From: a virus
Taxonomy: Duplodnaviria; Caudoviricetes
Length of the DNA stretch: 24,935 bases
Reading direction: 5' to 3' (one strand)
Virus record (IMG/VR): IMGVR_UViG_3300029183_000045
Location: 1-24,935 of that record
Both the position numbers and the translations under genes were made by a program. Shown here one piece after another: positions 1 to 24,935 of this stretch (the first letter of the stretch is position 1; each line of letters opens with the position of its first letter). The notes beneath the pieces were generated by a model that worked only from the letters and a program-made list of their open reading frames with translations, ran no database searches and was not told the origin of the DNA.

Positions 1-57
1 GTTTCCCAGTCACGATCGTTTTTCGATAATCAAGTAAACAGCAGAATCTGAGGGGGC

Positions 58-1071
58 CTATGGCACCTTGGAAACGGTAACATCAACATCAACATTTGTT
101 GTCAATGGTGGGCCGGGTGCAGTGTTGTGATAGGTGGTTACCGTCAATGTTTTTGTAATGGGAAGATTGCTACACCATCCTGCGCCTAGATCCCACGTGT
201 CTTCACCTGCGTTCCATTTGTAGTCATCGTCCTCTTCAATTCCCTCGAACCCTTGCTCGATACTGGCTGTCATTGAATTACCCTCAATCTCGATGATTCC
301 CTGTGCTGCCTGCGGCTGTCCGCCTCCCAAGTCTTCCACGGCCAGCAAACCTGGAAACAAGCTAAAACCATCTGGTAGATTGTCGCCGATGTCATCAAAT
401 CTCCAAAAATACTTTCGGTCATTAGGCCAAGTAGATCCACCATCAATCGTTACCTGGTTGATCCCGATGATTCCACCACCTTCTGGCGAGATAGTGGTTC
501 CGCCTTGACTGAATGAAACTAGAAGCATCGGAACACAATTAAACCCATCGTTATGAACTCCATCGCAACAGTCACTGTCTGTATTGTCCGGTTGATAAAC
601 GTTTTTTAATCTTTCCCAGATATAGAATGAAACGCCATCGCCGCTGAAATCGTTGTAGCCGGGCGCTGGGGGTGGCGTTGACGTTTGATCAGGCAGGCAT
701 CCATGAACGTAAAGCCTGTTGCATTTCTTCAATAGCCCAGCCTGGGATCCACTTTGGATAGGCAAGGGAAAACTTGGGTTGCTTGTGATGTCCCCCGTAA
801 TTGTAATAGGCGATGACCCTGAACACTGAAGACGAAGCGGTCTTTGAACCGTTCCGGTCCATGTGCTTGGTCCTCCGGTGATTGTTCCGGTAGCCAATCG
901 ATAGTGATTCCATGACTCGGTGGAAATTCCATCTGGACGGCTTGATGCGCTTTTGTAGTAGACGGCCGCGTTCAGGGTTGATGGGATTGAATTGCAATCG
1001 CATTCACTGACGTTTGCGTCATCGCATTCGCAATCACCGCTGCATGGACCATACCAACCTTCATCTGACAT
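58..1071 (-). CDS. Cys-rich putative tail-tip/receptor-binding protein (337 aa)
   Basis: Last gene of the tail module in the window; Cys-rich N-terminus (CSGDCECDD..CDC) and G/T/S-rich beta-type composition; function inferred from position. Confidence 0.5.
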   Translation of the reverse strand: MSDEGWYGPCSGDCECDDANVSECDCNSIPSTLNAAVYYKSASSRPDGISTESWNHYRLATGTITGGPSTWTGTVQRPLRLQCSGSSPITITGDITSNPSFPLPIQSGSQAGLLKKCNRLYVHGCLPDQTSTPPPAPGYNDFSGDGVSFYIWERLKNVYQPDNTDSDCCDGVHNDGFNCVPMLLVSFSQGGTTISPEGGGIIGINQVTIDGGSTWPNDRKYFWRFDDIGDNLPDGFSLFPGLLAVEDLGGGQPQAAQGIIEIEGNSMTASIEQGFEGIEEDDDYKWNAGEDTWDLGAGWCSNLPITKTLTVTTYHNTAPGPPLTTNVDVDVTVSKVP

Positions 1072-1087
1072 TGGTGTTCCTTGGTGT

Positions 1088-1669
1088 TTAGCAAGGTTTC
1101 TGAATCAATTCGTAGTCGCCATCTTCACGTTCAAGGGCGATCAGTTTGTCATTGATGGCACCGTTAAAAATACCCTGTGTGTTTTTGATTGTAACGGTGT
1201 CGTTGACTGCATCAGAATTGCCGCTGCTTAGAAAATGCTTTTCGTCCAGGTTGGCATCAAATGACGTGTCGGCCGTTGTAAAAGCTTCATCCGCGGTAGC
1301 CAGTATCCATCCCCCTGAACTTCCACCTGATCCTCCTAGTGGACCGCAGAACCAAGTGCCCCAGCGATCCTGCCAAACGTCTACATAATCACCCGCTGTC
1401 AAGGCGGTTTCGGTCTTGTTGAAAGCCGTGACATCTACCGTGGAATCCTCCAGCGTCCCTGAATTGTCTTTCCATAGGCTAACAGTTCCGCTGGTTACCG
1501 TCGCACCTGATCGAGCCGCAATTGCACCATCAGCCTTGCCGATCGTGGTCATGTTTCGCTGAGGCGAGCGTCTAATGCCTTTGGCCGATGGAACGAACTG
1601 GCCAGATTGGTAGGCTCGCCATAATTCGCGTAGCTGCCTCTCGACCTCATGGCTGATCAAGTTGCTCAC
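1088..1669 (-). CDS. Minor tail protein (~193 aa; two similar beta domains joined by a GGSGGSSGG linker)
   Basis: ORF 1088..1711; likely GTG start at 1669 overlapping the upstream TGA (GTGA); second gene after the tape measure. Confidence 0.5.
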   Translation of the reverse strand: MSNLISHEVERQLRELWRAYQSGQFVPSAKGIRRSPQRNMTTIGKADGAIAARSGATVTSGTVSLWKDNSGTLEDSTVDVTAFNKTETALTAGDYVDVWQDRWGTWFCGPLGGSGGSSGGWILATADEAFTTADTSFDANLDEKHFLSSGNSDAVNDTVTIKNTQGIFNGAINDKLIALEREDGDYELIQKPC

Positions 1670-2733
1670 AAGCTTAACCCCGACCAGTCTGCCCTTCGGT
1701 GAATATTCCAACGATTGTATACGTGGTCATCCGGTCCTAGATCTTCGTCGAGAACCCCACCGCCACCATTCAGCGGCTTTGGTTCGCTAACTGGCAATTC
1801 ATCATTTCCGCGAATTTGTTCGTGTTTCTTTTCGCCGCCGGTTGTATTAACAAGAGCCGTAGTCCCTGAGTCAAGCAAAACTAAATCGTGCCACCAACAC
1901 GTATCCACCCAGAACTCGAACGAAATGTTATACCAAAGCTGATTGCCGAACTGCCGCTGGGTTGGTGTGTACGAATGAAAAAGCAGATGCGAATAGCCAA
2001 ACGTGCGGTCATAAACTGTAGTTCCGGAGCCATCAACGAGTGCAATCTGATAATCGGAATCGTTTGTAGTTCCAAGTAACTCATCGTAAACACCGTGCAA
2101 CCATGTCCTTCGCCATAAATTGACAACCACAACAGGCATTCTTACCGCTTCCTCTGGGGCCGGAATGTGCGGCATTTTGGCGGAGTTTATGATGGCCCCA
2201 ACATAAGACGCATCATCCTCGCTAACAGGTAGCAGGGTTGATGTAATCAAATTAGGCAGCGGGTCATAAACTGTTGTTGAGCATCTCGTCACCCCGTCTA
2301 CCGTACTCTTTTTTACACCAGGATAAACATGCCACATAAACCTGGCGTTTCTAATCGGCCTTTGCCCTACAACCCTTGAGCCCGGCGTAATGGTTGGCTG
2401 AATGTCGGACGGCGTGTCTGCCGGGTTCCCCTGCGAATCGTTACCACCTCCGCCTGATGTAGTCCGCTCAAAAATACAATCGACGTGCCAGATAAACTCG
2501 CCAACTCGTTTCGGTCGCTTGGTGCCGTTGTGACGGGCCAGAACGTTGGTATCGTTTCCGTACTCCCAAGGATCATTAAGGGCAGGCAACCCCTGAGCAG
2601 TAACCACGACGCCGGGACCATCTTCGCGATCATCAACACGGACTTTATAGCGAGCGGTCAACTTGTCTTTTTCGTGCCCGAATTCAGCGTTGCCGCCCTT
2701 TTGAAGCAAACAGGCACTCCCTACTACAGCCAT
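1666..2733 (-). CDS. Tail-tip protein following tape measure (Dit/hub position, 355 aa)
   Basis: Long ORF directly downstream of the TMP; role from synteny only. Confidence 0.5.
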   Translation of the reverse strand: MAVVGSACLLQKGGNAEFGHEKDKLTARYKVRVDDREDGPGVVVTAQGLPALNDPWEYGNDTNVLARHNGTKRPKRVGEFIWHVDCIFERTTSGGGGNDSQGNPADTPSDIQPTITPGSRVVGQRPIRNARFMWHVYPGVKKSTVDGVTRCSTTVYDPLPNLITSTLLPVSEDDASYVGAIINSAKMPHIPAPEEAVRMPVVVVNLWRRTWLHGVYDELLGTTNDSDYQIALVDGSGTTVYDRTFGYSHLLFHSYTPTQRQFGNQLWYNISFEFWVDTCWWHDLVLLDSGTTALVNTTGGEKKHEQIRGNDELPVSEPKPLNGGGGVLDEDLGPDDHVYNRWNIHRRADWSGLSL

Positions 2734-2742
2734 CCTTGGCCC

Positions 2743-3966
2743 TTATACAAGTGAATCAATTAACCCCATGACCTGAAGCGATCCTATTTTGTTATTGATA
2801 TCGCCGAGATGTTCGTTCGCTTCGTCCTGTTTGTTCTTCATGTCCTCGCGTTGCTTGGCCGCCTTCTCAGCGTCTGATTGTTCCTTGGTTCGGCCAAACA
2901 GAATGCGGAATTCCTCTTGAGTGTTCCGGCGAATTGCGGGCGAGTTTAACAGGCGGTTTATACCGGTTAGACCATCTTCGGCCCCACCGCCTTCTGCTTG
3001 ACGTGCCCTTTCATCGCCACGCTGTCTCCCTCGCAATTGTTGAAACTCCAATTCTGCTTTGTGCAGTTCGTCGAGGGCTTGATTGATTGAATTAACAGCC
3101 CCCTTCCCTTCGAATGCTTGCCGCAGAAGAGACGAAGTGAAAATTCCCAGCTTGTTCAATCGATTCAGCTTGTCCTGGTTTTGCGCCGCCTCGTCAGTTG
3201 AATCAGCAATCCCCTGCCACACCTTAGCCATTCTCTGTGTCGTCCACAGTGTTTGCTCTAAAACGGGAGCCATCTGAATTGTCAATTTATTAACGATGCC
3301 TTCCAGAATCAGGCTGGTACGCAACCACGCATCATTCGCCCGCTCGACACCCCTTGCGCCAATGTCGTCAATCTTCAAACCGAATTCGTCAAGGAACTGA
3401 GACGCCCGACGAATCCCCTCGGCACCACCATTGAAAAAGTTGATCAGGTCGGCACCTGTTCGGCCAAACAATGCCCGCAGAATGCCTGCCCGGCGTTCGT
3501 TCGACATACCATCTAGCCCCTCGGCCACTTTCGCCATCTTTTCTTCAAGTGGCAAACCAATGAACTCATCAGCGGAAACGCCTAGGGCTTCGAGTGCGTC
3601 TTTTGCTTCACTCGTTTTGAATGTCGTCTCGCCCAACCGAGCATTGAAGGTCTGTAAAGCCTTTCCAAGTTTCTCGCTGCTTACGCCCGTCAGCCTACCT
3701 TGCAATTCGAGAACTTGAAGCTCTTTGACCGTTGACCCAAGGTTTCCGGCAAGCTTCGCAAGCCGGTCAATATTGGAAAGCGAATTTTTGATACCACGAA
3801 ATAAGACAAACGCCGCACCGGTGGCACCCAGAAACGCTAACCCACCAGCGGCCGCTCGTGCAGCCGTGCCCAACGCCGTCACCCGCGCCTGACTTGCCGT
3901 CATCTTGGCATCGAAACTTCGAGTGCGTGCCCCCAGCAATACATCAAGATTGGCGATAATGGCCAT
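2743..3966 (-). CDS. Tail tape measure protein (407 aa)
   Basis: N-terminal MAIIANLDVLLGARTRSF pattern; helical Ala/Leu-rich body (IDRLAKLAGNLG, ALFGRTGADLI); follows the G/GT chaperones. Confidence 0.88.
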   Translation of the reverse strand: MAIIANLDVLLGARTRSFDAKMTASQARVTALGTAARAAAGGLAFLGATGAAFVLFRGIKNSLSNIDRLAKLAGNLGSTVKELQVLELQGRLTGVSSEKLGKALQTFNARLGETTFKTSEAKDALEALGVSADEFIGLPLEEKMAKVAEGLDGMSNERRAGILRALFGRTGADLINFFNGGAEGIRRASQFLDEFGLKIDDIGARGVERANDAWLRTSLILEGIVNKLTIQMAPVLEQTLWTTQRMAKVWQGIADSTDEAAQNQDKLNRLNKLGIFTSSLLRQAFEGKGAVNSINQALDELHKAELEFQQLRGRQRGDERARQAEGGGAEDGLTGINRLLNSPAIRRNTQEEFRILFGRTKEQSDAEKAAKQREDMKNKQDEANEHLGDINNKIGSLQVMGLIDSLV

Positions 3967-4289
3967 CAGTTATTACTCCGGCGATGAAGGGGGATAACAC
4001 CAAAGGCAGCGGCAACGTGATCCGGGTTCGAAGTGTCAACAGAATTCGGCACCGCACCTGGCATAAAGTCAGCAGGAACCCCGTCAGATGACCACGAAGC
4101 AATCAGTTTTGCCGTCATGGAATGGTCAACGTCGTGACCAAAAGGCTTGACGCGAAAATACGCCATCCAATCGGTGAACTTATCCCAGCCCAGTCTCGTC
4201 ACCAGGTCTTTCGGGTGATCAATCCCCAATTGCAGACAGAGACGAAAAGCGAACAACATCAACGGTGACCTCTCTATTCGCTTTTTTTT
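3966..4289 (-). CDS. Tail assembly chaperone GT, C-terminal (-1 frame) part
   Basis: Open -1 frame overlapping the end of G; contains FTDWMAYFRVKPFG typical of gpT; stop overlaps the TMP start (TGATG). Confidence 0.8.
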   Translation of the reverse strand, partial: KKKRIERSPLMLFAFRLCLQLGIDHPKDLVTRLGWDKFTDWMAYFRVKPFGHDVDHSMTAKLIASWSSDGVPADFMPGAVPNSVDTSNPDHVAAAFGVIPLHRRSNN

Positions 4290-4666
4290 AGACCGATCAA
4301 CTCCAGCAACTTTTGAGCGGATGCACCGATATTGTTCAGGTCGCAAGCCTTCTCCCACAACCTGTCGAGGATCCCGGCGTTTTTTGTTTTCAGCGCCTCG
4401 ATGTCATCAGGGTCCGTGAACAATAGATTACCGTCAGCATCGCATAGCGTTTTCGAAAGCAATAGAATCCGCGTTTCTTCGTACCGCTTGGCCGTCTTGT
4501 CCTGTTGAGCGATGAAGAATTCAACCTCGGTATAATCCGGCAAGGTCATCGACCGGACATAAACCGTACCGCCCCACTGAGGCACGTTGACAGGCTCGAT
4601 CACCGTGTCAACGGCGCTCAGGATGGAGGCAGCGGTGCAAGTCGGCTTCCCATTCTTTTTGGTCAT
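4274..4666 (-). CDS. Tail assembly chaperone G (130 aa)
   Basis: VNVPQWGGTVYVRSMT and LCDADGNLLFT motifs; lies between tail tube and TMP. Confidence 0.85.
   Translation of the reverse strand: MTKKNGKPTCTAASILSAVDTVIEPVNVPQWGGTVYVRSMTLPDYTEVEFFIAQQDKTAKRYEETRILLLSKTLCDADGNLLFTDPDDIEALKTKNAGILDRLWEKACDLNNIGASAQKLLELIGLKKSE
4281..4290 (-). other. Programmed -1 ribosomal frameshift slippery site (CTA AAA AAA AGC)
   Basis: A8 run near the end of G; the -1 frame continues as KKKRIERSPLML into gpT. Confidence 0.8.
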
Positions 4667-5112
4667 TACGCTTCAAGTGTCGGGGCTGTGGTGGAAATGG
4701 AGGCATTCGGATTCGTCGTGCAGATCCCTTCGACCTGGTAACGAATGCGGTTCTCACGGCTGAACTCCACGAAATCCAGATTGGTCAGTTCCATCGTGAA
4801 CAGCATGTATTCAGGCGTGGCGTAGTTCAATTTGACCGCAGCGAGGCATGCCGTGTCAGCATCCATCGCCGTGTGCAGGTCGGCATAAACGCTCCCGTTG
4901 ACATCGACATCCAATTGAAAGCTGATGTTCGTGTACTCCAGCGGCCCTGCGCCTTTGGTCAGCACGGTATCGGCCAGGCAGGGTTCCTCCGTGAACTCTG
5001 CCCGAGCCTTCCCCGGTGGTTTCAGGTTGTAAATACAGCCAGCCAAACGGTACTGTGAATCCGAATCGACATCGAAATAAAATGCGGCACCTTCGCCAGT
5101 TGTGTCGGCCAT
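4666..5112 (-). CDS. Major tail (tube) protein (148 aa)
   Basis: Position before the chaperones, size and beta-rich pattern; no sheath gene present, so siphovirus-type tail. Confidence 0.7.
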   Translation of the reverse strand: MADTTGEGAAFYFDVDSDSQYRLAGCIYNLKPPGKARAEFTEEPCLADTVLTKGAGPLEYTNISFQLDVDVNGSVYADLHTAMDADTACLAAVKLNYATPEYMLFTMELTNLDFVEFSRENRIRYQVEGICTTNPNASISTTAPTLEA

Positions 5113-5297
5113 TATTTATCTCCATCCTTGGATTTGCTTGCCTTGCCAACCAGCTCGGCATTCTTCGAAAGTTTGTCGATCACTTCAGCCACATCTTCCA
5201 GCGTGTCACCCGCTTTGTATTCGACGAATTCATGTCGATCAGCGTGAAAGTGAACGTGGGCCTTGGCCAGCTTGATTGATTTCTTTTCCTTGCTCAT
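5112..5297 (-). CDS. Small hypothetical virion-associated protein (61 aa)
   Basis: Stop overlaps the tube start (TAATG); YKAGDTLE motif and Lys-rich tail. Confidence 0.6.
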   Translation of the reverse strand: MSKEKKSIKLAKAHVHFHADRHEFVEYKAGDTLEDVAEVIDKLSKNAELVGKASKSKDGDK

Positions 5298-5322
5298 CTG
5301 AATTCCTTTTCAGGGTCGCTTT

Positions 5323-5715
5323 TCAGGGAGTGAACCCGCGAACTTGTAACGCTGCGGTTTCCCTGGTGTCATCGTTGGTTGTTTTTCGGATGTAGTTGTC
5401 GTCGTGGTCATCCACGTCAAAAAACTGGATCGAACTGATTTGCGTTGGCCAACTGGCGTTTCTCAAATGGGTCTTCACCGACTCGGACAGGTCACGGACC
5501 TTGTTGATGTCATCGCCGGTGATTTCGAGGTCAAAAAAAACAGAATCTTCCTGGTTCTTGTTGAGTGCGTCGGTCTGCTCCGATCCCGACCTTCGAACAT
5601 AGATAAACGGGTGACCATCCTCGACATTCGCAATCTCTCCAATCGTTGCGGCCGAGCTATTCACGGTCGTGTCAGATTTAAGAAAATCGATCATTTGCAA
5701 TGTCAAGTCAGCCAC
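5323..5715 (-). CDS. Tail completion/terminator protein (SPP1 gp17-like, 130 aa)
   Basis: HPFIYVRRSG pattern; position between the gp10-like gene and the tube. Confidence 0.65.
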   Translation of the reverse strand: MADLTLQMIDFLKSDTTVNSSAATIGEIANVEDGHPFIYVRRSGSEQTDALNKNQEDSVFFDLEITGDDINKVRDLSESVKTHLRNASWPTQISSIQFFDVDDHDDNYIRKTTNDDTRETAALQVRGFTP

Positions 5716-6111
5716 TTATCCACGCCTCGCCAGCGCTGTTATTTCCCTTCCCAGATCACGACGGTAAATCGCCAGGATTCTCGATTGGTTATCCTTGGCA
5801 GCCATTCGCATGAAATTCATTGCGTCGATATGCCTGGTTCCCAGTTCCAAAAAATTTCCGTAAAAGCCATCTCCGGTCGCCCTGACCATCGTCCCAACCT
5901 TTACCCGGCTGCGTTTCATGGCCCGAACTTTAATTTGTTTCTTTAGTGTTCCCGTCCTGCTGGGTGCGTTCTGTTTTGCTGCAAACTGGTAAACCTTCAT
6001 GGCCGCCCGAGATGCTTTGCGGATGACCTTCTTTCCTTCCGGCCCTTTCAGCTTTGCCAGTTTCCGATTAAGTCGTTTGTCCCCTGTGACAATCAGGGTT
6101 GTTTTGGCCAT
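5716..6111 (-). CDS. HK97 gp10-family tail component (131 aa)
   Basis: APSRTGTLKKQI and FYGNFLELGTRHIDAMNFMR motifs; basic protein. Confidence 0.85.
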   Translation of the reverse strand: MAKTTLIVTGDKRLNRKLAKLKGPEGKKVIRKASRAAMKVYQFAAKQNAPSRTGTLKKQIKVRAMKRSRVKVGTMVRATGDGFYGNFLELGTRHIDAMNFMRMAAKDNQSRILAIYRRDLGREITALARRG

Positions 6112-6530
6112 TACGCTCGCTCAGCACCGTAATCAATGTCCATTTCCATGATCTCGGTTGTTTCGGCCTTGAAAACAACCGTTGTGTAATCGCTGGAACC
6201 CAAATCGCCGATTGGCGACAACGCGCCAGCAACACCAGCACCATCGAGAACATACTTTTCGCCTGCCGTAAGCGTTCCTGACGAAAGAGTTACCTTCCAT
6301 CGCCCACCGACAGCTATGTAAAACCTTTCCGTATCGGCACAGCCGGTGATTGCGATACCTTCCGCTTTCGCCTCTTCCTCGGTTCCATCACATTGGGCAA
6401 GTTCGTAATCGTTGTTGGTCGTGTTTTTGTAAACCGATTCGCCAATTGAAATCGCAGCGCCGGCGAGAACATTTTTCACGCGGGTGTTGGCATCTGCTGG
6501 GGTTAGAGCCGTAATCGTAATCGCTGCCAT
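6111..6530 (-). CDS. Putative capsid cement/head-fibre-like protein (139 aa)
   Basis: AGAAISIGESVY...AEGIAIT pattern resembling DUF2190-like decoration proteins; abuts both neighbours. Confidence 0.5.
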   Translation of the reverse strand: MAAITITALTPADANTRVKNVLAGAAISIGESVYKNTTNNDYELAQCDGTEEEAKAEGIAITGCADTERFYIAVGGRWKVTLSSGTLTAGEKYVLDGAGVAGALSPIGDLGSSDYTTVVFKAETTEIMEMDIDYGAERA

Positions 6531-6872
6531 TTACTCGTGATCCTTGATTTCCTCAGTGCAAATCACCCGCCATTTCAACCCATCCTCATCCGGGTCGCGG
6601 ACGTAGCCGATGTCAAACACCCGGCCATTCATCCGCAGGCGGTTTTTTGGTGTCAATTCGAATCCGTTGTGTTGCCACATTTCGAATTCATGGGTGGCCG
6701 TCGAGGTCAACTGTCTTGCCTGCTCCAATTGACGACCGCGAAGCGGTTTGATCGTTGCTGACAAGGTCTCCTTGATCTGCCAGTCACCCGTCAGTTCGTT
6801 TCTGTCTCCACGTCCCTGTGGCGGATCAAGAATTTGAACCCGGTGCCATTTCCTTTTTTGTCTCGTCTCCAT
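6531..6872 (-). CDS. Head closure/head-tail adaptor (SPP1 gp16-like, ~113 aa)
   Basis: HRVQI, IKPLRGRQ, LTPKNRLRMNGRVFDI motifs; ATG at 6872 just after the connector stop. Confidence 0.85.
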   Translation of the reverse strand: METRQKRKWHRVQILDPPQGRGDRNELTGDWQIKETLSATIKPLRGRQLEQARQLTSTATHEFEMWQHNGFELTPKNRLRMNGRVFDIGYVRDPDEDGLKWRVICTEEIKDHE

Positions 6873-6873
6873 T

Positions 6874-7452
6874 TCAAACCTGCCACGTTCCGTGAAGAAC
6901 GCCAGGATGAACGCTGTCCAATAACGTTCTGGTTGCTTCCGGCATGGGGCATCCAATGCCGTCATGAAACATCTGGTCACACCAGATCAACAGGGCGTGG
7001 CGAATGTCTTGAACCACATCGGTTGATGCCGCACCGTAACCAGCAACAAACGTCACCGTTACGGCGTCCATCTGCCACCGAGCGGAAGGCCACACCTCTC
7101 CATAGGCAGGCGTGACCTTCCCGGGTAGCGAACTGGTCGAAACCAGGTAGTTACTACTGGAAACCGTCTGCGTGTCCCCATCCGTGTCCACATACTCGAT
7201 CGAACTGATCGACTGCAGCGGAGGCCGGGGGATCACGATTTCCCAGCTCGGAAAAGCTTGTAGCTTCATCTCCCATGTTTGCGTGATGAACGCTCGTTTA
7301 GTGAAGCGTTCCGCTGCTCTGGTCGCTGCTTCAATGATCCGGGTCAAATGCGTGTCGTGGTACGAATCGGACGACGGCAGCTCAAGTTGTTTCTTAAGTT
7401 CCGCAACGGTGATCGGCGTGGTTGCCGGCTCAACTGTCCGATTCAATCCCAT
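6874..7452 (-). CDS. Head-tail connector (gp6/phiE125 gp8-like, 192 aa)
   Basis: PITVAELKKQL, AERFTKRAFITQTW, PLQSISSIEYVD, VTFVAGYG motifs. Confidence 0.9.
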   Translation of the reverse strand: MGLNRTVEPATTPITVAELKKQLELPSSDSYHDTHLTRIIEAATRAAERFTKRAFITQTWEMKLQAFPSWEIVIPRPPLQSISSIEYVDTDGDTQTVSSSNYLVSTSSLPGKVTPAYGEVWPSARWQMDAVTVTFVAGYGAASTDVVQDIRHALLIWCDQMFHDGIGCPMPEATRTLLDSVHPGVLHGTWQV

Positions 7453-7644
7453 CTATTCGCTATCCTTGACCGTTCGGCTTTTCTTTTTGGGTGGCGGTTT
7501 CTTTTCAGGGTCCGGATTTTCAGGCTCCACTGGTGCCACCGCGTCACCCAATTCAGCCGCTTGATCCCTGGACAAATCAAGGATGTCGTCAGGCTGAAAG
7601 TTGAATGCGCCGGCACAACATTTCCGAGCGATGTATTTGGCCAT
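7453..7644 (-). CDS. Small head-region protein (63 aa)
   Basis: Fills the gap between neighbours exactly; Pro/Lys-rich tail typical of small post-capsid ORFs. Confidence 0.65.
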   Translation of the reverse strand: MAKYIARKCCAGAFNFQPDDILDLSRDQAAELGDAVAPVEPENPDPEKKPPPKKKSRTVKDSE

Positions 7645-8073
7645 TTACGCCGTGCCCTCATCAGGTGAAACGTGGTATTCATACGCCGTGTCGGTTTCCG
7701 CATCCTGATCAAACGGACAGGTTCGAGGTCCGCCAAGGATCGCTACCCCGGCAGGAACGGTCGTAGAAGTTCCACGAACCGCGACCGCTCGAACGAAGCG
7801 CTCCTTCGGCCGGATCACGTCAACGATGGCCGTTGTCTCGGTGGCGTCCAGCAACACCTGGGTGTTGGCCAGATCAGCCGCCGAAGCCATACCGGTTGCG
7901 GTATCCTGTTGGACCTTGATCCCGTTGTCAGCGGCTGAAGTGCCGAACACGACAACGAACTTGACCCATTCCCAGTTTTTCATGTCAATTTCAGTGCCGT
8001 TTGAATCCGATGTTCCGGCGGTCACTTCGTCAAAAATCTTGACGACCTTGAAAGCTTGTGAGTCTAGACTCAT
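7645..8073 (-). CDS. Capsid decoration/cement-like protein (~142 aa)
   Basis: AGGAG RBS before ATG 8073; IDMKNWEWVKFVV...KVQQD...RFVRAV beta-sandwich pattern right after the capsid gene. Confidence 0.6.
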   Translation of the reverse strand: MSLDSQAFKVVKIFDEVTAGTSDSNGTEIDMKNWEWVKFVVVFGTSAADNGIKVQQDTATGMASAADLANTQVLLDATETTAIVDVIRPKERFVRAVAVRGTSTTVPAGVAILGGPRTCPFDQDAETDTAYEYHVSPDEGTA

Positions 8074-8089
8074 TTCTTTTGTCTCCTGA

Positions 8090-9409
8090 TTAGGTGCCAC
8101 ACTTCAGACGCACGAACGCTTCTTCTAGCGTTGGCATCCCGTCAGTTTTCAAGTGAGCGAGGAAGCCCACCTGGTTGTTTTCCGCGTACAACTCAACCAG
8201 CCGCTTCATGGTCATGTCGAGTGCATCGGCAATCTCGTAGTAGCGCCAGTTGCAGAGCATGGCGACGTAGTTGCCGTTGGTGAACGTGTTGGGAGAACGT
8301 TCGGATTCATCAACGGGGAAACCCAAAAGCATGTCTTCAGGGTTCCCGCCATCCTGCATCCTTCCGGCACCGACTCGGAACAACGGCTGGTTGTCGCTGT
8401 CTTTCAACTTGGCAACCTTGCTGATTCCATCGCGGTGCATCATCCAGCGAACCCCGCCACCGTTGCGGTATTGACTTTTCAACGTGTACTTCGCGTTGAT
8501 CAGTCCGTCGAAAGTGAAGTTCGTGGTGGAACCGGTGACCACATCGCGACTGGTGGAGATGCCGTCGTTATCGGCGGTAAAGACCCCCAACGGACGAAGG
8601 TTACCGTTACCCGTCAGGTAGGCATCCTCCAGCAACTCGCCAGCGTCTCGGCCCATTTCGTACTGGACTTCCGACTCGATGTCGGCCGATCGGCGGAGCA
8701 AATCTTCCGATACCTTCACCAGACCGTGGGCATAGTGAGGATGCAGAACCTTTTTGCCGTACTTCAATGCCGAATCAGCGGTAGGCGCTTCTAGCTCCTG
8801 CCCCCACCCCCAAGTGGAAAGGCGAGCGGTTCGCTTGCGAATTCCCAATGATCCCGCTTCGCGAACGGTGTGAATTCGGGCATAGCGTCGAATGAACAGC
8901 AGGTCGTCCACTTCCTTCAGGATCCCGGCGGCGAACTGTTCAGAAGCCAGAAGATAACCGGCTCGCTCGGAATTGTCCGATTGAATCGCGGTCATCGACC
9001 GATCGCCTGTGGTGATGTAGTTCATCCAGGCATCGTGGTAAGCCTGACACGAACGATTGCCACCGGTGATCTCGGTATAACGTGGTGAACCGTCGTTGTT
9101 GAATCCGTTGCGAACCTGAAGCTTTTGGGGCTGGTTTGCGGTGACGGGGTCGTTGGTTTCAACTTCCCTTCTCAGATCGTCCTGGGTTTGCAGGGCGTTT
9201 TCCATCGACCGATCAAGGGCTTCCAGCGATTCCTTACGCTTGGCAGCCGCCAGGTGGTCCGAAGAATCGGACAACATCTGGTCGAATTGTTCCTGGTAAT
9301 CGGCAGCAAGGAGGCCGTTTTCGTCTTCGTGCTCAGCGGCCAGCTCTTGCGCCTTGGTGATCAATCGGGCTCGCTCTTCACGATGCCACTTGGCGGTTTT
9401 TGTTGCCAT
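8090..9409 (-). CDS. Major capsid protein, HK97 fold, with N-terminal delta (scaffold) domain (439 aa)
   Basis: Coiled-coil N-terminus; AGYLL, KVSEDLL, YLTGNGNLRPLGV, LKDSDNQPL, LLGFPV, ELYAENNQVGF motifs. Confidence 0.95.
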   Translation of the reverse strand: MATKTAKWHREERARLITKAQELAAEHEDENGLLAADYQEQFDQMLSDSSDHLAAAKRKESLEALDRSMENALQTQDDLRREVETNDPVTANQPQKLQVRNGFNNDGSPRYTEITGGNRSCQAYHDAWMNYITTGDRSMTAIQSDNSERAGYLLASEQFAAGILKEVDDLLFIRRYARIHTVREAGSLGIRKRTARLSTWGWGQELEAPTADSALKYGKKVLHPHYAHGLVKVSEDLLRRSADIESEVQYEMGRDAGELLEDAYLTGNGNLRPLGVFTADNDGISTSRDVVTGSTTNFTFDGLINAKYTLKSQYRNGGGVRWMMHRDGISKVAKLKDSDNQPLFRVGAGRMQDGGNPEDMLLGFPVDESERSPNTFTNGNYVAMLCNWRYYEIADALDMTMKRLVELYAENNQVGFLAHLKTDGMPTLEEAFVRLKCGT

Positions 9410-9450
9410 TTTGCTCTCCGTAGCTTTTTTAGGCTGCCGGAAAAGGCAAC

Positions 9451-9513
9451 AAAAAAAGGCAGCACCTACCGACAGCGTGTAGACACATACACTCTGTTGG
9501 TAAGCACTGCCTT
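9451..9513 (-). terminator. Long intrinsic terminator-like hairpin upstream of the capsid gene
   Basis: 26-position stem (9456-9481 / 9488-9513) with three G-U pairs valid on the minus strand and two mismatches, 6-nt loop, U7 tract. Confidence 0.75.
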
Positions 9514-9594
9514 GATTTGACTAAGCAGTCTTATCCTCTGAATCTTCCGTCAATCAGCTTGGTTCATGCCGGAAAATTAGCGTTTGGGTTGTTG

Positions 9595-9612
9595 GGTGAA
9601 CATTTGTTCACC
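9595..9612. promoter_or_regulatory. Palindromic operator candidate GGTGAACA-TT-TGTTCACC
   Basis: Perfect 8-bp inverted repeat at the predicted +1 of the promoter. Confidence 0.5.
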
Positions 9613-9618
9613 GATCGA

Positions 9619-9646
9619 AATATAACGAATCTGAGATTGGTGTCAA
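9619..9646 (-). promoter_or_regulatory. sigma70-like promoter TTGACA-N16-TATATT
   Basis: Perfect -35 (9641-9646) and 5/6 -10 (9619-9624) in the only large intergenic gap of the head module. Confidence 0.7.
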
Positions 9647-9789
9647 GGAAAAACTAGGCATCCCATCACTGCCGAAATACCTTGATCAAGGTCAATCAAG
9701 GGTAGGTCTCGGCGGTTAAACCATTGCGAGTAGCCGGTCGTAACCAAATGTAAGTTAATGTCACTTTTTGTCACTTGTTTGAGAAAAAA

Positions 9790-10311
9790 CTATTCCCAAG
9801 TGACATTCTTATCAGGTGTAACAGATTCGTCAGCATTCAATTCGTTGTAATCAGTGACCGTCAGGCTGATTCGGTCACCTTTCATGAAATACCAGCGGCC
9901 GGCACAATTTTTTTTTGCAATGCAGGTTCGATAGATCGATGAGCCTTCGTTGCCCTGCCCGGGACCGCCACCGTTTTCACCGCCGCCACCCTCATCGGCG
10001 TTTTCGCTCAGGTAATCAACGGTGACCGAGACCAGCGTGATACTGTCGGTGATGATTGAAACTTCACCTCCAGCCAGTTCCGCAGCCGTCTTTTCGACTT
10101 CGTAAAGTACTCCGGCGTCAACTTCCGTGTCGGTCGTGGTCGCATCGGTTCCATCTGTGCTGATATGAATTTTGCCGCCATTGGGACGCACCCGAATTCC
10201 CTTGACCGGCGGATCCACAACGGGCGGGATCAACTGCTTGGCAACCAATAATTGTGGGCGCAACAAAGTGACGGTGGAACGAATCGTCCATAAAAGCAAA
10301 TCAAACAACAT
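9790..10311 (-). CDS. Hypothetical protein between protease and capsid (~173 aa)
   Basis: ATG 10311 just after the protease stop with a GAGG RBS; beta-rich domain, Gly-rich linker, small C-terminal domain. Confidence 0.65.
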   Translation of the reverse strand: MLFDLLLWTIRSTVTLLRPQLLVAKQLIPPVVDPPVKGIRVRPNGGKIHISTDGTDATTTDTEVDAGVLYEVEKTAAELAGGEVSIITDSITLVSVTVDYLSENADEGGGGENGGGPGQGNEGSSIYRTCIAKKNCAGRWYFMKGDRISLTVTDYNELNADESVTPDKNVTWE

Positions 10312-10315
10312 TCGA

Positions 10316-11224
10316 TCACCCCTCTGCTTTTGCCAAGGCCAATCGATTTCGCACCGACTTTGCCGCTCGATTCTGGCTTTGAGCCTGCGAAATAATCTCA
10401 TCCATGACATCATCAAAAGGTGCAATTTCTTTAACCAAACCAACGGATTTCGCCTCGTCTGCCTGGAGCATTCCGCCACCACCATAGTTACCCTTGGCAT
10501 ACTCGATCGAAACGCCCATGTTTCGAGCCATCCGTGACGCGAATTGCTCGTAAGTCTTTTCAACCAGTTCCAGTGTTGTTTTTGCCGCATCTTCCGACAG
10601 TGGGCCGTAAGGGTGTCCCTCGATCTTTCGTTCAGGAACAGCAATCAAGGTTCGCTTGATGCCAACCTTTTCATCCTGAGCACTGGTATCGGCGTGCATC
10701 TGGACCACGCCCATGCTCCCTAGCTCACCGCCGGTTGTCACGTAAACCTCGTCAGCCGAGGTTCCGATTTCAAGCGCCGCGCTGGCCATTTGAGAATCAG
10801 CAACCGCAACGATCTTTTTACCCTGACCGCGACTGTTGTAGATCAGGTCCGATAGCTCATGTGTTCCCCAAACTTGCCCGCCGGGACTGTTGACATGCAG
10901 GACGATCGTGCCAACATCAGGATTGCCCATCATCGCCTTGAATGCTCGCCCGAATTCTGCCGTAGAGGTTCCGCCGCTCATCTTCTGCATCAATCCGGCG
11001 TGTTGAAACAACGTGCCCCATAATGGCATGACTGCAACCTGTGAAGGGGTTTTAACTTCTGGATGAGCGTGAACCGCCGCCAGTCTTTCGGCTTCCCCTT
11101 CATTCATCGTCGCTCCGCCGGTCAGCCTGGTTTCGATCAACCCACAGATGGTTTCGAATTTGTCAGGAGTGATCAGCCAGGGCTTGTTGAGAATCTCGCC
11201 CATGATTCGTGGATAGTTTTTCAT
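10316..11224 (-). CDS. S49 (SppA/ClpP-like) prohead protease (302 aa)
   Basis: LHVNSPGG, MASAA and GSMGV motifs; follows the portal. Confidence 0.92.
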   Translation of the reverse strand: MKNYPRIMGEILNKPWLITPDKFETICGLIETRLTGGATMNEGEAERLAAVHAHPEVKTPSQVAVMPLWGTLFQHAGLMQKMSGGTSTAEFGRAFKAMMGNPDVGTIVLHVNSPGGQVWGTHELSDLIYNSRGQGKKIVAVADSQMASAALEIGTSADEVYVTTGGELGSMGVVQMHADTSAQDEKVGIKRTLIAVPERKIEGHPYGPLSEDAAKTTLELVEKTYEQFASRMARNMGVSIEYAKGNYGGGGMLQADEAKSVGLVKEIAPFDDVMDEIISQAQSQNRAAKSVRNRLALAKAEG

Positions 11225-12834
11225 TTGGATACCTCCATGTATTCCTTGGGTAGTTGAAGTTCAGCAACACTGGTGTATTCCGACACGGACTGCACCAATT
11301 GATCGTTGGTCACGTTTTCAATAATCGTGTTGAGCTCTCTTTTGAATTCAACAACCATTGGTTGCGAGTTGCCGTGGATCAGTTCGGAACCCTGTTTTTC
11401 TTCCAGCTCATCAAGCCAGTGAATGAATTCTCCGGCAGTTTTGGTTTTCTTGTTGGCTTGTCGGCAAAGGCGGGTCATCACGCTTTGCAGACATTCCAGC
11501 ATCAGTCTGGCTTCCATGCTTTCCTCTGGTTCCGGTGGAATGGGCGGAGCCAAGGGTTCGATTACTTCGACGTCATCATCGTGCTGGATGTTTGCCGGTC
11601 GTAAAAATTCCTGCTCATCCCGGCTGGGCGGATATCCGATTCGTTCTCGCCCTTCGTCACGATCCGTCAAACCACCGTGAAAGGCCCGCACCGCACCCTC
11701 GACTCGATCACGATACGGCACCCACTCAAGCCGCGAATCGTCGTAATCAATGATATGCGTCTCGTTTTGCTTTTGCCGTTCCGTCAGCAACTTTTCGCTG
11801 AACTCATTGCGGATCTTGTTGATCCACGGGCACAGGTCGTCATCCTTGTGTTCCTGGTTGGACTGCTCCAGAGAATTGTATGACTGTTCCTTTCGATCGC
11901 CCAACTTGGAAGCCTGAATGCCGATGATGTTGGCGATGTCCTGACGGTTAAACTCGGCCAACTCCAAAAACTGGGCGTCCTTGTTCGGCATCGTGGTGGG
12001 AATGAATTTGGTAACCTCTTCCAATGCGATAATCTTGAACGCAGAACCCAGCCCGCTGGTTGCCTCGCGCATCGACTGCTTGAAATTCTTGGCCGCTTCT
12101 TCGTCCAGTCCATGCGGCATGGTCACGAACCCGGCAATGTTGGCCCCTTGACCAAACAAACGTGCCCCGTGTTCGCGTCTTGCCAATTCGCTGCCGAACG
12201 TTTCGCGCACGATTCGACCAACGGACAACCCCCAGATTCCATTGGTTGTCAAGCCTTTGATGTGCAGGACGTTCTCAGGCAGGAAGCTCCGCCACGCTCC
12301 ACCGATCCGAGAACCGTACATCAACTGACCACGGCTGGTGTCAATATTGGTGTTGATTTCTCCGCCGGGCATCCTTCGAAACGGATAGGTGCGATCCGGC
12401 AACAGCGGAATCAACGAAACCGGTCGAGCCGATTCGTCGCGTTCAATCGCCGCCACGCCATTGCCCCACAGAATCGCAAAGTGGACCAGCACCGACATAA
12501 AATCATCAATGGACATTTCATCGTTCGGTTTTCCAAACGGGCTGGAAATCAAACGGCGGGCAAAGTGCCTGCGGTCAACGTTCCGCCCTGTGGTGGAAGT
12601 TCGGTAAACGTCCAGGTCTAGTTTTCCCAGTCCGTTCGAGATGATGTTGACACCGCGAAGAACTGAAGGAAGCCCGAGCACCTTTTCGTCGGTGACCGCG
12701 ACTCCAGCAACCGAGTTTTTTCGATCGGTAAACCATTCGGCAATGGCGGGATCGCGAGGATGAGCTGCGTCCCATGTTCGAGCCGGTGTCGAAGCAAAAC
12801 GGGGCAACCCGCTTCTGATCAAGTTTGCAATCAC
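11221..12834 (-). CDS. Portal protein, HK97 family (537 aa)
   Basis: LWGNG, LIPLLPDR, ENVLHIKG, DAQFLE, SYNSLEQ motifs. Confidence 0.95.
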   Translation of the reverse strand: MIANLIRSGLPRFASTPARTWDAAHPRDPAIAEWFTDRKNSVAGVAVTDEKVLGLPSVLRGVNIISNGLGKLDLDVYRTSTTGRNVDRRHFARRLISSPFGKPNDEMSIDDFMSVLVHFAILWGNGVAAIERDESARPVSLIPLLPDRTYPFRRMPGGEINTNIDTSRGQLMYGSRIGGAWRSFLPENVLHIKGLTTNGIWGLSVGRIVRETFGSELARREHGARLFGQGANIAGFVTMPHGLDEEAAKNFKQSMREATSGLGSAFKIIALEEVTKFIPTTMPNKDAQFLELAEFNRQDIANIIGIQASKLGDRKEQSYNSLEQSNQEHKDDDLCPWINKIRNEFSEKLLTERQKQNETHIIDYDDSRLEWVPYRDRVEGAVRAFHGGLTDRDEGRERIGYPPSRDEQEFLRPANIQHDDDVEVIEPLAPPIPPEPEESMEARLMLECLQSVMTRLCRQANKKTKTAGEFIHWLDELEEKQGSELIHGNSQPMVVEFKRELNTIIENVTNDQLVQSVSEYTSVAELQLPKEYMEVSK

Positions 12835-12980
12835 TCTTCAGCTTCCTTGTTCTTATTGATTCCGAATCCAATGGTGACCAGCAATGCACCAGTCAACAGA
12901 AACGCAATCGATGGATGAATGAGCCATCCCCCAATGGCCAACAAAAGAAAACCACCGATCAAACATCCGTTTTCGATCAT
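12831..12980 (-). CDS. Small two-TM membrane protein between terL and portal (49 aa; absent from ORF track)
   Basis: Hand-translated MIENGCLIGGFLLLAIGGWLIHPSIAFLLTGALLVTIGFGINKNKEAEE; ATGA and GTGA overlaps at both ends; usual slot in HK97-like phages. Confidence 0.8.
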   Translation of the reverse strand: MIENGCLIGGFLLLAIGGWLIHPSIAFLLTGALLVTIGFGINKNKEAEE

Positions 12981-14725
12981 ACGGCAATCACTCCCCTGTC
13001 AGCGTAAACGCTTCGCTTATCCTTGATGTGTGCGACTCCCCAGTGAGACATGACCGATGTAACCATGCCATCAATTTTTCGGTAGTCGTCACGCTTTGGT
13101 TTTGCCAGGATCCGCTTGCCAACCGCATTTTCTTTAGTTGTTGTATGTCCAGCCTGCCAGTCAAGGCAACGATTGGGCTCGTGAAGAACCCGGCACTCCA
13201 GCACATCCGCTTCAAAGTCGTCAATCGGGTGTTCCATCATCGTTGCCGATTGGGGGAACTCGATTAAATCAATTTTGGGATAGTCCGATTCCAACCAGTT
13301 CGCAATCACATCGGCAAACGTCTGGTCGAATACCACGCAACTGGTATTCTCAACGTAGCCTTTCATTTTCTCCATGATCCAGCTTTGCTGGATGGTATCC
13401 CCGGGAATGATGATTAAATCACCATCTGCCTCCCAGTCAAAAAACGCTGCTTTGTTAGTGTTCTTCGTGGCATAGTCTTCAGTGATCCACAGATGAGTTC
13501 GCTGAATGATTTGCTCGCCATGCTTTTGTGAAACGGTAATTGCGGACATGTCGCGAGTTTTCGACAAGTCCATGCCGATCGAGAACGGACCATCAAACTC
13601 CAACCCGGATTCCTCGCACCGTCGCCACTTGTCCATTCGCAACCATTGGCTGGCTGTATGCTGCCAGATGTTGAGCCGGTACATTTTGAAGTCGGCCATC
13701 CCGGCAATGGTCGATTTGCTTTCGCTGAAGTCGGCCAGGTACTCTTCTTCGTGCGTGGTGTGATTCCATGCGGGGTTTGCCATCTTCCCGAACTTGACCG
13801 GATCGCTTTCCAGCTCTTCATCAGTCAGATCCTGTGGCGATTCGTAAATGGCAGTGAACAACTGATCATTGGGCGTCGTTCCATCGGCTACCGTTCGGGC
13901 GTAGTCCTGCCGCTCTTTTCCGTATCCATCCGGGTTGTTTCCAGCGGTGGACACTTCGATACGCAACGGTTCTTCTCGCGAGATTCCGGCCCGGCTGATG
14001 ATGCGAATAAACGAACGGTCTACAACGTGCGTTTCATCAATGGCGATGTTTCCATTGATTCCTTCTTTCGTCCGTTGCGATCGTTCGTCTGCGGATGACA
14101 AGGGCTTGTAAACGGACCTGGTCGGCAGGTGGGTGATCGAATATTCATTTTTGTTGATCTTGCAATCGTCGCTCAGTTTTTTGGATTGTTCGACCATCGC
14201 CACCGCATGAGCCATCGCGATTTTGGCCTGGTTTCCGTCCTTGGCACCGCCAAACGTTTTCGCCCCTTCTTCGCCGTCACCACAAGTCAAATACAATGAC
14301 CATGCTGCAAGAGTAGGACTTTTCTTATTTTTTTTTGGAACCCAAATCGAAGCCTGGTTAAACCGGCGGATGTCCCGTTCCCATCGTTCAGAATGTCGCA
14401 TCCACCCAAACAGACGCATGGTGCATTCATACTGCCAATCGGGTTGGCCTTTGCCGCTGGCGATCCATTCGGCGTACTTGTTGGCACGTTCAACCGATAG
14501 CTCACGTCCGCCGTCATCCCAATCTTGTGTGATTATCTGGTCAACATCAGGGTTGCCGCTACGCAGGAGCATCCTTTCTCCCGCGTGTCGGCCCTCGTAC
14601 AGCCGGCAGAGGTTTTCAATCCACCAGACAACCCATGCACCCTCTTCAGGGACAAAGTAACATCCGTTACCGACCGCCAGTTCATCTGATTTGTTCCGCA
14701 TCCATGCGGAGGTGATGGCGTCCAT
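12977..14725 (-). CDS. terL: Terminase large subunit (582 aa)
   Basis: Walker A-like PKKNKKS, Walker B IAIDETH, STAG coupling motif, nuclease GMDLSKTRD and KIDGMV. Confidence 0.95.
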   Translation of the reverse strand: MDAITSAWMRNKSDELAVGNGCYFVPEEGAWVVWWIENLCRLYEGRHAGERMLLRSGNPDVDQIITQDWDDGGRELSVERANKYAEWIASGKGQPDWQYECTMRLFGWMRHSERWERDIRRFNQASIWVPKKNKKSPTLAAWSLYLTCGDGEEGAKTFGGAKDGNQAKIAMAHAVAMVEQSKKLSDDCKINKNEYSITHLPTRSVYKPLSSADERSQRTKEGINGNIAIDETHVVDRSFIRIISRAGISREEPLRIEVSTAGNNPDGYGKERQDYARTVADGTTPNDQLFTAIYESPQDLTDEELESDPVKFGKMANPAWNHTTHEEEYLADFSESKSTIAGMADFKMYRLNIWQHTASQWLRMDKWRRCEESGLEFDGPFSIGMDLSKTRDMSAITVSQKHGEQIIQRTHLWITEDYATKNTNKAAFFDWEADGDLIIIPGDTIQQSWIMEKMKGYVENTSCVVFDQTFADVIANWLESDYPKIDLIEFPQSATMMEHPIDDFEADVLECRVLHEPNRCLDWQAGHTTTKENAVGKRILAKPKRDDYRKIDGMVTSVMSHWGVAHIKDKRSVYADRGVIAV

Positions 14726-14734
14726 GCCTGCTGT

Positions 14735-15214
14735 CTACGCTTTTCGTTTCCTGGATGGTGTTTTTGATTTATTGGCACTTCGATTGACCTGCATTCCGTT
14801 ACGGTCGCTCGCTGTCATGCCGAAACATGCGTGAAATTGCTTGATGATCTTTTCACAATCCCGGCGGTTTCTGACCGCAGGGTGCATCACGACAACCTTC
14901 GTTTTTGCATTGGTAAAATACCTGCCTTGCTTCTTTTCAACTCGTAAACAAGCCGCCCGTTCATCCCACGCATCCGCGTAAACTTCCAACGCCTCCAGAT
15001 CGGGCAACGTCAGCAATCCCATTTCCAAAAGAATCTGGCCTGTTTTTTTCCATCGCTTTTTCCCTTCGGCTCCCAAATGCCGTGGAGGGGGTGGCAGCTT
15101 GTCCAGAACCTCTCCTTTCGGTTCAAGGTCTGGATCTCCGTGCTTGTCTTTTCGATGGGTTCCGTCAAGTATCTTTAGCTTGGTCGGTGTCGGTGGTGGT
15201 CCTCGTTTTCCCAT
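14735..15214 (-). CDS. terS: Terminase small subunit, P27 family (~159 aa)
   Basis: MGKRGPPPTPTKLKILDG, PPPRHL, HPAV, FGMTASDR motifs; alternative GTG start at 15223. Confidence 0.92.
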   Translation of the reverse strand: MGKRGPPPTPTKLKILDGTHRKDKHGDPDLEPKGEVLDKLPPPPRHLGAEGKKRWKKTGQILLEMGLLTLPDLEALEVYADAWDERAACLRVEKKQGRYFTNAKTKVVVMHPAVRNRRDCEKIIKQFHACFGMTASDRNGMQVNRSANKSKTPSRKRKA

Positions 15215-15578
15215 TGGCTTCACTCAATTGCTGTTGGCGTTGCTCCCAGTCTTTTTTCCAGTCGTAGTTTCCTGATTCTTCTTTTGCTGTTTTTTTTCCG
15301 TGGCAGTCCCGGCACAAATTTTGATGGTTTGCCTTGTCCCAAAAAAGTTTATGGTTTGGAGTTGGTGGTCGTCGAATGTGGTCGATGTGGTTCGAATCAT
15401 GGGCCGTCAGCTTTCCCTTTCGTAAACAGTGAACGCACAATGGCCACTTCTGCTTGAAACGTTTCGTGTATCTGTTCCATCGCCGGGTGTATCCCTGTTG
15501 ATGCGTGTTAGTTTTGTTCGTCGTGCACCCACACTGTCCAACGATCCGACCGCAACGACATGGCTTAAGCCTGGGCAC
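15165..15578 (-). CDS. HNH endonuclease, terminase-associated (HK97 gp74-like, 137 aa)
   Basis: PLCVHC...IDHI...LFWDKANHQNLCRDCHGKKT; adjacent to terS. Confidence 0.92.
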   Translation of the reverse strand: MPRLKPCRCGRIVGQCGCTTNKTNTHQQGYTRRWNRYTKRFKQKWPLCVHCLRKGKLTAHDSNHIDHIRRPPTPNHKLFWDKANHQNLCRDCHGKKTAKEESGNYDWKKDWEQRQQQLSEANGKTRTTTDTDQAKDT

Positions 15579-15603
15579 GATGCTGCCTCCGATGCTGCCT
15601 CCG
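15578..15603. repeat. Tandem 12-bp duplication (CGATGCTGCCTC x2) containing the HNH RBS
   Basis: Minus strand reads GGAGGCAGCATC GGAGGCAGCATC GTG. Confidence 0.85.
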
Positions 15604-15616
15604 TTTGATTGATGGC

Positions 15617-16534
15617 CTAGACACCAGTGGCCTCCGGCAACGCCGTCACTTGATCGTAGGGACCGACGTTGAAAAGTCGCTTTTCATGCCGGGGCATCTT
15701 CTGGAATTCATTTACCGCAAAATCAATGGCCGCTTGCTGATCCTCGGGCGTCATGTTTTTCCACACTTCCGACTTGACGTTAGCCGTGACCGCGTGGTTT
15801 GGAATGGCTTGCGTCTTTGTGACGAATTCCTGAATGTCTTCTCTCGTTCGTGGCTTTCCTGTTCGAGGATCAATGAACGCCCACTCTGAATGAATCCAGC
15901 TTTCGTGATGGATGGCCGGCCATAATTCCATGTTCCAGTTGTCATGCTGTCTGGTTGAACCACCGTTGGCCATGTTCGCAATGACTGGAAACCGGCCTTT
16001 GATTCTCAACAAAAACTCTTTGAATCCTGCGTTGACTTCTCGGATTTTTTCGGGTTTCAATACATCGCCAACCTTTGACGTCGTTGTGCTTCCCTCGATA
16101 CGACAACTCATTTCCGAATGCAGTACCCGGCAACCATCCAGAGCGATTCCATGAACCCGATCGTTGCTCTGCCAGCCGTGAACAATTCCGACCGCTCGAT
16201 CGATCCACTTTTCGTTTGACCAATCGTAAAAATGGCGATCGCGATTTCCCGATTTGTTTTTCTTTACGATCGGCAACAACCAATCTCGGTTCATATGAGC
16301 GCAGAACCAGTTGGCTCCGAAATGGTTGTGGGTCGATGCGAAATGAATGTATACCGGAATGTTGTATTTCCGATAGAATTCGGCTACCGCGATACTTCCA
16401 ATCTGGGTATCGACCTGCCCACCATCAGCGAATTGTGGAAGCACCAGAAACCGTGGATTGATTTCGACGATCTTGTCGACATCATCCAAGGTGAAAAAAT
16501 TTCGTTTTCCTGTCCACAGGAACCGATTGATCAT
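15617..16534 (-). CDS. Putative glycoside-hydrolase-like TIM-barrel protein (~305 aa)
   Basis: ATG 16534 just after the upstream stop; YDWSNEKW...VHGIALDG...PVIANM pattern resembles GH-type barrels; family not certain. Confidence 0.45.
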   Translation of the reverse strand: MINRFLWTGKRNFFTLDDVDKIVEINPRFLVLPQFADGGQVDTQIGSIAVAEFYRKYNIPVYIHFASTHNHFGANWFCAHMNRDWLLPIVKKNKSGNRDRHFYDWSNEKWIDRAVGIVHGWQSNDRVHGIALDGCRVLHSEMSCRIEGSTTTSKVGDVLKPEKIREVNAGFKEFLLRIKGRFPVIANMANGGSTRQHDNWNMELWPAIHHESWIHSEWAFIDPRTGKPRTREDIQEFVTKTQAIPNHAVTANVKSEVWKNMTPEDQQAAIDFAVNEFQKMPRHEKRLFNVGPYDQVTALPEATGV

Positions 16535-16536
16535 AG

Positions 16537-16746
16537 TCAGCACTCCGTCTTGACAGACATGACATTGACCTTGGGTGGTGTTTCGATTGGTTCTGGCTTG
16601 CTTTCCTCCCACAGCAACGGCAAAAACAGGGCCAGCAACAATGCGACAATCACCGCCACGAAAAGCACGATGGCAAATCCCAAAGCGGTGGCGATGCAAG
16701 AAACAAGCCACACAACGACATTCAAGATTTTTTTCAGGATTTTCAT
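16537..16746 (-). CDS. Small membrane protein (69 aa)
   Basis: Basic N-terminus and ~35-residue hydrophobic stretch; ATGA overlap with the protease stop. Confidence 0.7.
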   Translation of the reverse strand: MKILKKILNVVVWLVSCIATALGFAIVLFVAVIVALLLALFLPLLWEESKPEPIETPPKVNVMSVKTEC

Positions 16747-17447
16747 TTGTCCAACTCCGCCATCAGGGTTTGAATCGGCCGAGTGTTACAACAACGACTG
16801 GGCCAAGTCATCTTGATTGATCTGCCATCACTCATGACAACATCGCCATCCCACCAGAACCAACCGCCAGAAACCACTCCAACGATTTTTCCTGATTCAC
16901 TGAATAGCGGCCCTCCTGAATCGCCCGGAATCAACGAGCAATCGGCGTAGATGATGTTCTCGTCTGTCGGTCGCGATGCTTTCGCTTTGAAGAATCGGAT
17001 TTCATCGAATCCGTTTGCACCGCCGAACCCGGCAATCTGAAATTGATCGCCGTGAACAATGGGATTCTCGGCAACGGTGAACGCTTCAATTCCTGGCGGA
17101 ACCCACACCCACACCAACGCGATGTCTGACTTTTCATCGAAGTGAACCACCTTTGATCGATGCGAGTTACTGCCGTCCTGATAGGTCACCTTGATCGCTC
17201 GGCGTCCCTGATCGCTGGAAACAGCGTGATAGGCGGTCAAAACATAGCCCTCGAATCCGCCGTTGGTTTCCTTGCCGGTGACTCGAACAACCGCCCCCGT
17301 TCCCATGCCACCGTCAAGCGTCACCATGACAATCGCTTCGTGGTTTTCTACTGGATCGACAAATTGCCACAGGCCGGAATCCTTTCCAACCTGGGCTTCA
17401 AGTTCCGTGGCAAAAATCAGAATCACAATGGCGAATGCAGTTTTCAT
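16743..17447 (-). CDS. Secreted trypsin-like (S1) serine protease (234 aa)
   Basis: Signal peptide; catalytic triad motifs LTAYH, SDIAL, GDSGGP. Confidence 0.92.
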   Translation of the reverse strand: MKTAFAIVILIFATELEAQVGKDSGLWQFVDPVENHEAIVMVTLDGGMGTGAVVRVTGKETNGGFEGYVLTAYHAVSSDQGRRAIKVTYQDGSNSHRSKVVHFDEKSDIALVWVWVPPGIEAFTVAENPIVHGDQFQIAGFGGANGFDEIRFFKAKASRPTDENIIYADCSLIPGDSGGPLFSESGKIVGVVSGGWFWWDGDVVMSDGRSIKMTWPSRCCNTRPIQTLMAELDK

Positions 17448-17869
17448 CCCGACAGGCTCCGTTTAGCCGATTCCAGATGGGTAAGTACTGCCGTCTTTTC
17501 GTCCGGTGCCAGTTCTTTACCGGCCTCGATCACGTACAGAAGCGAATCGGCAATCCGTTTTGTTTTCCGTTCGTTGTCAGACATGCGCTGATCAAGATTT
17601 ACAAAGCCCTCATTTTGTGTCGCGTTGAGTTTGTCAAGGATCTCGTTGCTTTTGTCTTGAGCGCGACTGATGTGGACAACCGCATCTGCGGTTTTCTCCC
17701 CACTTTCTGCCGTCCGGTCCATGAACTTTTCGTTCTTGTCAGCAAAACGATTCGCCAACTTCCATGCTCCCCACAGGAACAACAAAAAAAGAACGAACAC
17801 GCCACCGAGATTAAACGCCTTGTCCATCCACGACGGCAATGCTTCGCCTTGAGAAAGCAGGAACATCAT
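17444..17869 (-). CDS. Holin-like protein: single N-terminal TM plus coiled coil (141 aa)
   Basis: TM LGGVFVLFLLFLWGAW followed by a heptad-rich charged tail; architecture of BhlA-like holins. Confidence 0.5.
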   Translation of the reverse strand: MMFLLSQGEALPSWMDKAFNLGGVFVLFLLFLWGAWKLANRFADKNEKFMDRTAESGEKTADAVVHISRAQDKSNEILDKLNATQNEGFVNLDQRMSDNERKTKRIADSLLYVIEAGKELAPDEKTAVLTHLESAKRSLSG

Positions 17870-17873
17870 CCGG

Positions 17874-18770
17874 TCACCCTTCCCTTCGGTTCAGCCGCGA
17901 AATGTCGTCTGCTATTTGTTCAAGTGATTCATCGCCTGGGGCTGTTCTGGACAGATTTATTCTGCAACCAATCATTGCGTCATCTACTTTTACAGGAACA
18001 GCAGTCCAACTGACGGGAATCATTTCACCGTTTTTCGCCCAGACCACGTCGTTTGGAGAATGCGTGACCTCATCCCATGCCATCGAGTGAAACATATGGC
18101 ATTCAGACTCAGGATAGGCCGACCCATTTCGACGCTTGTAGTGAATTGCCTGGTGCATGTTTCGACCGATCAACTGTGATTCGTTGTCGTAACCCAAAAG
18201 TTCCACACAACGCCGATTGATCAATTCGCAACGTCCATCAGTGTTGACAAAGTAAAATGGATCCGCCGCATCAGACACGGACTGCAATAAAGCATCGTCA
18301 ACGCGAACCTGGTTTGGGTTCTTCCATCGTTTCGATTCGACAGCAACAGCCAGATAAAGAAAACCGATCACACTAATAGCCTGCAACGGTTTCCATACAT
18401 AACCTTCCAATCGGTATGCCGGCGCAACGAATTCCAGTGCCCAGATTCCATGATTGCCACCGCAAAACACGAAAAACAAAACCGCAAACAACCATGTCAG
18501 CGACCACAACCCTCGCTTGATGGTCCACCATGCAATAAAAAAGCCAACAAACAGATAACAGGTGTTGATGATCAGATCGAAAACGATATGAAACCAACCA
18601 AGCGACGGATTCTGGGACCAGCCTTGGCCGCATTCCCAGCGCGGTGGAAAGTCACCGGTGCCGAGCCACCATTCAGCAAAAGGGCGAGGGCTGCCGGACA
18701 AGCTGTGCAATGACACCATGTACACAGCAAGTCCGATCAGCAACAGGGGGAGGGTGATAAACCATTTCAC
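17874..18770 (-). CDS. Ethylene-receptor-like membrane sensor domain fused to PAS, no output domain (298 aa)
   Basis: DFPPRWECG, HIVFDLII..CY, FFVFCGGNH, PAYRLEG..K pattern of the ETR1/Slr1212-type binding domain; PAS with VNTDG, IN...LLGY, LIGRN, KNGEMIPV. Confidence 0.75.
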   Translation of the reverse strand: MKWFITLPLLLIGLAVYMVSLHSLSGSPRPFAEWWLGTGDFPPRWECGQGWSQNPSLGWFHIVFDLIINTCYLFVGFFIAWWTIKRGLWSLTWLFAVLFFVFCGGNHGIWALEFVAPAYRLEGYVWKPLQAISVIGFLYLAVAVESKRWKNPNQVRVDDALLQSVSDAADPFYFVNTDGRCELINRRCVELLGYDNESQLIGRNMHQAIHYKRRNGSAYPESECHMFHSMAWDEVTHSPNDVVWAKNGEMIPVSWTAVPVKVDDAMIGCRINLSRTAPGDESLEQIADDISRLNRREG

Positions 18771-18786
18771 GAGACGAAATAAGCTC

Positions 18787-19620
18787 CTATGGGCAGGCTG
18801 GGCAGTTCGCGTTCATCATCCGGCGATTGATGCCCCAATTGCGTGGCAGGAACCGAGCCGCGAATCTCCCGACGTTTCTGGCAGGTTCTCCTACTTGATA
18901 TTGAAGGGTGGGTGATTGCCTCGCCCATTGGCGAGTCACGCCATAACCACCGCCACCGGTTGACACGAATCGACCATTGGCGAAATAGCCAGAACCGATG
19001 GCGTCATGAATCTGGTCGTGCGGGTGACAATCCGAATTCGGATCGACAAACCGGAAATGGCCCGCTTGCCGGTGGTATTCCATGTGCGGTTCATTTGTCG
19101 GCATGGTCCATCTTCTCGCTCGATAGGTTCGTGTTCGAGTTACCGATCGCTGGAATGTCGGCAGGTCGCGATACGTATAAGATTGAACTCGATTGCCGCA
19201 ATTTGTCGCATTGCCCCAATTTCCGCAGTTCGAAGGCGCTTGTAGAACCAAAACCTGATTCCCGCAATTGGACCCCGGCTGTGACCAACCGCCTCCACCG
19301 CTCCAACTGGAAATGATCTGTTGCTGTTGCGGTGGACAAACCCCGGTTGGACAAACCCCGTCCGGGCAGGTGGGACAGACTTCCTGCGTTGCCTCAACGT
19401 GACCTAACGGGCGAAACACCTGCTTGAGCGTGTCGGAACCCTTGACCTCGACGGCATCCACCGATGGCATCGACCAGTCGAAATCCGCATCCCACTTAAC
19501 AACGTTGAATGTATTGGGCGAACTCCAATCAGCTTCGCTGGACCAGGTTGCCGGGCCGTGATTTGCCAGCGCCATTGCAGGCAACGACATCACAGCAATT
19601 CCGAAAATCACTTTATTCAT
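18787..19620 (-). CDS. Secreted Cys/His-rich low-complexity protein (277 aa)
   Basis: Signal peptide; CPTCPDGVCPTGVCP, three NCGN repeats, His cluster, terminal CPACP. Confidence 0.7.
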   Translation of the reverse strand: MNKVIFGIAVMSLPAMALANHGPATWSSEADWSSPNTFNVVKWDADFDWSMPSVDAVEVKGSDTLKQVFRPLGHVEATQEVCPTCPDGVCPTGVCPPQQQQIISSWSGGGGWSQPGSNCGNQVLVLQAPSNCGNWGNATNCGNRVQSYTYRDLPTFQRSVTRTRTYRARRWTMPTNEPHMEYHRQAGHFRFVDPNSDCHPHDQIHDAIGSGYFANGRFVSTGGGGYGVTRQWARQSPTLQYQVGEPARNVGRFAARFLPRNWGINRRMMNANCPACP

Positions 19621-20386
19621 TTCTCAATCCTTTCACGATTGCGTTGAGAATTTCTGCGTATTCCGACGAGTTGGATGGCGGATTTTCTGCAATGTATTCG
19701 TCGATCGCCATGCGACGAAATTGATTCCAGTTGTTTCTGGATGGTGTTTTCTGCCCGAATTCAGTGAGCGAAGTTTCGACAATCTTTTTGGATGCTTCCT
19801 GTGTCGTTGCAGCGCGAACAGAGTCAATCACCCGCTCGTAAGCGTCTGCCAGCCCCTTGGCAAATGAAGGTTCCATTTCGATCAGCGGTAAATCATGACC
19901 CTTGAATCGAAACGCCTTGATTCCATCAATCAACTTTGAGTGATCGGTAACGGGTTCGTCTGGCTCGTCCGGTTGATCTGGTTCGTCTGGCGGTGGCTGT
20001 GGTCCCAATGTGCCAATCGTGGCCTTGAGGGTTTCAGTCCACCAACCGTTTTCGGTGATCGCCAGAATCTCGATCGACCACCTTGAACCAGGAGGACCAA
20101 CCAGCAGAAACTCGCCATCGGAAACTTTGTGAAGCGGGACCGGGGGCCAGGGGTTTTTGTCGGCGTAGGCTCGAACCAGTGGATTCGGGGCGCTAGTTCG
20201 AACTACCACCGCTTCGCGTTCTGTCTGAGACAAAACCTTTTCGTCAAGCGAGGTATCGTTGAAAGTGATTGCCTCGATCTTCTTGACCGAAACCTTGACC
20301 GATTCAATCGTTGATTGCGTTTGCTGAGCGAAACTGCACTGAAACAAAAACAACCATGCCAGCCAGAATGAAAAAATGGTTCTCAT
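19613..20386 (-). CDS. Secreted two-domain protein with PDEP linker (~257 aa)
   Basis: ATG 20386 overlaps the protease TGA; signal peptide MRTIFSFWLAWLFLFQCSFA; PQPPPDEPDQPDEPDEP linker. Confidence 0.75.
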   Translation of the reverse strand: MRTIFSFWLAWLFLFQCSFAQQTQSTIESVKVSVKKIEAITFNDTSLDEKVLSQTEREAVVVRTSAPNPLVRAYADKNPWPPVPLHKVSDGEFLLVGPPGSRWSIEILAITENGWWTETLKATIGTLGPQPPPDEPDQPDEPDEPVTDHSKLIDGIKAFRFKGHDLPLIEMEPSFAKGLADAYERVIDSVRAATTQEASKKIVETSLTEFGQKTPSRNNWNQFRRMAIDEYIAENPPSNSSEYAEILNAIVKGLRNE

Positions 20387-21351
20387 GCCCACACCGGTTC
20401 CTTGTCTCGAAGCCAAGCGAAGATGTTTTGAATCTGAGCGATTCCGTAACCGTAAACCGGATCAAAACCGGGCTTGCCTGCGTCCAACATGAATCCCTGC
20501 TCGGCGAAGAACGTTTTCCATTCCTCGTAGCCCTTGAGTTCAGGCAGCATCAGTTGACGGCGTTTCTGGATAATCAGGCAAAGCAAGCCAACATGGTCAG
20601 GAGTCGCCATCGACGTTCCATCCATCGAGATAGAACCTGTCTTGCTGCGAGAATCAGGGGCGATAATGTTTTGGCCAGGTGCAGCCGTGTCAATCGTTGG
20701 CCCTGTCGATGAAAACCCTGTTGCCTTCAAATCCTGCTTGATGGCTCCCACAGTTTGGGAATCCTTCAGGTTTCCCGGTGGCCCAATCGTGTTTTGACCT
20801 TCCCCAGCGTTGCCTGCCGCCACAACGTCAAGAGACAATCCATTGGCGTAGGCTTCGTCCTGTGCGCGTTGATCCTCGGGCCGTTCGTTTCCCGGTGCGG
20901 ACCCAAGTGACCGGCTCAGTAGATCGCAACCATCTTTTGCAGCCTGGACCGCAGCGGCATTGATCCAGGAAGTTCGCCCTGACCCACGATCGCCCAGAAC
21001 CTTGTAAATCGAAATCGTCGCGCCGGGTGCAAGGCCGAAACCATCGAGACCAGCGATGATCCCCCAGCAATGCGTTCCATGCCGGTTGCCATCATCGGCC
21101 TTGTTCGATTCGCCGGTGTAGTCACGGCGGTTGACCACTTTTGACTGGTCAAGGTATTTATGCTCAAGCGTTCCACCGGTATCACAAACGCCAACGTGGA
21201 CGCCTGTGCCATCAATGCCTTCATTTCGAACGGCCTCAAGTTCATCCTTGATCCATGCCCGGTGCCACAAAAACGGGACGGTCATTGAGAATGCGTAGTC
21301 TTCGTTCACTTCATGATCACCGGGAATGCCGATGACTCGATCATCGCTCAT
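20383..21351 (-). CDS. Subtilisin-like S8 serine protease (322 aa)
   Basis: VGVCDTG (Asp), NRHGTH (His), AAGN (oxyanion Asn), GTSMATP (Ser); no signal peptide. Confidence 0.95.
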   Translation of the reverse strand: MSDDRVIGIPGDHEVNEDYAFSMTVPFLWHRAWIKDELEAVRNEGIDGTGVHVGVCDTGGTLEHKYLDQSKVVNRRDYTGESNKADDGNRHGTHCWGIIAGLDGFGLAPGATISIYKVLGDRGSGRTSWINAAAVQAAKDGCDLLSRSLGSAPGNERPEDQRAQDEAYANGLSLDVVAAGNAGEGQNTIGPPGNLKDSQTVGAIKQDLKATGFSSTGPTIDTAAPGQNIIAPDSRSKTGSISMDGTSMATPDHVGLLCLIIQKRRQLMLPELKGYEEWKTFFAEQGFMLDAGKPGFDPVYGYGIAQIQNIFAWLRDKEPVWA

Positions 21352-22144
21352 GACGATGCTCCCCCATGAATGATGGGAACATAATGTTGTTGAAACGGCT
21401 GATTGTTGTCGTCCGCCGGCGGTACGGTGTCGAAATCGATCGGTGCGAGTGCGACTGGTTTACGTTTAGCCGTTTAAGATCGCTGAGCTTCACAAACGCT
21501 GTACCATCCGAATTGTGAATATGCGGCAATGACCCAACGTCTGAAACGTTGACCTTGGCAAATCCCATTGGGATCTTCGAAACATCAACCGCATAGGAAT
21601 CCCGAGTACGCCATTCGTAAGGGAAACCCTCAAGGGGAACCCGCATCGGTGATTGAAGTTCAGTATCGGTATCGATCGGCTGTGGCAATCGAGCCGCGAT
21701 CGACACGCCCGGATCATCCGATGCAATTACGCCAATGAATAAATCGATGATCTTTTTCAGAAACTCCACGAATCCGTCGGGATTCGCAATGATGGCGTCA
21801 ATGATCTTCTCGAAAATTGGAAAGCGCGGCTCGCCATCTTCCAGCGCAAATGCGACCATTTCATCATCGTGGACGTGCTGGGCTTTCATCCCGTAGTACG
21901 CTGCATCAACCAGGTCCGGATCAGCCAACACAGTTCGAATGTGCTGCTTCTGCTCATCCGTTAATCCGAATCTCGGGCGCAACATCTTCCGCATTTGCAA
22001 TCGGAAAAGCCGCTTGGCAAACGCATCATCAGCATTCTCGCGGAATCCCTGTCCTACCACCTCCTGCGCCGTCACGTTCGTAACCGCAACAACCACCGGC
22101 AAGCAAAAGCTCGCCATCAACAACAATGACAAAATTCGTTTCAT
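21341..22144 (-). CDS. Secreted hypothetical protein (267 aa)
   Basis: Signal peptide MKRILSLLLMASFCLPVVVA; amphipathic helix FVEFLKKIIDLFIG; overlaps the S8 start. Confidence 0.75.
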   Translation of the reverse strand: MKRILSLLLMASFCLPVVVAVTNVTAQEVVGQGFRENADDAFAKRLFRLQMRKMLRPRFGLTDEQKQHIRTVLADPDLVDAAYYGMKAQHVHDDEMVAFALEDGEPRFPIFEKIIDAIIANPDGFVEFLKKIIDLFIGVIASDDPGVSIAARLPQPIDTDTELQSPMRVPLEGFPYEWRTRDSYAVDVSKIPMGFAKVNVSDVGSLPHIHNSDGTAFVKLSDLKRLNVNQSHSHRSISTPYRRRTTTISRFNNIMFPSFMGEHRHER

Positions 22145-22158
22145 GGTTTCTCTCTCAG

Positions 22159-22371
22159 TTAAAGCACTTTCCGATCGCTGCGACCAGCAGCATGATTGTT
22201 ACGACTACCAGCGCCAGAATCACGGCCTTCTAGTATTCGCTCAAGTCGTTTTTTTTCATCTCTCAGTTTTCGCTCGATCTCTCCATCCACCTTGCCCAAC
22301 CCAAGCCAGATACCGATTTGCAGGATTCGCCTCCTAATTGCGGCGGCGCTCGACCTCGATCCGATATTCAA
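22159..22371 (-). CDS. Possible small coiled-coil protein (~70 aa)
   Basis: Within ORF 22159..22407; candidate TTG start at 22371 with AAGG upstream; EIERKLRDEKKRLERIL looks coding. Confidence 0.35.
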   Translation of the reverse strand: MNIGSRSSAAAIRRRILQIGIWLGLGKVDGEIERKLRDEKKRLERILEGRDSGAGSRNNHAAGRSDRKVL

Positions 22372-22591
22372 CGTGAGCCTTCTTGACCAAAACTCGCGAA
22401 CGGACATAGGTGACGATCGAGGTAACGCCTGTGATCACCGCGAATACACCCTCGACAATCCTGGTTGTCATCTCGACCAGTTCGCTTTGGGCTTCTGGCG
22501 TGATATGTCCCGTCACAACGACCACCGCCAGAATCGAAGCGAACAACGAAATCCAGAACTCTGAAGTGTGAAATCCTTTTTTGACGTTCAC
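22334..22591 (-). CDS. Holin-like two-TM protein (85 aa)
   Basis: KKGFHTSEFW N-terminal motif, two hydrophobic segments, YVRSR..VK and basic C-terminus. Confidence 0.65.
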   Translation of the reverse strand: MNVKKGFHTSEFWISLFASILAVVVVTGHITPEAQSELVEMTTRIVEGVFAVITGVTSIVTYVRSRVLVKKAHVEYRIEVERRRN

Positions 22592-23469
22592 GCTGCGGCC
22601 CTCCGTTGTGCGAATCCTTCAATCCATTCGTTCATTCGAACGTTCCAGAATTCCTCATCCGTCGTCAGCGTCATTCCCGGTGGCAACGGTCGCGGATACT
22701 CGCCATCACCCAACCAGACCAGGGTGACGTTTTCGTAAATCCCGGTCATCGGAAAATCCATCTGAGACTTTCCACGTGCCGACCATTGATCAGTTCTCAA
22801 GACACAATTCCGCATCTCGATAAAACCGCCAACCTCCGACCGCTTGAAGAATTGCCCGCAGGATTTGCCATCAGGCTTGTAGTCCGTTTCTGATCGATTG
22901 TCAGGCTGAGCAATCAGGCGAATCAGGCAATCGTCAATTTTGATATGAGGTGGTGTAAAGTTCGCCGGGTTCGCGTTGGACCCGTACTGGTAACTCAGAA
23001 ACGTGTGCCCTTCGAAAAGACAGTTGCGAATTTGACCGGACAAAAGCTGATCGTTCTCAATGCAGTCGTCGCGAATTCCGGTCATAACGGTGTTTGCAAC
23101 TTCCCATTCGCCGCTGTGCCTGGGCGAGAAACCATCCTCCACGTTGTCAATAAAACACCCGTCAACGACCTTTCGCCCGGACATTTCCATTCGAATGCCG
23201 TCGCCTTCGTAGTCGTTTTTCATCTTCCGCCAGTCAAAGTCTCGAGACTGGACGCCGATGATGTTGGCGTTTTTGACAGTGACCGGATGAGGCGACCATT
23301 TGATCGAGAACGGGTAGCGGTCTTCCTTGGCCTGAGTTTCATTAGCCAGAAACGTGGTCATTCCACAATCAAACACCGTTGGCTTCTTTAATGATTTTTG
23401 TTCAAACTGATCACGATAAACGCCGAACGGAGTTGTGATGATGTCAATGCCAACGTTTGGGTCGATCAT
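22588..23469 (-). CDS. Right-handed beta-helix (pectin-lyase-like) protein (~293 aa)
   Basis: Repeating IDNVEDGF / GIRDDCIEND / IRNCLFEG / IDDCLI / MRNCVL rungs; TAATG-coupled start. Confidence 0.65.
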   Translation of the reverse strand: MIDPNVGIDIITTPFGVYRDQFEQKSLKKPTVFDCGMTTFLANETQAKEDRYPFSIKWSPHPVTVKNANIIGVQSRDFDWRKMKNDYEGDGIRMEMSGRKVVDGCFIDNVEDGFSPRHSGEWEVANTVMTGIRDDCIENDQLLSGQIRNCLFEGHTFLSYQYGSNANPANFTPPHIKIDDCLIRLIAQPDNRSETDYKPDGKSCGQFFKRSEVGGFIEMRNCVLRTDQWSARGKSQMDFPMTGIYENVTLVWLGDGEYPRPLPPGMTLTTDEEFWNVRMNEWIEGFAQRRAAA

Positions 23470-24170
23470 TACGCCCCCCATTTCGCACTGGTTCCCGAGT
23501 AAACGCCGGCCTTATTTGCCAGGGTTCCCGAGTACACCAGCACTTGGCAAAGCGCACCGTTCATCCCGTTGGCTCCGTCGTGCCTTGCTCCGATCGTGAT
23601 TCCGTTCAATGTCTGCGATCCAGAGTTGGCGCTTATAACGGCAACTTCATCAATCTCCAAAAACGAAAACCCAGCGTTATAAAACGAAATCGCCGTGTGG
23701 AGATTAGTATCCGATGTTCCACCGGTTTGAGTTGTGCCTGCAAACTGAAACCATTGAGGGGTGGCGTTTGTTCCAAACGATTGACGGGCTCCACTGGTGT
23801 TCGAGTCGATAATATTTTGAGTGCTCGCCACCGAATCTAATTGGAAAACCGCTACAATTACCGAAGGCTGGGCTTGGGTGATCGAACCAAACAATTGGTC
23901 AGACCCATCAAAATCCAGAACATTCAACCCATTAACGGTTCGAGTTCCCGTGGAAGGAAGGTCACCAGCTCCTGTATTCGACACGCCAACGCTGCCTACC
24001 TTATCAGTCCAGGTCATGACGCTTGATGCGACCGAGATGGTGCTGGTATCTGAAGCATCCCAATTAGCCACAATCGTTCCAAAGCTTGACCAGTCAGGTT
24101 CAGAGCTCGCAACAATCCCTTGAGCGATCGGAGAGCTGATGCCGGATGCGATTGATTGAGCGATTGTCAC
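23469..24170 (-). CDS. ConA/LamG-like lectin-fold virion-type protein (233 aa)
   Basis: WDASD, WTDK, NGLNVLDFDGSD, IGAR...NGALCQVLVYSGTL, KWG motifs. Confidence 0.7.
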   Translation of the reverse strand: MTIAQSIASGISSPIAQGIVASSEPDWSSFGTIVANWDASDTSTISVASSVMTWTDKVGSVGVSNTGAGDLPSTGTRTVNGLNVLDFDGSDQLFGSITQAQPSVIVAVFQLDSVASTQNIIDSNTSGARQSFGTNATPQWFQFAGTTQTGGTSDTNLHTAISFYNAGFSFLEIDEVAVISANSGSQTLNGITIGARHDGANGMNGALCQVLVYSGTLANKAGVYSGTSAKWGA

Positions 24171-24442
24171 TGGCGAATTCCCACTACCACGGTTGGCGAA
24201 GTGGACCCGCTCAGATTGACCCGAACTTTACAAGGATGGTCGATCGTGAAGCGTTTGGCATTGTCGGAAGTAAAAGACATGTCTGGAACGTCCTTGGCAG
24301 TCGATCCGTTATCGTCTGTAAACTGAAGCTTGGCAGTTCCGCTTCCAAAGGTTCCGTCAGCGTCAAAAATTCCCGATCCTCCATGCCACTCCAGCCAGTC
24401 TGTGTTTCCATCCGCAGAAAGTGTCGTTTCCTGGGTTGCCAT
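24167..24442 (-). CDS. Small beta-sandwich protein (91 aa), first gene of the operon
   Basis: GGAGG RBS at 24447-24451, ATG 24442; GTFGSGTAKLQ...VRVNLSG; GTGA overlap with the next gene. Confidence 0.75.
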   Translation of the reverse strand: MATQETTLSADGNTDWLEWHGGSGIFDADGTFGSGTAKLQFTDDNGSTAKDVPDMSFTSDNAKRFTIDHPCKVRVNLSGSTSPTVVVGIRQ

Positions 24443-24457
24443 GTTTCCTCCATGCAC

Positions 24458-24511
24458 AAAAAAAAGCCGCCACCGGATCACCCTCTGCATAAGGGAAATC
24501 TGGTGGCGGCT
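24458..24511 (-). terminator. Intrinsic terminator-like hairpin in the operon leader
   Basis: AGCCGCCACC(A)GAT / ATC(C)GGTGGCGGCT stem with a CCCT/AGGG extension, followed by a U8 tract. Confidence 0.8.
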
Positions 24512-24535
24512 GTCGATATAAATGCAGTCTGTCGC

Positions 24536-24727
24536 CTAAGTTATGTTGTGAATTGTATTAGAATCCTCTGGAATGTCAAAATGCTTTTCCTTTACAATCG
24601 CCCACTGAGGATTGCAAATAACGACAACATCTGCTGCATCTTTAGATTCGAGGCTTATCACAATTGGCCCCAATCGCCAAAACTCGCCTTTCTTCAGCCT
24701 GATTTTTTTTTCTCTTGCATCCTGCAT
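24536..24727 (-). CDS. Small hypothetical protein, weakly CsrA-like (~63 aa)
   Basis: KIRLKKGEFWRLGPIVISLE...VVVICNPQWAIVKE echoes the CsrA strand pattern; start uncertain (24727 or 24748). Confidence 0.35.
   Translation of the reverse strand: MQDAREKKIRLKKGEFWRLGPIVISLESKDAADVVVICNPQWAIVKEKHFDIPEDSNTIHNIT
24552..24579 (-). promoter_or_regulatory. sigma70-like promoter TTGACA-N16-TACAAT
   Basis: Perfect -35 (24574-24579) and 5/6 -10 (24552-24557), about 110 nt upstream of the first gene. Confidence 0.75.
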
Positions 24728-24759
24728 TCGAAGAATCCATAAAATCAATCGCCACAGAA

Positions 24760-24809
24760 AAATAATGTGCGCACATTATTTCAGTGCGCAACTGAATAAA
24801 TTGTTCAGT
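24760..24809. repeat. Cluster of overlapping inverted repeats
   Basis: Perfect 22-bp palindrome AAATAATGTGCGCACATTATTT (24760-24781); TTCAGT-N5-ACTGAA (24780-24796); ACTGAA-N7-TTCAGT (24791-24809). Confidence 0.8.
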
Positions 24810-24933
24810 CGGCAATCGGGTCGTCACATCCAGTTGACGACACGTTGTTTTCCGGCTTCGCCTTTGCCCTATTGATTTCATCAATTGCATCGAGCAATCC
24901 TTCGGCTAACCGATGTTGATATGTTCCGTCTTG
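24805..24933 (-). CDS. 3' end of an upstream gene (partial)
   Basis: Frame open from the window edge: QDGTYQHRLAEGLLDAIDEINRAKAKPENNVSSTGCDDPIAD*. Confidence 0.35.
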   Translation of the reverse strand, partial: QDGTYQHRLAEGLLDAIDEINRAKAKPENNVSSTGCDDPIAD

Positions 24934-24935
24934 GT

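Follow-up and report, generated by a model that had tools for sequence, protein, structure and literature searches.

A block of 13 genes adjoining the packaging genes of a tailed phage is composite, with a core made of an amphipathic protein, an S8 subtilisin that lacks a signal peptide and a secreted PKD-like partner, usually together with small membrane proteins. The module is proposed to act in lysis or egress from a protein-rich envelope and its predicted substrates are envelope proteins, not peptidoglycan, a reading to which we assign a probability of about 0.45. The gene order, the intact catalytic sites, the recurrence of the core and the exchange of one protease type for another are shown; the steps of the proposed pathway are inferred. 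Lysis of walled bacteria by tailed phages is generally considered to require a peptidoglycan hydrolase. A phylum-specific cassette of exchangeable proteases would, if true, represent a different way out of the cell, and no paper describing the module was found in the open-access literature searched.

Gene order and transcription signals

The stretch of DNA analyzed (the window) is a 24,935-bp fragment, which is all that the source record contains; an endolysin elsewhere in the phage is therefore possible. All 13 genes are located on the minus strand and run in the same direction, spanning 24442 to 15617. Neighboring genes overlap by 1–11 nt at eight of the 12 junctions and are separated by 2–16 nt at three and by 189 nt at one, in agreement with the first-pass annotation, which had described about 13 co-oriented, joined genes behind a promoter and before the HNH-terminase genes. 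The HNH endonuclease (15165..15578, minus strand, assigned by family match) starts 38 nt past the end of the block and marks the boundary to an HK97-like packaging module, in which HNH is followed by TerS, TerL, portal, S49 and capsid. At the other end, a sigma-70-like, putatively late promoter (24552..24579, minus strand) reads TTGACA-16-TACAAT, with 11 of 12 matches. Between this promoter and the first gene lies an element that had been missed: a GC-rich hairpin followed by U8 (24458..24511, minus strand), which resembles an intrinsic terminator and has a fold z of −4.95, with none of 200 shuffles as stable. By analogy with lambda pR'/tR', the promoter and leader hairpin would point to antitermination.

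The lambda cassette runs in the order pR'-tR'-S-R-Rz/Rz1 (holin, endolysin, spanin). The block shares with lambdoid and HK97 lysis cassettes its position between a promoter with leader terminator and the terminase, as well as holin-like membrane genes that adjoin a signal-less hydrolase. Its earlier placement in the lysis-cassette slot is thus borne out by a late-operon position, with the promoter and leader hairpin on one side and HNH-TerS joined to it on the other. In contrast to those cassettes, the module has no recognizable muralytic enzyme or spanin pair and instead contains general proteases and a conserved secreted partner.

Lysogenic-conversion cargo, with its own promoter and expressed in the prophage state, had been offered as the alternative. 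The strength of the sigma-70-like promoter fits this idea, and secreted enzymes and sensors are typical types of lysogenic cargo. However, the terminator-like hairpin directly follows the promoter, no terminator was seen on the coding strand between the block and HNH-TerS, and the GC content of the block (0.514) is similar to that of the structural genes (0.519). Rather than forming a separate transcription unit of atypical composition, as a moron would, the block is continuous with the packaging genes. In addition, S8 lies within a co-oriented run in all nine genomes inspected. With the module among co-oriented late genes wherever this was checked, the cargo explanation is highly improbable.

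The conserved core and the surrounding genes

The S8 subtilisin (20383..21351; PF00082, E 1e-37) has no signal peptide, and its short N-terminal extension carries an IPGD motif. Residues D57, H91 and S247 of the S8A triad and the oxyanion residue N181 are intact and invariant across 57 S8 sequences. None of the 57 homologues has a hydrophobic N-terminus, 55 have an N-terminal x-P-x-x motif (mostly IPPD, LPPD or IPGD), and in most the catalytic Asp is found ~50–60 residues from the start. These properties resemble those of intracellular subtilisins (MEROPS S8A), which, according to PMC6220982, share the lack of a signal peptide and pro-domain, the short N-terminal extension with a hydrophobic-Pro motif and the intact triad. 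In contrast to the LIPY/F motif ([LVI][IFLV]P[YFH]) given there, the window S8 has GIPG and its family IPPD, LPPD or IPGD, and the phage enzyme is coupled to secreted and membrane proteins. The signal-less S8 may never leave the cytoplasm, which counts against a role in lysis. Large phages of Bacillus and Moorella also encode subtilisins (PHROG 3677), which are distant, at 31–33% identity.

The secreted partner (19613..20386) consists of a signal peptide, a PKD/Ig-like domain, a Pro linker and a helical domain; its fold is tentatively suggested by weak profile matches to PKD domains in the PDB (best E 1e-4). The partner family was found, and aligned, at 54 loci, whereas word-based searches gave almost no homologues and the Atlas none. 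The third core component, a 267-aa protein (21341..22144), has a signal-like N-terminus, a strongly amphipathic helix at about residues 110–140 and the top hydrophobic moment among the window proteins tested. Its comparison with the S8 neighbor in one relative gave a z of 6.8, and z was at least 3.5 for 5 of the 15 tested, which suggests that it is the counterpart of the small amphipathic proteins adjoining S8 in relatives. Signal peptides throughout the block were called by eye and hydropathy.

The partner adjoins S8 in 46 of 49 viral loci of this S8 subfamily, the other three having less than 1 kb of downstream DNA. When the loci are clustered at 70% identity, 17 of 18 clusters show this arrangement. 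An amphipathic small ORF is present beside S8 in 13 of the 18 clusters, compared to 3 of 28 background windows, and a small TM ORF in 15 of 18, compared to 11 of 28. The portals of the carriers are HK97-, lambda-, Mu- or SU10-like, indicating different head types, and no other family is common to more than 8 of the 15 genomes compared; the module therefore moves as a unit. Lysis cassettes likewise move as units. The presence of S8 in 13 of 13 complete genomes is circular, as these genomes were picked by S8. In a complete relative with a TerL 64% identical to that of the window, the late operon opens with a secreted S1 protease with a C-terminal amphipathic helix and a small TM gene. Among relatives with upstream DNA, those closest in TerL have neither S8 nor partner, which argues against the lysis reading. 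An apparent S8-partner fusion (locus L008) was discounted, since its junction still contains part of a signal peptide and could stem from a frameshift or an assembly error. Scans of genomes and metagenomes with the S8 alignment were also set aside; the matches listed were mostly unrelated subtilisins caught by generic motifs.

The remaining genes are more variable. The annotation had treated all 13 as one system, for which no support was obtained: only the three-gene core and analogous membrane genes recur. A module of protease, secreted partner and membrane proteins is found in other genomes. The first three genes are accessory: a 91-aa protein without a family match (24167..24442), possibly virion-associated; a 233-aa Ser/Thr/Gly-rich protein (23469..24170), lectin- or tail-accessory-like by eye and without a meaningful match; and a 293-aa protein without a signal peptide (22588..23469), whose beta-helix assignment comes from inspection by eye, with no family match behind it. 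Downstream of the partner are a secreted, probably disordered 277-aa Cys/Pro/Gly-rich protein of CxxGxC type (18787..19620), whose analogues occur near S8 in 5 of 18 clusters compared to 0 of 28 background windows, and an accessory four-TM sensor (17874..18770) that has ETR1_N (PF25487, 28.6 bits; cut-off 27) and PAS domains and no kinase domain, consistent with the membrane sensor noted previously. The adjacent 141-aa protein (17444..17869) belongs to no family and combines a single TM segment with a coiled-coil-like region, a holin- or i-spanin-like topology. It is followed by the secreted, trypsin-like S1 protease (16743..17447; PF13365, E 1e-16), whose triad (TAYH 71, DIAL 108, GDSGG 175) is intact and which has homologues at two other loci (L013, L015); both proteases named in the annotation are confirmed. 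A 69-aa two-TM protein (16537..16746) precedes the last gene, which encodes a 305-aa glycosidase-like protein without a signal peptide (15617..16534, true start 16534). Atlas features (0.91–0.93) and structure (TM 0.76–0.77 to GHL15 and 0.67 to GH114) support the earlier glycoside hydrolase assignment as a TIM-barrel enzyme, but no Pfam match was obtained. No homologue of the glycosidase, beta-helix-like or sensor genes was present among the relatives fetched, and the glycosidase and sensor are likely extras specific to this phage.

Endolysin, holin and spanin searches

Searches of the window with Pfam, PHROGs and NCBIfam gave no match above cut-off to families of peptidoglycan hydrolases, holins or spanins, consistent with the earlier failure to recognize an endolysin or spanin pair in the block; for the hydrolase, sensitivity was low (one of nine control phages). 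No lipoprotein/spanin pair or u-spanin was seen in the window, whose sole lipobox-like pattern is LVSC in the 69-aa membrane protein. Of the two proteins called holin-like, the 85-aa two-TM protein (22334..22591) is the holin candidate; the topology stands, but its PF04531 match (E 0.038) is below cut-off. With the ORF and Pfam pipeline, a peptidoglycan hydrolase was recovered in 0 of 14 complete relatives and in 1 of 9 control phages (Fisher p 0.39), and absence from the relatives consequently proves little. As the annotation proposed, no endolysin is recognizable, here in these relatives, but its replacement is unproven. Single-family searches yielded PF01510 in 1 of 50 (a distant S8 phage), PF00959, PF13539 and PF05838 in 0 of 50 and PF08291 in 0 of 25; these negatives were set aside as weak because six-frame searches of the controls were also nearly empty (1, 0, 0 and 0 of 23). 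Pattern searches with known endolysin motifs yielded no convincing match in module genomes and few in controls.

The main rival to the lysis or egress reading is that the module is accessory to an ordinary holin-endolysin pathway with a too divergent endolysin, the proteases merely clearing a protein layer, holdfast or biofilm matrix. In this phage, the divergent endolysin would possibly be the TIM-barrel glycosidase, which lacks a signal peptide, follows a TM gene, directly precedes HNH and occupies the place of an M23 enzyme in one control genome. Pfam also misses most endolysins of uncultured phages, as the control result shows, and planctomycetes do possess peptidoglycan according to PMC12673574. 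In contrast, none of the uncharacterized families is widespread among the 15 genomes compared, and five candidate cell-wall-enzyme ORFs from the controls had no such match in module genomes, only matches to a non-lysin. Furthermore, the glycosidase is GHL15/GH114-like, with no GH25 among the structure matches listed and no homologue in relatives. GH114 enzymes cut galactosamine exopolysaccharides and are not known to cut peptidoglycan. This explanation is considered somewhat unlikely.

Probable Pirellulales hosts and a proposed route out of the cell

The partner occurs in 14 of 401 Pirellulales genomes, beside S8 in 2 of the 14 loci and beside a papain-like protease in 9, which indicates that the protease is exchangeable; four 90–190-kb phages carry both. 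The host of this record is probably a planctomycete of the Pirellulales, in line with the planctomycete envelopes invoked earlier. A search of 401 Planctomycetota genomes for the window TerL gave no match at E 1e-60, and searches of plasmids and cultured phages returned distant S8 and TerL matches only, with no named host. Matches to the S8 profile in 12 of 301 Planctomycetota genomes were mostly ordinary chromosomal subtilisins and were set aside. PMC12673574 describes planctomycete walls as protein-dominated, with Cys-rich YTV proteins, and the question of a protein wall versus peptidoglycan as long disputed.

In the proposed lysis or egress pathway, antitermination at the leader hairpin would set late expression. 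The S8 enzyme would fold in the cytoplasm, where its short N-terminal peptide would block activity in the manner of intracellular subtilisins, and be let out by the holin-like membrane proteins, while the partner, S1 protease and Cys-rich protein would be exported by Sec. Cleavage of the protein-rich wall would fall to the proteases, the partner serving as a targeting or scaffold piece, and the amphipathic protein would disturb the outer membrane, standing in for spanins. A functional analogy is phiKT gp28, a small amphipathic, outer-membrane-disrupting protein of spanin-less lysis; according to bioRxiv 10.1101/515445, this cationic protein acts alongside a normal endolysin, whereas the amphipathic proteins of the module are larger and often acidic. 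A more far-reaching and decidedly tentative version is that Pirellulales tailed phages lyse without any peptidoglycan hydrolase: an interchangeable general protease (S8, papain-like C1, S1 or matrixin), holin-released or secreted and guided by the PKD-helical partner, would digest a load-bearing protein wall, and the amphipathic protein would open the outer membrane. The protease substrate would then show the load-bearing layer of the planctomycete envelope.

A late, non-lytic role is quite unlikely: host-surface remodeling (superinfection exclusion or lysis delay), chronic release assisted by vesicles, or the breakdown of host or phage proteins in the cytoplasm. It would suit an S8 built like an intracellular subtilisin and the ETR1/PAS sensor within the block, and PMC10945688 reports one planctomycete phage released without lysis. 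Chromosomal copies also exist outside evident prophages. One Pirellulales genome has four related pairs of S8 and amphipathic genes, without phage genes in the stretches examined and some beside glycosyltransferase-like ORFs, and some partner and papain-like pairs sit among host genes; the module can therefore have non-lytic uses. Against such a role in these phages, tailed phages with diverse head types, some of them 180–190 kb in size, retain the module among their late genes, and no other lysis candidate recurs. Secretion of the partner and S1 is a poor fit to capsid maturation, and an S49 head protease is already encoded in the window. The partner family provides a usable marker for these phages. 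The module is also present in prophage-like regions of two closed Pirellulales genomes (G837 and G478), which makes the lysis or egress reading testable; the G478 partner carries a fused three-TM N-terminus.

A protease core recurring across viral loci

The window carries a real, recurrent and undescribed module, with a core of a small amphipathic protein, an S8 subtilisin (S8; 20383–21351, minus strand) and a secreted PKD-like protein (partner; 19613–20386, minus strand). A scan with an S8 alignment covered 41 of the 64 parts of the viral collection and kept at least 80 loci; of 80 S8 loci, 49 score at least 320 bits, 30 score lower and the last one breaks off within S8. Iterating a profile built on the window partner places its family in 54 loci, among them 46 of the 49 high-scoring ones, where it always lies on the S8 strand and starts just upstream of S8 or no more than ~1 kb from its end. 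The three remaining high-scoring loci each have <1 kb of downstream DNA. When loci are grouped at 70% identity, the partner accompanies S8 in 17 of 18 clusters. Family members are built from a signal peptide, a domain of PKD/Ig-like type (best PDB profile match, E 1e-4), a proline linker and a helical domain. Next to S8, 13/18 clusters encode a small protein whose helix is strongly amphipathic, as do 3/28 background windows; small transmembrane (TM) ORFs occur in 15/18 versus 11/28. The window protein at 21341–22144 is a weak homologue of this amphipathic type.

The window S8 lacks a signal peptide, and none of its 57 close homologues has a hydrophobic N-terminus; 55 of them share a short N-terminal x-P-x-x motif, mostly IPPD, LPPD or IPGD. 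In intracellular subtilisins, a short pro-peptide blocks the active site, according to an excerpt of PMC6220982. The window S8 has the same architecture but departs from the strict LIPY/F pattern. Separately, four related S8 genes occur in a Pirellulales genome (G001; loci L261, L262, L263 and L264); the two that were read begin with a YRLPPY-type sequence. An amphipathic small protein precedes at least one, several adjoin glycosyltransferase-like ORFs, and no phage genes appear in the stretches read. In three more distant S8 phages (L055, L066, L071), a secreted protein resembling di-haem cytochrome c peroxidase directly follows S8 (CCP_MauG, E 5e-50 for L071; L055 and L066 by eye).

Layout and content of the block

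The window record, a 24,935-bp virus fragment, encodes, on its minus strand, an HK97-like head and a short tail module. Upstream of HNH (15165–15578, minus strand)-terS-terL lie 13 co-oriented genes (24442 to 15617, minus strand), with 8 of 12 internal junctions overlapping, 3 gaps of 2–16 nt and 1 of 189 nt. A near-consensus promoter (24579–24552) precedes the first gene, and between the two a long, GC-rich hairpin (z −4.95) runs into a stretch of eight U, arranged like the late promoter and leader terminator of lambda. Because the junctions are tight, this leader is present and the GC content (0.514) equals that of the structural genes (0.519), the block forms the front of the late operon, in agreement with the single-promoter run described by the first-pass annotation. 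The 189-nt gap, which follows the holin-like gene, contains a hydrophobic micro-ORF of 22 codons (22155–22223, minus strand) that has a site resembling a ribosome-binding site; an 82-aa ORF (22159–22407) overlaps the same gap. At 407 aa, the tape-measure protein (2743–3966, minus strand) is small enough to imply a very short tail; its counterpart in G003, a related complete genome, has 538 aa.

Four assignments made from sequence inspection hold. The S8 triad is intact; the S1 protease (16743–17447, minus strand) starts with a signal-like segment and keeps its motifs intact; the membrane sensor (17874–18770, minus strand) is ETR1_N, over cut-off, plus PAS, lacking a kinase; and the GH-like last gene (15617–16534, minus strand) encodes a GHL15/GH114-type TIM-barrel glycosidase (two Atlas searches, counted as one source). 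The holin-like (85 aa, two TM; 22334–22591), beta-helix-like (22588–23469) and first two genes (24167–24442, 23469–24170; all minus strand) are present, but no family match passes cut-off, and the holin and beta-helix identities are putative. The sensor is a phage-encoded ethylene-receptor-like membrane domain that keeps D/Y and CxxxH residues similar to those at the copper site in ethylene receptors. A lone receiver-like domain occurs in the L058 cassette (E 0.004).

S1 homologues occur in 2 loci among the relatives fetched, where the other window genes outside the core have none. The notion that all 13 genes form one system is therefore not upheld: the block comprises a three-gene core and analogous membrane genes, which recur, with phage-specific extras.

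Carriers and the Pirellulales link

Whole genomes were fetched for 13 carriers, chosen on the module, that are rated complete or have terminal repeats (773 ORFs, 571 clusters). Their portals are of HK97, lambda, Mu and SU10 type, and no family other than the module is common to more than 8 of 15 genomes. The module lies ahead of terminase, among head/tail genes or past the tail, and in the 9 genomes viewed for gene order it is part of a co-oriented run. Partner, papain-like protease and S8 are all present in four large phages, and a matrixin-like gene is added at some loci. G003, with a TerL 64% identical to that of the window, is without S8 and partner; at the head of its late operon are a small TM gene and a gene for a secreted S1 that terminates in an amphipathic helix. 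What stays constant across these S8, papain-like, matrixin-like and S1 versions is a protease, whatever its class, accompanied by secreted and membrane partners. A polyvalent protein of 1,695 aa with ADP-ribosyltransferase domains was seen in G412 (L296:12012–17099).

Among cellular genomes, the partner search covered the order Pirellulales and matched 14 of 401 genomes. S8 adjoins the partner in 2 of these loci, one of them a prophage-like region bordered by host genes on a 6.7-Mb contig; in 9, the neighbour is a papain-like protease carrying Q/C/H/N motifs; in the other 3, one probably a false match, no protease was identified. In G604, partner and papain-like protease precede a terS-terL-portal set related to that of the window. 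In a prophage of the closed genome G478 (L345:14631–15659), a three-TM holin-like N-terminus is fused to the partner domain, and a signal-bearing papain-like protease follows. A search of 401 Planctomycetota genomes for the window TerL gave no match; the relatives described here point to a probable Pirellulales host.

Endolysin test and proposed role

The first-pass annotation proposed that the module replaces a classical endolysin cassette. Pfam scans of 14 complete genomes (46 from G003, 427 and 135 ORFs or cluster representatives) found no peptidoglycan hydrolase. A composition filter first removed 41 representatives, a second gene call, based on codons, recovered ORFs that the first had missed, and 12 known module/head homologues and 4 ORFs >2,300 aa were left out. 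In the same pipeline, nine unrelated HK97-like records (195 + 128 proteins; rated 86–100% complete, some probably trimmed) yielded one hydrolase, an M23 enzyme before HNH in G865, and none contained S8, partner or S1. The absence is thus observed but does not discriminate (p 0.39), and even allowing for probable trimming of some controls, a negative outcome in this test does not demonstrate the lack of an endolysin. One control, G869, has a lysozyme-like endolysin candidate by eye beside a holin-like gene (L481:3209–3613; no Pfam match).

The remaining argument for a missing endolysin is that no unknown family recurs across carriers. It counts against the main rival, in which the module is an accessory beside an unrecognised endolysin; the window glycosidase is a candidate for that enzyme, and this reading is judged rather unlikely. 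A role in lysis or egress is plausible and is given a probability of roughly 0.45. Antitermination would lead to late expression; a self-inhibited cytoplasmic S8 would be released by the holin-like proteins; partner, S1 and a Cys-rich protein would be exported by Sec; the proteases would digest the planctomycete wall, reported as protein-rich in an excerpt of PMC12673574; and the amphipathic protein may disrupt the outer membrane, by analogy with phiKT gp28 (excerpt of bioRxiv 10.1101/515445). Against this, planctomycetes possess peptidoglycan (same excerpt of PMC12673574), similar protease-containing gene pairs are found among host genes, and one planctomycete phage is reported to have non-lytic release (excerpt of PMC10945688).

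A search of the open-access literature found no description of the module. New here are the recognition of the partner family as the shared core, the exchange of S8 and papain-like proteases next to it, the connection to Pirellulales and the endolysin-test control. The module also repeatedly includes thioredoxin-like CxxC domains, either standing alone or joined to S1 or partner (L013, L014, L015, L052, L058, L059, L167), and Erv1/Alr-type proteins occur in G415, G418 and G422; if the wall is rich in Cys, the handling of disulphides could be important.

Follow-up and report, generated by a model that had tools for sequence, protein, structure and literature searches.

The window analysed here, a full virus record of 24,935 bases that represents a fragment of a phage genome, encodes a 298-amino-acid membrane protein (17874..18770, minus strand) in which an ETR1-type ethylene-binding domain (EBD) is joined to a single PAS domain, after which the protein ends with neither a kinase nor any other output domain. 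Both domains are known; the kinase-less EBD-PAS build is conserved and undescribed. Sequence comparison across the family indicates that the metal site of the EBD has been kept and that the ligand pocket and the signalling relay have been rebuilt. Its profile match makes the protein a member of the ETR1_N domain family, yet on this evidence it should not be filed as an ethylene receptor. We consider it to be a metal-site membrane sensor that likely tunes lysis, a tentative reading to which we give slightly less than an even chance. Searching the literature by titles and the starts of abstracts, with subscription papers outside the coverage, we found no paper on phage EBD proteins.

Domains and genomic setting of the EBD-PAS protein

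The gene begins with a GTG codon, and its product is supported by the ORF, Pfam, TIGRFAM, a structural model and codon use. Pfam ETR1_N (PF25487) matches residues 57-132 with an E value of 1.7e-6 and 28.6 bits, above the cut-off of 27. This match confirms the ETR1-type domain claimed in an earlier note on this DNA, and disposes of the reservation made there that the domain might not belong to that family. The PAS domain (aa 162-275; 17946..18287, minus strand), delimited by Pfam, motif spacing and structure alignment, likewise exceeds the cut-offs of PF00989 (23.3 bits against 22.6) and TIGR00229 (24.3 against 22.9). The stop codon falls ~23 residues past the PAS core, and no kinase continuation is seen beyond it in three frames, where the only annotated long ORFs are a 141-aa ORF and an S1 protease gene. 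The description of one PAS followed by a stop, with no output domain, is therefore correct.

Pfam and alignments place the EBD at aa 36-150 (18321..18665, minus strand). Its features are an FPPRWECG motif that contains C47, three TM helices, the residues D65, Y72, C103, H107 and K127, and a family-specific W149. By alignment, the C103-x3-H107 element (18450..18464, minus strand) is the equivalent of the ETR1 Cys65/His69 copper site, and it is present in 12/12 family members. Hydropathy gives four hydrophobic segments, not three, at aa 3-21, 57-75, 84-102 and 125-143, the last three being the TM helices of the EBD. The segment at aa 3-21 (18708..18764, minus strand; start codon putative) forms an extra N-terminal helix that is missing in the other eight aligned family members. 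An AlphaFold2 model built from a nine-row alignment (pLDDT 85, pTM 0.55) has three long EBD helices, at 55-86, 90-112 and 119-147, and a PAS fold. The PAS aligns with the cytoplasmic PAS of CitA (8bjp; VIA-align) with a Z of 14.9 and an rmsd of 1.9 over 107 residues, and the structure matches to cofactor-free, FAD, LOV and heme PAS domains all lie within ~2 Z units of each other. Its subtype, H-x3-[IL]H-x8-[YV]-x4-C, occurs too in the host kinases P0002-P0004; the His/Cys motif is retained in 8/10 family members, and H226 is not conserved in the family. PDB sequence searches returned no solved EBD structure, the structural match list being filled by the PAS part, and PHROGs gave no match to the 298-aa protein.

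The ORF list and Pfam place the tail, capsid, S49 protease, portal, terminase and HNH genes all on the minus strand. Upstream of HNH and terminase runs a co-oriented block of membrane and secreted proteins that includes the 298-aa gene; the block ends, and the head genes begin, at the HNH, small terminase and large terminase genes (12977..15578, minus strand; Pfam). It comprises, all in this orientation, an 85-aa two-TM protein (22334..22591), an S8 subtilase (20383..21351; PF00082, E 1.4e-37), several N-terminally hydrophobic proteins, the 298-aa protein, a 141-aa one-TM protein (17444..17869) and an S1, trypsin-like protease with an N-terminal hydrophobic segment (16743..17447; PF13365, E 1.3e-16). 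The 141-aa ORF begins 4 nt past the stop of the 298-aa gene, and the S1 protease gene, which had been placed next in line by the earlier note, does follow, with a 4 nt overlap with the end of the 141-aa gene. Directly upstream of the EBD-PAS gene lies a 277-aa protein (18787-19620) whose start is signal-like and which carries repeats of CPxC and SNCGN motifs along with a stretch rich in His. This protein has no family match; judging by its motifs, it is a possible metal-binding partner.

The 298-aa gene has a GC content of 0.495 and a GC3 of 0.529, and its GC, GC3 and codon adaptation all fall inside the range of the 29 phage genes compared. A promoter/terminator scan of the region gave results at chance level, and no RNA holder is listed for it. 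The region is present in two aquatic metagenome runs, both of one study, and one Logan contig, possibly the source of the window itself, covers 15000-24832 with zero differences. In run X1, the depth is ~1150-1190 near HNH (15000-16190), 400 near the right end (23448-24878) and 170-230 over the EBD block, and the contigs have loose ends at 18801 and 23448. The head region may be common to related phages of the X1 sample, with the EBD block differing between them.

The kinase-less family, its origin and its metal site

A HMMER search with aa 1-157 against 1.84 billion representatives (E <= 0.001) gave 776 matches, the best 150 of which are listed; Pfam was run on 69/149 listed non-self matches and a family profile on all 149. 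The best four non-self matches of the 776 are 119-343 aa long and have no kinase domain. Among the matches listed, at least nine relatives (P0125, P0126, P0127, P0130, P0147, P0154, P0158, P0197 and P0214) have the build of the window protein, that is, an EBD, a short junction with a conserved Trp and a PAS, and they stop shortly after this PAS or after a second, degenerate one. ETR1_N scores for P0125, P0126 and P0147 are 43-51; Pfam is weak for the PAS of P0197 and for the EBD of P0158. The nine rows of alignment A4 share 23-44% identity with one another. Between the EBD His and the PAS motif the spacing is 100-103 for 7/8 measurable members and 108 for one, as compared with 124 in P0003, a host kinase whose PAS is of the same subtype and whose linker is ~22 residues longer than that of the family. 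Eight of the nine relatives were looked up; their contigs measure 0.9-81.7 kb, the longest being that of P0158, and at the 90% identity level each of the eight is a singleton. P0154, whose contig has just 943 bases, may be cut short.

In a quick 154-row tree of the EBD segment, the ten EBD-PAS proteins form a clade with the EBD-only P0128 and P0152 (SH-aLRT 97). The same 12 fall on one side of a branch in a 60-row tree that includes an EBD protein of the phage Molly, there with an SH-aLRT of 75 and with more long-branch rows added. No kinase-bearing row lies inside the 12-row clade in either tree. A single origin of the clade is likely as judged from these trees, in which the branches are long, and the shared derived residues give independent support for it. 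Viral context is established for the window copy alone among the 12 members. P0133, P0134, P0184, P0212 and P0264 are more short, divergent EBD proteins that lie outside the clade, P0133 with a PAS_3 domain and found on nine contigs; they suggest that the kinase has been lost repeatedly.

These relatives bear on the possibility, raised as an objection in the earlier note, that the window gene arose by recent, neutral truncation of a host kinase. A whole-protein word-index search speaks for such an origin, having returned three long kinases only and no near-length relative. HMMER, however, reveals a family that has no kinase, whose derived residues are shared and whose spacing is fixed, and the window gene has phage-like codon use and an intact frame. 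The objection fails because the nearest homologues, among the matches listed, are kinase-less EBD-PAS proteins; as far as sequence can tell, the 298-aa protein is not a recent truncation, and we find that explanation hardly credible. Viral contigs scanned with the protein or with alignments of it, using narrow patterns, yielded no family member, Molly being the sole match in one of the scans. PF25487 is found in 0 of 15 terminase-related records, all of which are fragments (8-55% complete) in which the control was silent too, and tblastn against cultured phages gave nothing significant, whether the query was the window protein, either of its halves or P0147.

The closest kinase-bearing EBDs (Planctomycetota and others; L040-L080, P0135-P0137) open with the same FPxRWxCG motif. 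A genome scan with this subfamily gave 41 loci, 29 of them in Planctomycetota, and one genome (G016) holds two FPxRWxCG EBD kinases. A crude kinase motif is seen at 29 of the 41 loci, six more lie in frames of at least 365 aa, and six are short; considered as kinase-less members, the six short loci proved to be frameshifted or cut host-type fragments. A metagenome scan (47/64 parts) gave at least 19 loci, none of the kinase-less family; by their ORF starts, these are host-type EBD proteins, kinases or fragments. When 401 planctomycete genomes were searched with A4 at 1e-32, four matched, with frames of 529-728 aa, and the two inspected are kinases. No kinase-less member was found in these 401 genomes, with six candidates scored per genome, and the large terminase gave no match in them at 1e-100. 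The FPxRWxCG EBD histidine kinases resemble the window protein in the N-terminal motif and the overall EBD and are the likely donor subfamily; in P0003, too, a PAS of the window protein's subtype follows the EBD. Unlike the window protein, the FPxRWxCG kinases retain the Ile/Pro/Ile/Lys/Thr residues, a coiled-coil linker and HisKA-HATPase. These comparisons suggest that the 298-aa protein likely derived from a planctomycete-type sensor kinase. The shared FPxRWxCG start and the 29/41 loci in Planctomycetota also make a planctomycete the likely host of the phage.

The EBD is like that of two receptors for ethylene, Arabidopsis ETR1 and Synechocystis SynEtr1 (Slr1212), in having three TM helices and equivalents of Asp25, Tyr32, Cys65 and His69. 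AzoEtr1 of Azospirillum shares these features and also has an EBD followed by a PAS, there ahead of its kinase (PMC11819568). The 298-aa protein differs from the ethylene receptors in that it has no kinase or other output, in its changed Ile35, Pro36, Ile62 and Thr94 positions, in the deleted linker and in being a phage late gene.

ETR1 numbering is given here by spacing and conserved bacterial columns, the alignment being without the ETR1 sequence itself. D65, Y72, C103 and H107 fall, with ETR1 spacing, in columns occupied by D, Y, C and H, respectively, in 100% of 121 canonical bacterial EBDs. These four residues had been singled out in the earlier note together with a Lys; the Lys, K127, is one column off in the 121-EBD alignment and matches the host Lys (97%) in a closer set after a one-residue insertion. 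Changed in the window protein are V75 (Ile35), G76 (Pro36), F100 (Ile62) and Q130 (Thr94). We compared the pocket in the 12 clade members with that in 137 other rows, which are mostly kinases and their fragments, not all classified. C47, Y72, C103 and H107 are invariant in the clade (12/12), which at 23-44% identity points to selection on the metal site. The Asp25 equivalent is Asp in 6/12, Asn in 5/12 and Gly in 1/12, as against 99% in the other rows, and the Lys91 equivalent is kept in 5/12 as against 97%; the ETR1 relay is degenerate in this respect, and a loss of sensing would fit too. Around the pocket, the Ile35 equivalent is present in 1/12 (89% of the other rows), that of Pro36 in 0/12, with Ala, Gly or Phe instead (95%), and that of Thr94 in 0/12, with Gln in 11/12 and Gln or Glu family-wide (94%). 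The Ile62 equivalent is likewise found in 0/12, with Phe in 11/12 and Phe or Leu family-wide (89% of the other rows); etr1-4 is Ile62Phe.

In published work, Cys65 and His69 bind copper, and Asp25 supports binding and bridges to Lys91 for signalling (PMC10266040). Ethylene binding needs seven residues, all of which AzoEtr1 retains (PMC11819568), and I35, P36 and I62 are among the residues essential for it (PMC6586836). In ETR1, I62A reduces ethylene binding (PMC8879215), P36L leaves <5% of binding (PMC3212723) and T94M is described as disrupting binding (PMC6913735). Since the equivalents of Ile35, Pro36, Ile62 and Lys91 are mostly lost in the family, ethylene is a doubtful ligand of the 298-aa protein. 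Ethylene as the ligand of the ethylene-receptor-like sensor of the earlier note is not supported, as three of the seven required residues (Ile35, Pro36 and Ile62) are changed here and family-wide, a point that the note had missed.

Lysis candidates in the window and in other phages

Within the window, the link to lysis is positional only. The 141-aa protein, a candidate holin-like or spanin-like partner by topology and position, has one TM (aa 14-32) with a basic stretch after it and a helical tail. It has no holin match in Pfam, TIGRFAM or PHROGs, and weak matches to Rz-like spanins (E 0.041 and 0.093); no convincing relative was found in viral contigs, cultured phages or the 401 planctomycete genomes. 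The term holin-like describes its topology and position only: of the holin-like gene reported 4 nt after the sensor gene, the 4-nt gap is real and the holin identity has no family support. A complex prediction of the EBD-PAS protein (A4, aa 29-298) with the 141-aa protein scored 0.00 (mark 0.32), which is no evidence either way. The 85-aa protein matches the holin phrog_297 weakly (E 0.019), from its first residue, and is the better holin candidate of the block. No endolysin was recognised among 22 window ORFs with Pfam or among 16 with PHROGs.

A 305-aa ORF at 15617-16534 is soluble-looking and, by eye, of the glycoside-hydrolase barrel type; it has no family match and no PDB sequence match, and could be a hidden lysin. 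In the terminase relative L004, a trypsin-like ORF is seen by eye at 1221-2711, and the phage contig L018 has, at 7653-9173, an S8 protease amid small membrane genes. S1/S8 proteases may substitute for a lysin in these phages.

Of 50,697 phage records, a canonical EBD query matched eight, which are those of the Maribacter phages Molly and Colly. Molly1_65 (Molly_1, MT732451; L016 5932-6801), annotated as hypothetical, is 289 aa long and scores 60.9 bits with ETR1_N, with no other Pfam domain. It directly precedes an amidase endolysin (phrog_435, E 2.7e-27), after which comes the terminase, and the gene before it encodes a 148-aa protein with a hydrophobic segment, as seen by eye. Like the window protein, which it resembles in size, Molly1_65 carries ETR1_N, has no kinase, is encoded ahead of the terminase in a late membrane block and retains CxxxH. 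Unlike the window protein, it belongs to a separate lineage, has a C-terminal domain without a Pfam match, adjoins a recognised amidase endolysin and, in alignment A1, has Asn at Asp25 and Asp at Lys91. It branches outside the 12-member clade in the 60-row tree, which suggests a separate capture. By analogy, the Molly arrangement lends support to a lysis link of the EBD protein, and the evidence for this link is stronger outside the window, in Molly, than within it.

In the ESM Atlas, ETR1_N proteins of 119-145 aa form clusters in which, of the few members that carry a taxonomic label, 50-71% are viral. Gp108 of the Cellulophaga phage phi19:1 (L093 4203-4925), equated with the fold match R9ZZL0 by its 240-aa length, resembles the model weakly in structure (E 7e-4, TM 0.25). 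It has no Pfam match; the gene before it is weakly holin-like, and a lysozyme lies 1.5 kb further on. It is possibly another membrane-PAS protein in a lysis region.

Proposed role and alternatives

In our preferred reading, in which the late expression, the cytoplasmic location of the PAS, the binding of a metal, the nature of the cue and the action by contact are all inferred, the 298-aa protein would be an intact, selectively kept one-component sensor that is made late and sits in the inner membrane with its PAS on the cytoplasmic side. A soft metal such as Cu(I) would likely be held at Cys103/His107, and the cue would likely be a metal, redox or a small gas other than ethylene. The linker deletion would couple the PAS closely to TM3, and the protein, acting like an antiholin, would directly contact the membrane protein of 141 aa or that of 85 aa and alter triggering and, with it, the time at which the host bursts. 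The position of the gene directly upstream of a one-TM gene, in a co-oriented block before HNH-terminase, backs this reading; that the scanned ORFs hold no endolysin and that the 141-aa protein is without a holin match weaken it. For the phage family, a further proposal is that the rebuilt copper site and the PAS form a two-input, kinase-free switch (gas, copper or redox on the one side and cell state on the other) that gates the holin by contact, which we regard as possible, if somewhat unlikely. Lysis inhibition in T4 involves the holin T and the antiholins RI and RIII, with superinfection as the cue. The proposed model is like it in that a dedicated protein fits holin triggering to conditions (compare the N4 preprint 10.1101/2025.11.12.688109), and unlike it in that no homology is shown and in that the cue would be a chemical one, received at a metal site.

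The EBD bundle and the PAS might instead be reused as oligomerisation modules of a non-sensing structural protein of lysis or the envelope, a holin- or antiholin-like scaffold. The degenerate Asp25-Lys91 relay, the Phe that fills the pocket, the two clade members without a PAS and the late-block position all suit such a protein; a pure scaffold would not, however, need a Cys and a His that are invariant in 12 low-identity proteins, or a PAS motif kept in 8/10, and we consider it unlikely. The earlier note had also offered a dominant-negative decoy, which would pair with host EBD kinases and silence a stress or biofilm pathway. ETR1-type domains do dimerise via the TM domain, and Planctomycetes have the same FPxRWxCG EBD subfamily on kinases, but the deletion of the coiled-coil linker and the change of many host-conserved EBD positions would make pairing harder. 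Genes for host takeover tend to be early ones, and this gene lies in a late block; its operon position and the deleted linker both weaken the decoy idea, and we now hold it to be quite unlikely.

As the record is a fragment, the protein could be one half, the sensor, of a phage two-component system that is split, its kinase or receiver being encoded beyond the assembled 24.9 kb, and phage kinases and PAS proteins do turn up in a viral fold search. No kinase or receiver is found among the 22 ORFs scanned, however, and the neighbours are membrane and protease genes, which leaves a split system improbable. The invariant Cys and His and the degenerate relay would agree as well with a moron that binds copper, serves to buffer or remove metal in the membrane of the infected cell and has no role in lysis. 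A low-capacity membrane site with a retained PAS would make a poor sink, though, and a similar domain stands directly before the endolysin in Molly; such a moron seems to us decidedly improbable.

Lysis timing is known to be controlled by holin alleles, membrane energy and superinfection. A metal-site sensor in the late membrane block would, if true, add chemical sensing to these controls, and the cultured phage Molly is a ready bench model for the lysis question. The family is also a natural experiment, in which the copper ligands are kept and ethylene-critical positions are changed, and it could reveal what other ligands this domain has.
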